Source of the DNA: an uncultured Eubacteriales bacterium
Lineage (GTDB): Bacteria > Bacillota > Clostridia > Oscillospirales > CAG-272
Length of the DNA stretch: 64,000 bases
Direction of reading: 5' to 3'
Assembly: GCA_905187695.1 (NCBI GenBank)
Contig: CAJJIY010000001.1
Coordinates: 6,831-70,830, forward strand
Position numbers and translations under genes: made by a program. The notes beneath the pieces were generated by a model. It saw nothing but the letters and a program-made list of their open reading frames with translations. It was not told the DNA's origin and ran no database searches. Positions 1-64,000 of the stretch are shown here, piece by piece. Every line of letters begins with the position of its first letter. Within the stretch, counting starts at the first letter, position 1.

Positions 1-1149
1 GGAATAGACCTGCTGTCCCAATCCTTTGAGCATAGCGTCTGTGGCGGTATCCAGGTACATGACCGGAATGAGCGGAGCCAGATGACAGATGTAGATTCCT
101 ACGGACGCGTCTTTATATAATGTCTGTCCGAGTTCTCTGGAAAGGAACAGCATGATGCCGGAAACGCCGATGGCAAAAAGCAGGCTCATCTGATAGACCC
201 GTCCGGTGATATAGGAGATCTCGCGCCGGTTGGAACGGGCCTCTTCCGCCGTTACTTCCGGGATGAGCAATGAGGCAAAGGAAGAAAGAATGGCCGCCGG
301 ATAGAGCACCACGGGCAGCGCCATGCCGTGAAGCGCACCATAGGCCGAAAGAGCCTCTGCATTTCCGGAACCATGGCGCATAAGACCCATTTTTATTAAA
401 ATATGTTCTATTGATATTAAACCTGACCGCGCATATGCACTGATGGCAACCGGCATCGCAATGGCGGCCACGCCTACTTTTCCGCCCCGGAGATTGGTTG
501 CGCTCTTGTGTTTTTTTCGGTCTGTCCGATAAAGGATCAGGTTCAGCAGCAAAGAAAAACTTTCGCTGACAGCGCCGCCGAGCAAAATAACAAAGACATT
601 GCCTTCCACACTTTGGGGCAGAAAAAAGGAAAGCAGAAAAACCGTCAGCGTAATTTTCAGCGCCTGTTCCGCAACCTGTGCCAGAGCGTTTTTATAGGCG
701 CGGCGCACCGCAATGAAATAACCGTTGAGGACCGATGTCAGCGCAATGGGCAGGAGCGTAACGCTCATCATCCGGAGTGCCCGGACGGTTCGTGCGTCCC
801 GAAGCGCATAATGCCCCAGCACAGGGGCCAGAAGGAAAAGAAGCGCGGTCGCGAGCGTCCCGAAGAAAAGTGCGTAAAAAAGGCAGGCGCGCAAACACTG
901 TCCCGTGCCCGCGCCGCCGTTTTTTTCTTCGCTTTGAGCCACCGTGCGTACCGTTGCCAGATGAATGCCGGAAGTGGCCAGCGTTACCGCAAAGCCGTAT
1001 ACGCCGCCGATGAGAGACAAAAGCCCCATGGCTTCCGCGCCGGCGCGTCCGGCCAGGTAGACCTGAAAGGTCACGCCAACCGTCCGCATGAAAAGGGCAA
1101 CCGCAGTCAGCAAAAGCGCGTTCAGAAAAAATTTCCGTTTGTTTTTCAT
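1..1149 (-). CDS. spoVB: SpoVB-like MOP-superfamily flippase (stage V sporulation protein B / MurJ type); C-terminus cut by window edge
   Basis: Absent from the ORF track because its stop lies outside the window. My reverse translation from ATG at 1149 gives MKNKRKFFLNALLLTAVALFMRTVGVTFQVYLAGRAGAEAMGLLSLIGGVYGF... I checked the frame and it has no stop down to position 1 (383 codons). The sequence is continuously polytopic and hydrophobic. The + strand ORF 508..1218 is a low-complexity shadow. Confidence 0.7.
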   Translation of the reverse strand, partial: MKNKRKFFLNALLLTAVALFMRTVGVTFQVYLAGRAGAEAMGLLSLIGGVYGFAVTLATSGIHLATVRTVAQSEEKNGGAGTGQCLRACLFYALFFGTLATALLFLLAPVLGHYALRDARTVRALRMMSVTLLPIALTSVLNGYFIAVRRAYKNALAQVAEQALKITLTVFLLSFFLPQSVEGNVFVILLGGAVSESFSLLLNLILYRTDRKKHKSATNLRGGKVGVAAIAMPVAISAYARSGLISIEHILIKMGLMRHGSGNAEALSAYGALHGMALPVVLYPAAILSSFASLLIPEVTAEEARSNRREISYITGRVYQMSLLFAIGVSGIMLFLSRELGQTLYKDASVGIYICHLAPLIPVMYLDTATDAMLKGLGQQVYS

Positions 1150-1205
1150 AACTTCACCTCGGGAAAATTTATTCCGCATTCGTCTTTCTTATACACGGAT
1201 TGCTC

Positions 1206-1234
1206 TTTACAAATCTGAAAAAATATGTTAAAAT
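1206..1234 (+). promoter_or_regulatory. sigma-A type promoter for the cytidylate-kinase-like gene
   Basis: TTTACA (1206-1211), a 17-nt spacer, then TAAAAT (1229-1234). Confidence 0.55.
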
Positions 1235-1319
1235 ATTATTGAATCCGGTGCTGTCTCTTGAAAAGCAGAGAATCGGAGCGCGCGTCGGACTCTCTATGAT
1301 CAGGAAAGGGGATTTTGAA

Positions 1320-1982
1320 ATGGCAAACTATCTTTCTATCACCATTGGTCGTCAGTTCGGCAGCGGCGGGCGCGAGATCGGCGAGCGTGTCGGAAAACTG
1401 CTGGGTTTCCGCGTTTACGACAAAGAGTTGCTTCTTTTGGCCGCAAAGAAAAACGGCGTCAACCCCGATTATCTGCGGCGCGTGGATGAAAAAGCCACCA
1501 ACAGCCTGCTTTATACGCTGGCCATGGGCACCTCCATTTACGGCGCGCGCCATTTCGGTATGGATGTGCCAATCAACGATCAGCTCTTTATCACCCAGAC
1601 CGAGATCATTAAAAATGCGGCCGAGGAAGGCCCCTCCGTATTCATCGGCCGTTGCGCCGACTATGTGCTTCGTAACCACGAACATCGTCTGAGCATTTTC
1701 ATTCACGCAGACCGTGAATGCCGCATTGCCCGGATTTCCAAGCGGCACGAGATCGGCCGTGAGGAAGCAATTGACCTTATGAACAAGACCGACAAAAAAA
1801 GAGTAAACTATTATAATTTTTACACCGGCAAAAAATGGGGCAACTATGAAAACTATCATTTGTCCCTTAACAGTTCGCTTCTGGGAATTGAAGGGACGGC
1901 CGATATGATCGCACAGGCCGCGAAAATTTATCTGAAAGAGTATCCGGAGTGCGAAATGCCGGACGCCGGAAAAGAAAAATAA
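1320..1982 (+). CDS. cytidylate kinase-like family protein
   Basis: ORF 1200..1982 trimmed to ATG 1320 behind an AGGAAAGGGG SD. MANYLSITIGRQFGSGGREIGERVGKLLGFRVYDKELL matches the N-terminal pattern of the cytidylate-kinase-like family. Confidence 0.8.
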   Translation: MANYLSITIGRQFGSGGREIGERVGKLLGFRVYDKELLLLAAKKNGVNPDYLRRVDEKATNSLLYTLAMGTSIYGARHFGMDVPINDQLFITQTEIIKNAAEEGPSVFIGRCADYVLRNHEHRLSIFIHADRECRIARISKRHEIGREEAIDLMNKTDKKRVNYYNFYTGKKWGNYENYHLSLNSSLLGIEGTADMIAQAAKIYLKEYPECEMPDAGKEK

Positions 1983-2000
1983 AAAAAGTGAAAAAAACTC

Positions 2001-2029
2001 TTGACAATCCGCCCGCTACTGATTATGAT
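2001..2029 (+). promoter_or_regulatory. sigma-A type promoter for rubredoxin
   Basis: TTGACA (2001-2006), a 17-nt spacer, then TATGAT (2024-2029). Confidence 0.6.
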
Positions 2030-2175
2030 ATAGTAAGTAAAAACGCACCTCCCAAAAACGGGCGCGTTTTCGGGTAATTTCCCGAAGGGGAGAAACACAC
2101 CGCAAACGGCGGAATCTCCCTGATGTGCGATTTGCACTTTACTCGACATTTAAGAGCGAGGAGGAGAGCTTTCGG

Positions 2176-2358
2176 ATGGCTGTTTATGTGTGCGAACTGT
2201 GCGGATATGAATATGATCCGCGCGTTGGCGATCCCGAAAACGGGATTGAGCCGGGAACCGAATTTGAAGATCTGCCGGAAGATTATGTCTGCCCTTTGTG
2301 CGGCGCTTCCAAAGAAGATTTTGAAAAGCAGATCACGGGCGACACCGAAGAGGAATAA
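2176..2358 (+). CDS. rubredoxin
   Basis: ORF 2125..2358 trimmed to ATG 2176 behind GAGGAGGAG. Two Cys knuckles, [12 protein letters not shown] and [14 protein letters not shown], are diagnostic of rubredoxin. Confidence 0.92.
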
Positions 2359-2365
2359 TAAAAGG

Positions 2366-2400
2366 GAAAAGGCGGCATGGCTCCGCCTTTTCTTTATGCT
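2366..2400 (+). terminator. intrinsic terminator after rubredoxin
   Basis: GAAAAGGCGG, a 7-nt loop, CCGCCTTTTC, then a T-rich tail. Confidence 0.75.
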
Positions 2401-2438
2401 TTTTTTGGCATGCTTTTATACAAATATTCATTTTTGCC

Positions 2439-2467
2439 TTGACAAACGCGCGCGGGTTAGATATAAT
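2439..2467 (+). promoter_or_regulatory. consensus sigma-A promoter for the nusB operon
   Basis: TTGACA (2439-2444), a 17-nt spacer, then TATAAT (2462-2467). Confidence 0.7.
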
Positions 2468-2499
2468 ATTTATAATTTATATAAGGAAAAGGAAGACTC

Positions 2500-2991
2500 A
2501 TGTCACTCAGCAGAAGAGAAGCCCGCGAGGCGGTTTTCGGTTTGCTCTTTGAGACCGAATTTAAAAAAGAGGAAGACCCCAAAGAAATTTTTGCCATTTC
2601 CTGCGATGACCGCGAGATCGGGCAGGACGATTATATCAAAAATGCCTATTTCGGCGTTTGTGAAAACCTCGGCACGATCGATGCACTTATCAATCGGCAC
2701 TCCAACGGCTGGGAGACTACCCGGATTTCAAGGGTCTCGCGTTCCATTCTGCGTCTGTCCGTTTATGAAATGCTGTTTCTCCCGGATATTCCGCACAGCG
2801 TTTCCATGAATGAAGCGGTGGAACTCTGCAAAAAGTATGATGAAGAAAGTGCCCGTCCTTTTGTAAACGGTGTGCTCAACGCCGTGAAGGAAGAACTTGA
2901 AAGCAAAGAAAAGGGAACCGAAGAGCCCCGGATGGCTTTTGAAGATCCGGAAAAAACAAAGACTCCGGCCGGGACCGATGATGAAAACTGA
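2500..2991 (+). CDS. nusB: transcription antitermination factor NusB
   Basis: MSLSRREAREAVFGLLFETEF... and RISRVSRSILRLSVYEMLF are typical of NusB. It carries an extra acidic C-terminal tail of about 30 aa. It sits upstream of xseA/xseB as in other Firmicutes. Confidence 0.9.
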   Translation: MSLSRREAREAVFGLLFETEFKKEEDPKEIFAISCDDREIGQDDYIKNAYFGVCENLGTIDALINRHSNGWETTRISRVSRSILRLSVYEMLFLPDIPHSVSMNEAVELCKKYDEESARPFVNGVLNAVKEELESKEKGTEEPRMAFEDPEKTKTPAGTDDEN

Positions 2992-3937
2992 CTGCTTTCT
3001 TGGCGTTGACACCAGCAATTATACCACCTCGCTGGCCGCGGCCGATCCGGAAGGCCGGGTCATTTTCAATCTGAAAGCGCCGCTTCCCGTTCGTGCGGGC
3101 GCGTGCGGTCTCCGGCAAAGCGACGCGGTTTTTGCTCATGTGAAAAATCTGCCGGCGCTTTTCCGGCGCGCAGGAGAGATTTTGGGTGATCGTTTCCGGG
3201 TGACTGCCGTGGGCGTTTCCACGCGTCCCCGTCCGCTTGCGGATTCCTACATGCCCTGTTTTCTTTCCGGCATGGCCGCTGCCGAGAGTTTTGCCGTGGG
3301 CGCGGGTGTGCGGGTGTTGCCGTTTTCCCATCAGGAAGGGCATATCCGCGCGGCCGTTTATTCGGCCGGCGGCCCCGATCTTTTGGCACCTTTCGGTGCT
3401 TTTCATGTTTCGGGCGGAACTACCGATCTTTTGCTTGTCTCTCCGGCGGCCACCGGATTTTCGCTTTCGGAAGAAGGCACTTCGGATGATCTTCACGCGG
3501 GGCAGGCGGTGGACCGGATCGGCGTGATGCTGGGATTGCCGTTCCCGGCCGGACCTGCGTTGGAAAAACTTGCCGCTGAAAATCAAAAACCCGTTCCGCA
3601 TGCCCGTGTGTGCGTCCGGGAGGGGCGTTGCCATCTGTCCGGCCTTCAGAATCTTGCCGAAAAGCTCTATGCGCAAAGCAATGATCCTGCGTTGGTGGCG
3701 GCGTTTGCGTTGCATTTTCTTTCGGATACGCTGTTTGAAATGGCCACAGACTTCCGGGCGTGGCATGGTGCAATCCCGCTGCTGTTTGCCGGTGGGGTGA
3801 TGAGCAACCGCCTTATTGCCGCAGAGCTGACCGCCCGCCTGTCGCCGGATGTTTTCTTTGCCGCGCCGGAATTCAGCGCCGATAATGCGGCCGGCATTGC
3901 GCTTCTTTGCCGTGACGCCGCGTTGGCAGGCCTGTAA
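2978..3937 (+). CDS. Kae1/TsaD-like (peptidase M22 / ASKHA fold) protein
   Basis: ORF 2897..3937 trimmed to ATG 2978, which overlaps the nusB end by 14 nt. Motifs: FLGVDTSNYTTS, HQEGHIRAA, FHVSGGTTDLL and FAGGVMSN, resembling the TsaD/Kae1 family. Confidence 0.72.
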   Translation: MMKTDCFLGVDTSNYTTSLAAADPEGRVIFNLKAPLPVRAGACGLRQSDAVFAHVKNLPALFRRAGEILGDRFRVTAVGVSTRPRPLADSYMPCFLSGMAAAESFAVGAGVRVLPFSHQEGHIRAAVYSAGGPDLLAPFGAFHVSGGTTDLLLVSPAATGFSLSEEGTSDDLHAGQAVDRIGVMLGLPFPAGPALEKLAAENQKPVPHARVCVREGRCHLSGLQNLAEKLYAQSNDPALVAAFALHFLSDTLFEMATDFRAWHGAIPLLFAGGVMSNRLIAAELTARLSPDVFFAAPEFSADNAAGIALLCRDAALAGL

Positions 3938-3960
3938 AAACAAATAAGGGAGGGGATTCT

Positions 3961-5196
3961 TTGAACGAAGCACTGACCGTGTCGCAATTGAACAATTATG
4001 TCAAGATGCTTCTGGATGGCGACCCTCTGCTTTCTAATCTGGTTGTCCGGGGCGAGATCTCTAATTTTACCAATCATGTCCGGAGCGGCCATTTCTATTT
4101 TTCTCTGAAAGACGAAAATGCGCGCGTACAGGCGGTGATGTTCCGCTCGGACGCGCAAAGAATGAAGTTCATGCCCGAAAACGGGATGAAGGTCATTTTG
4201 TGGGGGCGTATTTCACTGTTCCCGCGGGATGGGCAATATCAGATCTATGCCAGCGCCATGGAGCCGGACGGCCTTGGCGCACTGTACGCGGCGTTGGAGC
4301 AACTGAAAAAGAAGCTTGCGGATGAAGGGCTTTTTGATGAAGCGCGCAAGCGCCCGCTCCCGCCTTATCCCGAAAAAATCGGCATCATTACTTCTCCGGA
4401 AGGAGCGGCTGTACAGGATATGATACATATCCTCGGCCGTCGCTTCCCGGTGGCAAAGTTATATCTTTATCCGGCCTTGGTGCAGGGAAGCAACGCACCG
4501 GAAAGCCTCAGAAACGGGCTGGCATTTTTCAACGACTGTCACCCAGTGGATCTTATCCTTATCGGACGAGGCGGCGGTGCGCCGGAAGATTTGTGGGCGT
4601 TCAACGATGAACAACTGGTTCGCGCCGTGGCGGCCTCGCGTATTCCGGTAATTTCGGCGGTGGGGCATGAAAGCGACTATACGCTATGCGATTTTGCGGC
4701 CGATCTGCGCGCTTCCACGCCGTCTGCCGCGGCCGAACGTGCCGTCCCGGAAAAAGCGGAACTGCTCTCCCTGCTTTCCTCGCGCGAAAGACTGCTTTCT
4801 TCGTTGATCACAAACCGGATCGAGCGGGAAAGGGCGCGGCTTTCTGTACTGGCATCTTCCCGCTCGCTGCGCTCTCCCGTCAATTATCTGGAAGACCGGC
4901 GTATGGAGCTTTTGCATTTTGGAGACCGGATGAATGCGTGCGCCTCGGCCCGGGTAGACCGGAGTCGGCGGGAACTGGCGATGCTTTGCGCCCGGATGGA
5001 CGCATTGCATCCTTTGCGCGTACTTGCAAGAGGATATGCGGCGGTATACAGCGAAACCGGCAAACCGGTGGAAAGTGCCATGGCGCTTCGGCCCGGGGAG
5101 CGTGTAAAATTGCTTTTTGCAGATTCTTCGGCACAGGCCGAAATCAAGGACATCCGGAAAGGACAAAAATATGGCGGAGCGGAAACTGAAATTTGA
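3961..5196 (+). CDS. xseA: exodeoxyribonuclease VII large subunit
   Basis: TTG start behind GGGAGGGG. OB-fold N-terminus LTVSQLNNYVKMLLDGDPLLSNLVVRGEISNF; core GRGGGAPEDLWAFNDE and ISAVGHESD. Confidence 0.93.
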   Translation: MNEALTVSQLNNYVKMLLDGDPLLSNLVVRGEISNFTNHVRSGHFYFSLKDENARVQAVMFRSDAQRMKFMPENGMKVILWGRISLFPRDGQYQIYASAMEPDGLGALYAALEQLKKKLADEGLFDEARKRPLPPYPEKIGIITSPEGAAVQDMIHILGRRFPVAKLYLYPALVQGSNAPESLRNGLAFFNDCHPVDLILIGRGGGAPEDLWAFNDEQLVRAVAASRIPVISAVGHESDYTLCDFAADLRASTPSAAAERAVPEKAELLSLLSSRERLLSSLITNRIERERARLSVLASSRSLRSPVNYLEDRRMELLHFGDRMNACASARVDRSRRELAMLCARMDALHPLRVLARGYAAVYSETGKPVESAMALRPGERVKLLFADSSAQAEIKDIRKGQKYGGAETEI

Positions 5197-5386
5197 AGCG
5201 GCAATGGAGCGACTGAGCGAAGTCGTTTCCGAGCTGGAAGCCGGCAAGGTGGATCTGCAGACATCTCTCTCTCTTTATGAAGAGGGAATGAAGCTGGTTC
5301 GCGCCCTGTCGGATGAATTGGATAAAGCACAGGCGCGGATTGAAAAAGTCGGAGAGTCCGGTGCCGACAACGGAGAAAAAGCATGA
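5171..5386 (+). CDS. xseB: exodeoxyribonuclease VII small subunit
   Basis: ORF 5117..5386 trimmed to ATG 5171. FEAAMERLSEVVSELEAGKVDLQTSLSLYEEGMKLVRALSDELDKAQ is the canonical XseB pattern. It lies directly after xseA. Confidence 0.9.
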   Translation: MAERKLKFEAAMERLSEVVSELEAGKVDLQTSLSLYEEGMKLVRALSDELDKAQARIEKVGESGADNGEKA

Positions 5387-6270
5387 CGGTAAACGAAAGA
5401 CTTTTGTCCAATGCAACATTGGTAAACAATGCGCTTGAGGCGGCGCTTGCGGACGGGGATCCGGACTTTGAAGAAGAGCTGGCGGCTGAACGCTATGCGC
5501 TTCTTGCTCCGCGCGCCAAGCGTATCCGCCCCACACTGGTTCTGGAATGTGCGCGGATACTTGGCGGTCGGGATGAAGCCGCGTTGCCTTTTGCGGCGGC
5601 ACTGGAGATGATCCACACTTATTCTTTGATCCATGATGATCTGCCCGCTATGGATAACGATGATCTGCGCCGCGGCCGCCCGACCTGCCACAAAGCTTTC
5701 GGAGAGGCCACGGCGATCCTGGCAGGAGATGCGCTTTTGACCCGTGCTTTCGGTGTGGCCGCCGGCAATCCGGCCGTAACAAAGGAAAGCGCCCTGGCCG
5801 CCGTTTGCGCACTTTCACGGGCGGCCGGTCCGTTTGGCATGATCGGCGGACAGGTGATGGATCTTTCCGGCGAAAAAAAGAAATTGCCGCTCCCGTCGCT
5901 CCTCAAACTGCACGCCCATAAGACCGGCGCGCTCATGCGGGTCGGCGCAACGCTGGGAGCGCTTGCCGCCGGATATTTCCCGCAGGACAAAGAGACGCGG
6001 GCTCTTGAATCTTACGCCGAAAAAACCGGATTGGTTTTTCAGATTGTGGATGATATACTGGACGCAACCGAAAGCGCCGAAGAACTCGGAAAAAGCGCGG
6101 GGTCGGATGCCGAAAACGGCAAGACCACCTTCCTTTCCTACTACGAAACCGATACGGCGCTTCGTTATGCCCGCGAAGTAAGTGAAGACGCCAAACGCGA
6201 AATCAGGGAATTGCCGGGTTCTGCTTTCCTCCTTTCGCTGGCGGACAGTCTGCTTGACAGGAAGTTCTGA
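5383..6270 (+). CDS. ispA: farnesyl/geranyl diphosphate synthase (polyprenyl synthetase family)
   Basis: Both Asp-rich motifs are present: LIHDDLPAMDNDDLRRGRPTCH and FQIVDDILD. ATGA overlap with xseB. Confidence 0.9.
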   Translation: MTVNERLLSNATLVNNALEAALADGDPDFEEELAAERYALLAPRAKRIRPTLVLECARILGGRDEAALPFAAALEMIHTYSLIHDDLPAMDNDDLRRGRPTCHKAFGEATAILAGDALLTRAFGVAAGNPAVTKESALAAVCALSRAAGPFGMIGGQVMDLSGEKKKLPLPSLLKLHAHKTGALMRVGATLGALAAGYFPQDKETRALESYAEKTGLVFQIVDDILDATESAEELGKSAGSDAENGKTTFLSYYETDTALRYAREVSEDAKREIRELPGSAFLLSLADSLLDRKF

Positions 6271-6272
6271 AT

Positions 6273-6785
6273 ATGAGGATTCACATCAATATGTATCAGC
6301 TGAAAACTTACTTTCTGGATCTGATCACGAACCGGGTGCTCCTTTGCGCCATCATTGCCTGGATGACCGCTCAAATCATAAAGGTTTTTACCACCAGCAT
6401 CTACCGGAAAGAATTTTCCCTGCGTCAGCTGTTGGTCGGCAGCGGGGGAATGCCCAGTTCTCATTCGGCTGTGGTGATGGCCACGGCCATTTCCTGCGGA
6501 TTGCTTTACGGATTTGATACGCCGATCTTTGCGGTGGCCGCCGTGCTTGCGGTGGTCGTAATGCGGGATGCGGCCGGCGTCCGGCGCGAAGCGGGAAAAC
6601 AGGCCGCCATGATCAATCGTGTTTCACAGGAATTGAGCCGGACCCGCACCAATTTTGTCACCGACGTCTTGCAGGAACTATTGGGTCATACGCCGCTTCA
6701 GGTGCTTTTCGGCGCTTTACTTGGCGTGGCCATGGCATTCCTTTGCCAGTGCTGGCTCTTCAACCTTTTCCTCCCGGCGTCGTGA
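6273..6785 (+). CDS. divergent PAP2 family membrane protein (YuiD-like)
   Basis: GGMPSSHSAVV, MRDAAGVRREAGKQA and ELLGHTPLQVLFGALLG match the YuiD / acid-phosphatase-related family. Confidence 0.8.
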   Translation: MRIHINMYQLKTYFLDLITNRVLLCAIIAWMTAQIIKVFTTSIYRKEFSLRQLLVGSGGMPSSHSAVVMATAISCGLLYGFDTPIFAVAAVLAVVVMRDAAGVRREAGKQAAMINRVSQELSRTRTNFVTDVLQELLGHTPLQVLFGALLGVAMAFLCQCWLFNLFLPAS

Positions 6786-6786
6786 A

Positions 6787-7569
6787 ATGCGGTTGGATGT
6801 TTATATGGTCAGTGCCGGTCTGGCCGAGAGCCGGGAAAAAGCCCGGAAACTGATTCTGGCCGGGGCGGTTTTTGTGGACGGCCGGGTGGCCGAAAAAGCC
6901 TCAAAAGAAATTATCGGTGAAATGACGGTTATGCTGACCCGAAAGGAGCGTTTTGTCGGTCGCGGCGGGGAAAAACTTGCGGCGGCACTTGCTCTTTTCA
7001 AAATAGATCCGACCGGCCTGCGCGCGTTGGATATCGGTGCCTCAACAGGCGGCTTTACCGATTGCTTGCTGCAATCGGGCGCTTCCTTTGTGGTGGCGCT
7101 GGATGCCGGTAAAGGACAGCTTCATCCCAGGCTTTGCGCGGACGCGCGGGTTCGCTCTGTTGAGAAATACAACGCCCGGAACCTTTCTCCCGCAGATGTC
7201 GGAACTTTTGATCTTGTCGTCATGGATGTTTCTTTTATCTCTCAGACACTGATTCTGCCGCGGCTCTCTGCCTTGCTTTTGCCGGGCGGCCGCGTTGTCT
7301 CGCTGATCAAGCCGCAGTTTGAACTAAACAAAAATGCGCTTGGCAAAAACGGCATTGTACGGGATGAAAAAAATCTTTATGCGGCCGTTTCCCGTGTGCT
7401 TTCCTGTGCCGCCGCCACCGGGCTTGCCTGCCATGCGCTCGCTCCCTCTCCGATTTTGGGCGGTGACGGAAACCGGGAGTTTCTTGCGCTCTTTTGCCCC
7501 GGCACCGGCCGGGAATTTACGCCGGATGAATTGACCGGGGTTATTAACGGAAAGGCGGTGATTGTTTGA
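6787..7569 (+). CDS. tlyA: TlyA family rRNA (cytidine-2'-O)-methyltransferase
   Basis: ORF 6655..7569 trimmed to ATG 6787. S4 domain MRLDVYMVSAGLAESREKARKLILAGAVFVDG; SAM site DIGASTGGFTDCLLQ. Confidence 0.9.
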   Translation: MRLDVYMVSAGLAESREKARKLILAGAVFVDGRVAEKASKEIIGEMTVMLTRKERFVGRGGEKLAAALALFKIDPTGLRALDIGASTGGFTDCLLQSGASFVVALDAGKGQLHPRLCADARVRSVEKYNARNLSPADVGTFDLVVMDVSFISQTLILPRLSALLLPGGRVVSLIKPQFELNKNALGKNGIVRDEKNLYAAVSRVLSCAAATGLACHALAPSPILGGDGNREFLALFCPGTGREFTPDELTGVINGKAVIV

Positions 7570-8441
7570 AAAAAATCGCAGTCATCACAAATTACAATAT
7601 TTTTGAAAAATCCAAAATCGCACTGCGCGCGGCGCAGACGCTTTCCGATCTTGGCGGAGAGGTTGTTTTTCCGATCAATTACAAAGAAAAGATTCTTCGT
7701 GCCGGTAAAAAGCGCTATGATTGCAACTTTCTTTCTCCGGAAGAAATCTATGAGCAGTCGGATATCATTTTGGTGTTGGGGGGCGATGGCTCCATTCTGG
7801 ATGCCGCGCGTCATGCCGCACCGAAAGGGAAGCCGCTTTTGGGGATTAACATGGGGCACCTTGGTTATATGACCGAATTGGAACCCGGTGAACTGCCGCT
7901 GCTTTCCCGTTTGTTTACCGAAGAATATACCCTTGATGAGCGCGCCATGCTGGATGTAAAAATTCTTTCGACCGACGGCGCTGTGCGTGCTGAATCTTTT
8001 GCTCTGAACGACGCGGTAATCTCCAACGGTTCGGTGGCACGGATTGTGGATCTGGAACTGTTTGAAGGAAAGGAATCGGTCTCGTCTTATCGGGCGGACG
8101 GTATGATCATCGCAACGCCGACCGGTTCGACCGCCTATTCGCTCTCTGCCGGCGGCGCTTTAACAGATCCGCATCTTTGCTGTATCTGCGTCACGCCGAT
8201 CTGTCCGCATTCGCTTACTGCCCGTCCTGTCATTTTCCGGGACGATGCCGTGCTGGAAGTCAAAAACATCTGTCGTCGGGAAAAAATGCTGTATCTGACG
8301 CTGGACGGACGCATCAGCTTTGAACTTTATCGCGGCGAGCGTGTTCGTGTGACCCGTTCGGATATGAAAACCTCGTTGATCCGGCTCCGCAAGGGCGGTT
8401 TTTATGAAAAACTGAAAAAGAAAATGAAATCATTTGAGTGA
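7566..8441 (+). CDS. nadK: NAD kinase
   Basis: TTG start overlapping the tlyA stop. Motifs LGGDGSILDAAR and ATPTGSTAYSLSAGG. Confidence 0.92.
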   Translation: MKKIAVITNYNIFEKSKIALRAAQTLSDLGGEVVFPINYKEKILRAGKKRYDCNFLSPEEIYEQSDIILVLGGDGSILDAARHAAPKGKPLLGINMGHLGYMTELEPGELPLLSRLFTEEYTLDERAMLDVKILSTDGAVRAESFALNDAVISNGSVARIVDLELFEGKESVSSYRADGMIIATPTGSTAYSLSAGGALTDPHLCCICVTPICPHSLTARPVIFRDDAVLEVKNICRREKMLYLTLDGRISFELYRGERVRVTRSDMKTSLIRLRKGGFYEKLKKKMKSFE

Positions 8442-8449
8442 GGGAAAAC

Positions 8450-8905
8450 ATGAAGGTCAACAGACAAAGAAAAATATTGGAACTTGTCAATCGGTATTCA
8501 ATCGAAACGCAGGACGATCTGATCGATCGCCTGATGACCGAGGGCTATGCCGTCACGCAGGCAACGATTTCCCGTGACATCCGCGAACTGCAACTGACCA
8601 AGGTTCTCACCGGAAAAGGGACTTACCGTTATGTGGCCGCGCGGAAGGAAGAGGGCAATACGGGGCTCCATTTCAATAGTGCGCTGATTGAATCGCTTAT
8701 GAGCGTGGAGTATGCCGGAAATATCATTGTCATCAAAACTTTTCCGGGTCTGGCCAATGCAGTGGCGGCCGGCATTGACCAACTTTCCATTGCCGAGGTG
8801 CTTGGATGTGTGGCCGGAGACGACACAATCATGGTGGTTACCCGAAACGAGGCGGCCGCTAAACTGATTCGTGAGCGCATCAGCGTGATGGTCAAGAAGG
8901 GATAA
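8450..8905 (+). CDS. argR: arginine repressor
   Basis: ORF 8438..8905; ATG 8450 has better SD spacing. Winged helix RQRKILELVNRYSIETQDDLIDRLMTEGYAVTQATISRDIREL; C-terminal GCVAGDDTIMVV. Confidence 0.92.
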   Translation: MKVNRQRKILELVNRYSIETQDDLIDRLMTEGYAVTQATISRDIRELQLTKVLTGKGTYRYVAARKEEGNTGLHFNSALIESLMSVEYAGNIIVIKTFPGLANAVAAGIDQLSIAEVLGCVAGDDTIMVVTRNEAAAKLIRERISVMVKKG

Positions 8906-8908
8906 AAA

Positions 8909-10582
8909 ATGCTGTCCTCACTGCATATTGAAAATATGGCGGTTATCGCCCGGATGGATGTGGATTTTGCGGGCGGTCTTTCGGCTGTGACGGGTGAAAC
9001 CGGAGCCGGCAAATCCGTCATGATTGACGCGCTCGCCTTTTTGCTGGGCGGAAAGGCCAACCGGGAACTGTTGCGCCACGGTTGCGATCAGGGGTTGGTC
9101 AGCGCCGTCTTCTCTGATATCGGAGAGGAGGGCCTGCGCTTTCTTTCGGATTCCGGTTTTCACCCGGATGGGGAAGTGATGCTTCAGCGGACTCTGAGCG
9201 CAGACGGCCGCACGCAGTGCCGGATTGACGGCCGTGTGATTCCGCTCACGATCCTGCGGGAGTTCTCAAAATATCTGGTCAGCATTCACGGGCAAAATGA
9301 CAATCAGCTGTTGCTTTCTCCTGCGGCGCAGGAAAAAGTACTCTTTAAAATGGCCGATGATCCCGAGACCGCAATGCGGTACCGTGCGCTCTACGAAGAA
9401 TACCGCACCGAAAAAGCGCGACTTGCGGAACTGCAAAATGACAGCGCCGCCAAAGAACGGATGCGGGATATGCTGGCTTTTCAGGTAAAGGAAATTGACG
9501 CCGCACACCTGCGGGAAGGGGAAGAAGAAAAACTGCTTCGTGCCCGCGACAAGTGGCAACATATGGAGAAAATCGTCCGGCAGTCCGGATTTGCCTATCA
9601 GGTGCTTTACGGTGCCGAAAAAGCTTCTGCCGTGTTACTTCTTGAAAAAGCCGCACAGGCTCTTTCCCAGATTGCGGGTGTCCTGCCGGAGGCAAGTACA
9701 CTTTCGGATCGGCTCCTGAATCTGCGTTATGAAGCCGAAGATATTGCCGAGTCTGCCAAGGATCTTTCGGACGGAAGCGAGGGCGATCCGGCAGAAACGC
9801 TGGATAAGATCGAGGGCAGGCTTTCGCAAATTTCCCGGTTGCGCCGCAAGTACGGTGCGGACGAAAAAGAAATTCTGTCTTTCCGTGACGATGCGGCCAG
9901 GCGGCTTTCGGAGCTTGAAAATTCCAAGGAGACCGAAGCGGCCATTCTGGGAAGGCTGGAGGAACTGACCGTCGCTATGCGAACCGAGGCCGCCGCACTT
10001 CACGAGGGGCGGACCGCAGCCGCAGACGCGCTCTGTCGCCGGATGCTTACCGAGCTTTGCTATCTGGATATGTCCGGCGTTCGTTTCCGGATTGAAGTCA
10101 AAGAAGAAAAGGAGTTTTCTCAAAGCGGACTTGACAGCGTGACTTTTCTTCTGGCCGCCAATCCCGGCGAGCCATTGTTGCCGCTCTCCCGCGTGGCTTC
10201 CGGCGGAGAACTGGCCCGGGTTATGTTGGCTCTTCGATGTGCCCTGAATGAAAGGGATGGCGTTGGCACCGCGGTCTTTGACGAGGTGGACACCGGTATT
10301 TCGGGAAAAACCGCCCGAAAAATCGGCATCAAACTGTCTGAAATCGGCCGCAGGACGCAGGTGCTTTGTATCACGCACTCCGCGCAGATCGCTTCTCTTG
10401 CCGACCGGCATTATAAAATCGTGAAAAAAGAAGAAAACGGTCGTGCGGCATCCACGCTCACACTTCTTGACGAAAAAGAGCGTGTTCTGGAAATCGGTCG
10501 GATTTTAGGTGGACTTTCGGTGTCCGAAGCGCAGATTTGCGCCGCCGCCGAAATGATTGAAGAAGGGAAGAAATACCGCTGA
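8909..10582 (+). CDS. recN: DNA repair protein RecN
   Basis: Walker A GETGAGKS, SMC signature SGGELARVMLAL, Walker B VFDEVDTG and a long coiled-coil middle. Position after argR is conserved. Confidence 0.95.
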   Translation: MLSSLHIENMAVIARMDVDFAGGLSAVTGETGAGKSVMIDALAFLLGGKANRELLRHGCDQGLVSAVFSDIGEEGLRFLSDSGFHPDGEVMLQRTLSADGRTQCRIDGRVIPLTILREFSKYLVSIHGQNDNQLLLSPAAQEKVLFKMADDPETAMRYRALYEEYRTEKARLAELQNDSAAKERMRDMLAFQVKEIDAAHLREGEEEKLLRARDKWQHMEKIVRQSGFAYQVLYGAEKASAVLLLEKAAQALSQIAGVLPEASTLSDRLLNLRYEAEDIAESAKDLSDGSEGDPAETLDKIEGRLSQISRLRRKYGADEKEILSFRDDAARRLSELENSKETEAAILGRLEELTVAMRTEAAALHEGRTAAADALCRRMLTELCYLDMSGVRFRIEVKEEKEFSQSGLDSVTFLLAANPGEPLLPLSRVASGGELARVMLALRCALNERDGVGTAVFDEVDTGISGKTARKIGIKLSEIGRRTQVLCITHSAQIASLADRHYKIVKKEENGRAASTLTLLDEKERVLEIGRILGGLSVSEAQICAAAEMIEEGKKYR

Positions 10583-10583
10583 A

Positions 10584-11063
10584 ATGAAAGAAAAAGAGAT
10601 CAAGACCAATGCAATGAGGCAACTGGATGCCGCCGGTATTTCTTATGAAGTACGAACTTACCCGGTCGATGAAAACGACCTTTCGGGTTCACACATGGCG
10701 GATGTTGTGGGGCTTGCGCATGATTTGGTTTTTAAGACCCTGGTGGCCAAAGGGGACAAGACCGGTCCGGTGGTTTTCTGTATTCCGGTCGATCCCGAAA
10801 TAGACCTCAAAAAAGCCGCCCGTGCGACCGGAAACAAGAAAATCGAAATGCTTCATGTAAAGGATCTGCCGGGATTGACCGGCTATATCCGGGGCGGTTG
10901 TTCGCCCATCGGGATGAAGAAAAAATTTCCCACTTTCTTTGATAACAGCGTGTTGGAAAAAGAAAAAATCACCGTCAGCGCGGGCGTTCGCGGCGCACAG
11001 CTGTATCTTTCGGCGAAGGATTTGCTTGCGTTTGTCAACGCCACCTGTGCTGAACTGATTTAA
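10584..11063 (+). CDS. ybaK: Cys-tRNA(Pro)/Cys-tRNA(Cys) deacylase YbaK
   Basis: ORF 10557..11063 trimmed to ATG 10584. TNAMRQLDAAGISYEV, VFKTLVAKGDKTG and GYIRGGCSPIGMKK are the YbaK/EbsC pattern. Confidence 0.87.
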   Translation: MKEKEIKTNAMRQLDAAGISYEVRTYPVDENDLSGSHMADVVGLAHDLVFKTLVAKGDKTGPVVFCIPVDPEIDLKKAARATGNKKIEMLHVKDLPGLTGYIRGGCSPIGMKKKFPTFFDNSVLEKEKITVSAGVRGAQLYLSAKDLLAFVNATCAELI

Positions 11064-11075
11064 CCGCGGCACGGC

Positions 11076-11104
11076 TTGACAACCGACGCTTTTGAGAGTA
11101 CAAT
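11076..11104 (+). promoter_or_regulatory. sigma-A promoter for glyQS
   Basis: TTGACA (11076-11081), a 17-nt spacer, then TACAAT (11099-11104). The leader is only about 25 nt, so there is no room for a T-box. Confidence 0.65.
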
Positions 11105-11133
11105 AATTTTACATTTTAAAAGAGGAGAATACC

Positions 11134-12549
11134 ATGAACAATCAGGAAAAAACGATGGACAAAATTGTGGCGCTTTGCAAGAACCGCGGCTTTATTTTCC
11201 CCGGTTCCGAAATTTACGGCGGCCTTGCAAACTCCTGGGACTACGGCCCGCTCGGCGTGGAATTCAAGAACAATGTCAAACGCGCTTGGTGGAAAAAATT
11301 CGTGCAGGAGAGCCGTTATAATGTGGGACTTGACAGCGCGATTATCATGAACCCCGAAACTTGGGTCGCATCCGGCCATGTCGGCGGTTTTTCCGATCCG
11401 CTCATGGATTGCAAATCCTGCAAGGCGCGGCACCGTGCCGACAAACTCATTGAGGATTATGCTTTCAAAAACGGTCTTTCTGACAATCCGGCCGGTTGGA
11501 CTTTTGAGGAAATGGCCCAATATATTGCCGATCATGGCATTACCTGTCCGCAGTGCGGTGGCAAGGAGTTCACCTCCATCAAGAAATTCAATCTGATGTT
11601 CAAAACTTTTATCGGCGTCACCGAGGATTCGACCAGCACGGTCTATCTGCGACCCGAGACGGCACAGGGTATTTTTGTGAATTTCCCCTCAATCCAGCGT
11701 TCTACGCGCAGAAAGCTTCCTTTTGGCGTTTGCCAGATCGGCAAATCTTTCAGGAACGAGATCACGCCCGGAAACTTCACTTTCCGCACCCGGGAATTTG
11801 AGCAGATGGAGCTTGAATTTTTCTGCAAACCCGGCACGGACCTGGAGTGGTTTGCCTATTGGAAGGACTATTGCCACAAGTTCCTCCTGAACCTGGGTAT
11901 GCGTGACGAAAATCTCAGACTGCGCGATCATGATAAGGAAGAACTCTGCTTCTATTCCAAGGCCACGACCGACTTTGAGTTCCTCTTCCCGTTTGGTTGG
12001 GGCGAGCTGTGGGGCGTGGCGGACCGTACCGATTACGATCTTAAACAGCATGCCGAGCACAGCGGCAAAGATCTCTCCTATTTTGATCCCGAAACCAACG
12101 AGCGCTATATTCCCTATGTGGTGGAACCCTCTCTGGGTGCGGATCGCGTGGCGTTGGCGTTCTTGGTGGACGCTTATGACGAAGAAGTTCTGGATGCCGA
12201 GAAGAACGATATCCGTGTGGTGCTCCATCTGCATCCCGCGCTGGCACCGTACAAGGCCGCTATTTTGCCGCTTTCCAAGAAGCTGTCCGGCAAGGCGCAG
12301 GAGATTTATGATCAACTTTCCAAAGATTTTGCATTGGATTTTGATGAAACCGGTTCGATCGGCAAGCGCTATCGCCGCGAAGACGAGATCGGCACGCCGC
12401 TTTGCATCACAGTTGATTTTGATACGGTGGGTGACGCCGAGAAAGCCGGTGACAACTGCGTGACCGTGCGTGACCGCGACACTATGGAGCAGGTTCGTAT
12501 TCCGATTGACGCGCTCCGCGATTATATTGCCGGAAAAATCGCGTTCTGA
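11134..12549 (+). CDS. glyQS: glycine--tRNA ligase (dimeric class II type)
   Basis: [67 protein letters not shown]. Length 471 aa. Confidence 0.95.
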
Positions 12550-12568
12550 GAATCGGGAAGGGGAACGT

Positions 12569-13291
12569 ATGTTTCAGATCAGACTGGCCGGGCTGAACAT
12601 CCGGGTTTTTAACCGCTATGAATTCAGCCGGACGCGCTGTCAGGATTACCTGGCCGATTTCGAAAGGGCCGATTTGGAAGTTTCGGTTTCGCCCGCGCAA
12701 ATTGAAAAAGAAAAGGCAGAGGCACTTTGCCCGTGCAGTGACGGCTACGCCGAATTCATCTGCATTTACCGGGAAATTGCCCTGCGCCTGCCGCAGTTTG
12801 ACGCTTTTGTTTTTCATGCCGCGGTGGTTGCTGTGGACGGAGAAGCTTATGCTTTTACAGCCCCCAGCGGCACGGGAAAATCCACGCACATCCGTTTTTG
12901 GCTTTCCGAATTTGCCGATAAAGGCGCGAAGGTTGTGAACGGTGACAAGCCGATCTTCCGCCTGGAAAACGGCATTTTCACCGCCTATGGCACGCCTTGG
13001 TGCGGCAAAGAGGACTGGGGCGAGAACACCTGCGCGCCGCTTCATGCCATTTGCTTTCTGACGCGGGGAGCCGAAAACAAAATCAGCCGGATCGGGGATG
13101 AGGAATCCGTTTCGCGGATTTTTCACCAGGTCATCATGCCTAAAGATCCGGAGATCATGGATCGTTTCCTCTCGCTTTTGGACAGCCTTATTTCAAGCGT
13201 TCCCGCATATCTTTTGGAATGTACGATCTCGACCATGGCCGCGCAGGTGGCCTATAACGGTATGAAAGGAGAATCACATGATTCAGAATAA
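12569..13291 (+). CDS. HPr-kinase-C-domain-like P-loop protein (putative peptide/protein kinase), function unknown
   Basis: ORF 12470..13291 trimmed to ATG 12569 behind GGGAAGGGGA, 20 nt after the glyQS stop. Central P-loop AFTAPSGTGKSTHIRFW is encoded at 12860-12886. Size and layout resemble HprK-related kinases of RiPP clusters. The assignment is pattern-based only. Confidence 0.55.
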   Translation: MFQIRLAGLNIRVFNRYEFSRTRCQDYLADFERADLEVSVSPAQIEKEKAEALCPCSDGYAEFICIYREIALRLPQFDAFVFHAAVVAVDGEAYAFTAPSGTGKSTHIRFWLSEFADKGAKVVNGDKPIFRLENGIFTAYGTPWCGKEDWGENTCAPLHAICFLTRGAENKISRIGDEESVSRIFHQVIMPKDPEIMDRFLSLLDSLISSVPAYLLECTISTMAAQVAYNGMKGESHDSE

Positions 13292-13544
13292 GGAATTTAT
13301 CAAGCGGAAAATCGGTACGCAGTTTGTGATCGTTGCTGTAGGAGAGGCCAGTCGCCGGTTTAACGGAATGATTTCGGTCAATTCGACCGGGGCATTCATC
13401 TGGGATGTGTTGGAGAAGGAAACCGATGAGGCCGGGCTGATCCGGGCATTGACGGAACATTATGAGGTTGATGCCGCGAAAGCCAAAGCGGATTGCGCCG
13501 CTTTTCTGAAAGCGCTGAGAGAGGCCGGTGCAATTATTGAATAA
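13278..13544 (+). CDS. PqqD family protein (RiPP recognition element-like chaperone)
   Basis: 88 aa with an AAAGGAG SD. The pattern FVIVAVGEASRRFNGMISVNSTGAFIWDVLEKETDEAGLIRALTEHYEVDAAKAKADCAAFLKALREAGAI is typical of the PqqD family. It overlaps the upstream ORF by 14 nt. Confidence 0.75.
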   Translation: MIQNKEFIKRKIGTQFVIVAVGEASRRFNGMISVNSTGAFIWDVLEKETDEAGLIRALTEHYEVDAAKAKADCAAFLKALREAGAIIE

Positions 13545-13995
13545 CGGCATTTCGATGGAAGAACTCTGGCCGCTTATCCGGGAAGTCACGGAAAGCGGCG
13601 GAGAATTCCGGCTGTATCCGCGGGGAACGAGTATGCGTTCTCTCCTTCGGGAGGGAAAAGATTCGGTGGCATTGGTCAGACCCGGAAACCTTTGCCGGGG
13701 CGACATTTGCCTTTACCGTCGCCGGGACGGTGCTTTTATTCTTCACCGACTGGTCAAATGGAAGGACGGGCAACCGGTTTTTTGCGGAGATAATCAAACG
13801 GCGCTGGAATACGGCGTTCCGGAAAGCGCGGTGATCGCAGTGGTTGCCGCTGTCTACCGGGGCGAAAAAAGAAGAGAAATCGGTTCTTTTTCGGATCGCT
13901 TTTACCGTACCACCCATTTGCCCGCTCCCTGTCGCTTTATTCGCTTTCTGCCGCGGCGGGGAAAAAGCGCGCTGAAAAAAATCTTTAAAAAATAA
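13528..13995 (+). CDS. S24/S26 family peptidase-like protein, soluble
   Basis: GTG start overlapping the pqqD-like end by 17 nt. GTSM (candidate nucleophile Ser35) and ILHRLVK (His73/Lys77) occupy the positions of the SM and KR(L/V) motifs of LexA/signal-peptidase-type enzymes. No TM segment. Confidence 0.68.
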   Translation: MQLLNNGISMEELWPLIREVTESGGEFRLYPRGTSMRSLLREGKDSVALVRPGNLCRGDICLYRRRDGAFILHRLVKWKDGQPVFCGDNQTALEYGVPESAVIAVVAAVYRGEKRREIGSFSDRFYRTTHLPAPCRFIRFLPRRGKSALKKIFKK

Positions 13996-14033
13996 AAAGG
14001 CCGTGCTGTTTACCAGAACAGCACGGCTTTTTT
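13995..14033. terminator. bidirectional intrinsic terminator between the S24-like gene and the small ORF/topoisomerase operon
   Basis: GCCGTGCTGTT (14000-14010), loop TACCAG, AACAGCACGGC (14017-14027). An A-tract lies on the left and TTTTTT on the right. Confidence 0.85.
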
Positions 14034-14034
14034 C

Positions 14035-14223
14035 TCAATAGTGAACGGAAACGGTTTCGCACACGGCGATCCGGGGCGAAAACGCGGCGGCCGAGTCTTT
14101 TTTCTTTTCTTTCACGCGGTCCACGATCATGTAAACGGTCAGATAAGCGATGCCGACTACCATCAGAACAGCCAGCACAATGGCAAGGATGCGTACAAAA
14201 ATTTTGGAGTCTTCCTTTTTCAT
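14035..14223 (-). CDS. small single-pass membrane protein, unknown function
   Basis: ORF 14035..14259 trimmed to ATG 14223 behind a GAGAGG SD. MKKEDSKIFVRILAIVLAVLMVVGIAYLTVYMIVDRVKEKKKD... contains one clear TM helix. It lies 22 nt downstream of the topoisomerase gene. Confidence 0.45.
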   Translation of the reverse strand: MKKEDSKIFVRILAIVLAVLMVVGIAYLTVYMIVDRVKEKKKDSAAAFSPRIAVCETVSVHY

Positions 14224-14245
14224 AAATATACCTCTCAAAATAAAA

Positions 14246-16498
14246 TTAAAGGGAATCATCCATGCTCAGTTGCATGGCACTGATGTCTTTTTCGGATAGC
14301 AGGGTACCGGTTGCCGGCAATTTATAGCGCCGATAACCTTTTTGCTCTTGCCGGTCGTCCAAGGGGGCAATGACCTCTTTTATCTTCTTTTCTTTACGGC
14401 CAAAGGACTGGAGCGTAACACCCCCGGAACTTCGTGTGGTCATCAAAGGAATGAGAGAAGATTTGAAAACGATTGCCCGGTCAAGATCAGACACCATCAT
14501 AATGTCAAAGGGTTCTTTTTCCTTCTCGCGGAAAATGGCCATCACAGGAGAAGTCTTGGAGAAAGCGCCGGTCAGTTTCCGGCGGTTGCCCTTGGTCTCA
14601 TAGGCCGTAATCGGGATACGCACGCCCTTGCCGTTTTCAAAGATGAAAACCATGTTCTGGTCTGCCGGATAATCATTCTGAACCAGCATCAAAAGCGGCC
14701 GTTCGTCTTTGTCCATGCCGAGTTTTGCATTGAGAAAGTCGCCCAGTGCCGAGGCCTTTGTGGTGTCAAAACTGTCTACACCCGCGCGGTATACCTGCGC
14801 GCCGTCCGTGAAAAAGAGCAGGCTGTCCCGGTTTTGCGCGTCAATCACCTGTCGGATTTCATCATCGTCTTTCAGTTTCTGTTCATCGTTGCCACGCAGG
14901 GACTGGAAGGTGATCTTCTTGAAATAACCGGCCTTGGTCAGTACCAGTCGGACCGGATAATCTTCCACCGGGTCCTCTTCCGGCACATCGGGGATATCCT
15001 GTGCAAAAATGAGCTGCGAACGGCGGGGAATGGCATATTTTTTCTTGACTTCCAACAGCTGTTCGGCAATTTTGGCACGGAGCTTCAGTTCGTCCGCCAG
15101 AATTTCTTCAATGCCCGCGATATCCGCTTTGAGTGATTTCATTTCGTCCAGACAGTTCAGAATATAGCGCTTGTTCAGATTGCGGAGTTTGATGTTCCCG
15201 ATATATTCCGCCTGAACGGAATCAATTCCGAATCCGGCCATCAGTTCCGGTACCACCGCCTCATCGCTTTCTGCGTGGCGGATGATGCGGACGGCTTTGT
15301 CAACATCCAAGAGGATTTTACCAAGGCCGGTCACCAGATGCAATCTGTCCTGCTTATTTTTCAGGTCAAAGGAAAGTTCCCGGCGGACGCAGCCGATCCG
15401 GAAAGTGATCCATTCCTTGAGGATATCCATCACGCCCAACTGCCGGGGGGCGGCATTGATGAGTACATTGAAATTGCACTTGAAACTGTCCTCCAACGGC
15501 GTCAGCTTGAAAAGACGGTTCATCAGTTTTTCCGGATCCGTTCCGCGCCGGAGGTCAAGCGTCAGCTTAAAGCCGTTCAGATCAATCTCATCGCGGAAAT
15601 CGGTGATTTCTTTTACTTTCCCGTCTTTGACCAGTGCGGAGATGCTGGAAAGAATGGCTTCGATGGTGGTGGAGTAGGGAATTTGCAGAATGTCGATGCA
15701 GTTGGCTTCTTTGTCATAGACATATTTGGAGCGAACCCGGAAAGAACCCTGTCCGGTTTCATAGATCTGCCGCATGATCTCACGGTCGTAAAGAATTTGT
15801 CCGCCGCCTGGGAAATCCGGGGCTTTGATAATATCCAGCAACCGGTCCATGGTTGTTTTGGGGTTTCTGAGGAGTGCCACGGTTCCGTCGCAGATCTCTC
15901 CGAGGTTGAAAGAGCAGATGTTGGAGGCCATGCCCACGGCAATGCCGACATTCGGCGTCACCAGCACATTCGGGAAGGTGGTCGGCAACAGAACCGGTTC
16001 TTTCATCGTGTTGTCATAGTTATCCACGAAATCCACGGCGTTTTTATCCACGCCGGAGAAAAGTTCGTTGCAAAAGCTGTCCAGTTTGACCTCCGTGTAT
16101 CGGGAGGCGGCATATTTCATATCGCTGGAATATTGCTTGCCGAAGCTTCCTTTGGAATCAATGAGCGGGTGAAGAAGCGCGGCGTATCCGCGTGTGAGAC
16201 GAACCATGGTTTCATAAATGGCCGCGTCGCCGTGCGGATTCAGCTTCATGGTCTGTCCCACCACATTGGTGCTTTTGGTTCGGTTTCCGGTCAGGAGGCC
16301 CATTTTATACATGGTATAAAGAAGTTTCCGGTGGGAGGGTTTTAACCCGTCAATTTCCGGAATAGCCCGCGAGATGATCACGCTCATCACATAGGGCATA
16401 TAGTTTTTCTCGATGGTCTCGGTAATCGGTTGAGGCGTGGCAGGTGCCGGTGTGATATGAGAAAGGTCGGTATCGGGGGTCTTTTTCTTTTTCGCCAT
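14246..16498 (-). CDS. type IIA DNA topoisomerase subunit A (gyrase/topo IV A family)
   Basis: IDGLKPSHRKLLYTMYKMGL, HPHGDAAIYETMVRL and the active-site Tyr context AASRYTEVKL. 750 aa with a C-terminal beta-pinwheel-like region. Confidence 0.92.
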   Translation of the reverse strand: MAKKKKTPDTDLSHITPAPATPQPITETIEKNYMPYVMSVIISRAIPEIDGLKPSHRKLLYTMYKMGLLTGNRTKSTNVVGQTMKLNPHGDAAIYETMVRLTRGYAALLHPLIDSKGSFGKQYSSDMKYAASRYTEVKLDSFCNELFSGVDKNAVDFVDNYDNTMKEPVLLPTTFPNVLVTPNVGIAVGMASNICSFNLGEICDGTVALLRNPKTTMDRLLDIIKAPDFPGGGQILYDREIMRQIYETGQGSFRVRSKYVYDKEANCIDILQIPYSTTIEAILSSISALVKDGKVKEITDFRDEIDLNGFKLTLDLRRGTDPEKLMNRLFKLTPLEDSFKCNFNVLINAAPRQLGVMDILKEWITFRIGCVRRELSFDLKNKQDRLHLVTGLGKILLDVDKAVRIIRHAESDEAVVPELMAGFGIDSVQAEYIGNIKLRNLNKRYILNCLDEMKSLKADIAGIEEILADELKLRAKIAEQLLEVKKKYAIPRRSQLIFAQDIPDVPEEDPVEDYPVRLVLTKAGYFKKITFQSLRGNDEQKLKDDDEIRQVIDAQNRDSLLFFTDGAQVYRAGVDSFDTTKASALGDFLNAKLGMDKDERPLLMLVQNDYPADQNMVFIFENGKGVRIPITAYETKGNRRKLTGAFSKTSPVMAIFREKEKEPFDIMMVSDLDRAIVFKSSLIPLMTTRSSGGVTLQSFGRKEKKIKEVIAPLDDRQEQKGYRRYKLPATGTLLSEKDISAMQLSMDDSL

Positions 16499-16524
16499 CT
16501 CGGTTTTGCCCTTTCTTTGAATTT

Positions 16525-17565
16525 TTACAAGTGAAGAACCGTATGCGCCGCCGCGCGGATGGCACGGTTATAAAGCGCCAGCCCTATGCCGTCGGTTTTG
16601 GGCATATGGGCATATAGTCGGGTCAGTCCCGGTGTTTCATCCGCCGCACGCAACGCTGCAAAGAGCAGATGTGCCTGTGCGGCAAGATCCTCTTTTTTCC
16701 CGACAGGGAAGAGCGTAAGTTCTGCAGGGAGGTTGTCCTTTTCCTCTTCGTAGCAAAGGAATCCCACGCCGGGGGCGGCTTCTTTTTGGAGAAACGCCTG
16801 CACAGCCGCTTCATCGCCGCAAAGAAGGGTAAGCGGCACGCGCGGCGCGTAATGCTTATATTTCATGCCGGGGGAAAGCGGATGCTCATTTTTGCCGAGC
16901 TCACCCGATACGGCCGCGTCAGCGATTGACAGTTCGGGAAGCACCGTGCGCAGATCCTCCGGCGTTACCGCGCCGGGGCGGAGCAGTGTCAGATGCTCGC
17001 CGTCCAGTTTGACAATGGTGGATTCCAATCCGAAATCTGCCGCACCGCCGGCCAGAATCACATCCACGCGGTCCGAAAAATCCTTAATGACATGAGCCTC
17101 CGTTGTGCCGGAAGGTTGTCCGGAAAGATTGGCGGAGGGGGCGGCCACCGGTACGCCGGCCACCGTAATCATGGCGTGCGCCACCGGGTGAGAAGGACAG
17201 CGGACAGCCACGGTTTCAAGACCGCCGGTCACACTTTTGGGGATGCTTTCGCGGCGGGGAAGAATCACGGTCAGCGGTCCGGGCATAAAGCGTTCGGCCA
17301 AACGGTAAAAGGCAGGAGAGGTAACGGCGTAGCGCTCCGCGTCTTCCGGTTTTGCCACATGAATAATGAGCGGATTGTCACTGGGGCGGCCCTTTGCCGC
17401 GTAAATTTTGCGGGCGGCCGAGTCGTTGGTGGCGTCCCCGCCGATGCCGTAAACCGTTTCGGTCGGGAAAATGACCAGTCCACCTTCGCGGAGCGTTTTT
17501 GCCGCGTCCGCCACCCCTTTTTTCAGTTCATTTTCATTTTGCGTGTTGTAAATGCGGGTGTTCAA
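16525..17565 (-). CDS. tsaC: L-threonylcarbamoyladenylate synthase (Sua5/TsaC long form)
   Basis: VIFPTETVYGIGGDATN, KGRPSDNPLIIHV and SANLSGQPS, plus a C-terminal Sua5 domain. ATGA overlap with prfA. Confidence 0.9.
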   Translation of the reverse strand: MNTRIYNTQNENELKKGVADAAKTLREGGLVIFPTETVYGIGGDATNDSAARKIYAAKGRPSDNPLIIHVAKPEDAERYAVTSPAFYRLAERFMPGPLTVILPRRESIPKSVTGGLETVAVRCPSHPVAHAMITVAGVPVAAPSANLSGQPSGTTEAHVIKDFSDRVDVILAGGAADFGLESTIVKLDGEHLTLLRPGAVTPEDLRTVLPELSIADAAVSGELGKNEHPLSPGMKYKHYAPRVPLTLLCGDEAAVQAFLQKEAAPGVGFLCYEEEKDNLPAELTLFPVGKKEDLAAQAHLLFAALRAADETPGLTRLYAHMPKTDGIGLALYNRAIRAAAHTVLHL

Positions 17566-18644
17566 AAGTCCGATTCTCCCTCTTCTTTGAGTTTTTGCGC
17601 AAGGTCGGCTTCCCGGAGCGCGTCAAGCATTTCGCCGATATCTCCGTCCAGAAATTTTCCAAGCGTATAGAGCGTGAGGCCAATCCGGTGGTCGGTCACG
17701 CGCCCCTGAGGATAATTATAGGTGCGAACGCGTTCGCTCCGATCCCCTGTGCCGATCTGTGTGCGCCGGGAACTGGCGGTCTCGCTTTCTTTTTTCTCCC
17801 GTTCCATTTCGTAAAGCCGGGTGCGGAGCAGTTTCATGGCTTTGTCGCGGTTTTTGAACTGACTGCGTTCCTCGCGGCATTCCACCACAATGCCGGTCGG
17901 CTTGTGGAGCAAGCGCACGGCCGATTCGGTCTTGTTGATGTGCTGACCGCCCGCGCCGCTGCTTTTCATGGATTCCATTTCAATATCGGCCGGATCAATC
18001 TGTACTTCCACTTCTTCGGCTTCCGGAAGGATGGCCACCGTGACGGTGGAGGTCTGGATCCGTCCCTGAGATTCGGTCACGGGTACACGCTGGACGCGGT
18101 GCACGCCGGATTCATATTTGAAACGGGCAAAGGCGCCCTCTCCCTCTATGAGAAAGACAATTTCACGATAGCCGCCGAGCCCGGTCTCATTGGCCGAAAG
18201 CAGGGAAATGCGAAACCCGGCCGAGGCGGCGTACATGCTGTACATCCGATACAGTACAGCAGCAAAGAGCGTGGCTTCGTCCCCACCCGCACCGGCACGG
18301 ATCTCCATGATTGCATTGGCGTCATCCTTCTCGTCTTTTGGAAGAAGCAGGAGACGGATCTCCTGCAAAAGCGTTTCCTCCCGTTCAAGGCAGGCGGTTC
18401 GTTCGCTTCTGGCCAGTTCTTTTAATTCCCGGTCGTTTTCTCCCTCAAGAATCCGCGCGGCTTCTTTTTCGTCCGCGCGGACTTTGAGGAGTTCATCATA
18501 ACGCTCGGAAACCGGCGCCACGCGCCGGTATTCTTTTGAAAGCGTCAGATAGCGCACCTTGTCCGAAAAAACAGTCGGGTCGGAAAGCTGACATTCCAGT
18601 TCTTTGGCCCGTGTGGACAAAGCCCGGATCTTTTCTTCCAGCAT
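17562..18644 (-). CDS. prfA: peptide chain release factor 1
   Basis: GGQ motif SSGAGGQHINKTESAVR and the RF1-type tripeptide PVT (RVQRVPVTESQGRIQTS). Confidence 0.95.
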   Translation of the reverse strand: MLEEKIRALSTRAKELECQLSDPTVFSDKVRYLTLSKEYRRVAPVSERYDELLKVRADEKEAARILEGENDRELKELARSERTACLEREETLLQEIRLLLLPKDEKDDANAIMEIRAGAGGDEATLFAAVLYRMYSMYAASAGFRISLLSANETGLGGYREIVFLIEGEGAFARFKYESGVHRVQRVPVTESQGRIQTSTVTVAILPEAEEVEVQIDPADIEMESMKSSGAGGQHINKTESAVRLLHKPTGIVVECREERSQFKNRDKAMKLLRTRLYEMEREKKESETASSRRTQIGTGDRSERVRTYNYPQGRVTDHRIGLTLYTLGKFLDGDIGEMLDALREADLAQKLKEEGESDF

Positions 18645-20035
18645 CAGTCGCGGTTGAAGGCGGCAAAGGCAAGATAAGCCTCATAAAGGTCTACTTTGGA
18701 AATGACCTCAAAAGGTGCGTGCATGGAGATGACCGGTACGCCGAGATCCACGGTTTCGATATTATGCTCGGCAATGAATTTGGCCACGGTTCCGCCGCCG
18801 CCTCCGTCCACTTTGCCGAGTTCGCCGGTCTGCCAGATAACGCCGGCTTTTTCCATAACCGCACGCAACCAGCCGATATATTCGGCGTTGGCATCGTTTG
18901 TGCCGGATTTGCCACGCGCACCGGTATATTTGGTTAGTACCACGCCGCAGGACAGCAGACAGGAGTTCCGTTTTTCAAAGGCGCCGGAGAAATTGGGGTC
19001 ATAAGCGGCGGATACATCGGCGGAAAGGCACTTGGAGTGTGCCCGCACCACAGCCGGATCGGCGCCGAATGCCGCGGAAATTTCATTCATCAGGTCAAGG
19101 AGCAGGTCGCTCTTCATGCCGGTCGTGCCCTCGCTGCCGATCTCTTCTTTGTCGGCCAGCACGCAGATGAGCGTGTGGCGGCTGTCCGCTCCGGCAAAAA
19201 TCGCCTCCAGCGCGGGATAGGCGCACACGCGGTCGTCATGTCCGTAAGAGCCGATGAGCGAACGGTCAAAACCAATGTCGCGCGCTTTGAATGCAGGGAC
19301 GACCGAGAGTTCGGCCGAAAGAAAATCGTGCTCGGTGATGCCGTACTTTTCATGGAGCAATGCCAGGACATTCAGTTTGATGGAATCGCCTTCAAAAGCA
19401 GGGTCAAAGGGGCGGCTGCCGATGAGCACATTCAGTTTTTCACCGGGAATGGCATCTCCCAACGGTTTTTTATCGTCCTCGTGTCCCAGATGGGGCAGAA
19501 GGTCGTTGATATAGAAGACCGGGTCGCCGTCGTCTTCGCCCACGCAGACATCCACACGGGAACCGTCTTTCTTCACCACAACGCCGTGCAGCGCAAGCGG
19601 GGTGGCCACCCACTGATATTTACGGATGCCCCCGTAATAGTGAGTCTTGAAGAAACTCATGCCGTCTTCTTCATAGAGCGGGCACTGTTTGAGATCAAGA
19701 CGGGGAGAATCAATGTGCGCGGCCGAGATCCGGACACCCTCGCTCAGCGGCTCGCTGCCGATGGTGAAAAGGAAGAGATTTTTGCCGCGGTTATCATAAT
19801 AATATTTGCCGCCACGTTCCAGCTTGTCACCGAAAGAGTAAGATTTAAAGCCCTCTTTTTCGGCCAGCGCTACGGAAGTTTTCACCGCCTCGCGTTCGGT
19901 TTTGGCCGCGTCAAGGAAGGCGGCGTATCCGCGCGAGAAGTCATAGGCCGCATTGATATGCGCTTCGTCTTTTGCTTCGTAGACGGTTTTCTTTTTGTAG
20001 GAAAGCTCCTCACTCAGTTTTTTTGCGTCTTTCAT
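18644..20035 (-). CDS. M18 family aminopeptidase
   Basis: 463 aa. AHIDSPRLDLK, HYYGGIRKYQW, GHDDRVCAY and ADKEEIGSEGTTG resemble the aspartyl/M18 aminopeptidase pattern. 1-nt overlap with the prfA start. Confidence 0.82.
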   Translation of the reverse strand: MKDAKKLSEELSYKKKTVYEAKDEAHINAAYDFSRGYAAFLDAAKTEREAVKTSVALAEKEGFKSYSFGDKLERGGKYYYDNRGKNLFLFTIGSEPLSEGVRISAAHIDSPRLDLKQCPLYEEDGMSFFKTHYYGGIRKYQWVATPLALHGVVVKKDGSRVDVCVGEDDGDPVFYINDLLPHLGHEDDKKPLGDAIPGEKLNVLIGSRPFDPAFEGDSIKLNVLALLHEKYGITEHDFLSAELSVVPAFKARDIGFDRSLIGSYGHDDRVCAYPALEAIFAGADSRHTLICVLADKEEIGSEGTTGMKSDLLLDLMNEISAAFGADPAVVRAHSKCLSADVSAAYDPNFSGAFEKRNSCLLSCGVVLTKYTGARGKSGTNDANAEYIGWLRAVMEKAGVIWQTGELGKVDGGGGGTVAKFIAEHNIETVDLGVPVISMHAPFEVISKVDLYEAYLAFAAFNRD

Positions 20036-20047
20036 CTGAATGCTCCT

Positions 20048-20635
20048 TTATTTTAAATTGTATTTGACAGTATATTCCTCAAAAAAGGCATATACGCGGT
20101 TGACATAATTTTGAGTTTCCGGAAAGGGAATTTTCAGTAACACACCGTCCTTGGACAGTGTCGGATCGGAAAGCCAGGTACGCACCCGGCCTTCGCCCGC
20201 GTTATATGCGCAAAGGACCAGCGTGAGGTCGTCAAAAGATTTTTGAAGATAGTCAAGATAGCAAGCGCCGCACCGGATATTGATTTCCGGGGAGAGCAGA
20301 TCTTTTTCGGCATAACACGCGTCGGACAGTAGGGTATCGATGAAAGTCAGCGTTTCCGGCAGAATCTGCATGAGTCCGAGCGCACCGGCCGAGGAGCTTG
20401 CGTTTGCCCTAAAATCGCTCTCCGCACGGATGACGGCAAGGAGTAACGCAGGAGGCAACTGAAATTCCGCGCAGGAAGAAAGCACGGCGTTCATGACGGC
20501 CGCCTCCCGCTCGTCGCGCCGTTTCTTCACGGATCGCTCCGCAAGAGAGAGAGCAAGGGCGGCAATCAAAAGAAAAATCAAAAAAGCGGACAGAAAAATG
20601 GCAAAAGGGCGGCTGACTTTTGTTTTCATGCTCAA
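20048..20635 (-). CDS. lytic transglycosylase (SLT) domain protein, membrane anchored
   Basis: N-terminal TM segment. SLT catalytic region RAESDFRANASSSAGALGLMQILPET and CAYNAGEGRV. Confidence 0.86.
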   Translation of the reverse strand: MSMKTKVSRPFAIFLSAFLIFLLIAALALSLAERSVKKRRDEREAAVMNAVLSSCAEFQLPPALLLAVIRAESDFRANASSSAGALGLMQILPETLTFIDTLLSDACYAEKDLLSPEINIRCGACYLDYLQKSFDDLTLVLCAYNAGEGRVRTWLSDPTLSKDGVLLKIPFPETQNYVNRVYAFFEEYTVKYNLK

Positions 20636-21240
20636 AGAAGGCCGTTTTCAAGAAGAAAAGCTTTGATTTTTTCCTCCAGTTCGGCCACACTCCCGTTATT
20701 CTCGAGAATGACCGGACAGCGTGCCCGGAAAAAACTGTCGTCCTGTTGCGCGAAGATCCGCTTTTCGGCGGCTTCCGCAGAAAGACCGTCGCGCGCCAAA
20801 ATCCGCGAAAGGCGTTTTTCTTTTTCCGAAAGTACGGCAATCAGTCGGTCACATTCCCGGTCGGCACCGGCTTCAAAAAGTTGCGGAGCATCCAGCAAAA
20901 CGGCACGGGCGCCCTCTTTGCGGTATTTTTCCGTCATTTCTTTTACCTTTGCCATAATATATGTATGGGTGAGTGTGTTGAGCTTATGCAAGCGATTGGG
21001 CGTATCCGGATGACCGAAGACCATTCCGGCCAGTTTTTTTCGATCCACACAGCCGTTTTTACAAAGAATTTCTTTCCCGAAAGCTGAAGCAAGCGCTTGC
21101 GTGCAGGGACTTTCCGGATTCAGAAGCAGTTCGTGATAAACTTTATCGGCATCAATGGAAGGAATGCCGTATTTCCGGAAAATGGCCGCCGCCGTGCCTT
21201 TGCCCGCGCCGGTCGGTCCGGTAAGGCCGATGAGCATCAT
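20632..21240 (-). CDS. coaE: dephospho-CoA kinase
   Basis: ORF 20632..21399 trimmed to ATG 21240, giving an ATGA-type overlap with the upstream gene stop at 21237. P-loop MLIGLTGPTGAGKGT. Confidence 0.9.
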   Translation of the reverse strand: MMLIGLTGPTGAGKGTAAAIFRKYGIPSIDADKVYHELLLNPESPCTQALASAFGKEILCKNGCVDRKKLAGMVFGHPDTPNRLHKLNTLTHTYIMAKVKEMTEKYRKEGARAVLLDAPQLFEAGADRECDRLIAVLSEKEKRLSRILARDGLSAEAAEKRIFAQQDDSFFRARCPVILENNGSVAELEEKIKAFLLENGLL

Positions 21241-22394
21241 AAGATCGTTTCCTCCCGACCGTTTTTGTCCGAACAGAGCGCGGCCGCCATCACTTCTTCC
21301 ACCCGGAGCGCGTCCGAAAAATCCGGATGAAATTCCGCTTTTTCTCCGGAAACCGTCCGCAGGAAAGAAGCGTAACTCATGACATGGCCGCGAAGCCAAC
21401 CGAGCGGAGCTTTCGGAGATGGAAACGCGCCGTCCGGCGCGGGATAGCGCCCGCCTGTAGCGATTCCGGTGAAGCCGGCCAAACCGCCAAACGCCCCGGT
21501 TGAAGCGGTCGCGTCATAAAAGGAAAGCACATTGGGGTTCATCAGTGAAAAGGAAAGCGCACCCTTCGTTCCGGAGATCCGGAACGAAAGATCGTCCTGC
21601 GTGCCGGTGGCCAATTTACTGGCTGTGAGCGTGCCATAGGCACCTTCCTTTGTCCGGACGGTCAGATAAAAGGCTTCCGGCGCGTCGGTCTTTGTTTCTT
21701 TTTTATCTGGTCCAAGGCGTTTTGGGAAGGCGATCTGACTTTTTCCGGTGACGGCACAAATCGGCCCGCATAAGAAAAGCGCAAGATCGATAATGTGAGA
21801 GCCAAGGTCGAAAAGGACGCCGCCCTCTCCGCAGATACCGGCGGTCTGTTTCCAGCCCATCGGCTTTTGGGCATCGGCGGCGGAATCGTGCAGATAGGAG
21901 AAGGAAAACTCCAGAATCCGTCCGAGCGCTCCTTCGTCAATGAGAGATTTTGCCCGAAGGACGGCAGGCAGGAAACGGTTGTTGAAAACCACGCCGCAAG
22001 TCCGTCCGGCCGAGAGTTCACACAATTTAGCGGCCATTTTGGGGTCGCCGCACAGCGGTTTTTCGCAGTAGACGGATTTGCCGGCCAGCAGGGCTTTTTG
22101 GACAGCTTCAAAATGGAAAACATTCGGCGTACAAATGTCGATGACATCAATATTTGCGGATTCAATCAGTTCATTCTCGTTTTCCGCCGCAAAGGGAACA
22201 CCCCATTCTTCGGCGGCGTGCCGGGCGTTTTCCGGATGACCTGCCGCCACGCCCGTAAGTGTGGCGCGGAATGGAAGATCTTTGCAGTAAAAAGGCAGAG
22301 AGCGGATTGCAAAAGCATGGGTCCTTCCCATGGATCCGACACCGAGCAGACCGATACGAATTTCTTTTTTCACGGCGTTTCTGCCTTTCTTCAA
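21237..22394 (-). CDS. Gfo/Idh/MocA family oxidoreductase
   Basis: N-terminal Rossmann IRIGLLGVGSMGRTHA and the EKP motif VYCEKPL. Confidence 0.85.
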   Translation of the reverse strand: MKKGRNAVKKEIRIGLLGVGSMGRTHAFAIRSLPFYCKDLPFRATLTGVAAGHPENARHAAEEWGVPFAAENENELIESANIDVIDICTPNVFHFEAVQKALLAGKSVYCEKPLCGDPKMAAKLCELSAGRTCGVVFNNRFLPAVLRAKSLIDEGALGRILEFSFSYLHDSAADAQKPMGWKQTAGICGEGGVLFDLGSHIIDLALFLCGPICAVTGKSQIAFPKRLGPDKKETKTDAPEAFYLTVRTKEGAYGTLTASKLATGTQDDLSFRISGTKGALSFSLMNPNVLSFYDATASTGAFGGLAGFTGIATGGRYPAPDGAFPSPKAPLGWLRGHVMSYASFLRTVSGEKAEFHPDFSDALRVEEVMAAALCSDKNGREETIL

Positions 22395-22445
22395 ATATTT
22401 ACATTATATTATACAACATAATTATTAGAAATGCAAGATTTTGAC

Positions 22446-22474
22446 TTGAAATTTTCGCCTTTTTCGACTATAAT
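22446..22474 (+). promoter_or_regulatory. sigma-A promoter for the HAD-murB-whiA-dnaE block
   Basis: TTGAAA (22446-22451), a 17-nt spacer, then TATAAT (22469-22474). Confidence 0.6.
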
Positions 22475-22497
22475 AAAATTATCTTGACAAAGAAGGA

Positions 22498-23196
22498 GTG
22501 GCTTTGAGGGTGAAATACCGTTTTTTGCTTTTGGACGCGGACGGCACACTGTTTGATTTTCTCCGGTGCGAACATGATGCGCTCATAGACGCGCTTGCGG
22601 ATTTCGGAGTGACGGCCGATGAGGAAATGGTGAAAAGTTACAGCCGCATCAATGATCGTCTTTGGAAGATGCTGGAGCGCGGTGAAATCCGGAAAAATGT
22701 CCTGCGTGAGGAACGCTTTCGCCGTTTTGCGGTCGAATACGGTTTTTCGCTGGATATCCCGGCACTTTCAGCGGCCTATACGGATCACCTTTCCGCCAAA
22801 AATTTTCTGGTGCCGGGGGCATTGCCTGTCTGCCGTACACTTGCGGGAAAATATAAACTCTACATTGTAACGAACGGCCTGAAGACTGTGCAGGAAAGAA
22901 GGCTGAACGCCTCTCCTCTTTGCCCGTTTTTCTCCGGGCGCTTTATTTCGGAAGAGATGGGCGCGGAAAAGCCCTCTCCCGCCTTTTTTGCGGCGGTAGA
23001 CGCACGCATCCCGGATTTTTCGCCCGAAAAGGCGCTGATCATCGGGGATTCTCTTTCCTCGGATATGAAAGGCGGCGTGGCGGCCGGTATCGATACCTGC
23101 TGGTATAACCCTGCGGGATTGCCGACTCCGAAAGACATGAACATCACCTACACCATCGGGCGGCTTGAAGAACTTCTGCCGCTTCTGGGGCTTTGA
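22498..23196 (+). CDS. HAD-IA hydrolase, YjjG-like nucleotidase family
   Basis: DxDxT motif LLLDADGTLFDF, TNG and IIGDSLSSDMKGG. The true start may be GTG 22510, which has better spacing from the AAGGAG SD at 22494. Confidence 0.85.
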   Translation: MALRVKYRFLLLDADGTLFDFLRCEHDALIDALADFGVTADEEMVKSYSRINDRLWKMLERGEIRKNVLREERFRRFAVEYGFSLDIPALSAAYTDHLSAKNFLVPGALPVCRTLAGKYKLYIVTNGLKTVQERRLNASPLCPFFSGRFISEEMGAEKPSPAFFAAVDARIPDFSPEKALIIGDSLSSDMKGGVAAGIDTCWYNPAGLPTPKDMNITYTIGRLEELLPLLGL

Positions 23197-24095
23197 TGCT
23201 CCGGCGCTATCTGGAACTGTTAAAAACAAAGAATGTTGCATTTAAAGAGAATCTGACCGGAAGAGAACTGTCTACCTTTCGGATCGGCGGCCCCTGCCGG
23301 TTGACGGTGATGCCCGCTTGCGGTGAAGAACTGATTTTTTCCGCGCGTGCCGCCAAAGTTCTTTCTTTACCTTTTGTAATCATCGGGCGGGGAAGCAATC
23401 TGCTTTTTCCGGACGAAGAATTTTCAAAAATTTTAATCCTCACTACCGGAATAAAGGGCTTTCGCTTCGAAAGAAACGCCATAGCGGCCGATGCGGGATG
23501 TTCACTGTCACGCCTTGCTTTCCTGACCGCAAGGCAAGGGTACGCGGATCTTGCCTTTGCAGCCGGGATCCCGGGAACCGTAGGCGGCGGCGTCTTTATG
23601 AATGCGGGAGCGCACGGATTTTCGCTTTCCGATGTTTTGCTGTCTGTGACCGCCTATAAATCTGACGAAGACAAAATAAAGACATATTTTCCTGAAGAAT
23701 TGAACACAAGTTACAGATATTCTGTTTTTCAGGACAACAATGAAATTATTCTGCATGTCAAGCTCCGTCTGAACGCCTCTGTCGGTGAGACGGCAATGAC
23801 GCATGTGCGGGAATATCTTTCTCATCGCAGAAAAACGCAACCGCTGACCATGCCGAGCGCCGGAAGTTTTTTCCGTCGGCCGGCAGAGGGTTATCCGCTC
23901 TCGGCGTTGTTGGATGAAATGGGGCTGAAAGGTTTGCGAATCCAAGATGCGGCAGTATCAAAAAAGCACGCCGGTTTTATTGTCAATCTCGGCGCGGCCC
24001 GCGCAGCCGATGTGAAGGCGTTGGCCGCACGGATCGCCGACAGGGTGGAAAAAGAAAAAGGATTTCGGCCCGTGCCGGAAGTCCGCTTTCTTTAA
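23196..24095 (+). CDS. murB: UDP-N-acetylmuramate dehydrogenase
   Basis: ORF 23193..24095 with ATG at 23196. FRIGGPCRL, IIGRGSNLLF, GIPGTVGGGVFMNAGAHG and PSAGSFFRRP. Confidence 0.93.
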   Translation: MLRRYLELLKTKNVAFKENLTGRELSTFRIGGPCRLTVMPACGEELIFSARAAKVLSLPFVIIGRGSNLLFPDEEFSKILILTTGIKGFRFERNAIAADAGCSLSRLAFLTARQGYADLAFAAGIPGTVGGGVFMNAGAHGFSLSDVLLSVTAYKSDEDKIKTYFPEELNTSYRYSVFQDNNEIILHVKLRLNASVGETAMTHVREYLSHRRKTQPLTMPSAGSFFRRPAEGYPLSALLDEMGLKGLRIQDAAVSKKHAGFIVNLGAARAADVKALAARIADRVEKEKGFRPVPEVRFL

Positions 24096-24132
24096 AGGCG
24101 CTCGCTTGAATTCAGATGCAAAGGATGTAAAC

Positions 24133-24984
24133 ATGAATTTTTCGCTCAAGTTGAAAGAAGAATGGATCGCGGGCGCACCGCACGCGCCCTGTTGCCGTCA
24201 TGCTTATCTGCGCGGTCTTTTCCTGGACGCGGGGCAGACCCGCTCCGGGCGCGTGGTGCTTTCGCTGTCTTCGGCCGCGGCCAAAGAAGAAAGCGCCCGG
24301 ATATACCGGGAATGTTATAAAAAAGAGGTTCTGGTCGGGGATGGCGGCCGGCTTTTCTTTGCCTCGGGGGAGCTTTTTGAGGAACTTACAAAGCCGCCTG
24401 TGTTTGTATGCGCGCATTGCAGGGAACATTTTTTGCGTGGCATTTTTGTGGCCAGAGCCGGAATGACCGATCCGGAAAAAGGCTACCGTTTTGAGATCCG
24501 GCTCCGTGATGCGGAAAATCTTTCTCTTCTCACGGAAACGCTGGCCGTTTTCGGATGGGAGCCGATCATCCGGACGCACCGGGGCGAAGTATCGCTTTAT
24601 TTCAAAGACAGCACCGTCATGGAGGAAATCCTCACATTGACGGGAGCGCACAATGCGCTGTTTGCGCTGATGAACGCCAAGATCAATCGCGGAATCCGGA
24701 ATGATGAAAACCGCGCCACCAACTGTGTGACCAGCAATATCGGGAAATCGATTCGTGCCGCCGGAGAGGTCCTTTCGGCGATCGAATACATCAAATCGAT
24801 CGGTGCGCTCGGTGCGCTTTCCCCGGAATTGCAGAAAACCGCGCTCCTGCGTGCCGAACATCCGGAAGCCACACTGCCGGAACTGGCGGCACTCCACAAT
24901 CCGCCGATCACCAAATCGGGGCTCAGCCATCGGTTACACAAAATTATCGAGATTGCCGGAGAATGGCCGGAAAAGGAAAACTGA
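24133..24984 (+). CDS. whiA: DNA-binding sporulation/cell-division regulator WhiA
   Basis: ORF 24106..24984 trimmed to ATG 24133. The MNFSLKLKEEW N-terminus is typical of WhiA. C-terminal HTH: ATLPELAALHNPPITKSGLSHRLHKIIEIA. Confidence 0.9.
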   Translation: MNFSLKLKEEWIAGAPHAPCCRHAYLRGLFLDAGQTRSGRVVLSLSSAAAKEESARIYRECYKKEVLVGDGGRLFFASGELFEELTKPPVFVCAHCREHFLRGIFVARAGMTDPEKGYRFEIRLRDAENLSLLTETLAVFGWEPIIRTHRGEVSLYFKDSTVMEEILTLTGAHNALFALMNAKINRGIRNDENRATNCVTSNIGKSIRAAGEVLSAIEYIKSIGALGALSPELQKTALLRAEHPEATLPELAALHNPPITKSGLSHRLHKIIEIAGEWPEKEN

Positions 24985-25046
24985 CTCCGAAAAAGACCGT
25001 ATAAAAAAGCAAATGAAACACCAAAAAGAAAAGGAAGGGAAGGGCC

Positions 25047-28000
25047 ATGTCGGATTTTGTTCATCTGCATCTGCACAGCGAATACAGTCTTCTGGACGGC
25101 GCCTGCCGGATCAGGGAGATTCCGCTCCGCGCCAAAGCCTGTGGGCACAGCGCCGTTGCGCTGACCGATCACGGCGTACTTTACGGTGCGGTAGCTTTTT
25201 ATGATGCCTGCCGCGCGGCCGGTGTCAAACCGATTATCGGATGCGAGGTCTATGTGGCTCCGCGCACCCGGTTTGACAAAACGACCTCGGACGCGCATCC
25301 TTATCATCTGGTACTTCTTTGCGAGAACGAAACCGGATATCGCAATTTGCTGACATTGGTCTCATTGGCCTTTACGGAAGGCTTCTATTCCAAACCGCGG
25401 GTGGATATGGAATTGCTTTTCCGTTATCACGAGGGACTTATTGCGCTGTCGGCCTGCCTTGCCGGGCAGATCCCGCGCGCGCTGGTTGCCGGAGACGCCA
25501 AAGAGGCCGAGCGTGCCGCCCGGGCCCTTTCGGATATTTTCGGGCCGGATCATTTTTATATTGAGCTTCAAAATCACGGTCTGCCGGAAGAAAGCCAGAT
25601 CCTCCCGATGCTGGTTTCTCTCTCCCGAGCTCTTGGGTTGCCTATGGTGGCCACCAATGACTGTCACTACCTTGAAAAGAAGGACGCCGAAACGCAGGCG
25701 GTGCTTTTGGCCATTCAGACCAACACGCGCCTTTCGGACGGCCCCGCCATCGGGTTTGAAACCGAGGAATTCTACTATAAAACCACCGAGGAAATGACAT
25801 CGCTTTTTTCGGCTTATCCGGAAGCGATCGAAAACAGCGTCCGGATTGCCGAGCGTTGCCGGTTTGATTTCCGTTTCGGGGAGATTCATCTGCCGAAATT
25901 TCCCGTGCCTGCGGGACAAAGCGCCGAAAGTTACCTGCGCACATTGACGCTGCTTGGTTTTAAGCGGCGCGAAACGGCGGGAGAACTTGATTTTATCCAT
26001 CACGAAGAACGGGTGTACCGGGAACGGATGGAATACGAACTTTCGGTAATCGGCAGTATGGGGTATGACGATTATTTCCTGATCGTGCAGGACTATGTCG
26101 GTTTTGCCAAAAGCAAAGAGATTCCGGTGGGTCCTGGGCGCGGATCCGGTGCGGGGAGCCTGGTGGCCTATCTGCTGGGCATTACCGATGTGGATCCGAT
26201 CCGTTTTGACCTGCTTTTTGAGCGGTTTCTCAATCCGGAACGGATTAGTATGCCGGATATTGATGTGGACTTTTGTTATATCCGCCGGGATGAGGTGATT
26301 GATTATGTCAGTCGCCGTTACGGCCGGGATCATGTCTCGCAGATTGTCACTTTCGGAACGCTGGCTTCCCGTGCCGCCGTGCGGGATGTGGGGCGGGTGC
26401 TCGGCATGCCTTATTCCGAGGTGGATGCGGTGGCCAAGGCGATTCCGCGCGAACTGAATATCACGGTGCGGGAGGCATTGAAAACGCCGGCGCTGGAGCG
26501 GATGTACCGCGAAAACGGTGAGATCCGACGGCTGTTGGATCTGTCCATGGCTCTGGAGGGAATGCCACGCAATGCTTCGATTCATGCGGCCGGTGTTCTG
26601 ATCACCGAACGCCCGCTTTCGGAATATGTTCCGCTTTCGGAAAGCAACGGCGTGGTGGTGGCGCAATATGACATGGATACGCTTGCCCGGCTTGGACTTT
26701 TGAAATTTGACTTTCTGGGTTTGCGCTACCTGACCATTATTGATGACGCGGTGCGGGAAGTCCGGGGGGAACGACCTGATTTTGATATGGAAAAACTGCC
26801 GCTTGATGACAGCGAAACCTATCGTCTGATCGCTTCCGGGAATACGGGCGGCGTTTTTCAGCTCGAATCAGCCGGTATGCGCCAGATGCTGATGAACCTT
26901 GGGCCGGATTCTTTTTCGGACATTGTGGCCGCCATTGCGCTTTACCGTCCCGGTCCGATGGATTCTATCCCCAAATTTATTGAAAACAGAAAGCATCCCG
27001 AAAACATCCGTTATGAGATTAAAGAACTGGCGCCGATTCTGAATTCCACTTATGGCTGTGTTCTTTATCAGGAACAGGTCATGGAGATTTTCCGGAATCT
27101 TTCCGGATATACCTTTGGTCATGCGGATGTCGTGCGCCGGGCCATGTCCAAGAAAAAGGCGGATGTCATGGCCGCCGAGCGGGAAGGTTTTCTTTCCGGT
27201 TGTGTGGCGCACGGCATCGACCGGATGGCCGCCGGGAAACTTTTTGATGAACTTTCCGCCTTTGCCAATTACGCTTTCAACAAGAGCCACGCCGCCGCTT
27301 ATGCGGTGCTTTCTTACCGAACCGCTTATCTCAAGTGCCATATGCCGAAAGCGTTTTTTGCCGCGCTTCTTACGGCAGAACTCGGAAATGCGCAGAAAAT
27401 CGCCGAATATATTGCGGAGGCCGGCCGCCGTAAGATCCGGGTTCTGCCGCCGGATATCAACGAATCCGATGTTTCCTTTCATGTGTGCGGAGATCACATC
27501 CGGTTCGGTTTACTGGCTGTAAAAAATGTCGGACGGACATTCCTTCAGGATGTGATAGAAGAGCGCAAACGCGGCGGCGCATACCGTTCTTTTGAAGATT
27601 TCGCCGGGAGATTGCCCGGCCGGGATCTGAATCGAAGGCAACTTGAATCCCTTATTAAAGTCGGCGCTTTTGACAGCCTTGGTCGGCACAGAAGTCAGCT
27701 GATGGCCGTGCTTGATCCCTTGCTTGAACATTTGCAAAGCCGGAACCGTGCCAATCTGACCGGACAACTGGATATGTTTTCTCAACCGGGGGCCGATGCG
27801 CCGGATATCCGTTATCCGGATATCCCGGAATATGACAAAAAGACATTGCTGACTGCCGAAAAAGAAGTGGCCGGTCTTTATTTTTCCGGACATATTCTGG
27901 ATCAGTATATGGCTGCGCTTGCCGATTCCTCGCTTCTTGAGATCAGATCCGTTTATGAAAAAGACCAAAACGGGGAATATTGCCACAGCGACCGTGAAAA

Positions 28001-28634
28001 GGTGCGCGTGGCCGGAATTGTCAGCGGATTGACTGTCAAAACCACAAAAAATAATGAAAAGATGGCTTTCTTTACGCTGGAAGATTATTTCAGCGAAATC
28101 GAATGCCTTTTGTTTCCGCGCCTGTTTGCCGAATATGAGGGTAAAATCCGGAATGAAGAAGTTCTTTGCGTAGAGGGAACACTGTCCTTTAAGGAAGAAG
28201 AAAATCCGAAACTGACCGTAACGGCAATGGCTCCGCTTTGTGCGGATTTGGAAATCGGAACAAACGGACAGCCGCGGGTCGAACCCGCACCCCAAAACGA
28301 TTTACCGGTGAATCCGCACAATGATTTGAAGCAAAACAATCCGGCACCGGCATCTTCCGGGAGCTGGAAAGAGACCGAACTTCAATCCGTAAAAAACGCC
28401 GTGTCCATGCCGCGTGCCCCAAGGATCCTTTATCTGCGTGTGCCCGCTCTTTCTCATCCGATCACGGAAAAGCTCAAGAATTTTCTTGCTATTTTTGAGG
28501 GAAATTTGCCCGTGCGGATTTATGACACCGAACACGCGGCTTATCATACTTTTTCGGGCGGGTTCTTGGCAGATGATTTTACGGTCTCGGAACTTGTGAA
28601 AATGTTGGGAAAAGAAAATGTTGTCCTGAAATGA
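25047..28634 (+). CDS. dnaE: DNA polymerase III alpha subunit (DnaE type)
   Basis: PHP N-terminus FVHLHLHSEYSLLDGA, polymerase core GPGRGSGAGSLVAYLLGIT and MPDIDVDF, and a C-terminal OB fold. 1195 aa. Confidence 0.97.
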   Translation: MSDFVHLHLHSEYSLLDGACRIREIPLRAKACGHSAVALTDHGVLYGAVAFYDACRAAGVKPIIGCEVYVAPRTRFDKTTSDAHPYHLVLLCENETGYRNLLTLVSLAFTEGFYSKPRVDMELLFRYHEGLIALSACLAGQIPRALVAGDAKEAERAARALSDIFGPDHFYIELQNHGLPEESQILPMLVSLSRALGLPMVATNDCHYLEKKDAETQAVLLAIQTNTRLSDGPAIGFETEEFYYKTTEEMTSLFSAYPEAIENSVRIAERCRFDFRFGEIHLPKFPVPAGQSAESYLRTLTLLGFKRRETAGELDFIHHEERVYRERMEYELSVIGSMGYDDYFLIVQDYVGFAKSKEIPVGPGRGSGAGSLVAYLLGITDVDPIRFDLLFERFLNPERISMPDIDVDFCYIRRDEVIDYVSRRYGRDHVSQIVTFGTLASRAAVRDVGRVLGMPYSEVDAVAKAIPRELNITVREALKTPALERMYRENGEIRRLLDLSMALEGMPRNASIHAAGVLITERPLSEYVPLSESNGVVVAQYDMDTLARLGLLKFDFLGLRYLTIIDDAVREVRGERPDFDMEKLPLDDSETYRLIASGNTGGVFQLESAGMRQMLMNLGPDSFSDIVAAIALYRPGPMDSIPKFIENRKHPENIRYEIKELAPILNSTYGCVLYQEQVMEIFRNLSGYTFGHADVVRRAMSKKKADVMAAEREGFLSGCVAHGIDRMAAGKLFDELSAFANYAFNKSHAAAYAVLSYRTAYLKCHMPKAFFAALLTAELGNAQKIAEYIAEAGRRKIRVLPPDINESDVSFHVCGDHIRFGLLAVKNVGRTFLQDVIEERKRGGAYRSFEDFAGRLPGRDLNRRQLESLIKVGAFDSLGRHRSQLMAVLDPLLEHLQSRNRANLTGQLDMFSQPGADAPDIRYPDIPEYDKKTLLTAEKEVAGLYFSGHILDQYMAALADSSLLEIRSVYEKDQNGEYCHSDREKVRVAGIVSGLTVKTTKNNEKMAFFTLEDYFSEIECLLFPRLFAEYEGKIRNEEVLCVEGTLSFKEEENPKLTVTAMAPLCADLEIGTNGQPRVEPAPQNDLPVNPHNDLKQNNPAPASSGSWKETELQSVKNAVSMPRAPRILYLRVPALSHPITEKLKNFLAIFEGNLPVRIYDTEHAAYHTFSGGFLADDFTVSELVKMLGKENVVLK

Positions 28635-28660
28635 CGCTTGCCCAAAATCCGTTAGGTATC

Positions 28661-28705
28661 TCACCCCCACCGCCGGAAATACTATTTCCGAGTGGGGGTG
28701 TTTTT
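28661..28705 (+). terminator. intrinsic terminator/attenuator between dnaE and the PBP gene
   Basis: CACCCCCAC (28662-28670) pairs with GTGGGGGTG (28692-28700). The inner stem is CGGAAAT/ATTTCCG. TTTTT (28701-28705) abuts ATG 28706. Confidence 0.7.
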
Positions 28706-31102
28706 ATGTTTTTTAAAAAATTATTGAAAGGCCTGGCGTTTTTCTCTTTGTCGCTGACGCTTTCTCTTTTTATTGTGCTTTCCTTTGGCGTTGTGGGGGG
28801 CGGTGTCTGGTTGCTTTCACAACCGGATAGGAAATTGCCAGAAGAAATTTTTCTGACCGGTGTACAGGACCGGACCACTCGTCTTTATGCCATAGATGAA
28901 ACCGGCGCGGAAAAAGAGCTTTCGGCGGACCGTGTGAGCGGCAGTGAAAACGCGCTTTTTTGCCCGATTTCCGAGATCCCCGCAAACCTTCAAAACGCTT
29001 TTATCGCCATTGAAGACAAACGGTTTTACGAGCATGGCGGCGTTGATTATCTGCGGACCGCGGCGGCGCTCTCTTCCTATCTGAAGACCGGACACGGAAG
29101 TTTTGGCGGTTCCACCATTACACAGCAACTGATCAAGAATCTCACAGGCGACAGCGAAAAAAGTTTCCGGCGGAAAGCGCTTGAGATTCTGCGTGCGGCA
29201 GAAGCGGAACAAAAATTCAGCAAATCCGAAATTCTGGAGCAGTATCTGAATGTCGTCAATCTTTCGGGGAGCTGCTACGGCGTGCGTACCGCCGCCAATT
29301 ATTATTTTTCAAAAGAGGTGGCCGAACTTTCTCTGCCGGAATGTGCGGCGCTTGCGGCGATTACCAACAATCCTTCCCGATATGACCCCATCAAGCACCC
29401 GGAAGCCAATCGGGAAAGACGCGATCTCATTTTACTTGAAATGTGCCGCCAGGGCATGATCAGTGAAACGGAAAGAGCGAATGCGGCGGAAAGTGAAACG
29501 GTTCTTTGCGTCAATCCAGAGGTCGGTGCCGGCAGAATCAACTCCTGGTATGCAGACATGGTTATAAGGGATGTCATTTCGGATCTTGTAAAAGAAAAGG
29601 GAATGAGTGAGGCGGCCGCTTCGCGGCTTTTGTATTGCGGCGGACTGAAAATCTATACGGTTATGGATGAAAAAATTCAGCAGACACTCTCCGAATACTA
29701 TCTCGACCGCGCCAATTTTCCCACGCACGAAGGCGGGAAAAAGGCGCAGAGCGCGATGATGATCGTTGATCCGGAAAACGGGCGGATTCTGGCCGTGGCC
29801 GGCGCGGTCGGCGAAAAGAATTCCAATCGCATTCAGAATTTCGCGACGGATACCGGCCGTCCGTCCGGTTCGGCGATTAAACCGCTGGCGGTCTATGGTC
29901 CGGCTTTGGAAAAAGATCTGATCACCTACGCAACGGTGCTGGACGATGTGCCGCAGTCTTATCGGAGCAACGGGGCGCCCTGGCCGCGTAACGCGCCGAA
30001 TTTTTATCGGGGACTGATCAATGTCAATGAGGCCCTGACCAATTCGGTCAACACCGCCAGCGTTTCGATCCTGAAAATGCTGGGAAATGAAAATGCCTTC
30101 CGGTTTCTGACCGACAAGATCGGATTTACTTCGCTTGATTCGCAGCGCGACAAAGGCGCGGCCGCGTTGGCGCTTGGTCAGCAGACAAACGGTGTGACGC
30201 TGCGGGAGCTGATGGGAGGGTATACCGCTGTGGCCGGCGGCGGTGTGTATCAGGGCACTCACAGTTACAGCCGGGTATTGGACGCCGGCGGAAAGGAATT
30301 GCTCCGGCGGGGCGGAGAAGAGCGCCGGGTATTTTCAGAAGAGACGGCGGGAATCCTGACGATGATGCTCCGGCATGTGGTGGAAGAGGGGACCGGCCGT
30401 GCGGTAACGCTGAAAACGAAGACCGATGTGGCCGGGAAGACCGGTACCAGCAGTCACAACTGCGATAAATGGTTCATCGGATACACGCCGGAATTGCTGG
30501 CCGGCGTGTGGTACGGCTTTGAATATCCCGCTTCGCTTTCCGATGTCAGCGGAAATCCGGCGCTTACGGTTTTTGATGAGGTTTTGGGGCGTGTGATCGC
30601 GGCGCGCGGTGTGGAAAGGCGCCAGTTTTCAACCCCGGAAGACCTTGTGGCCGTTCGCTATTGCAAAGATTCCGGAAAACTGCTTTCGGATGCCTGCTAT
30701 CATGATCCGCGGGGGGATCGTTCGGAAGTCGGATATTTCAAAGTCGGAACCGAACCGACCGGACATTGCGACTGTCATGTACTGGTGGATTATTGTTCGG
30801 GGGGCGGAGTGGCCACGCCCGAATGTCCGGCAGAGTGTCGGCATCAAACCGCGCTTTTGCGGGTTTCCCGCCATTTCAAACGGCAGATTGCCGTGCGGGA
30901 CGCCCCCTTCACTTATGAAGGCGAGGCGGGAAATATGGGACAAAATTTCAGGTATAATGAACCATATTATTCTGTAAATTATGAAACCAAGCAATTTTTT
31001 GGCATTGCAATGGGAGAGATCCCTTATAACCACGCCTGCCCAGTACACAGTGCCGATGCGTTTTGGCAGAGGCGTTTGCTGGTAGCTGAAAAGACAGGAT
31101 AA
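28706..31102 (+). CDS. bifunctional class A penicillin-binding protein (PBP1A family)
   Basis: TM anchor MFFKKLLKGLAFFSLSLTLSLFIVL. GT51 motifs AFIAIEDKRFYEHGGVD and GGSTITQQL. Transpeptidase motifs SGSAIKP, SVN and KTGTS. An alternative coupled start is ATG 28631, which overlaps the dnaE stop. Confidence 0.9.
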   Translation: MFFKKLLKGLAFFSLSLTLSLFIVLSFGVVGGGVWLLSQPDRKLPEEIFLTGVQDRTTRLYAIDETGAEKELSADRVSGSENALFCPISEIPANLQNAFIAIEDKRFYEHGGVDYLRTAAALSSYLKTGHGSFGGSTITQQLIKNLTGDSEKSFRRKALEILRAAEAEQKFSKSEILEQYLNVVNLSGSCYGVRTAANYYFSKEVAELSLPECAALAAITNNPSRYDPIKHPEANRERRDLILLEMCRQGMISETERANAAESETVLCVNPEVGAGRINSWYADMVIRDVISDLVKEKGMSEAAASRLLYCGGLKIYTVMDEKIQQTLSEYYLDRANFPTHEGGKKAQSAMMIVDPENGRILAVAGAVGEKNSNRIQNFATDTGRPSGSAIKPLAVYGPALEKDLITYATVLDDVPQSYRSNGAPWPRNAPNFYRGLINVNEALTNSVNTASVSILKMLGNENAFRFLTDKIGFTSLDSQRDKGAAALALGQQTNGVTLRELMGGYTAVAGGGVYQGTHSYSRVLDAGGKELLRRGGEERRVFSEETAGILTMMLRHVVEEGTGRAVTLKTKTDVAGKTGTSSHNCDKWFIGYTPELLAGVWYGFEYPASLSDVSGNPALTVFDEVLGRVIAARGVERRQFSTPEDLVAVRYCKDSGKLLSDACYHDPRGDRSEVGYFKVGTEPTGHCDCHVLVDYCSGGGVATPECPAECRHQTALLRVSRHFKRQIAVRDAPFTYEGEAGNMGQNFRYNEPYYSVNYETKQFFGIAMGEIPYNHACPVHSADAFWQRRLLVAEKTG

Positions 31103-31104
31103 AG

Positions 31105-31140
31105 AAAGCCCGGATGACAGTAATCTGTCATCCGGGCTTT
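31105..31140. terminator. bidirectional terminator between the PBP gene and mnmA
   Basis: AAAGCCCGGATGACAG, loop TAAT, CTGTCATCCGGGCTTT: a perfect 16-bp stem. Confidence 0.85.
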
Positions 31141-31169
31141 CCGGTGATGAGTGGATCATTTTTTTAAAG

Positions 31170-32228
31170 TTACTCGATTATTTTCCCGCCGCCAATGACA
31201 TAATCGTCATGCTCATCATAGAGCACCAGGGATTGGCCGGGCGAAACGGCGCGCTGCGGTTCATCAAAACGAAGGATCAGTTCATTCGTGCCGGTCTGTT
31301 CAACGGTTGCACGCGCGGCGGTCTGACGATAGCGTACTTTGGCCATCACGCGCAGGGGGGACTGCAATTTATCAAAAGGAATGAAATGAATATCGGTGGC
31401 TTTTACGCGACGGGTGAAAAGCGCCGCATTATCCCCCAGCGTTACGGTATTGTCCTCTTTGGATTTCCGAAGCACATAAAGCGGGGCAGCGGCTGCAATT
31501 CCAAGTCCTTTTCGTTGACCGATGGTGTAATGAATAAGTCCTTTGTGTTTTCCGAGCACACGGCCGTCCGGCGAAAGAAAATTTCCGGGCGGTTGCGGTT
31601 TGCCCAGTTCTTTTTCGATAAATCCGGCATAATCGCCATCCGGCAGGAAACAGATATCCTGACTGTCAACGCGTTCGGCGGCTTTGAGTCCGGCCAGCGC
31701 CGCCCGCTCGCGGACCTCCTTTTTGGAAAGCTCTCCAAGCGGAAAACAGACCGATGACAGCACCTGTTGAGACAGCGTATAAAGCACATAAGTCTGGTCT
31801 TTGGTCAGGTCTTTTGAACGTCGCAGTAAAAATCTGCCGTTGGCGTCTTTTTCCACGCGGGCGTAGTGGCCGGTTGCCAGCGTATCAAATCCTTTTTCGC
31901 GGGCAAAGCGAAGAAGGGCGCCGAATTTGATTTTTTCATTGCAGAGAACGCATGGATTGGGCGTTTGTCCGTTTTGATAACTTTCAATAAAAGGCTTGAC
32001 CACACATGAAAAAAATTCATCTCCTAAGTCGGCGATATAGTGCGGAATCCCCATAGCGCGGCAGGCCCCCGCCGCATCGGTACAATCCCTTTCGCTGCCG
32101 GAAGGATCCGGACGTCCGGGGAAAAGCAGTCGCATGGTTACGCCCGCAATCCGGGCATTTTCTTTTAATATCATAGCGGTTACGGCGCTGTCCACGCCGC
32201 CGCTCATGGCAATCATGATGTTTTTCAT
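31170..32228 (-). CDS. mnmA: tRNA 2-thiouridine(34) synthase
   Basis: ORF 31170..32315 trimmed to ATG 32228. PP-loop IAMSGGVDSAV; also TPNPCVLCN and LATGHYAR. Confidence 0.93.
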   Translation of the reverse strand: MKNIMIAMSGGVDSAVTAMILKENARIAGVTMRLLFPGRPDPSGSERDCTDAAGACRAMGIPHYIADLGDEFFSCVVKPFIESYQNGQTPNPCVLCNEKIKFGALLRFAREKGFDTLATGHYARVEKDANGRFLLRRSKDLTKDQTYVLYTLSQQVLSSVCFPLGELSKKEVRERAALAGLKAAERVDSQDICFLPDGDYAGFIEKELGKPQPPGNFLSPDGRVLGKHKGLIHYTIGQRKGLGIAAAAPLYVLRKSKEDNTVTLGDNAALFTRRVKATDIHFIPFDKLQSPLRVMAKVRYRQTAARATVEQTGTNELILRFDEPQRAVSPGQSLVLYDEHDDYVIGGGKIIE

Positions 32229-32229
32229 A

Positions 32230-32733
32230 TCAGCTATTCCAGTTATAATGGGTGAGATGGCCGCTTTCGCACAGCCCGGAAAAATTCTGCTGGCGAAGGA
32301 CTTCATAAAGCGCAATGGCCACCGAATTGGAGAGATTCAGGCTTCGCAGATGTTCCCGCATCGGGATCCGGACGCAGTGCGTCCCGTTTTCATACAGGAG
32401 CGCTTCCGGCAAGCCGGCGGATTCTTTTCCGAACATGAGAAAAACTTCTTTGGGATAGGTAATATCCGTATATTTTTGCGGGGCTTTGGTACTGAAAAAG
32501 AAAACGGGGGCATGAGGATGCTTTGAGAAAAAATCCGCGAGGTTGTCATAATAGGTGATGTCCAGCTTATCCCAATAATCCAGTCCGGCGCGTTTGAGTT
32601 TTTTGTCATCAATTTCAAATCCCAGCGGACGAATGAGATGAAGAGCCGCGCCGGTGGCGGCGCAGGAGCGGGCGATGTTGCCGGTATTTTGCGGAATTTC
32701 CGGTTCGTGCAGTACAATATGAATTTTGGACAT
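32230..32733 (-). CDS. trmL: tRNA (cytidine/uridine(34)-2'-O)-methyltransferase TrmL (SpoU family)
   Basis: IHIVLHEPEIPQNTGNIARSCAATGAALHLIRPLGF, FGKESAGLP and SLNLSNSVAIALYE. Confidence 0.9.
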   Translation of the reverse strand: MSKIHIVLHEPEIPQNTGNIARSCAATGAALHLIRPLGFEIDDKKLKRAGLDYWDKLDITYYDNLADFFSKHPHAPVFFFSTKAPQKYTDITYPKEVFLMFGKESAGLPEALLYENGTHCVRIPMREHLRSLNLSNSVAIALYEVLRQQNFSGLCESGHLTHYNWNS

Positions 32734-32858
32734 GGCGGCTCACTTTCGTGTCAGAATTGTTCTTATTATAGCGCATTTTGAAAGCGGAAGCAAGATAAAG
32801 GAAAAAATATCGCAAAATTTTCCTTTTTTCTATGGCATTTTCGCTTATAATGTTGTAT

Positions 32859-32900
32859 AATAATCATACTTAAATAATCATACTTAAATAATCATACTTA
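32859..32900 (+). repeat. perfect 3 x 14-bp tandem repeat AATAATCATACTTA in the secA promoter/leader
   Basis: Copies at 32859-32872, 32873-32886 and 32887-32900 are identical. The repeat ends 10 nt before the GGAGGG SD of secA. A TATAAT at 32856-32861 straddles the first copy. Confidence 0.95.
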
Positions 32901-32919
32901 CTCTTTACGGAGGGAACAC

Positions 32920-35682
32920 ATGGGACTGTTTCGTAAAATTTTCGGATCGTACAGCGACAGACAGATAAAAAAACTTCGTCAGGTGGCGGACTTGATTGAT
33001 GCGCTCGCGCCTAAATACGAAAAAATGACGGACGAAGAACTTTCCGGCGTGACAGCGACTCTCAAAGAGCGGCTTGCGGCCGGGGAAACGCTGGATAACA
33101 TTTTACCGGATGCTTTTGCGGCCGTGCGTGAAGCGGACGACCGGGTGCTGGGAAAGCGTCCTTTCTATGTTCAGCTTCTGGGCGGCATTATTCTGCATCA
33201 GGGAAGAATTGCCGAAATGAAAACCGGCGAGGGTAAAACGCTGGTGGCCACCATGCCCGCATATCTGAACGCGCTGACCGGCAAAGGCGTTCATGTGGTG
33301 ACGGTCAACGATTATCTGGCACGCCGGGACAGCGAGGAAATGGGGCGGGTCTATGCCTTCATGGGGCTTTCGACCGGTCTTGTCGTACATGGCCTGAGCG
33401 AGGCCGAAAAAAAGGCGGCCTACAACGCCGATATTACCTATGGCACCAACAACGAGTTCGGCTTTGACTATCTGCGGGACAATATGGTGGTTTATAAGGC
33501 CGATATGGTTCAGCGCGGCCATCATTTTGCCATCGTGGACGAGGTGGACTCCATCCTGATTGATGAGGCGCGCACGCCGCTCATCATTTCCGGTGCCGGT
33601 GAAAAATCCACCGATCTTTACGAGCGTGCCAACACGCTGGTCCGCGGGTTTGTCAAAGAAGTGCGCAAAGAACTGGACAATAAGGAAGAACTGGACAGCG
33701 TGGAAGCCGATTATGTGGTGGATGAAAAAGGGAAGAACGCGGTTCTCACTCCCCGCGGCGCCAAAAAAGCGGAAGCATTCTTTGGCATTGAAAACTTCAA
33801 TGACGCCGAGAATTCCGAGATCTCCCATCATGTCAATCAGGCCATCCGCGCATACGGCGTCATGAAACGGGATGTGGATTATGTGGTCAACGAAAACGGC
33901 GTAATGATTGTGGACGCCTTTACCGGCCGTATAATGCCCGGTCGCCGTTATTCCAACGGCCTTCACCAGGCCATTGAAGCCAAAGAAGGCGTGCAGGTGC
34001 AAAAAGAAAACCGGACGCTGGCAACAATCACTTTCCAGAATTATTTCCGTATGTATGACAAATTGTCCGGCATGACCGGCACGGCACTGACGGAGGAGCT
34101 GGAATTCCGCGAAATTTACGCGCTGGATGTGGTCGAAGTGCCGACCAACCGTCCGATGATCCGTAAAGACGAAAACGATCTGGTCTATAAAAACACAAAG
34201 GGCAAGTACGATGCCATTGTGGCGCAGGTCAAAGCCTGCCACGAAAAAGGGCAACCGGTTCTGGTAGGTACAGTCAGCGTGGACAAGTCCGAGGAACTTT
34301 CAGCCCGTCTGAAACGCGAAGGAATCCGTCACAATGTGCTCAACGCCAAGCACCATGAACGCGAGGCTGAGATTGTGGCTCAGGCCGGAAAATTCGGAGC
34401 GGTCACCATTTCCACCAACATGGCCGGACGCGGCACGGATATTATGCTGGGCGGAAATCCGGAATTCATGGCAAAGCAGGAAATGCGCAAAAACGGCGTG
34501 GAAGAAGATCTGGTGGCCATGGCCGCCGGCAGTGTCGAGGTGGAAGATCCCGCGCTCCGCGAAGCCCGCGAAACTTTCCGGACTCTTTTTGAAAAATACA
34601 AAAAGGAGATTGAACCCGAAGCGGAGAAGGTCAAAGAGGCCGGCGGTCTTTATATTCTTGGTACCGAACGGCATGAAAGCCGCCGGATCGATAATCAGCT
34701 TCGCGGTCGTTCCGGCCGGCAGGGAGATCCGGGCGAATCCCGTTTCTTCCTTTCGTTGGAGGATGATCTTATGCGTCTTTTCGGTGCGCACCGGATTGCG
34801 GGCATGGTGGAACGGCTGGGATTGCCGGAGGATCAACCGATCAACGCGAGAATCCTTTCCAACTCCATCGAATCCGCGCAGAAACGGATTGAAGACCAGA
34901 ACTTCAAGCGGCGGAAATATGTGCTGACCTATGACGACGTGATGAATCAACAGCGCAATCTGATTTATAAACAGCGACAAGAGGTTCTGGACGGAGAAAA
35001 TATTTCCGGCACCGTGAAGGAAATGATCGCCGCCACGCTGCGCGAAAACACAGCCGCGATGTTCCCGGATGATGACCGGGAAAACCGGAACCCGGAGGGA
35101 CTGGCGAATATTTACCGAGGATATCTGCTGGCAGACGGCGAACTCGAGGCGTTCCTTGAATCGCATGAAAAATGCAAATCGGATGATGTTGCCGAGTTCT
35201 TGATTGAAAAAGCAGAAAAAATCTATGCGGAAAAAGAGGCGCTTTTCGGCGCTGAAACTTTCCGTGAGGTGGAACGCTCCATTCTCCTGCAGTCGGTTGA
35301 CCGTCATTGGATGGATCATATTGACGCCATGGAGGATCTGAAAGAGAGCATTGGTCTTCAGGCTTATGCCCAGCGCGATCCTGTCAATGAATATCGTCTT
35401 CAGGGCGCCAATATGTTTGAGGAAATGGTGGCTGAGATCCGGGAAGAAACCGTCCGCCATATTCTTTCGGTTATACCGCGCGCAAAAGCGCCGGTGCGCC
35501 GTATTCAGTTGGCTAAACCGTTGGAGGAAAGCTTTGAGGGAGAGGGTGCCGCCAAGAAAAGGACGGTGGTCATCCGCAAATCCGAAAAAGTGGGGCGCAA
35601 CGATCTTTGCCCCTGCGGTTCCGGAAAGAAATATAAAAAATGTTGCGGTGCGGGCAAAGGCCCGGACGATGGCAGAAATTGA
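32920..35682 (+). CDS. secA: preprotein translocase ATPase SecA
   Basis: MKTGEGKTLVA Walker A, DEVDSILIDEARTPLIISG, TNMAGRGTDI and the C-terminal zinc finger CPCGSGKKYKKCCG. Confidence 0.97.
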   Translation: MGLFRKIFGSYSDRQIKKLRQVADLIDALAPKYEKMTDEELSGVTATLKERLAAGETLDNILPDAFAAVREADDRVLGKRPFYVQLLGGIILHQGRIAEMKTGEGKTLVATMPAYLNALTGKGVHVVTVNDYLARRDSEEMGRVYAFMGLSTGLVVHGLSEAEKKAAYNADITYGTNNEFGFDYLRDNMVVYKADMVQRGHHFAIVDEVDSILIDEARTPLIISGAGEKSTDLYERANTLVRGFVKEVRKELDNKEELDSVEADYVVDEKGKNAVLTPRGAKKAEAFFGIENFNDAENSEISHHVNQAIRAYGVMKRDVDYVVNENGVMIVDAFTGRIMPGRRYSNGLHQAIEAKEGVQVQKENRTLATITFQNYFRMYDKLSGMTGTALTEELEFREIYALDVVEVPTNRPMIRKDENDLVYKNTKGKYDAIVAQVKACHEKGQPVLVGTVSVDKSEELSARLKREGIRHNVLNAKHHEREAEIVAQAGKFGAVTISTNMAGRGTDIMLGGNPEFMAKQEMRKNGVEEDLVAMAAGSVEVEDPALREARETFRTLFEKYKKEIEPEAEKVKEAGGLYILGTERHESRRIDNQLRGRSGRQGDPGESRFFLSLEDDLMRLFGAHRIAGMVERLGLPEDQPINARILSNSIESAQKRIEDQNFKRRKYVLTYDDVMNQQRNLIYKQRQEVLDGENISGTVKEMIAATLRENTAAMFPDDDRENRNPEGLANIYRGYLLADGELEAFLESHEKCKSDDVAEFLIEKAEKIYAEKEALFGAETFREVERSILLQSVDRHWMDHIDAMEDLKESIGLQAYAQRDPVNEYRLQGANMFEEMVAEIREETVRHILSVIPRAKAPVRRIQLAKPLEESFEGEGAAKKRTVVIRKSEKVGRNDLCPCGSGKKYKKCCGAGKGPDDGRN

Positions 35683-35713
35683 ATTCTTTGTTTGAATGTG
35701 GGGAAAGGAGGGA

Positions 35714-36328
35714 ATGATGGGATTTGGCTGGTTGTTGATCGGTTATTTGCTGGCCGCGCTGATGTCACTGTATCGTCCGCTTTCAGTGGCCATGCTGATC
35801 GGATGGCCGCTGATCATTGCGGGATTGTCAAAACTGGCGCATTATGAGCGATTTTTCCGCTACGGATATTTTCTCTCCTTCTTTTCGCTGCCGTTTGCGC
35901 TTTTCTTTGCGGCCGAGGGGCTTTCTTTCGCCGAGTGGATTCCTGCCTTTCGTTTTCTTGAAGTCTCTTATAAACTTTTCTCGGTTTGTTATTTTCTCTT
36001 TTATTTCGCCATTCATCTTTTTCTTCTTTTGGGAATTGCCCGCCTTTCCAAAACCATGCCGCTTCCGGAAACGGAGCTGTTTGCGTGGCGGAATTTTGTG
36101 ATTCTGGCGGTCTATCAGGTGCTGTACCTCGTTTTGCTGCTTCCGGTACCGTTATTCAAAAATTATGGCGGATATTTTGCGTTGCCGCTGACGCTGCTGA
36201 GGCTCTTGTCCGTACTTTTGAATTTATGGCTTTTTTACCGGTGTTTTATGAAAATTTTACCGGCTGATCGTGATTTGACCCGCAGTTCGGATCTTCTTGA
36301 GAACAAAAAGGAGGGAAATTTAAAATGA
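35714..36328 (+). CDS. polytopic membrane protein, unknown function
   Basis: ORF 35696..36328; ATG 35714/35717 follows an AAGGAGGG SD. About 6 hydrophobic segments. I recognise no family. Confidence 0.6.
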   Translation: MMGFGWLLIGYLLAALMSLYRPLSVAMLIGWPLIIAGLSKLAHYERFFRYGYFLSFFSLPFALFFAAEGLSFAEWIPAFRFLEVSYKLFSVCYFLFYFAIHLFLLLGIARLSKTMPLPETELFAWRNFVILAVYQVLYLVLLLPVPLFKNYGGYFALPLTLLRLLSVLLNLWLFYRCFMKILPADRDLTRSSDLLENKKEGNLK

Positions 36329-37710
36329 CCAAAACAGGCGCAAGAGCCTGCGAGATTGCGATTTTTATCGGCCTTTGCTTTTTCTTGAATCCCGCATTTG
36401 CCGCGATCGATTTTCTGCCGGATTTTTTGGGTGCGTTGCTCATGACATTGGGCCTTTTGCCGCTTGCCAGATTCAGCGAACCGGCCGCCGATGCACGCCG
36501 CGCGTTTTTCCGTTTCGCGGCGGCAGATGCCGTTAAAAATTTTCTTCTTTTATTTGTCTTTGGCCTTGGAAATTCCGCCGAGCGTCCGACTCTGGTGTTG
36601 ACCGCCGCATTTCTCAGTCTCGTTTCCACAATCGCTTTCGGTATTCCGGCAATGCGTGCTTTTTTCGGAATGGCGGAATCCTTCGGCGTCCGGTTTGAAG
36701 AACCCTATCTTTATGAACAAAACGGGCGGAAATTCAACCGGCCGGAGCGGAACTTCCGATTTTTTGCATTGTTCCTGATCATCCGCGATGTGTTGGGGGT
36801 GTTACCCGAGTTTACTTCTTTGCTTCAGAGTTCTTATGTCGATTCCTCGATTTCAAAGTTATATGAATTTATCGGCGCGCTCCGTCTGGCGGCGCTTTTC
36901 CCGGTGGCATTTCTGGGGATTGCACTTCTGGTTTCGCTGGTTATCTTTTTTACCGGAATGCATACGCAGACCCGTCTTACCGAAAAATTGCAGGATGCCT
37001 ACGGCTCTTATACGGAAAGTCATCCCGGTACAGCGATTAAAGCCCGGTTTTTCCTTTCGTTTCTCCTTTTGGGTGTCGGCGCGTTCTTCTTTACGGATTT
37101 TTATCTGGATTTCCGGAATATTTTCCCGGACGCAGTGGGCGCCGTGCTTGTTTTTGCCGGAGTGCTTTTACTCTTACCGCCCTGCGGCCGAAAGTGGCCG
37201 ACGCTTCTTTTGTCCATCCTTTACGGTGCGATGGCAACGGTATCTACCACGGCTTCTTACCGTTTTTCCACTTCTTACAGCATTGGTTCTATCAGCAAAA
37301 GCGAAGAGGCCGCCGGCGCATATTTACAGATGTGGTTGCTTTCTTTGGCCGAATTCCTTGTTTTTGCGGTTTTCTTCGCATTCTTACTTTTCCTTTTGCG
37401 CCGGGTGGTGCACAACTATTGCGGATATCGTCCGGAACACTCGGACGAGGCCTTTGAAGAACGGAGGACAGCTTCGCTCAGGCAGGAATTTGACGGACAG
37501 TTTCTCACGGTCTATCTTTTCGGTTTTATCAGTGCGCTGTTTTCTTTCCTTTATGACTATTTAAAAGAAGTGCCGGGGAAGGGATTTTTCCGGATTCTGG
37601 AGTTCTTCTGGTTTGCTGATTTTAGCATGGCGCTGGTTTTTGCCATCCTTTTCTCTGTACTTCTTTCAAGAATATATCGTCAGATCTGCGCCCGCTATCA
37701 GTTTGAATGA
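36325..37710 (+). CDS. polytopic membrane protein with internal repeat, unknown function
   Basis: ATGA-type overlap with the upstream ORF and an AAGGAGGG SD. 461 aa with at least 10 hydrophobic segments. The motif occurs twice: IDFLPDFLGALLMTLGLL and IFPDAVGAVLVFAGVLL. Confidence 0.65.
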   Translation: MTKTGARACEIAIFIGLCFFLNPAFAAIDFLPDFLGALLMTLGLLPLARFSEPAADARRAFFRFAAADAVKNFLLLFVFGLGNSAERPTLVLTAAFLSLVSTIAFGIPAMRAFFGMAESFGVRFEEPYLYEQNGRKFNRPERNFRFFALFLIIRDVLGVLPEFTSLLQSSYVDSSISKLYEFIGALRLAALFPVAFLGIALLVSLVIFFTGMHTQTRLTEKLQDAYGSYTESHPGTAIKARFFLSFLLLGVGAFFFTDFYLDFRNIFPDAVGAVLVFAGVLLLLPPCGRKWPTLLLSILYGAMATVSTTASYRFSTSYSIGSISKSEEAAGAYLQMWLLSLAEFLVFAVFFAFLLFLLRRVVHNYCGYRPEHSDEAFEERRTASLRQEFDGQFLTVYLFGFISALFSFLYDYLKEVPGKGFFRILEFFWFADFSMALVFAILFSVLLSRIYRQICARYQFE

Positions 37711-37792
37711 CAGGGCCTTTTGTATGATTTCTCAAAAAGGCAATCACAAAATCATTATCCGGGCATGATGCCCCTACATAGAAAGGAATTCC

Positions 37793-40198
37793 ATGACAAG
37801 CACGGCAGAACGGTATTTGGCGGCCAAACGCACGCTTTTTGACATTTATTTCGACGGTCTTAACAAGCAACAGCAAAAAGCAATCTATCACATTAACCAT
37901 CCGCTTTTGATTCTGGCCGGTGCGGGAAGCGGCAAGACAACGGTTCTTGTGCGCCGGATTGCCTATATCATTCGTTTTGGAAATGCATATGAGAGCAATT
38001 ATGTGCCATACGATCTGGATGACGCAAGAGTAGAGGCTTTGGAAGCGGCCGCGCTGAACCCTCCCGGGAAAGCCGAATTGGAGGCGATCCTTTCGGAGTT
38101 TTCGAACAGTCCCTGTCCGCCTTGGCGGATTTTGGCCATTACTTTTACCAATAAGGCCGCAAATGAAATCAAAACGCGGCTTGCTGCTGCGTTTCCGGAT
38201 GATCCGGAACTTGCCTCCAGCATTTGGGCGGGCACCTTTCACTCGATCTGCATGCGGATCCTTCGGCGTTATAGTGGGGAAGCGGGCCTTAAGAGCGGAT
38301 TTACCATTTATGACGCGGATGACTCCAAAAAAGCTATGCAGGCGGTTCTCCGCGAGCTGAATATTGACGAAAAGGTGGTTTCGGTCAAATCGGCGCTTTC
38401 CGCGGTGGAACGCGCAAAAGAACAACTGATTGAACCTTCCGGATTTGAGGCAACTTTCGGAAATGACTATCGCTACCGACTGATGGGAAAGGCCTATGCC
38501 GCCTATCAGGAGCGACTGGCCGCATCCAACGCTCTGGATTTCAATGACATCATTGTGCGAACGGTCCGGTTGCTTGAAAATAATACAAATATCAGGGAAG
38601 GATATCAGCGCCAGTTCCGCTATGTATCGGTGGATGAATATCAGGATACGAATGGCGCGCAGTTTAAACTGACGGCACTTTTGTCGGGTGGATATGAAAA
38701 TCTGATGGCCGTTGGCGATGATGACCAGAGTATCTATAAATTCCGTGGCGCTACGATCGAAAATATACTCAATTTCGACCGCGTTTTCCCGAGCGCAACA
38801 GTTATCCGCCTGGAACAGAACTATCGCTCCACAAAATATATTTTGGATGCGGCCAATGCTGTGATTGCCAACAATAAGGGGCGAAGGGGAAAGACGCTTT
38901 GGACAGATCGGGCCGCTGGTAAGCGAATTCATGTGCTGACTCCGGACAACCAAAATGCCGAGGCGCGTGCCATTCTGGATGTCATTCAGCATAAAGTGGC
39001 AAGGAAAGAACGGCATTACCGCGATTTTGCCGTCCTTTACCGGACCAACGCGCAATCACAGGCACTGGAAAATGCGTTTGCCCGTAGCGCGGTACCTTAT
39101 CGGATGCTGGGCGGTGTGCGCTTCAGTGACCGGAAAGAAATCCGGGATATTGTGGCCTATCTGCAACTAATCAACAATCACGCCGACCAAGAGCGTCTTC
39201 TTCGTATCGTCAATGAACCCCGCCGGAAAATCGGAGACCGGACGCTTTCTGCCATTTCCGAAATTGCCGCCCAAAAAGGGCTTTCCATGTTTGAGGTTAT
39301 GGAACATGCGGATGAGTATATGGCGCTTGCCCGTAGTTCGGCCGGATTGATGAGCTTCTGCGCGCTTATCAACGAGCTGACGCTTCTGCTACCGACAATG
39401 CCGCTTTCTCAATTCGTGGATGAGGTACTTGACCGTTCCGGATACCGGCAGATGATCAAAGATATGGGGGCAGAGGAAGCCGATCGTCTGGATAACCTGC
39501 AGGAGTTTATTTCCGGCGTGATGGAATACGAAAAGGAGAGCGAACGGCCGAGCCTGACCGAATTCCTGGAGGAAACCGCACTGGTGGCAGATGTGGACCG
39601 CTATGATGAAAGCGCCGACGCCGTGGTCATGATGACCATTCACAGCGCCAAAGGACTGGAATTCAACGAGGTTTTTCTGCCCGGTTTTGAGGAGGGAATC
39701 TTCCCGGGACGACAGACCGTCATGGAAGGCCCGGCGGAAATGGAAGAAGAGCGGCGACTTTGCTATGTGGCAATCACCCGTGCCAAGGATGAACTCTATA
39801 TTCTCCATACCAATGTGCGCACGCTTTACGGCATGACCGGGCACAACCCGGCCTCCCGCTTCCTTTCGGAGATTCCGGAAACGCTGATTGACGAAGAGAA
39901 AATCGAAAAGACGGAAGCCAGCCCGGCGTTTGAGCCGATGGGCAGAAAGATCGACAGACAAAACAGCCGCTCACCTCGTTTTTCGGAAGCCAATCTTGGA
40001 TTTGCCGGAAACGAACGGATGTCCGTTAAATCCGCTCCGGCAATTCAACCGGGTCAGCGCGTCCGACATATGCTTTTTGGTGAAGGCATCATTCTTTCGG
40101 CACAGAAAATGGGAAGTGATATTCTTTACGAAATTGCCTTTGATACCAAGGGAACCAAAAAACTGATGGGCAATTATGCCAAGCTGACAATTATCTGA
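37793..40198 (+). CDS. pcrA: ATP-dependent DNA helicase PcrA (UvrD family)
   Basis: Walker A AGAGSGKTTVL, ITFTNKAANE, VDEYQDTN, YRSTKYIL, MTIHSAKGLEF and the C-terminal Tudor-like VRHMLFGEGII. Confidence 0.95.
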   Translation: MTSTAERYLAAKRTLFDIYFDGLNKQQQKAIYHINHPLLILAGAGSGKTTVLVRRIAYIIRFGNAYESNYVPYDLDDARVEALEAAALNPPGKAELEAILSEFSNSPCPPWRILAITFTNKAANEIKTRLAAAFPDDPELASSIWAGTFHSICMRILRRYSGEAGLKSGFTIYDADDSKKAMQAVLRELNIDEKVVSVKSALSAVERAKEQLIEPSGFEATFGNDYRYRLMGKAYAAYQERLAASNALDFNDIIVRTVRLLENNTNIREGYQRQFRYVSVDEYQDTNGAQFKLTALLSGGYENLMAVGDDDQSIYKFRGATIENILNFDRVFPSATVIRLEQNYRSTKYILDAANAVIANNKGRRGKTLWTDRAAGKRIHVLTPDNQNAEARAILDVIQHKVARKERHYRDFAVLYRTNAQSQALENAFARSAVPYRMLGGVRFSDRKEIRDIVAYLQLINNHADQERLLRIVNEPRRKIGDRTLSAISEIAAQKGLSMFEVMEHADEYMALARSSAGLMSFCALINELTLLLPTMPLSQFVDEVLDRSGYRQMIKDMGAEEADRLDNLQEFISGVMEYEKESERPSLTEFLEETALVADVDRYDESADAVVMMTIHSAKGLEFNEVFLPGFEEGIFPGRQTVMEGPAEMEEERRLCYVAITRAKDELYILHTNVRTLYGMTGHNPASRFLSEIPETLIDEEKIEKTEASPAFEPMGRKIDRQNSRSPRFSEANLGFAGNERMSVKSAPAIQPGQRVRHMLFGEGIILSAQKMGSDILYEIAFDTKGTKKLMGNYAKLTII

Positions 40199-40213
40199 TA
40201 AGGAGGACTGCAT

Positions 40214-40891
40214 ATGAATCAAAAAAAGAAAGGGTTCTGGAACGCCGGATATATGCCGTTTTTAATAGCTTTTGCGGCATTGCTGATGTTCATTTTTGCC
40301 GGCGTGACCAAAAATGTGGCCGGCCGGGTGATTCTGATCATTCTCAGTGTTCTGGCACTGTGTGCCGGAGGATATCTGATGTTCTGCAATTATCGCGAAA
40401 ACGGCATGCGTGGGCACGGACAAAATCTGTTTCTTTATGACCGCAGACGCAAAAAGACCGTTTCTCCGGATTCGTTGAATGTTGCTTTTGTCAATGATAA
40501 CCTGACGCATCTGCTTCGGCGCTATGTAACGGATACACGCGACCTTTGGCGTGGATTTCCGAAAGGTCTGGTACTTCAGATGGAAGCCATGCCGGCACTG
40601 GCTGCACCGGTTGCTTTCAAAATGTTGCTGGATCTCTCGCTTTGCTCCGAAACCGAAATCACGGATTATTTTTGTGAAGCCAAAGTTGAGACTGTTGCGG
40701 CGCTTTGCCGGGCGGTCAAACAGGCAGGAGATAAGGAGATGGCCGACTTTATCTTTTCTCTCAAACGAAACGATGAACAAACAGAAAGAATTATTCCTTT
40801 TTTCAGAAAAAACAAACGCGTATTTGAGGGAAGACTTTTAAATTATATCAAAGAGCACCTAAACGAATATACATTCCGAAAAGATGTTTAA
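40214..40891 (+). CDS. hypothetical membrane-anchored protein
   Basis: AAGGAGG SD. Two N-terminal TM helices are followed by a soluble domain of about 150 aa. No recognised motifs. A terminator follows directly. Confidence 0.6.
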   Translation: MNQKKKGFWNAGYMPFLIAFAALLMFIFAGVTKNVAGRVILIILSVLALCAGGYLMFCNYRENGMRGHGQNLFLYDRRRKKTVSPDSLNVAFVNDNLTHLLRRYVTDTRDLWRGFPKGLVLQMEAMPALAAPVAFKMLLDLSLCSETEITDYFCEAKVETVAALCRAVKQAGDKEMADFIFSLKRNDEQTERIIPFFRKNKRVFEGRLLNYIKEHLNEYTFRKDV

Positions 40892-40903
40892 AAGCATTTT
40901 TAA

Positions 40904-40938
40904 AATCCGGGCTGAAAATCAGCCCGGATTTTTCTTTC
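40904..40938 (+). terminator. intrinsic terminator after gene 40214-40891
   Basis: AATCCGGGCTGA, loop AAA, TCAGCCCGGATT, followed by TTTCTTTC. Confidence 0.8.
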
Positions 40939-41018
40939 ATGTCAGGTAAAAAATAAGGAGTTTAGTGAAGGAAAAAATGAAGAAAATAAAAAGGAGCTTT
41001 CTTTGAAAGAGGGGGATC

Positions 41019-41807
41019 ATGATGAAAAAAAGTTTTTTTGCCGCGGCACTTGCACTTTTTTTGATTTTCACTACGATGATAAGCGGATCAGCGGCCAAAA
41101 CCGGAGAATACCACTGGTATTTCAAGAAAAATGACAGTCATACGCAACCGCCTATTCCATCGGAATTTTCATTTATTGAAGATCTTGACGGAATTTTTAT
41201 CGACCACAAGCACGGCGATTCTGAAAAGGAGCGGGTCATCTATCTGACATTTGATGCAGGATATGAGAACGGAAATGTGGAAAAAGTGTTGGATGCGCTT
41301 CATGAAGCCGGCGTGCCGGGCGCGTTTTTCGTGCTTTCTCATTTTGTTTCGGCGTGTCCGGATCTAATCTTGCGCATGGAAGAAGAAGGGCATCTGATCT
41401 GCAATCATACGGCGCATCATAAAAATCTGTCTTTTGCTTCCCGATCCGAGATCGAATCCGAAATCAAAGGATTGGAAGATGCCGTCCGAGAAGTGACCGG
41501 ACATGAAGTGGCTCGCTTTTTCAGACCTCCGGAAGGAAGTTTTTCAAGGCCGATGTTGGAAACGGTCCACGAACTGGGATATCACACGGTTTTCTGGAGT
41601 TTTGCCTATGCCGATTGGGACAATGCAAAGCAGCCGGATCCGAAAGTGGCACTTGACAAAATTCTTGCGCATCTTCACAACGGAGCGGTCATTTTATTGC
41701 ATCCGACTTCCGCTACCAACGCGCAGATTTTATCGCAACTGATCTGCGAAGCAAAAAAGGAGGGCTACCGTTTCGGTACGCTAAGTGAGTTATGCGAAAA
41801 GGAATAA
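41019..41807 (+). CDS. pdaA: delta-lactam-biosynthetic de-N-acetylase-like polysaccharide deacetylase
   Basis: Signal/anchor MMKKSFFAAALALFLIF. NodB domain with YLTFDAGYENG, FFVLSHFV and CNHTAHH, the PdaA-type variant lacking the first Asp pair. Confidence 0.8.
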   Translation: MMKKSFFAAALALFLIFTTMISGSAAKTGEYHWYFKKNDSHTQPPIPSEFSFIEDLDGIFIDHKHGDSEKERVIYLTFDAGYENGNVEKVLDALHEAGVPGAFFVLSHFVSACPDLILRMEEEGHLICNHTAHHKNLSFASRSEIESEIKGLEDAVREVTGHEVARFFRPPEGSFSRPMLETVHELGYHTVFWSFAYADWDNAKQPDPKVALDKILAHLHNGAVILLHPTSATNAQILSQLICEAKKEGYRFGTLSELCEKE

Positions 41808-42484
41808 AAATCAGATTTGCCTGTCTGTTAAGTGTGGTCTTGCTCCTTTTTTCCACCCTTTGCGCTTCGGCCAGTGTAAAGGTGATTTACCGTTTTGCCG
41901 GAAAAGACGGTAAAAAACTGGTGGCACTGACCTTTGATGACGGGCCGCATCCGCGATATACCCCGCAGATTTTAGACATTCTGAAAGAGTTTGGTGTGTG
42001 CGCTACCTTTTTTGCCGTGGGAACCAATGCAGAGACCTATCCGGATCTTATCAAACGCGAAATGGCAGAAGGCCACGAAGTGGGGAATCATTCCTATAAC
42101 CATTACCACACTGCGCGCATGAGCGCAGAGGTTTTAGTTCGCGACATGGCTGCATGCAGTGAGACGCTGGAACGGATCACCGGCCAGAAACTCCGCTATT
42201 TTCGCCCGCCGGAAGGCGTCTGCACGCCGGAAATCAAAGCTTTTTGCGAGGAGCGCGGATATACGATCGTGCTTTGGAGCGTGGATACCCGCGATTGGGC
42301 GCATACGCCTGTCAAAGAAATTGTCCGGAATGTGGCGTCAAATACCCGGAACGGCTCTGTGATTTTGATGCATGATTTTACCGGAAAAAACAGCCCGACT
42401 CCGTCAGCGCTCCGGCAGATCATACCGATGCTTCTGGAATCGGGCTATCAATTCGTAACAATCAGTCAGCTTCTGGAGGGGTAG
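41792..42484 (+). CDS. polysaccharide deacetylase family protein (NodB domain, PdaB-like)
   Basis: Signal peptide. Canonical NodB motifs ALTFDDGPHP, GNHSYNH, RPPEG and LMHD. Confidence 0.88.
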   Translation: MRKGIKIRFACLLSVVLLLFSTLCASASVKVIYRFAGKDGKKLVALTFDDGPHPRYTPQILDILKEFGVCATFFAVGTNAETYPDLIKREMAEGHEVGNHSYNHYHTARMSAEVLVRDMAACSETLERITGQKLRYFRPPEGVCTPEIKAFCEERGYTIVLWSVDTRDWAHTPVKEIVRNVASNTRNGSVILMHDFTGKNSPTPSALRQIIPMLLESGYQFVTISQLLEG

Positions 42485-43406
42485 CGTTTTCTTCGTAGGG
42501 GTCTATCATATAGCGCTTGATGTTCGGATAAGCGGCATAGACCCCGATGAAGGAAAGAAGCGGCAAAAGGTAAAAGAACGGGAGCACGATGAAAACCGAA
42601 ACGCCCCGGGACAGGCCAAAGAAGATGAGAAAAAGATTGGCTCCAAGGATCAGTGCTATACCCAACAGCGCCATCAGATTTCGCTTGATGCCAAGCAGAG
42701 AAAAGATCAATGCGTTTTTTAACAGTTTTCTGATGGAAAGGTCAAAGGTGATCATCATCGGATAGATATAAAAACGCATGACCGTGTAGAGCAAGCACAG
42801 AAAAATGATGATGGCATAGAAAATACCGGAAAGAAAATCGCCGGTGGAAAGCAGGAAATAATAAAGGTCAAATCCCAGCAGTGTGATGACGATGAAATCT
42901 ATCATGCCAAAGAAGAGACCTTGTTTCCAGTTCTTTTTAATGGCATAAAAATAATCAGACAGAAGAAAACAGGAATCTCCGCGCACCAGGCTCCTGATGT
43001 TGTAATAAGCTCCGACATGTTGCCAACCGAAGGTAAGAAAAAGGAAAGCCATCAATAGGATCATCCAGGCAATCCGTCCATCCGTCGGCACAGGCACATC
43101 CAGCGGTTCTCCGAAAAAGGAAAGAAAGATGCCGGCACTTGGAGAGTTTCCCGCAAGATAAAGCCCGGCAAACGGCGCGTAAAGCGGGGAAGTAACAGTC
43201 GGCACAGTGGGGCTGTAAAAATAAAGCAAGATAGTGACAACGATCGGCGCGGCAAGGAAGATCATAAACAGATTCAGCGTGAGAAGTTTGCCTGCTTTCC
43301 GCCAAAGGAGCTTGAAAAAATAGGAAAGCGTTGGTGTGGTGTCTTCCGGCAGAAGGTCCGGACGATCGGTACGGCGGAAAAAGGATCTCTTTTTTTCGTT
43401 TTCCAT
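42462..43406 (-). CDS. YesL/DUF624-like polytopic membrane protein
   Basis: ORF 42462..43484 trimmed to ATG 43406. LSYFFKLLWRKAGKLLTLNLFMIFLAAPIV resembles the YesL family N-terminus. The 3' end overlaps the convergent deacetylase gene by 23 nt. Confidence 0.55.
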   Translation of the reverse strand: MENEKKRSFFRRTDRPDLLPEDTTPTLSYFFKLLWRKAGKLLTLNLFMIFLAAPIVVTILLYFYSPTVPTVTSPLYAPFAGLYLAGNSPSAGIFLSFFGEPLDVPVPTDGRIAWMILLMAFLFLTFGWQHVGAYYNIRSLVRGDSCFLLSDYFYAIKKNWKQGLFFGMIDFIVITLLGFDLYYFLLSTGDFLSGIFYAIIIFLCLLYTVMRFYIYPMMITFDLSIRKLLKNALIFSLLGIKRNLMALLGIALILGANLFLIFFGLSRGVSVFIVLPFFYLLPLLSFIGVYAAYPNIKRYMIDPYEENATPPEAD

Positions 43407-43420
43407 GTTTAACTTCTTTC

Positions 43421-43978
43421 TTAGGTAATGAGGGGAATGGCATCCATAAGACGGGACCAGAGCAGAAACAGAACCAGTGAGCAAACTGATAAAATAAGTG
43501 AAATCAGCAAATAACAGCCAAAATGTTTTGAAAAAATCAGGCGGAAATTCCGTTCTCTAAAGAAAAAGGCAAAGTAACATCCCTTTTCGGCGGCCGCCGT
43601 ATACAGAAAAATCCCGGCAAGGAGAAGAAAAAATGTAGCGTTAAACGGCCAAAAGCCGAGGGCACGGTTTTGAAGCAATAAGGCAACCCTTCTTAAAAGC
43701 AACGCGTCAAAGAAGGATTTTACAATGGTCAGAAGCGAAAGGTACGGTGCAAATATCGCAAGAAGAGCCCCCAAAAGTGCCAGTGGCACAAACAGTGCTT
43801 CCAAAAACGCAAAACTTTGGGGTATTAAGAAAGAAAAATATTTCAGTGGAAATATCAGTGAAAAAATCAGCCCCAAAAGATAAAAAACAAGAAAACGGAA
43901 ATAAAGCCGGCCGGGAAGATTCTCAACGGTAGTCGTGGTCACACCGAGTGCTTTTTTCACAAGATCACCCCTGCCCAT
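43421..43978 (-). CDS. hypothetical polytopic membrane protein
   Basis: ORF 43421..43990 (TTG); ATG at 43978. About 5 TM segments. A sigma-A-like promoter lies at 44006-44034. Confidence 0.5.
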   Translation of the reverse strand: MGRGDLVKKALGVTTTTVENLPGRLYFRFLVFYLLGLIFSLIFPLKYFSFLIPQSFAFLEALFVPLALLGALLAIFAPYLSLLTIVKSFFDALLLRRVALLLQNRALGFWPFNATFFLLLAGIFLYTAAAEKGCYFAFFFRERNFRLIFSKHFGCYLLISLILSVCSLVLFLLWSRLMDAIPLIT

Positions 43979-44005
43979 TATATGGAGCAAGCGTTCTCTT
44001 TTATG

Positions 44006-44034
44006 ATTTTAACATATTTTCAAAAGAAAAGCAA
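44006..44034 (-). promoter_or_regulatory. sigma-A type promoter for membrane protein gene 43421-43978
   Basis: On the - strand: TTGCTT, a 17-nt spacer, then TAAAAT. Confidence 0.5.
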
Positions 44035-44065
44035 GACGAAAAGATTATTCCGAAGAGAATTCGGT

Positions 44066-44097
44066 AAAAAGAAAGAGCGCGCCGGCGCTCTTTCTTT
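44066..44097 (-). terminator. intrinsic terminator after clpX
   Basis: AAAGAAAGAGCGC, loop GCCG, GCGCTCTTTCTTT. A T-tract follows on the - strand. Confidence 0.8.
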
Positions 44098-44098
44098 A

Positions 44099-45478
44099 TT
44101 ATGCGTCAAGCGTATCGTCGGCGCAGTCTGTGTCTTCGGCTTCTGTCGTTTCTTTTTGCGGCAGATCACGCGCGAGGATATAGCGCGGCTTTTCATCTCC
44201 GCGCACGGCGGCGGCGGTAACAACCACCTCGCACACATCTTTGCGCGCCGGAATTTCAAACATGGTCTCCAGCATCAGACTTTCCATGATGGCACGAAGT
44301 CCGCGTGCGCCGGTACCACGGCTGAGGGCTTTGTTTGCGATTTCCTCAACAGCGCCTTTTTCAAAGGTCAGCTTGACTCCATCCATTTCAAACATTTTTT
44401 CATACTGACGGGTCAATGCGTTTTTGGGCTCTTTCAGAATGCGTACCAGTGCGTCCTTGTCCAGATCCGAAAGGGAAACAATCAGCGGAATCCGGCCGAC
44501 CAATTCTGGGATCATGCCGTATTTTACAATATCATGCGGAATGACATCTTTGAAAATGCCCGCTTTTTTCTTTTCGCTTTTTTTAAGGATCTCGCCGCCA
44601 AAGCCAACGGTCTGATTGCCTTTGCGTTTTTCAATGATACCTTCAAGGCCCTCAAACGCCCCGCCGCAGATAAAAAGAATGTTTTTGGTGTTGATCTGGA
44701 TAAATTCCTGATTGGGGTGTTTCCGCCCACCCTGCGGCGGCACATTGGCAACCGTTCCTTCCAGGATCTTCAGCAATGCCTGCTGCACCCCCTCGCCCGA
44801 AACATCACGGGTGATGGAACGATTTTCGCTTTTGCGTGCAATCTTGTCGATTTCATCAATATAAATGATGCCGCGTTCGGCCAGCGGAATGTTGAAATCA
44901 GCCGCCTGAATCAGACGAAGCAAGATGTTTTCAACATCTTCTCCGACATAGCCGGCTTCTGTCAGCGTGGTCGCATCGGCAATGGCAAAAGGAACCTGCA
45001 GGGTTTTTGCCAGAACCTGTGCCAAATAGGTTTTTCCCACACCGGTTGGGCCGATCAGCAACACATTGCTTTTTTGAAGTTCCAGATCATCGGTTTCTGT
45101 TTTTTCTTTTTTGGACGCTTTCCCTTTTTTGCGGCGATCCTCCTCTTTCTGCCGTTCTTCGGCATAGAGAACCCGTTTATAATGGTTATAAACAGCCACC
45201 GAAAGTGCGACTTTTGCGTCATCCTGTCCGATCACATAGCGATCCAGTGTATTTTTGATCTGCGTGGGCCGGGGGAGCGTGTTCAGCGTAAATCCGGAGG
45301 ATTCCTCCATTTGAGAGGTGGTTTCTTCAATCAGTTCTTCACAGGCGTTGACGCAGAAATCACAGATATAAAGACCAGTGGGGGAGGGAATGAGAAAATT
45401 GGCTTGCGTTTCGTTCCGGCCGCAAAAAGAACAATAACGGGAGGCTCTTCCGCCTTTTCCGGTGGTTGTGTTTGCCAT
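44099..45478 (-). CDS. clpX: ATP-dependent Clp protease ATP-binding subunit ClpX
   Basis: Zinc ribbon CSFCGR..CDFCV, Walker [18 protein letters not shown] and the pore loop GYVGEDV. It also has a charged insertion before Walker A and an acidic C-terminal tail. Confidence 0.96.
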
Positions 45479-45496
45479 ACTTACCTCTGAAATGAT

Positions 45497-46102
45497 TTAT
45501 GCGCGCTTGGCCAGGACCTTGTCAACCAGTCCGTAAGCCAGCGCCTGTTCGGCGGTCATAAAGTTGTCCCGATCGGTATCTCTCTCAATCTGAGCAAGGT
45601 CACGGCCGGTGTTTTCGGCCAGGATCCGGTTAAGACGATCACGGGTGCGCAGAATCAGATCCGCCTGAATTTTGATGTCAGAAGCCTGACCTTTCGCACC
45701 GCCCAAGGGCTGGTGGATCATGATCTCACTGCTCGGAAGCGCAAGGCGCTTGCCCTTCGTACCCGAAGAGAGCAGAAACGCGCCCATGGAGGCGGCCATG
45801 CCGATGCAGATTGTTGAAACATCGCATTTGATATAATTCATGGTGTCGTAAATGGCCATACCGGCTGTGACAGAGCCGCCGGGGCTGTTGATATAAAAAC
45901 TGATATCCTTGTCCGGATCCTGAGCTTCCAGGAAGAGCATTTGCGCCACTACCAACGAAGCTGTGGCGTCATTGACTTCATCGGAAAGAAAAATAATGCG
46001 GTCGTTAAGCAACCGGGAAAAAATGTCGTAAGAGCGCTCGCCATGGCCGGTTTGTTCCACAACCATGGGAACCAGCGCGTCATTTCTGAAAAAATCCATC
46101 AT
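45497..46102 (-). CDS. clpP: ATP-dependent Clp protease proteolytic subunit
   Basis: [19 protein letters not shown], catalytic Ser in [11 protein letters not shown] and His in IMIHQPLGG. Confidence 0.96.
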
Positions 46103-46198
46103 AATTCTTCAAAAACCTCCATTTTTAGACTTTTGGGGGGAATACGACCGTAGCCGCGGACCTTTGAGCCGCGGCTACGAAGAAGACGGGAAAATCGT

Positions 46199-47668
46199 TT
46201 ATGCTTTTTCGTCCGCTTCAGGAGCCTCTTCTTTAGCTTCTTTTTTCGCGGCGGGTTTCTTTGCGGTGGTTTTGGTCGCGGTCTTTTTCGCGGCCGTTTT
46301 GGGAGTTTCGGCTTTTTCTGCCGTGGTTTTCTTCGTGGCAGTCTTCTTGGCGGCCGGTTTCTTTTCCGTTTTAGCGGTTTCGGGAGCGGCGTCGGTCACG
46401 GTTGCGTTGCTACGGACAAATTCCATGGCTTTCTTGACCTTCATATCCTCGGAAATGGCATCTTCCGGAACGCTTTCCTTGACCTTGTCAACGGGCATAT
46501 TATATGCCGTGGCAATACGGTTGTATTCGCCGTCAATGTCTTCGGCCGTGGCCTCAATTTTTTCAAGCTCCACAATTTTTTCAAGTGCCAGACGCGCCTT
46601 GACCTGACGCTCTGCCTGCGGGCGGAACTGCTCGCGGAGTTTATCCAGCGTCATGCCGGTATATTTGAGGTAAGTGTTGAGGTCAAGCCCGGACATCCGC
46701 AGACGGTTGTCATAGTCGCGCAGGAAGTTTTCGGCTTCGGCATCAAACATGGGGGCGGGAATATCGGCTTTCAGGCCGGAGATCAGTTCGTCCACCAGTG
46801 CCTCATCTACGGCGCTGTCAGCGCTCTGTTCATGTCTTTTCTGAATCTTTGCCTTCAAATCAGCCTTGTATGCATCAAAGGTGTCAAATTCGGAAACATC
46901 TTTGGCAAAGTCGTCATCCAACTCGGGAAGTTCCACTTTGGTCAGCGCGTGAATCTTGCACTTGAAAGTTGCATCTTTGCCGGCCAAATCCTTGGAATGA
47001 TACTCGGTGGGGAAGGTAACATTGACATCAAACGCATCATCTACTTTGTGGCCGATGACCTGATCCTCAAATCCGGGAATAAAGGTTCCGGAACCGAGTT
47101 TCAGCGCGTAATTTTCGCCTTTGCCGCCGTCAAATGCTTTTCCTTCGCAAAAACCTTCATAGTCGATCACAGCCGTATCGCCGGATTCGGCCGCGCGTCC
47201 CATCACTTCGGTCTCGCGGGAGTTGCGCTCGCGAACCGTGTTGATTTCGGCGTCAAGCTCCGCATCGGTCACGGGAGCAACCGTGCGGGTGGCGGTAAGC
47301 CCTTTATAAGCGCTGAGTTCCACATCGGGTTTGACATAAACCTTTGCGGACAGCACAAGACCGTTTTCGTCCAGAGACACAATGTCCATTTCGGGTTGAG
47401 CAACAGGAGAAATGCCGGATTCCTTCACGGCATCGTTATACACACCGGGAATGAGGTCATTGATGGCAGTTTCATAGAAAACTTCTTTGCCGTACATCTT
47501 TTCGATGATGGCGCGGGGCGCTTTGCCTTTTCTAAAACCGGGAACGGTGATTTTTTTACTTTCCTGCTGGAAAGCCTTCGTTACGGCTTCGTCAAAAGTT
47601 GCTTTGTCTACCGAGATCTGCAACTCAAACTTGCCGCCCTCGATTTTTTCAGCTTTCACCAATTTCAT
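46199..47668 (-). CDS. tig: trigger factor, with Lys/Ala/Thr-rich C-terminal extension
   Basis: ORF 46199..47683 trimmed to ATG 47668 behind GGAGGAAG. VPGFRKGKAPRAIIEKMYG ribosome-binding loop and FKBP domain GFEDQVIGHKV. The tail is KKPAAKKTATKKTTAEKAETPKTAAKKTATKTTAKKPAAKKEAKEE. Confidence 0.94.
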   Translation of the reverse strand: MKLVKAEKIEGGKFELQISVDKATFDEAVTKAFQQESKKITVPGFRKGKAPRAIIEKMYGKEVFYETAINDLIPGVYNDAVKESGISPVAQPEMDIVSLDENGLVLSAKVYVKPDVELSAYKGLTATRTVAPVTDAELDAEINTVRERNSRETEVMGRAAESGDTAVIDYEGFCEGKAFDGGKGENYALKLGSGTFIPGFEDQVIGHKVDDAFDVNVTFPTEYHSKDLAGKDATFKCKIHALTKVELPELDDDFAKDVSEFDTFDAYKADLKAKIQKRHEQSADSAVDEALVDELISGLKADIPAPMFDAEAENFLRDYDNRLRMSGLDLNTYLKYTGMTLDKLREQFRPQAERQVKARLALEKIVELEKIEATAEDIDGEYNRIATAYNMPVDKVKESVPEDAISEDMKVKKAMEFVRSNATVTDAAPETAKTEKKPAAKKTATKKTTAEKAETPKTAAKKTATKTTAKKPAAKKEAKEEAPEADEKA

Positions 47669-47775
47669 TTTTTCTTCCTCCAAAAGATAGAAAAATTCAC
47701 ATACAGCTTATTTTAGCAATTTCGCGCCTTTTTGTCAAGTCATTTCCATAAAATAAAATGAAAGGAATGACAAAA

Positions 47776-48576
47776 TCAACCGAAAGGACGGAATTTGTCA
47801 TCTTCGGTGAGCCCAAGCTGGTCCGCGACTTCCTGCAAGCGATGATAGCAATTTTTGAACGCGGCCGGATGATGCGCGTCAGATCCGATATAGAAAAGGC
47901 AACCAGCCTTTTTTGCCGCGCGGAACACACGGAAAGTGGCCTCTTTGGTTTCTTCCGGCTTATTGCCGAAATAAAAATCATCGGAGTTAAGCTCAATGCC
48001 TACACCGCGCTCGGCCGATTTTTCAAACAGTTCGGAAAGTTCTTCGTCTTTGAGCATTTCCAACACCTTATAGTACTCGCCATTGGGTGCAATCAGACTG
48101 CAGGCCAGATGAGCGATACCGATTTTGTGGAAAGGTAAGTCCATGTCAAGTACGCCGCGGAAACGGGAGACCCATGCCGCCGCCCGTTCTTCAAGCGTGG
48201 CATCCCGACGAATGGTAAAGTCTTTCATGTGCAGGTGTGTGGTCGGAATAATGATAAATTCCATTTTGTCCATCAACGGTTTGGTAATACCAAGCGTCAT
48301 ATGTTTATCAAGATCCGTTTCACAACCGAAATGAAACTCTACTTCCGGGTCCTGAGGAAGGGGAAGAGCCGCGGCAATGTGGGCATAGTCCTGTTTTTTG
48401 TAAAAGTCGCTGGCACCGGGAACATTTTCATCCCAGTAGTGATCGGTCAGGCACAGCTTTTTTATGCCTTTTTCTTTGGCAATCTCAAGAATATGCGCGG
48501 GGGTTTCTTCCGGATCATTGGAACAAAGCGATAATTCCGAATGAATGTGGTAATCATGATCTACAAGATATCTCAT
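47776..48576 (-). CDS. PHP domain (histidinol-phosphatase-like) metallohydrolase
   Basis: ORF 47776..48732 trimmed to ATG 48576 behind GGAGAAA. DYHIHSELSLCS, LTDHYWD and GSDAHH. Confidence 0.8.
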   Translation of the reverse strand: MRYLVDHDYHIHSELSLCSNDPEETPAHILEIAKEKGIKKLCLTDHYWDENVPGASDFYKKQDYAHIAAALPLPQDPEVEFHFGCETDLDKHMTLGITKPLMDKMEFIIIPTTHLHMKDFTIRRDATLEERAAAWVSRFRGVLDMDLPFHKIGIAHLACSLIAPNGEYYKVLEMLKDEELSELFEKSAERGVGIELNSDDFYFGNKPEETKEATFRVFRAAKKAGCLFYIGSDAHHPAAFKNCYHRLQEVADQLGLTEDDKFRPFG

Positions 48577-48602
48577 ACGATTTCTCCTTGTCGTTGGTTT
48601 TA

Positions 48603-49334
48603 TTATTCTTCCGGAAAAATCCGGTAGGGTACAAAAGAAAGAAAATCTGAGGAAATCATGGTAAAGCGGATGCCGTCTGTGATATTTTCGCGTTTCTCGG
48701 TATAAACGCCGTGAATATGGCCAAAGTAGCACCTTCTGACGCCGGCTTGCTGAAGGATCTGTAGGGTCTCTTCGGAACGAAAACTGCGGAAAACGGGGGG
48801 GAAATGCAGGAAAACAAGGATTTCTTTCCCGGCATTTTCGCCGGTTTGCAGTAGTTTGGCGGCCTGTAAACTCAATTTCAGACGCATAAGTTCCCGATTC
48901 ATGATCTTCTTATAATCCACAGAACCGACGGTCAGTTGCTGATTTTCTTCCAGAAACCAGCCGCGCGTGCCGCAAACAATAAAATCTTCCACCACATAGG
49001 CGTTGTTATATAAAAGAGAAAGGGAAGAAAAGTGGTTTTCCGTGAAAAAGCGGGTTGCTTTGGCCGCTGTAGACCACCAAAAATCGTGGTTGCCCTTTCC
49101 CAGCAGTTTTTTTCCGGGCAGGCTGTCAAGAAAAGCAAAATCGCATTTCGTTTCCTCCAATGTCAGCGCCCATGAAATGTCGCCGGGGATCACCACGGTA
49201 TCCTCCGGGGAAACCACGGCTGTCCAGTTTTTTTTGATTTTTTGCGTATAGTCCTGCCAGCGCGGGCCGAACACATCCATTTTATGATCGGATGCACCGG
49301 AGAGGTGCAAATCCGCAATTGCGAACAACGCCAT
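48603..49334 (-). CDS. metallophosphoesterase family protein
   Basis: ORF 48603..49457 trimmed to ATG 49334 behind GAGGAAT. Calcineurin-like motifs FAIADLHLS, PGDISWA, GNHDFW and HFPP. Confidence 0.85.
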   Translation of the reverse strand: MALFAIADLHLSGASDHKMDVFGPRWQDYTQKIKKNWTAVVSPEDTVVIPGDISWALTLEETKCDFAFLDSLPGKKLLGKGNHDFWWSTAAKATRFFTENHFSSLSLLYNNAYVVEDFIVCGTRGWFLEENQQLTVGSVDYKKIMNRELMRLKLSLQAAKLLQTGENAGKEILVFLHFPPVFRSFRSEETLQILQQAGVRRCYFGHIHGVYTEKRENITDGIRFTMISSDFLSFVPYRIFPEE

Positions 49335-49440
49335 AATTCCTCTTTTTTCCAAAATGTTTTTGCGTATGAAAAAGACTGTAACGGGTAAACTGATATTGTC
49401 CCGGGAAACAAACCCCCGGGAGCGAGGAGTGAAAATAAAG

Positions 49441-49632
49441 ATGGATACGAATTGCAATAAGGATTACTGCGGTTGCGAGCATGTAAATGACGGCATCAGT
49501 TGCGATGTAAAAAATTGCCTTTATCACGAAGGAGACTGCCATTGCACAGCCGATCAGATTGCGGTAGGACCCAGCTTTGCCACTTCCAGCACAGATACCG
49601 TGTGCGCCACTTTTAAACCTAAAAAGAACTGA
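49441..49632 (+). CDS. DUF1540-like Cys/His-rich small protein
   Basis: ORF 49354..49632 trimmed to ATG 49441 behind GAGGAG. ISCDVKNCLYHEGDCHCTADQIAVG resembles the DUF1540 repeat found in small sporulation-associated proteins. Confidence 0.72.
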   Translation: MDTNCNKDYCGCEHVNDGISCDVKNCLYHEGDCHCTADQIAVGPSFATSSTDTVCATFKPKKN

Positions 49633-49740
49633 TTTTATCATTTCTTTCGGGGTTGAACCGAATTCCTGTCAGAATGGTAGTTTGAATCCGGCAGAGTGTT
49701 CCTATTTGAACGCTTTCGCGGATCATCTGCCGGAAGACCG

Positions 49741-49768
49741 GAAAACGGGGAAACCCCGTTTTCTTTTT
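49741..49768. terminator. terminator hairpin shared by the DUF1540 gene and thrC
   Basis: GAAAACGGGG, loop AAA, CCCCGTTTTC, with T-runs on both strands. It abuts the thrC stop. Confidence 0.7.
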
Positions 49769-51246
49769 CAGGTGGCATTCCGGAGTACGACCTCGCTCAT
49801 TGCGTCCGGAGTGATGACATCGGTAAATCGGATCGGGCGCTCGCCGATTCCGCGAAGCGGATAGGGAATTTCGGTTTGTGTTTTTTCGGAAAGCACCGCA
49901 AGCGCCCGGAGCGGATCTTTTTCTTCTATTCCAAGCGAACGGCAGACATCCAACGCAAACTTATAGGGGCTTGCGGTGGAGGCCACGATCATCGGGCGTA
50001 AATCGCCGCTTTCCTGCCGATATTGATGCGCGGCATGTACGCCGACCGCAGTATGTGGATCGATGAGATAGCGGTCGTCCCGGAAAGTATCCCGGATAGC
50101 CAAGGCGGTGTTTTCTTCATCGGCAAAATAACCGCAGAAATTTTCATCGATCAGCGCTTTTGTTTTCGCGTCCACAGTGTAGGCACCGGTGGCGGAAAGC
50201 TCGGCCATTTTTGCGGCAGTAACTTCCGGTCCGGCCGTAAAATAAAGAAGTCTTTCCAGATTGCTGGAAATGAGAATATCCATAGAAGGGGACATCGTGA
50301 GATAAAAATCCCGGTTTCGGTCATAACGGCCGGTGCGAAGAAAATCAGTCAGAATATGGTTTTTGTTGGAGGCGCAAACCAGTTTTCCGAGCGGAAGCCC
50401 CATCCGTTTGGCCAGATATGCGGCAAAGATGTTGCCGAAATTGCCGGTCGGCACGGTCACATTAACCGTGTCGCCCATTTTGATCTTTCCCTTTGAAAGC
50501 AGATCGCAATAGGCGGAAACATAGTAGACAATCTGCGGTGCCAACCGTCCCCAGTTGATGGAGTTGGCCGACGAGAGGAAATAGCCGCGTTCGGCCAATT
50601 TGCAGGCCATTTCAGAATCGGAAAAGATCTTTTTCACGCCGGTCTGCGCATCGTCAAAATTGCCTTTGATTGCGACAACCTGTACATTTTTTCCGGTTTG
50701 GGTCTGCATTTGAAGTTTTTGCACGGTGCTGACGCCGTCTTCCGGATAGAAAACCAGAATACGGACGCGCTCAATATCCTTATATCCCTCAAGAGCCGCT
50801 TTTCCGGTGTCGCCGGAAGTGGCGACCAGAATGAGCGCCGTGCGTTTTTCACCGGTTTTAAGCAACGCGCGGGAAAGCAGACGCGGCATCATCTGAAGAG
50901 CCATGTCCTTGAATGCGGCGGTCGGCCCATGCCAGAGTTCTTGGGTATAAAGTCCGTCCGAAAGGGCATGGAGCGGTGCGGCCCCGCCCGGAAAGGCGCT
51001 TTCCGAATAAGCCGCAGCCGCATCCTGAAGCAGTTCGCCTTTACTGTAATCGGTCAGGAACTTTGAAAGAACGGCCGCTGCCCGTTCGGGATAGGAAAGA
51101 GGAAGAAGAGCTTCCAACTCTTTGAAAGTCAGTACCGGAATGGATTCCGGGACAAAAAGGCCTCCGTCCGGAGCCAGACCCTGTTTGATGACCTGCGCAC
51201 CGGTATAAGTTGCCGCGAAAGGATCGCGTGTGCTTCTGAATTTCAT
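49768..51246 (-). CDS. thrC: threonine synthase (long form)
   Basis: ORF 49768..51333 trimmed to ATG 51246. MKFRSTRDP, GGLFVPE, PLP lysine context PTAAFKDMALQ and SGDTGKAA. Confidence 0.93.
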   Translation of the reverse strand: MKFRSTRDPFAATYTGAQVIKQGLAPDGGLFVPESIPVLTFKELEALLPLSYPERAAAVLSKFLTDYSKGELLQDAAAAYSESAFPGGAAPLHALSDGLYTQELWHGPTAAFKDMALQMMPRLLSRALLKTGEKRTALILVATSGDTGKAALEGYKDIERVRILVFYPEDGVSTVQKLQMQTQTGKNVQVVAIKGNFDDAQTGVKKIFSDSEMACKLAERGYFLSSANSINWGRLAPQIVYYVSAYCDLLSKGKIKMGDTVNVTVPTGNFGNIFAAYLAKRMGLPLGKLVCASNKNHILTDFLRTGRYDRNRDFYLTMSPSMDILISSNLERLLYFTAGPEVTAAKMAELSATGAYTVDAKTKALIDENFCGYFADEENTALAIRDTFRDDRYLIDPHTAVGVHAAHQYRQESGDLRPMIVASTASPYKFALDVCRSLGIEEKDPLRALAVLSEKTQTEIPYPLRGIGERPIRFTDVITPDAMSEVVLRNAT

Positions 51247-51271
51247 ATAAATCTCCTTATGGGGCATAATT

Positions 51272-52201
51272 TTATAAATTTTCCAACAGAAAACGCTCGC
51301 CGTTTTTAAAAAAGAGGCGTTCAATTTCGTCACTTGTAAAGCCGTCCGACCGGAGCGCGTCTATCAGGAGAGGTAGATCTCCGACCGAAGAAATACCGCG
51401 CGGCAACGCGTCCACACCGTCAAAATCACAGCCAAGCGCGGGTAAATCCTTTCCACCGATCTTATAGAGATGGCGGATCTGAAGAAGAATCTCCGGTAAC
51501 TGAACAGTCGTTTTTTCCGAAAGGAAAGGCGGGTAAAGATTCAGCCCGACAACGCCGCCCGATTGCGCAATGGCGCGAATCTCCGCGTCTGTCAGGTTTC
51601 GGGTATGCGCGGAAAGCGCGGCGGCGCAGGAATGGGTGGCCAGCATCGGCGCGCCGTTTTTTTTGCAAAGTACCTCAATATCCCGAAAAGCACGGTGAGA
51701 CGCATGCGAAACATCCGGTAAAATGCCGGATGAAAGAAAAAGCGAAAGCGCTTCATGACCGAAGGGTGAAAGGCCTATATCCGTGTCATGGGCACCGCCC
51801 AGCCGGTTTTCTCCGCGCCAGAACGGGGCGGCAAAACGAACGCCCATTTGTCGCAGAATTCCGATCCGGGAAAGGTTTCCCGCAAGAATCCGTGCGTCCT
51901 CCAGGGAGGGGATCAGCACGGTCTTTTTATTTTCCCAAGCGGATTGGATATCTTTGATTTCTCCGCTCAGGCAGACATTACTTTCCTTGGCATTTTCCCG
52001 CAGACACGCGGCCATGCGGACAACATAATCAAAACCCTCTGCATCCGGAACGGCGGGGGGCGTGAAGAAAGCGGTAACCTGAGTGACGCGCCCGAAAAAA
52101 GCCGTCCTTGAAAGGTCAAACTGTCCGTTGCTTTTCCAAAGGGTATTGCCGGAATGTAATAATGCGCCGGGCAGATCACAGTGGAAATCAAAAAGATTCA
52201 T
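51272..52201 (-). CDS. M19 family membrane dipeptidase-like protein
   Basis: GGAAAGGAG SD. N-terminal FDFHCDLP metal motif, also VSHASHRAF and GCDFDG. Confidence 0.82.
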   Translation of the reverse strand: MNLFDFHCDLPGALLHSGNTLWKSNGQFDLSRTAFFGRVTQVTAFFTPPAVPDAEGFDYVVRMAACLRENAKESNVCLSGEIKDIQSAWENKKTVLIPSLEDARILAGNLSRIGILRQMGVRFAAPFWRGENRLGGAHDTDIGLSPFGHEALSLFLSSGILPDVSHASHRAFRDIEVLCKKNGAPMLATHSCAAALSAHTRNLTDAEIRAIAQSGGVVGLNLYPPFLSEKTTVQLPEILLQIRHLYKIGGKDLPALGCDFDGVDALPRGISSVGDLPLLIDALRSDGFTSDEIERLFFKNGERFLLENL

Positions 52202-52231
52202 GCGGGCTCCTTTCCTTTGGCGATATGGCGA

Positions 52232-52648
52232 TTACACACCGTATTTTCTTGCATCAAAGGCATTTTCAAGGTGCACGATACGAAAAGGTAACAGCCGGCC
52301 GCGAGCGTTTTTTTGCAGATACACTTCAACTGCGTCAAAGCGGAGGTAAAGGGAAGTAGGATGCGTTTTCAGATAATCAAAAGCGGCGACCACGGTTCTG
52401 CTCCGTTTGGGGCGGTCAATGGCAACGGCCGGATATTCATCCAGCGTGCGCGGGTCATCCGGTCCGTCATAAACCCGTGTTTTTACTTCCACAAAAGCCA
52501 TTGCTTCGCGACTTTGAATAATCAAATCCAACTCGTAATGCCCGCAATGAACATTTCGTCCGACAATTCTGTAGCCTTGGCGGCGCAGATAGCGTGCGGC
52601 CAGTTTCTCGCCTTTTCTGCCAACCACTCCAGCAGTATATGCTTTCAT
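52232..52648 (-). CDS. yraN: YraN family endonuclease (UPF0102)
   Basis: ORF 52232..52693 trimmed to ATG 52648, an ATGA overlap with rnhB. GEKLAARYLRRQGYRIVGRNVHCGHYELDLI and AFVEVKTR. Confidence 0.85.
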   Translation of the reverse strand: MKAYTAGVVGRKGEKLAARYLRRQGYRIVGRNVHCGHYELDLIIQSREAMAFVEVKTRVYDGPDDPRTLDEYPAVAIDRPKRSRTVVAAFDYLKTHPTSLYLRFDAVEVYLQKNARGRLLPFRIVHLENAFDARKYGV

Positions 52649-53247
52649 GACCCTGAAAGGAAGCGGATGAATTTTGTCCGGTAAATCTCGCACGGACCGT
52701 ATTTCCGAAGGGCATCCATATGTTCTTTGGTGCCATACCCTTTGTGTTTGGCAATGCCGTATTGCGGATAAAGGCGGTCAAGTTCCAGGCAGATCCTGTC
52801 CCGGGTGACTTTTGCCAGAATAGAAGCGGCGGCGATATTCGGTGAAATGGCGTCTCCGTGCACGACCGCACGGGCCGGCAGGGTAAAACCGCGGGTGATA
52901 TTCCCGTCTACCAAAGCAAAATCCGCACGGACCTGTAATCCCTCTATCGCGCGCCGCATGGCGTGCAGCGTTGCGGAAAGAATGTCGGTATTGTTGATTT
53001 CCTCCACGCTGCCGAGCGCCACACAGTAGGCAAGCGCATTTTCCCGGATCTGATCAAAAAGCAGATCCCGCTTTTTGGCGGAAAGCTTTTTGGAATCGTT
53101 GAGTCCGTCCAGAACAAGACCGACGGGCAAGATGCAGGCGGCCGCCGCGACGGGGCCGCAAAGTGGGCCCCGCCCGGCCTCGTCCACACCGCATATGGCT
53201 GTGTAACCGGCCTCGTTCAATTCGTTTTCGAGGCGATAATCAAGCAT
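52645..53247 (-). CDS. rnhB: ribonuclease HII
   Basis: ICGVDEAGRGPLCGPV, DSKKLS, ASILAKV and GYGT. Confidence 0.93.
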   Translation of the reverse strand: MLDYRLENELNEAGYTAICGVDEAGRGPLCGPVAAAACILPVGLVLDGLNDSKKLSAKKRDLLFDQIRENALAYCVALGSVEEINNTDILSATLHAMRRAIEGLQVRADFALVDGNITRGFTLPARAVVHGDAISPNIAAASILAKVTRDRICLELDRLYPQYGIAKHKGYGTKEHMDALRKYGPCEIYRTKFIRFLSGS

Positions 53248-54124
53248 TTTTTTCTCCCTTCGGACAGATATCCAGTGTCATTGCACCGATTTTCCCGGCC
53301 CGGAATTCATCCAGCAGCATATTGGCCGTGCGCTCCCGGTCGATTTCGCCGCCGCTGATAAGGAAACCGCGCTTCCGGCCGATGGCCAGAAACAGTTTTT
53401 CATCACTCACCTCGGGGGAAAAGGCGCTTTCGGTCAGTTTATAACGCGCGGCAAAAAGCGAAGGGTAAAGCCGCCGAAGCCGGCGGCAAAGCGCAATGGC
53501 CAGCGTTTCGATCTCCACCACATCATCTTTGATGGCGCCGGTAAATGTAAGATTTTCTCCCACCGTCCGGTCCTCAAAACGCGGCCAAAGCACGCCCGGC
53601 ATATCCATAAGATCCAGCCCCATGCCGGTACTGATCCATTGCGGAATCAGAGTCACACCCGGGCGGTTTTCCACTTTTGCTTTTTTGGCACCCGAAAGCA
53701 GATTGATGAGTGAAGATTTGCCCACATTCGGAATACCGACCACCATGGCGCGCAAATGCCGTCCGCCCATTCCTTTGCCTTCATAACGCTCGATTTTCTC
53801 TGAAAGAAGCGCCCGAACAGCAGGCATCAGTTTTTCTGTGCCTTTCTTCTCAAGGCAGTCAAAGGCAAGGGCGACATGGCCCTTTTCGGTATAATATGTT
53901 ACAAATCTGCTGGTTGCGGCCGGATCGGCCAAGGATGATTTATTGAGTAAAGTTAAGAGCGGTTTTCCTTCGGTCAGGGCGCCGATTTCCGGATTTCTTG
54001 AAGAAATCGGGATGCGGGCATCGAGAAGTTCGATGACCAGATCCACATTTTTAAGGTTTTCTCGGATAAGCCGTCTTGTTTTGGCCATGTGGCCGGGGAA
54101 CCACTGAATAATTTCGCTTGGCAT
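53240..54124 (-). CDS. rbgA: ribosome biogenesis GTPase YlqF/RbgA
   Basis: IQWFPGHMAKTRR and the circularly permuted GTPase order: LLNKSSL (NKxD-like) precedes GIPNVGKSSLIN. Confidence 0.93.
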   Translation of the reverse strand: MPSEIIQWFPGHMAKTRRLIRENLKNVDLVIELLDARIPISSRNPEIGALTEGKPLLTLLNKSSLADPAATSRFVTYYTEKGHVALAFDCLEKKGTEKLMPAVRALLSEKIERYEGKGMGGRHLRAMVVGIPNVGKSSLINLLSGAKKAKVENRPGVTLIPQWISTGMGLDLMDMPGVLWPRFEDRTVGENLTFTGAIKDDVVEIETLAIALCRRLRRLYPSLFAARYKLTESAFSPEVSDEKLFLAIGRKRGFLISGGEIDRERTANMLLDEFRAGKIGAMTLDICPKGEKNA

Positions 54125-54127
54125 AAC

Positions 54128-54712
54128 TCAATTCCTTTTTTGTGCGAAACGCAAAAGTACCTGTCCTAATATACGGCGCTCGTCTACCATGCCGATAACG
54201 GCATATCGGCTGTCAGCAGAATTGTTCCGGTTGTCGCCAAGCACAAAAAGTGAGCCTTCCGGCACGAAAAAAACATCGCTGTCTTTGGTAGCGGCTTCAT
54301 AGAATCCACCGTTTGAAAAATAGGCATATTTACTTTCATCAAGGCGTTCATCTTTGGTAAAAATATCGTCATCCGAGACATAAACCGCCGTATTCCGATA
54401 GTCGATTTTGACATATTTGCCGCCCGTTGCGATAATTCTTTTGACAATCGGTTCGTTGAACCGGTCAATTTCGCTGGTCTGATGGAAGACAATGATATCG
54501 CCTTCTTTGGGATGATAAGCAAAATCCGAGACCAGCAGAAGTTCTCCGTCATAAAGGGTGTTGTTCATAGAAGGACCGTCTACCACACAAAGGCGCATGA
54601 AAAAAGTCAGAAAACAAATGACAATGACGGTTGCCAGCACAAAAACCTCGGCAAATTCGACCGCTGCGGCACCGGGTTCTCTTCCGATAGCGGCTTTTTC
54701 TTCTTTCTTCAA
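54128..54712 (-). CDS. lepB: signal peptidase I
   Basis: TM anchor, nucleophile box VDGPSMNNTL, general-base box IVKRIIA and GDNRNNSADSR. Confidence 0.9.
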   Translation of the reverse strand: MKKEEKAAIGREPGAAAVEFAEVFVLATVIVICFLTFFMRLCVVDGPSMNNTLYDGELLLVSDFAYHPKEGDIIVFHQTSEIDRFNEPIVKRIIATGGKYVKIDYRNTAVYVSDDDIFTKDERLDESKYAYFSNGGFYEAATKDSDVFFVPEGSLFVLGDNRNNSADSRYAVIGMVDERRILGQVLLRFAQKRN

Positions 54713-54734
54713 AATAAATTCTCCTTTTTTCTTC

Positions 54735-55961
54735 TTATTTCGCGAGAAGATCCGTTGTCAGGAATTCCATCAGACGATGACCCTCCGGCAGATAATTCCG
54801 GCAGGCCGCGGCTGATTTTTCCGAAAAAGTCTGACAGCCGGAAAAGCGAAGATCAGAGGCGTAAATGAAAAAGGGAACCGGATCGATTGTGTGCGTGCGC
54901 AGGCGGATCGGCGTTGGGTGATCCGGCAAGACCATCACGCGGAAATCTTCTTTGCGGTTGCGCAGATACGCGACAACAGGAGAGAGGATCTCGCTGTCAA
55001 TTTTTTCAATGGAAAGGATTTTATTATCAAGCTCAGCGCGGTGACCGCATTCATCCGGCGCTTCTACATGGACATAAACCAGATCTGTTCCTTCTTCAAA
55101 GGCTTTTATGGCGGCATCCGCTTTCCCTTTATAATTCGTGTGGACATTACCGGTTGCGCCGGGCACATCAATCGAGCGCATACCGGCGCAAAGTCCAATC
55201 CCTTTGATAAGATCCACAGCGGAAATGACCGCGCCGTTCAGATGCCATTTCTCATAAAACGAAGGAAGTTGAGGTTTTTTTCCAGGGCTCCAGAGCCATG
55301 CGGAATTAGCGGGACGCAGGCCGCGCCGGCGCCGTTCCTCGTTGACCGGATGATGATTGAGTATTTCAAAGCTGTCATGCATCAGACGATAAAATTCTTC
55401 GCCGCCATTTTCCTTTTTCGGCAGATAATCGCCGATGCGTTTCCCAAGAATGTCATGTGGCCTGGTAAAATCGTAGCGATCGTTTCCGTTTTTGATGATC
55501 AGACAGTGACGGTAACTGATGCCGGTATAAAAACGGCGCGTTTCGTTTCCGAGTTTTTCTTCCAGCGCTTTGATCAGCAGATCGGCTTCCGGCGTGGAGA
55601 TTTCATCGGCGCTGTGATCCAGAATGATCTTATCGTCATAATCTTCGCCATTGTCAGAAAGCGTAACAACATTGCATCGAAAAGCCGTATCTTCCGGCTT
55701 CATTTCAATGCCCATGCTGACCGCTTCCAGCGGGGAACGACCTTTTGAATAAACTTTGGGATCGTAGGAAAGGATGGCAAGATTGGCGGTGTCGCTTTCG
55801 GGCACCATGCCTTTCGGCACATTGGAAACCGTTCCGACAAAAGCTTCTTTTACCAGCAAGTCCATTTCGGGTTTGTTGGCCTTTTCCATAGGCGTCAGAC
55901 CGCCGAGTTCGGCAATCGGTTCATCGGCCATACCGTCCGGAATGACAATCAGATATTTCAT
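54735..55961 (-). CDS. apgM: cofactor-independent phosphoglycerate mutase (archaeal-type, ApgM family)
   Basis: MKYLIVIPDGMADEP, HVEAPDECGH and LPDHPTP are the metalloenzyme-superfamily pattern of the ApgM family. Confidence 0.86.
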   Translation of the reverse strand: MKYLIVIPDGMADEPIAELGGLTPMEKANKPEMDLLVKEAFVGTVSNVPKGMVPESDTANLAILSYDPKVYSKGRSPLEAVSMGIEMKPEDTAFRCNVVTLSDNGEDYDDKIILDHSADEISTPEADLLIKALEEKLGNETRRFYTGISYRHCLIIKNGNDRYDFTRPHDILGKRIGDYLPKKENGGEEFYRLMHDSFEILNHHPVNEERRRRGLRPANSAWLWSPGKKPQLPSFYEKWHLNGAVISAVDLIKGIGLCAGMRSIDVPGATGNVHTNYKGKADAAIKAFEEGTDLVYVHVEAPDECGHRAELDNKILSIEKIDSEILSPVVAYLRNRKEDFRVMVLPDHPTPIRLRTHTIDPVPFFIYASDLRFSGCQTFSEKSAAACRNYLPEGHRLMEFLTTDLLAK

Positions 55962-56041
55962 GTACTTTTTACCTCAAATAAAGAATCATAAAAAGTATAC
56001 CACAAATCTGACAAAAGAGCAACCGTAAAAGCGGCTGAAAA

Positions 56042-56082
56042 CAAAAAAATTTGTCCGCAGACCCCAAAAAGTCCGCGGACAA
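56042..56082 (-). terminator. intrinsic terminator after gene 56092-56514
   Basis: TTGTCCGC (56051-58) pairs with GCGGACAA (56075-82). ATTTTTTTGT follows on the - strand. Confidence 0.65.
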
Positions 56083-56091
56083 AAGCAAATT

Positions 56092-56514
56092 TTACTGAAT
56101 CTGATCCACAATCCGGTGCGTAAATGCCAAAAGCGCCGTTTTTTCCTCTTCTTTAATGCCTTTCAGGAACGGAAGTCCGCCTTTTACATAGAGAATTTCA
56201 TCCGCAACATGCGTGCCAGCTTCTGTAAGAATGGATTTGATCTGAGCCGCAGCAGATTCGCTGCCATCCACGATCAGTGCCACATTCTGTGCCCGGCCTT
56301 TGTTTAATTCGCGGCAAAAAAGGCGAAGTTGATCGTCCGGCGTCCCTTTGAGCGAGAGCATCAGAATGACCAATCTTTCTTTGTCACAGGAATAGGCAGG
56401 CGGAATTTTGTCAACCGCATTGATGGCAAGGCCGTACTCGCTTTGAATCAGGGCGGCCATCGCAGCAATTTTTGCCTTTCCGGATGCGTAAAGAACGCGC
56501 ATTTTAATAGCCAT
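56092..56514 (-). CDS. hypothetical protein, possibly flavodoxin-like fold
   Basis: CGGAGGA SD, 140 aa. Alternating beta-alpha pattern (MRVLYASGK..., LVILMLSL, ALIVDGSE). No cofactor motif recognised. It has its own promoter and terminator. Confidence 0.55.
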   Translation of the reverse strand: MAIKMRVLYASGKAKIAAMAALIQSEYGLAINAVDKIPPAYSCDKERLVILMLSLKGTPDDQLRLFCRELNKGRAQNVALIVDGSESAAAQIKSILTEAGTHVADEILYVKGGLPFLKGIKEEEKTALLAFTHRIVDQIQ

Positions 56515-56590
56515 TGGAAGTCCTCCGAAAAAATAAATTTTACCTGAACCCGGCGTTTATCGCCGGAGATTGCGTAACAATCATATCTAT

Positions 56591-56619
56591 ATTATACAGG
56601 ATATCGGGCTAAGAAACAA
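56591..56619 (-). promoter_or_regulatory. sigma-A type promoter for gene 56092-56514
   Basis: On the - strand: TTGTTT, a 17-nt spacer (CTTAGCCCGATATCCTG), then TATAAT. A CCGGCG/CGCCGG leader hairpin follows at about 56549-56566. Confidence 0.5.
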
Positions 56620-56771
56620 TTTATATTTTGTAAACAAAAAAATTCAGATAATATGACAGAAAAATTTTTCTTTTTTGGGCAGTTCGACCATCCGCAAACT
56701 TTGTTATTTATATAACAATAATTTTTCGGGTGCCTTTCCGGTGAGAAAATTTTTTACTTCCTGATGTATGG

Positions 56772-56831
56772 GGTTGTAGCGGTGATTTTTAAAGTTTTGG
56801 TTATGCCATCAGACAAGTGACCGCTACAGCC
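56772..56831. repeat. 12-bp inverted repeat enclosing a 36-nt loop in the AT-rich island
   Basis: GGTTGTAGCGGT (56772-56783) pairs with ACCGCTACAGCC (56820-56831), with one G-U pair. Confidence 0.8.
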
Positions 56832-57054
56832 AAAATTTTTAAAATAATCGAAGAATTCTTCATAAAAGTAAAAATTTTAATTGCAGATTTTAAAAGCAAA
56901 AAAGCTGTGCTTAAAATTTCAGCACTTAAAATTATTATTCCATTTAAAAATAGTTCGCGGCCGGCACAAAAGAAAGATCGCCACGAGAAGCACTATCTTA
57001 AAAAATTTCAAATTTTTTTTGCGCGCTTGTATAAACGGCTTTTTCAATTCTCTA

Positions 57055-57084
57055 TTTTATACAAAATTTGCATTTTGTATAAAA
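57055..57084. repeat. perfect 13-bp palindrome with a 4-nt spacer
   Basis: TTTTATACAAAAT (57055-57067), ttgc, ATTTTGTATAAAA (57072-57084). Confidence 0.9.
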
Positions 57085-57110
57085 AGATAGAATGAGATTT
57101 CGAGGTCATG

Positions 57111-57140
57111 CAAAAGGAGGCAATCGTCGGTATTGCCTCC
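57111..57140 (-). terminator. intrinsic terminator after spoIIID
   Basis: GGAGGCAAT (57116-24) pairs with ATTGCCTCC (57132-40). TTTTG follows on the - strand. Confidence 0.65.
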
Positions 57141-57162
57141 CCTTCTGATCTGAAACTGAAAA

Positions 57163-57435
57163 TCAGTTACTTTTTTGTGCGCGCTGTTTTTGATATTTCC
57201 GTTTGGTTGCCTCGCCGCCACGCAGATGCCGCTCCTCCTTGTTTTTTTGCAGAATAGTCTGCACGGCCGCAAACAGCGGTCCGTTTATAAGGCGCAATTC
57301 AACCGTCACATCTTTGTGAACCGTACTTTTGCTGATTCCAAAACGGCCGGCCGTTTCCCGAACGGTCGCGCCATGTTCTATAATGTATTGTCCGAGAATT
57401 TCCGCTCTGCTTCGCTCTTCTTCAAAATAATGCAT
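57163..57435 (-). CDS. spoIIID: sporulation transcriptional regulator SpoIIID
   Basis: ORF 57163..57468 trimmed to ATG 57435. HTH ATVRETAGRFGISKSTVHKDVT and basic region RHLRGGEATKRKY match SpoIIID closely. Confidence 0.92.
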   Translation of the reverse strand: MHYFEEERSRAEILGQYIIEHGATVRETAGRFGISKSTVHKDVTVELRLINGPLFAAVQTILQKNKEERHLRGGEATKRKYQKQRAQKSN

Positions 57436-57540
57436 TTCGTCGCTCGCTCTCTGTTGAAATTTCGGCATTTATCTGATATAATTGAATCAGAAATTATCAC
57501 TACATCTTATGCAAAAATCTTGAAAGGCAGAACTGTAAAA

Positions 57541-58314
57541 ATGAATTCGGAAAAAGAAGCCGCCGCATCCTTTTGCGTCATGGAAGGAATGACCTCCGTT
57601 TCTTCCCTGCTTGCCGCCACCGCTCAAAACATCAATGACCGCAAAATTCATGAAATTCTTTTTGATAAAGAAATGAAAGACAAAAAAAGGCGGATTTTTA
57701 CTTTTCTTCTTTCGGAATGTAAAAAGCGGGAGATTCCGCTTCGCCTTTGCCTACGAAGCGAGATTGATTCCGTTTCCACAGGCAACACGCACGGCGGCGT
57801 GGCCGCGATTTGCGGTGACCGCTCTCTCTTGCCTCTTTCTGACGAAAATTTTCCCCACGACGCGTTTTTATGTTATTTGGACGGCATTGAAGACCCTTAC
57901 AACTTCGGCTATACCATCCGTTCGTTATACGCGGCCGGGTGCAACGGTATTTTGCTGAGCGAGCGAAACTGGATGAGTGCCGCGGGGGTAGTGGCCAGGG
58001 CTTCTGCCGGAACATCGGAAGCAATTCCGATGTATGGCGCGGGAAATGGTGTAAATGCGCTTTCTCTTCTGAAATCGGCCGGTTATCGTGTGATTACAGC
58101 CGGCATCCGGAATTCGGTGCCTTATATGACGGCAACTCTCAAGAAGCCGTTGGTTCTGGTGGTTGGCGGAGAAAAGCGGGGGATTTCAGCCGCTGTCAAT
58201 GCCCTTTCTGACCAGGTGGTCCGAATTCCTTATGGCCGCGATTTCCGCGGTTCTCTGCCAACGGCGTCTGCCAGCGCGGTCATCGGATTTGAAATTCTTC
58301 GTCAAAACTCATAA
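57541..58314 (+). CDS. TrmH/SpoU family RNA 2'-O-methyltransferase (RlmB-like)
   Basis: ORF 57175..58314 trimmed to ATG 57541, because the upstream part is antisense to spoIIID. NFGYTIRSLYAAGCNGILLS, LVVGGEKRGIS, IPYGRDFRGSLPTASASAVIGFE. Confidence 0.85.
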   Translation: MNSEKEAAASFCVMEGMTSVSSLLAATAQNINDRKIHEILFDKEMKDKKRRIFTFLLSECKKREIPLRLCLRSEIDSVSTGNTHGGVAAICGDRSLLPLSDENFPHDAFLCYLDGIEDPYNFGYTIRSLYAAGCNGILLSERNWMSAAGVVARASAGTSEAIPMYGAGNGVNALSLLKSAGYRVITAGIRNSVPYMTATLKKPLVLVVGGEKRGISAAVNALSDQVVRIPYGRDFRGSLPTASASAVIGFEILRQNS

Positions 58315-58364
58315 AATCTGTTGAATTCCGAAAATGTTAACATTTATCTTTTTCTTTTTTTCGG

Positions 58365-58393
58365 TTGCGAAAAAGAAAGATGTTTGTTATAAT
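58365..58393 (+). promoter_or_regulatory. sigma-A promoter for purA
   Basis: TTGCGA (58365-58370), a 17-nt spacer, then TATAAT (58388-58393). Confidence 0.6.
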
Positions 58394-58425
58394 AATGAGG
58401 TAATGAAAATTTAGGGGGTAGCGCA

Positions 58426-59700
58426 ATGCTAACATCAATCGTTGGGATCAACTGGGGCGATGAAGGCAAGGGCCGCATGGTCGATTTGCTTTCGGACGGA
58501 CAGGATATTGTGGTGCGGTATCAGGGCGGAAACAACGCCGGGCACACCGTAATCAACGAACGGGGTAAGTTCGTGCTGAATCTTCTTCCTTCCGGCATTC
58601 TCCGTCCGGGTGTTACCTGTGTGATGGGTAACGGCATGGTGATTGACCTGGCTCATTTGGCCGGCGAAATTGAAAAACTCCGTGAGGGCGGAATTGAAAT
58701 TTCTCCGAAGAACCTGAAGATCAGCGACCGTGCCGTGTTGACGCTTCCCTTCCATGTGCGTCTGGATTGCCTGGAAGAAGAACGGTTGGCCGGCGAAAAA
58801 TTCGGTTCGACCCGTCGCGGCATAGCTTATGTCTACGGCGATAAATATATGAAAAAAGGCATCCGTACCGGTGATTTGTTGGATATGGACTATCTGGAAA
58901 GCAGACTGCGCGGCATTGTGGCCTACAAATCGCTTGTGATTGAAAATGTCTATCACAAAGAACCGGTCTCTTATGACGAGATGCTGGCTTATCTCAGAAA
59001 ATATGCGGAAATTTTCAAGGATTACATTACCGATACCGGCGTTTATCTGACAAAAGCGGTCAACAGCGGCAAAAAAATTATGCTGGAGGCACAACTCGGA
59101 ACACTGCGCGATATTGATTTCGGTATTTATCCCTATACCACTTCTTCCAATACCATTGCCGCCTATGGCCCGATCGGTGCCGGTATTCCCGGCGTGAAGC
59201 TGGATGTGGTGGTCGGTGTGATGAAAGCCTATTCCACCTGTGTGGGGGAAGGCCCTTTCACCTGCGAATGGTTTGGCGAAGAAGGAAATGCCCTGCGCGA
59301 GGCGGGCGGAGAATACGGCGCCGCCACCGGCCGTCCCCGCCGCGTCGGCCCGTTTGATGCTGTTGCATCCCGTTATGGATGCCGGATTCAGGGTGCCAAT
59401 GAACTGGCTCTGACCAAGACCGATATTCTTTCTTACATGGATCGGATCCCGGTCTGCGTAGCCTATGAAATTGAAGGAAAACGCGTGGAAGACTTCCCTG
59501 TCGGTAAGGCGCTCAAGGAAGCCAAACCGATCTATGAATATGTAAAAGGATGGAAGTGCGATATCATGGCTTGCCGTTGTGTGAAGGATATGCCCAAAGA
59601 ACTGATTGGCTATGTTCATCGGCTTGAAGAACTGGTCGGATGCCGCATTCGCTATGTCTCGGTCGGTGCACAGCGGGATGCTTACATAAAAATGTATTGA
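58426..59700 (+). CDS. purA: adenylosuccinate synthase
   Basis: GINWGDEGKGRMVD, YQGGNNAGHT, GSTRRGIAY and TGRPRRVG. Confidence 0.96.
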   Translation: MLTSIVGINWGDEGKGRMVDLLSDGQDIVVRYQGGNNAGHTVINERGKFVLNLLPSGILRPGVTCVMGNGMVIDLAHLAGEIEKLREGGIEISPKNLKISDRAVLTLPFHVRLDCLEEERLAGEKFGSTRRGIAYVYGDKYMKKGIRTGDLLDMDYLESRLRGIVAYKSLVIENVYHKEPVSYDEMLAYLRKYAEIFKDYITDTGVYLTKAVNSGKKIMLEAQLGTLRDIDFGIYPYTTSSNTIAAYGPIGAGIPGVKLDVVVGVMKAYSTCVGEGPFTCEWFGEEGNALREAGGEYGAATGRPRRVGPFDAVASRYGCRIQGANELALTKTDILSYMDRIPVCVAYEIEGKRVEDFPVGKALKEAKPIYEYVKGWKCDIMACRCVKDMPKELIGYVHRLEELVGCRIRYVSVGAQRDAYIKMY

Positions 59701-59720
59701 GTATTAATGTCTTACAAAAG

Positions 59721-59754
59721 AAAGAGGGCGCTGAAATCAGCGTCCTCTTTTCAC
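59721..59754 (+). terminator. intrinsic terminator after purA
   Basis: AAAGAGGGCGCT pairs with AGCGTCCTCTTT (one G-U pair). The loop is GAAATC and the stem runs into a T-rich tail. Confidence 0.75.
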
Positions 59755-59797
59755 AAACTATTTTTTCACAAAAAAAGACCAAAATTTTAGAAAAGGC

Positions 59798-59826
59798 TTG
59801 CATTTGCCGAGAAAAAGTGATAGAAT
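59798..59826 (+). promoter_or_regulatory. sigma-A promoter for the AraC-family gene
   Basis: TTGCAT (59798-59803), a 17-nt spacer, then TAGAAT (59821-59826). Confidence 0.55.
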
Positions 59827-59859
59827 ACAGATAACAACTTTCTGGGGGTGGTTTTTGCC

Positions 59860-60825
59860 ATGCGTCAGGATATTCTGAACAAGCTCATGAAAATCAGCGA
59901 TGAAGAACGGAAAATACTGGAGGGCGAAAACAAGGTCAACAAGCGCCTTTACTCTGTATTTGCCAAAGAATTCATTGTCCATAGCCATCGCCTGATGCAG
60001 GATGGCGAGCAGATTTCGCTTCGGCGTCATACCCGCTTTGCCGATTTTCCCGTGCACGGGCATAATTATGTGGAAATGACCTATGTGTGTTCCGGCGAGG
60101 TTACACATGTCATCAAGCACCGGGAAGTCAGGATGCATCCGGGGGATGTTCTGCTGCTGAACCGTCATACGCAGCACAGCGTACGCGAAACCGGCGAAGA
60201 AGACATTGCAATCAACATCATGCTTCAGACTGAGTGCTTTCATTCTTTTGCCCCGGTCATTTCTCCTTCTTCCCCGCTTTCGTCTTTCATGGCCGAAAAT
60301 ATCCGCTCCAATGGCGAGGCGGAGTATATGCTGTTTTCAACCGAGGGCGTTGTGCCGCTTGAAAATCTTTTTGAAAATCTATGCTATGCCATGGTCGGCA
60401 GTGATACAACCGGCGTGGATACGCTGAAAGCCACCGTTGCGCTCATCCTGCGCTATCTTTCCGAAATGCCGGATTGCCTGATTACCGCGGCTCGTCACCG
60501 TTCGGATTCCGAATTGCTCAAAGCAAGAATCGAAGATTATCTGCACACCGATTTCAGAACCGCCTCTCTTTCGCAATTGGCGCAGAAAATGGGGTTGAGC
60601 GTTCCCTATCTTTCTACCCGAATAAGAGAATTGTGCGGCATGAATTTCAGCCAGCTCCTTCAGGAGGAACGATTCCGCGAGGCCATACATTTACTTGAGA
60701 CCACCGAGTTGCCGGTCGGCGACATTATTATCGCCGTCGGCTACGAAAACACAAGTTTCTTCCACAATCAGTTCAAAGAGCGTTATCATTGCTCTCCGTT
60801 CAAGTATCGTAAGAACCGAAAATAA
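59860..60825 (+). CDS. AraC family transcriptional regulator (cupin sensor + HTH)
   Basis: ORF 59848..60825 trimmed to ATG 59860. N-terminal cupin (HTRFADFPVHGHNYVEMTYVCSG). C-terminal AraC HTH (VGDIIIAVGYENTSFFHNQFKERYHCSPFKYR). Confidence 0.88.
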   Translation: MRQDILNKLMKISDEERKILEGENKVNKRLYSVFAKEFIVHSHRLMQDGEQISLRRHTRFADFPVHGHNYVEMTYVCSGEVTHVIKHREVRMHPGDVLLLNRHTQHSVRETGEEDIAINIMLQTECFHSFAPVISPSSPLSSFMAENIRSNGEAEYMLFSTEGVVPLENLFENLCYAMVGSDTTGVDTLKATVALILRYLSEMPDCLITAARHRSDSELLKARIEDYLHTDFRTASLSQLAQKMGLSVPYLSTRIRELCGMNFSQLLQEERFREAIHLLETTELPVGDIIIAVGYENTSFFHNQFKERYHCSPFKYRKNRK

Positions 60826-60829
60826 TACC

Positions 60830-60865
60830 ACCGGCCCGAAAGTACGCTTTCGGGCCGGTATTTTT
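60830..60865. terminator. bidirectional terminator between the AraC gene and the Cys-rich gene
   Basis: ACCGGCCCGAAAG, loop TACG, CTTTCGGGCCGGT, then TATTTTT. Confidence 0.85.
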
Positions 60866-60875
60866 CAGGATTTTG

Positions 60876-61718
60876 TTACGAATTGCCACCGCAGCATTTT
60901 CCGCCCCGCGGCGAAGGACCTGCAGGAGGAACAGCGCCGGCAGAAAACTCAGACACCGGGAACGGGATCTGGCGGAAGGTGCTGCACGGATCTTCCTCAC
61001 CCGGAGGGGTGCATTCTTTATCGGGAATGCTGTACTCAACGCCCTGAACCAGAAGCTGACCTTCACGCACCAAACGAATAACCGAGAAAAGGCCCAGCGA
61101 TATGGCCAGATATCGGCGCCCCGTATCGTCATCGTCCGCATCCACCAGTGTACCGTCCAAGCGCTCGGTTACCGAAGTGGGCAGGTCGCAGCAGCAGCAA
61201 CAGCAACGGCAATCACGCCGTCTTTCCACCACACGCGCACCCAGCACAATCGGATCGACTACTTCCACAACCGCTTCCGGCAAATTTCTCTGTCCGGTAA
61301 TCGGCTCGGGCAGAGCGCAGAAATTGCCGTTCCCTTGACTGCGGAAAATGTTCACATTGCTTTCGCCGCCGAAAAGAACCACGCGTTTTTCCAGCACGGC
61401 AATGCCGTCAAATTCTTGAGTCTGACCGATCGGCAGGCAGGCTTCGCAGTTGCAGCGCACATAAAAACGAATGAGAACCGTGTAAAAACCGCGGTTGAAC
61501 TGAACGGGATCCACCGCGATATTGGCCCCGATAATTTCCGCGCTCTTCACACGGACATTACCGTTACGCAAAAGCATATCATCGCCGATTCCCGTCAAAA
61601 ATACCCGTTGATCTTCAAAACAATCCCTGTCCCGGCAAGCGTCCAGAATCCGACCGGTTTCGATGCCGAAGGTGTCTCTGGACGGGGAGCCCCCGCAGGA
61701 AAATCTGTTATCACTCAT
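60876..61718 (-). CDS. cysteine-rich hypothetical protein (18 Cys; candidate spore-coat-type protein)
   Basis: AAGGAGG SD 8 nt before ATG 61718. It has its own bidirectional terminator at 60830-60865. Contains RDCRCCCCCCD (Cys codons at 61188-61205), VRCNCEAC and C-terminal GGKCCGGNS. The equally long + strand ORF 60873..61739 lacks an SD and looks like a shadow. Confidence 0.65.
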   Translation of the reverse strand: MSDNRFSCGGSPSRDTFGIETGRILDACRDRDCFEDQRVFLTGIGDDMLLRNGNVRVKSAEIIGANIAVDPVQFNRGFYTVLIRFYVRCNCEACLPIGQTQEFDGIAVLEKRVVLFGGESNVNIFRSQGNGNFCALPEPITGQRNLPEAVVEVVDPIVLGARVVERRRDCRCCCCCCDLPTSVTERLDGTLVDADDDDTGRRYLAISLGLFSVIRLVREGQLLVQGVEYSIPDKECTPPGEEDPCSTFRQIPFPVSEFSAGAVPPAGPSPRGGKCCGGNS

Positions 61719-61771
61719 AGGGAAAAGATTCCTCCTTGATATATTCAGAGCACAGAAGGGCTCTTCCCTAT

Positions 61772-61780
61772 TATCTTATG
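61772..61780 (-). promoter_or_regulatory. possible mother-cell (sigma-E/K type) -10 element upstream of the Cys-rich gene
   Basis: The - strand reads CATAAGATA, matching the CATA-N3-TA form, about 45 nt upstream of the SD. The -35 is not convincing. Confidence 0.3.
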
Positions 61781-61810
61781 CAATTTTACGGATTTTGACA
61801 ATTTCGGCCT

Positions 61811-64000
61811 TTATTCTTCCTTGCTGAAAACGCAGCGGTAAGGATTTGGAAAAAACACGCGGTATTCCGCCGTTTCGGGCATAAACGGCAGACAACGCTT
61901 TGAGGCCACAAGGATGGTTTGCGTTTCTTTCCCGGTAGAAAAATGGATCCGTTCTTTTGGGCGGGGGCCATGTGCCCCAAGAATGAAGAGTTCCGCGCCT
62001 ATCTCTCTTTCCGGCATTCCCAGGTGAGAGCGGTATTCCGAAAGCGCACAGCTTTCGTATCGGATTTCATGCGGGCCGTATGCCAGTGTAAAAGATACGG
62101 TAGGCTGTGTGGAACGGCTTTCATAAAGCGGTGCGTCAAAAGTGAGGCGACCGTCATAGAAAATCTTTTGGTCAAGGCCGAAAGAATAAAGCGAAATTGT
62201 GACCCCGTGCAGCGCCGCTTTCTGGCGCAACAAATCCAGATATACTTTATCGGACTGTGTAACCGGTTCGGGTACCCACAAATTTCTGACCAGTACCATT
62301 CCGGCGAAACGGTCAAAAGCGTTGACGGCAGATTTATGATAATGTGTGAGCAACAGCACCGAAACCTCTGTCGCCCCGTCTTCACTGGCCAATTCATAGT
62401 CGGCGTAAAGCTGCGCCACACTCGTTGCGGAAATATCCACGATCACGGTTCCCGCCGGATGACGCAGGATAATTCCCTCGTTTGTGCCGAAAAGCCGATA
62501 GGAAAAAGTCAGATCATTCCGATGAATCCTGTTGCAGATCGGAAAAGAAAAACACAATGCCGCAACGCACAAAACAGCCGGCAACGGAACCAGCCATTTT
62601 CTTTTCTTCAGATCCGGAATAAGTAAAAGAAAAGTCAGAAACAGTCCCGGAAGCAAAATAAATTTTGTATACGCCGGCCGTAACGACACAACCGCAGGTA
62701 ACATTGCCAGTTTCCCGGAAAGCCAAAGCACAAAACCGGAAAGTTTTCCCGCCGCAAAGGCAAAAGGCGCCACCGGAAAGCAAAAAAGAGCGAGTAGTGC
62801 AAGCACCAATAAAAACGACGCCAGCGGCACAAAAATAAGATTGGAAACCGGCGTGAGGAGCGACAACTCGCCGAAATTGAAAAAGATGACCGGCAAAATG
62901 GCCACAGTTGCAGAAAAAGTGAGAACAAACGAAGAAAGAATCCATCGCACAATGGCAAAAATGATTCCGGGAAAGCCCTTGCGCACCGGAATCAAAGCCT
63001 TGCATTTTTTGTTGATAGAGGAAAATACAAGAATACCGAAAGTGGAAAGCACCGTCATTTGAAAAGAAAGACTTTGTAAAGCAAATGGCCAGATCAGTAA
63101 AATCACCGCGGCGCCGAAAAGGAGAGATGTCACGGCATCAATATCGCTTTTTGCAAAAAAGGACAGATAAAAAACCGAAAGCATCAGCACGGCGCGCAAA
63201 GTTGAAAATCCGCATCCGGTCATGATGAGATAGGAAAAGGCAAAGAAAAGCGTTATCGGAATCCGGATCTTTTTGGAGACTCGCAACATCCGGAGCAATT
63301 GATCGACTGCCGCTGACAAAATACTCAGATGCAGACCGCTGAGCGCCAGCAGGTGCGAAATGCCGATCCGCCGGAAATCCCGGACCGTCGTGTCCGAGAG
63401 AAACTCTTTGGTTCCCAGCAAAAGTGCGGAAAGCAAATTTCCCTCTTCGCCCGGAACCGATTGCCGCAAAGAGTAAGAGAGACGGTCACGCATAAATTTA
63501 ATGCGTGAAAGAAAAGATCGGCTTCCGCTTTCGATCGGAACAAAAGGCGCGGATCCTTCTGCGACGAATAAGCATTGTGCTCCCAACGAGGTGTAATATT
63601 TTTCCCGACCGCTATATCGGTTCTCAAAAGAAAGTTCCTGTCTGGTGGCATGACAGGAAAGCCGGTCTCCTTCCCGCAGAGCATGCCCGGCTTCACTTCT
63701 CAGAATCGCGCCAAGTTCGGTTTTCTGGCCGCCGACCGTATTGACCTTGACCAGAACCTCTTCGTAATAACTGCCTGATGAAAGCACTTCGCGGACCGTA
63801 AAGGTCATTTCCGTCATTTCTCCGACCGAAACCGGGCATTTCTCTGATTTCCGGACCTCCGTTCCGCCACGGAAAAATCCAAGCGAAGATCCAAGAAAAA
63901 AGAGCGCAATAAATAAAAAACAATATCCTTTTTTGAGGGAGCGGAAGGAAAGGACAAGAAAAGCGGCAAAGAAAAAGAAGAAAAGCAACGAAAAAAGCAA
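61811..64000 (-). CDS. comEC: DNA internalization competence protein ComEC/Rec2 (N-terminus at or beyond window edge)
   Basis: Polytopic competence domain (ISHLLALSGLHLSIL). C-terminal metallo-beta-lactamase-like domain with degenerate motif LLLTHYHKSA. The ORF is open to position 64000. Confidence 0.87.
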   Translation of the reverse strand: MLFSLLFFFFFAAFLVLSFRSLKKGYCFLFIALFFLGSSLGFFRGGTEVRKSEKCPVSVGEMTEMTFTVREVLSSGSYYEEVLVKVNTVGGQKTELGAILRSEAGHALREGDRLSCHATRQELSFENRYSGREKYYTSLGAQCLFVAEGSAPFVPIESGSRSFLSRIKFMRDRLSYSLRQSVPGEEGNLLSALLLGTKEFLSDTTVRDFRRIGISHLLALSGLHLSILSAAVDQLLRMLRVSKKIRIPITLFFAFSYLIMTGCGFSTLRAVLMLSVFYLSFFAKSDIDAVTSLLFGAAVILLIWPFALQSLSFQMTVLSTFGILVFSSINKKCKALIPVRKGFPGIIFAIVRWILSSFVLTFSATVAILPVIFFNFGELSLLTPVSNLIFVPLASFLLVLALLALFCFPVAPFAFAAGKLSGFVLWLSGKLAMLPAVVSLRPAYTKFILLPGLFLTFLLLIPDLKKRKWLVPLPAVLCVAALCFSFPICNRIHRNDLTFSYRLFGTNEGIILRHPAGTVIVDISATSVAQLYADYELASEDGATEVSVLLLTHYHKSAVNAFDRFAGMVLVRNLWVPEPVTQSDKVYLDLLRQKAALHGVTISLYSFGLDQKIFYDGRLTFDAPLYESRSTQPTVSFTLAYGPHEIRYESCALSEYRSHLGMPEREIGAELFILGAHGPRPKERIHFSTGKETQTILVASKRCLPFMPETAEYRVFFPNPYRCVFSKEE

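Follow-up and report, generated by a model that had tools for sequence, protein, structure and literature searches.

A minus-strand gene at positions 60876 to 61718 of the window (by which we mean the whole 64,000-nucleotide stretch of DNA analyzed here) encodes a 280-residue protein with 18 cysteines that is probably a divergent, deep-branching member of the CsxA family. Homology to CsxA was detected by profile comparison, and a function can be suggested from it: the protein is likely a cysteine-rich structural protein that would self-assemble into crystalline, disulfide-cross-linked sheets of the spore envelope. [quoted passage not shown] CsxA of Clostridium sporogenes comprises 299 residues with 25 cysteines (literature on clostridial exosporia; sequence in PMC4942563). 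It self-assembles into hexagonal two-dimensional crystals that make up the exosporium basal layer in the C. sporogenes/C. botulinum group I lineage; the lattice contains reducible cross-links and dissociates only under harsh reducing conditions, and a ΔcsxA phenotype has been reported (PMC7333573; bioRxiv 10.64898/2026.09.03.749163). C. sporogenes CsxA is the only protein for which self-assembly and the basal-layer role are known. For the 280-residue protein, the analysis shows homology to CsxA, a conserved promoter, the coding strand, and the transcript boundaries; we infer when it is expressed, that it self-assembles and becomes cross-linked by disulfides, and which envelope layer it forms.

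The gene starts with an ATG codon, is monocistronic, and has identifiable transcript boundaries on both sides. The initial annotation had described a monocistronic minus-strand open reading frame (ORF) with a Shine-Dalgarno sequence (AAGGAGG), its own terminator, and a -10 element of the CATA-N3-TA form, and each of these elements was recovered (Shine-Dalgarno sequence at 61731 to 61737, 14-bp stem followed by a T-run from 60860 to 60829, -10 box at 61772 to 61780). The features on which the argument rests are as follows.

60876 to 61718, minus strand: coding sequence of the 280-residue protein with 18 cysteines, a probable divergent CsxA-family member (ORF, homologues, hhalign, hidden Markov model [HMM] of CsxA relatives, codon-position pattern).
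61731 to 61737, minus strand: Shine-Dalgarno sequence AAGGAGG, 12 nt before the ATG, with GGAGG conserved in orthologues.
61747 to 61764, minus strand: 5′-leader stem-loop AGAGC...GCTCT, starting at about the expected transcription start (RNAfold, chimera test).
61769 to 61781, minus strand: -10 element GCATAAGATAATA of the CATA-N3-TA form, mother-cell sigma-E/K type, with the core box CATAAGATA at 61772 to 61780 (75 of 78 orthologues).
61794 to 61800, minus strand: -35 element TGTCAAA, with its C 16 nt before CATA, where sigma-K promoters have "AC" (conserved spacing).
60829 to 60860, both strands: bidirectional intrinsic terminator common to the gene and to the convergent AraC-family gene (14-bp stem including 9 G-C pairs; a T-run on each strand).
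61620 to 61652, minus strand: N-terminal signature RILDACRDRDC (residues 23 to 33), which aligns with KVFDQCLRKEC of CsxA (family alignments, hhalign).
61188 to 61211, minus strand: cysteine cluster C-R-CCCCCC (residues 170 to 177), with runs of 3 to 8 cysteines in the clade (hhalign column placement, run-length distribution).
60957 to 61109, minus strand: conserved C-terminal block LAISLGLFSVIRLVREGQLLVQGVEYSIPDKEC..DPCSTFRQIPFP (residues 204 to 254), the strongest match to CsxA (ITLGLFIIIKCEIVVQLMVPAYGYCPVPEEC..DPCKEF; BLASTP E = 1e-5, hmmsearch E = 3e-8, hhalign).

The same DNA holds a slightly longer ORF on the plus strand (60873 to 61739, 288 residues), and the possibility that this opposite-strand frame is the conserved one, raised at the outset, was checked directly. 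Relative to 78 orthologues, differences at codon positions 1, 2, and 3 of the minus-strand frame amounted to 0.345, 0.24, and 0.60, a pattern that fits this frame; read on the plus strand, the most variable site (0.60) would fall on codon position 1. Moreover, only 36 of 79 orthologues keep the plus-strand frame open. Its openness in the window is accounted for by codon choice, because the minus-strand gene uses no TTA, CTA, or TCA codons. The Shine-Dalgarno sequence, promoter, and terminator all serve the minus strand. We conclude that the minus-strand frame is the coding one and that the plus-strand ORF is a by-product of codon usage; that the latter is the real gene is next to inconceivable.

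The protein has 1643 homologues in a collection clustered at 90%, and a search at the level of 50% identity gave 800 clusters (E ≤ 1e-10 in 451). The best 120 of the 1643 are full length, 53 to 99% identical, and called "hypothetical protein" wherever they are named. Relatives are encoded in at least 556 species-representative genomes, and the best 80 of these are, without exception, metagenome-assembled genomes of uncultured gut bacteria assigned to Clostridia, Oscillospiraceae, or Eubacteriales. In two cluster look-ups, the members were almost exclusively metagenomic proteins; those that are named belong to Clostridia, one of them being from Candidatus Flavonifractor merdigallinarum. Conservation is concentrated in an N-terminal strand motif, (E)AVCI.T.rIyDSCrDKDC.EDlrVy; in the segments GFY.V and K.ViLfGsE and a central cysteine cluster; and in a C-terminal block, VTLG.FSIVRLER..QLLIP.YDYC.P.KEC...DPC.lF...FP..EFFPP. 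Searches of the 280-residue protein against Pfam, NCBIfam (no match at E ≤ 10), and PDB sequences returned no family assignment, and only scattered noise appeared when 84 diverse members were scanned against Pfam. The sole Pfam match of the protein, to LINC-PINT, lay below threshold and was rejected as spurious low-complexity similarity. These Pfam scans used a copy without PF27077, the status of which was taken from precomputed matches.

The family had not been recognized in the initial annotation; comparison by hhalign ties it to the known CsxA family (PF27077). Using the CsxA sequence from the supplement of PMC4942563, the 84-member family profile aligned with CsxA at a probability of 97.9% (E = 6.3e-13, 219 columns), spanning profile positions 16 to 262 and CsxA residues 24 to 260. 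Against an alignment of 24 CsxA relatives, the probability rose to 99.05% (E = 2e-18, 211 columns). BLASTP between the 280-residue protein and CsxA gave a match on the C-terminal block (E = 1e-5), and among all six-frame ORFs of the window, the HMM of CsxA relatives matched 60876 to 61718 only (E = 3e-8). PF27077 itself is carried by 87 of 87 CsxA relatives and by three bridging members among 120 profile matches of the window protein's family; of these three, P0372, which we looked up, is marked faint. No PF27077 match is on record for P0001, which is 99% identical to the window protein, or for any of 120 close orthologues. The name "CsxA" of PF27077 comes from the family annotation, and a literature search on PF27077 found no paper. 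The clade appears from these matches to be a sister branch outside the current PF27077 model, below its threshold. Because identity to CsxA is only about 20% and the clade falls below that threshold, function may have diverged from that of CsxA.

The cysteines of the protein are clustered. All of the sequence features first reported for it (280 residues, 18 cysteines, RDCRCCCCCCD, VRCNCEAC, a DADDDD patch, and a C-terminal GGKCCGGNS) are present. RDCRCCCCCCD corresponds to residues 168 to 178, with six consecutive cysteine codons at 61188 to 61205 (TGC TGT TGC TGC TGC TGC) and a seventh at 61209 to 61211. The run is beyond chance expectation: runs of at least four cysteines arose in 613 of 200,000 shuffles of the protein (0.3%). 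A single-sequence hhalign alignment puts the CxCCCCCC loop where CsxA has its cluster CGGGCNCGCTC. The longest run is 3 to 8 cysteines in the 120 close orthologues (exactly 6 in 46), 1 to 4 and rarely 5 or 6 in the wider family, and at most 2 in CsxA relatives. The hexacysteine run is a clade-specific expansion of the CsxA cysteine cluster. Even among close orthologues, the loop pattern varies (CRCCCNCC, CRCCCGCS, CCHCCCAA), and total cysteines per protein range from 3 to 31 in the wider family. Given this span, heavy cross-linking is not universal in the wider family. Three cysteines, C28, C33, and C245, show at least 90% conservation among the 84 diverse members. The variable loop pattern and cysteine number would suit a density-dependent cross-linking patch rather than a defined metal site. 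The N terminus is not hydrophobic by inspection, and the protein lacks a signal peptide.

An AlphaFold2 model built with 19 orthologues reached a mean pLDDT of 69 and a pTM of 0.68. Its confident core consists of long β-strands (residues 24 to 42, 55 to 71, 78 to 94, 100 to 116, 148 to 164, and 203 to 217), and the termini are disordered. CsxA has been modeled as an intertwined trimer with a SPOCS/DUF3794 fold (2026 preprint), and the β-rich core predicted for the 280-residue protein, which likewise has long strands, is compatible with that description. Foldseek comparison of the model with the PDB returned no match at E ≤ 0.001, and all TM-scores were below 0.2; this result carries no information, as structures of CsxA, CotE, and SpoVID-N are missing from the PDB.

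We next considered how the gene is expressed. CATA-N3-T[AG] occurs within 110 nt of the start codon in 75 of 78 orthologous upstream regions versus 7% of shuffles, and the box usually begins 53 to 70 nt upstream of the start. The spacer between the -35 and -10 elements is 15 to 17 nt in 73 of the 78. The promoter consensus of these orthologues reads TGTCAAA-N12-G-CATA-g-a-A-T-R-n-T-A-n-n-GAAGAG, in which every base of CATA, as well as the T at +7, is found in 91 to 100% of sequences. From this conservation, the gene has a predicted mother-cell promoter. Sigma-E and sigma-K promoters have a common -10 box and differ at the -35 element, ATA versus AC (Saujet et al. 2013, PMC3789822). In most orthologues, the -35 element has TC rather than AC, with the conserved C at the exact sigma-K position, and a subgroup with a GTAACA -35 element yields a perfect AC-N16-CATA. 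Similarly, in bona fide csxA genes of Clostridium, Hathewaya, and Haloimpatiens, AC-N16/17-[CT]ATAnnnTA was found in 6 of 7, at 57 to 81 nt upstream and with the fuller form (ATC)AC(A). The sigma factor of the 280-residue gene is therefore most likely sigma-K, as judged from the -35 sequence, and less likely sigma-E. A position weight matrix of the conserved promoter, run over the window, found the gene's own site only; the extended motif is gene specific and not a general regulon motif.

Vegetative expression from a sigma-A promoter, with no role in sporulation, is highly unlikely. A simple scan does find a sigma-A promoter on the same DNA with a score of 9 of 12 (TTGTCA-17-TAAGAT), and there is no terminator between the stop codon of comEC (61811) and the promoter, such that read-through could occur. 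However, the C (91%) and A (100%) that precede TA and complete CATA are conserved, although a sigma-A -10 element needs neither, and only 47% of orthologues have the first T of TTGTCA. Furthermore, spoIIID, also encoded in this genome, carries the same -10 box (GCATAAGATG at 57503 to 57512) together with a different -35 region. Homology of the encoded protein to the exosporium protein CsxA and the position of sigG beside the gene in some loci (see below) also argue for expression during sporulation.

Between the promoter and the Shine-Dalgarno sequence, nearly every orthologue can form a leader stem-loop directly after the -10 box. Across 78 orthologous leaders, RNAfold gave a mean minimum free energy of -8.1 kcal/mol versus -3.5 for shuffles. 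When arms were exchanged between orthologues, native arms (-8.1) were more stable than chimeric arms (-5.0), and 41 of 78 natives ranked in the best 10% of their own chimeras. A fixed-arm gapless swap test for hairpin covariation gave a weak signal, the chimera test being the clearer of the two. The stem-loop is likely a 5′-terminal stabilizing hairpin.

The genomic neighborhood varies across the 80 loci examined. comEC lies upstream in 25 loci and a convergent AraC-type gene downstream in 31, the window being included in both counts; in 28 loci, the downstream genes are clpX, clpP, and tig, and in 9, sigG directly precedes the gene on the same strand. Within the window, the previously noted spoIIID is indeed present at 57163 to 57468 (PF12116). 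In Clostridium, genes for collagen-like (BclA) proteins and glycosyltransferases often, but not always, accompany csxA (literature on clostridial exosporia). No window ORF contains a (G-x-x) repeat of at least 8 units, as expected of a collagen-like (BclA-type) ORF, and no glycosyltransferase gene was found near the 280-residue gene in the window. Taken together, CsxA homology by hhalign, the conserved CATA promoter, the origin of the named members in Clostridia, and SpoIIID in the window support the earlier proposal of a spore-envelope role.

These results suggest the following course of events. Late in sporulation, mother-cell RNA polymerase would transcribe the gene from the TGTCAAA-N12-GCATAAGATA promoter; the leader stem-loop probably stabilizes the mRNA, and the strong Shine-Dalgarno sequence would drive translation. 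The product, a cytoplasmic protein with a β-rich core and no signal peptide, would oligomerize around the forespore into a lattice. Its cysteine clusters, namely, the first-strand CxxxxC, the CxCCCCCC loop, the C-terminal KEC...DPC pair, and the terminal CC, could then lock neighboring subunits through cooperative disulfide formation.

Two other functional readings share much of this evidence. That the protein is a CsxA-family envelope protein with another job, in the coat or crust, in the interspace or a parasporal crystal, or as a morphogenetic scaffold, is a tentative but real possibility. Such a role would mirror the diversified SPOCS-fold proteins CsxC, CdeC, SipL, and CotE, and related folds are known from the literature to do different envelope jobs; the CsxA family itself diversifies, as the two tandem csxA paralogues of C. 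estertheticum indicate. The deep divergence from CsxA, the position of the clade outside Pfam thresholds, and the window's lack of BclA-like or glycosyltransferase neighbors would all agree with a changed role, and our literature search for the exosporium in Oscillospiraceae found nothing relevant. On the other hand, homology to CsxA is full length, the cysteine clusters lie at equivalent places, the promoter is of the same type as that of csxA, and the window contains no second CsxA-like ORF.

The initial annotation had also left open a metal-cluster protein beside a spore coat or exosporium protein; the spore-envelope half of this proposal agrees with the CsxA homology and the promoter, whereas the metal-cluster half found no support. 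If the poly-Cys loop and the invariant cysteines (C28, C33, and C245) bound metal as an Fe-S, Zn, or Cu-thiolate site, the protein would serve in metal storage or redox chemistry rather than as a structural protein, and the CxCCCCCC stretch and the terminal CC do resemble metallothionein-like stretches. We regard this as distinctly improbable, given that the cysteine pattern of the loop is not fixed among close orthologues, that the longest runs comprise anything from 1 to 8 cysteines and total cysteines vary as widely as described above, that no metal-binding family was matched in Pfam or NCBIfam or in the Pfam scan of the 84 members, and that CsxA, to which the protein is homologous, has a structural role in a lattice with reducible cross-links. 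A combination of the two ideas is also improbable: the run of 3 to 8 cysteines, unique to the Oscillospiraceae clade within the CsxA family, could be more than a denser disulfide zipper and seed a multinuclear metal-thiolate cluster (Fe-S, Cu, or Zn) at the contacts within the lattice. If true, this would imply a redox-active or metal-loaded spore surface in gut commensals and a cross-linking chemistry unlike that of any described spore envelope.

To our knowledge, gut Oscillospiraceae and related Clostridia, which are abundant and mostly uncultured, have a spore surface that is essentially uncharacterized. Under the preferred reading, that of a disulfide-cross-linked sheet protein, the family is a candidate major structural protein for the spore envelope of these bacteria, and, judging from its distribution, hundreds of uncultured gut Clostridia may have a spore envelope that is locked by disulfides in a similar way. 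The principle of a crystalline, cysteine-cross-linked lattice would thereby extend beyond Clostridium sensu stricto. The gene and its promoter motif could serve as a practical metagenome marker for sporulation and exosporium capacity, and the poly-Cys loop would offer a natural experiment on the tuning of lattice cross-linking by cysteine density. A clade larger than the founding one escapes the current Pfam CsxA model. The outcome is an annotation for a "hypothetical" protein family that is widespread among gut Clostridia; no new kind of system is revealed.

Among known spore proteins, several resemble the 280-residue protein in composition or fold. CdeC, the exosporium morphogenetic protein of C. 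difficile, is likewise cysteine rich, self-assembling, and located at the spore surface; it has a SPOCS-like predicted fold (2026 preprint) and a short strand motif, IEANRIFD, comparable to IETGRILD in the 280-residue protein. Kinship was nevertheless rejected, since the 280-residue protein does not match NCBIfam NF052417 and since hhalign of the family against CdeC gave a probability of 1%, with an alignment limited to a 12-residue motif. The CdeC sequence used in this comparison was validated by its score of 570.7 bits against NF052417, a model that thereby proved to work. ExsY, CotY, and CotZ of Bacillus follow the same physical strategy as cysteine-rich proteins that form hexagonal, disulfide-locked arrays at the spore surface by self-assembly, and their fold and sequence are unrelated to the CsxA type (literature on clostridial exosporia). 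In agreement, PF10612 was unmatched by the query at E ≤ 10 and by the 84 members at E ≤ 1, and kinship to CotY/CotZ/ExsY was rejected. The comparison with CotY/CotZ and CdeC first drawn for this gene therefore stands for analogous cysteine-rich spore proteins; by these searches, they appear to be analogues, not relatives. The SPOCS/DUF3794 group includes SipL (PF12673), SpoVID-N (PF20918), CotE (PF10628), and CsxC, and no Pfam match to it was found in the 84 members; in hhalign controls, CsxC and SpoVID-N reached probabilities of only 0.05% and 0.17%, respectively, and kinship to either at the sequence level was rejected.

CsxA remains the closest comparison. The two proteins are similar in length (299 versus 280 residues) and rich in cysteine (25 versus 18), and neither has a signal peptide. 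They have in common the N-terminal CxxxxC strand motif, the position of the central cysteine cluster, and the C-terminal block TLGLF...QL.VP.Y.YC.P..EC...DPC..F, and each is encoded by a monocistronic gene with a CATA-type promoter about 60 to 80 nt upstream. They differ in that cysteine runs reach 3 to 8 in the clade of the 280-residue protein and no more than 2 in CsxA relatives. CsxA carries a long acidic C-terminal tail, whereas the 280-residue protein lacks this tail and ends in CCGNS. The collagen-like, glycosyltransferase, and DUF4489 neighbors of csxA are not found beside the 280-residue gene. Finally, CsxA belongs to Clostridium sensu stricto, and the 280-residue protein belongs to gut Clostridia of the Oscillospiraceae type.

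A sigG-type sporulation sigma factor gene is located immediately upstream of the CsxA-like gene, on the same strand, in nine related genomes (loci L023, L026, L029, L035, L054, L056, L065, L068, and L071; sigG approximately 73 nt upstream of the match). At these loci, the CsxA-like gene retains its own CATA promoter inside the short spacer. In the window, only ~10 nt separate the comEC stop codon (61811-61813) from the -35 element of the CsxA-like gene (61800), and no terminator was detected in this interval. Some transcription from comEC running through into the CsxA-like gene is therefore possible. We considered the following window features:

49441-49632, + strand: small Cys/His-rich ORF (MDTNCNKDYCGCEHVNDGISCDVKNCLYHEGDCHCTADQ...), putative DUF1540 (motif scan)
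57163-57468, - strand: spoIIID (PF12116, 106.8 bits)
57175-58314, + strand: SpoU-type RNA methyltransferase ORF, as listed
57503-57512, - strand: spoIIID promoter box GCATAAGATG
60873-61739, + strand: antisense ORF, 288 aa
61747-61764, - strand: stem-loop at the start of the predicted 5′ leader

The stem-loop directly follows the -10 box and was detected at the equivalent position in nearly all orthologues (L001-L080). Across orthologues, its arms vary in sequence (GAAGAGC/GCTCTTC, GGAAGAAAG/CTTTCTTCC, and GAGAAAGC/GCTTTCTC). This element is probably an mRNA-stabilizing 5′ hairpin. The spoIIID gene provides an example of a mother-cell promoter within the same genome: its -10 box is identical to that of the CsxA-like gene, despite which the -35 regions of the two genes are unlike.

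The initial annotation had raised the possibility that the opposite-strand ORF spanning the whole CsxA-like gene is the conserved or expressed one. However, this frame is free of stops because the sense gene lacks TTA, CTA, and TCA codons, and of 79 orthologues only 36 have the frame open. We conclude that the ORF originates from codon usage and is not a gene. The small Cys/His-rich ORF corresponds to the putative DUF1540 gene of that annotation. The methyltransferase ORF and spoIIID, which lie on opposite strands, share ~290 nt. The methyltransferase domains begin only from residue 137, and the gene called at locus L087 is shorter. The true start of the window ORF is probably further downstream than 57175.

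Each of the 87 Clostridium-type relatives identified is annotated by Pfam PF27077 (CsxA). The model leaves the far larger Oscillospiraceae-type branch (at least 1,600 proteins) essentially uncovered. Building it anew from the two branches together would bring annotation to the Oscillospiraceae-type proteins. Among loci with bona fide csxA, Clostridium estertheticum carries a tandem pair of paralogues (L083, 3001-3744 and 4019-4783), each with its own AC-N16-GCATAnTATA promoter. DUF4489 (PF14879) genes directly 3′ of csxA were detected at three Clostridium/Hathewaya loci:

L083, 4938-5471
L084, 3946-4740
L090, 1324-1562

The window contains no DUF4489 gene. This family may represent a conserved partner of csxA at the Clostridium/Hathewaya loci.
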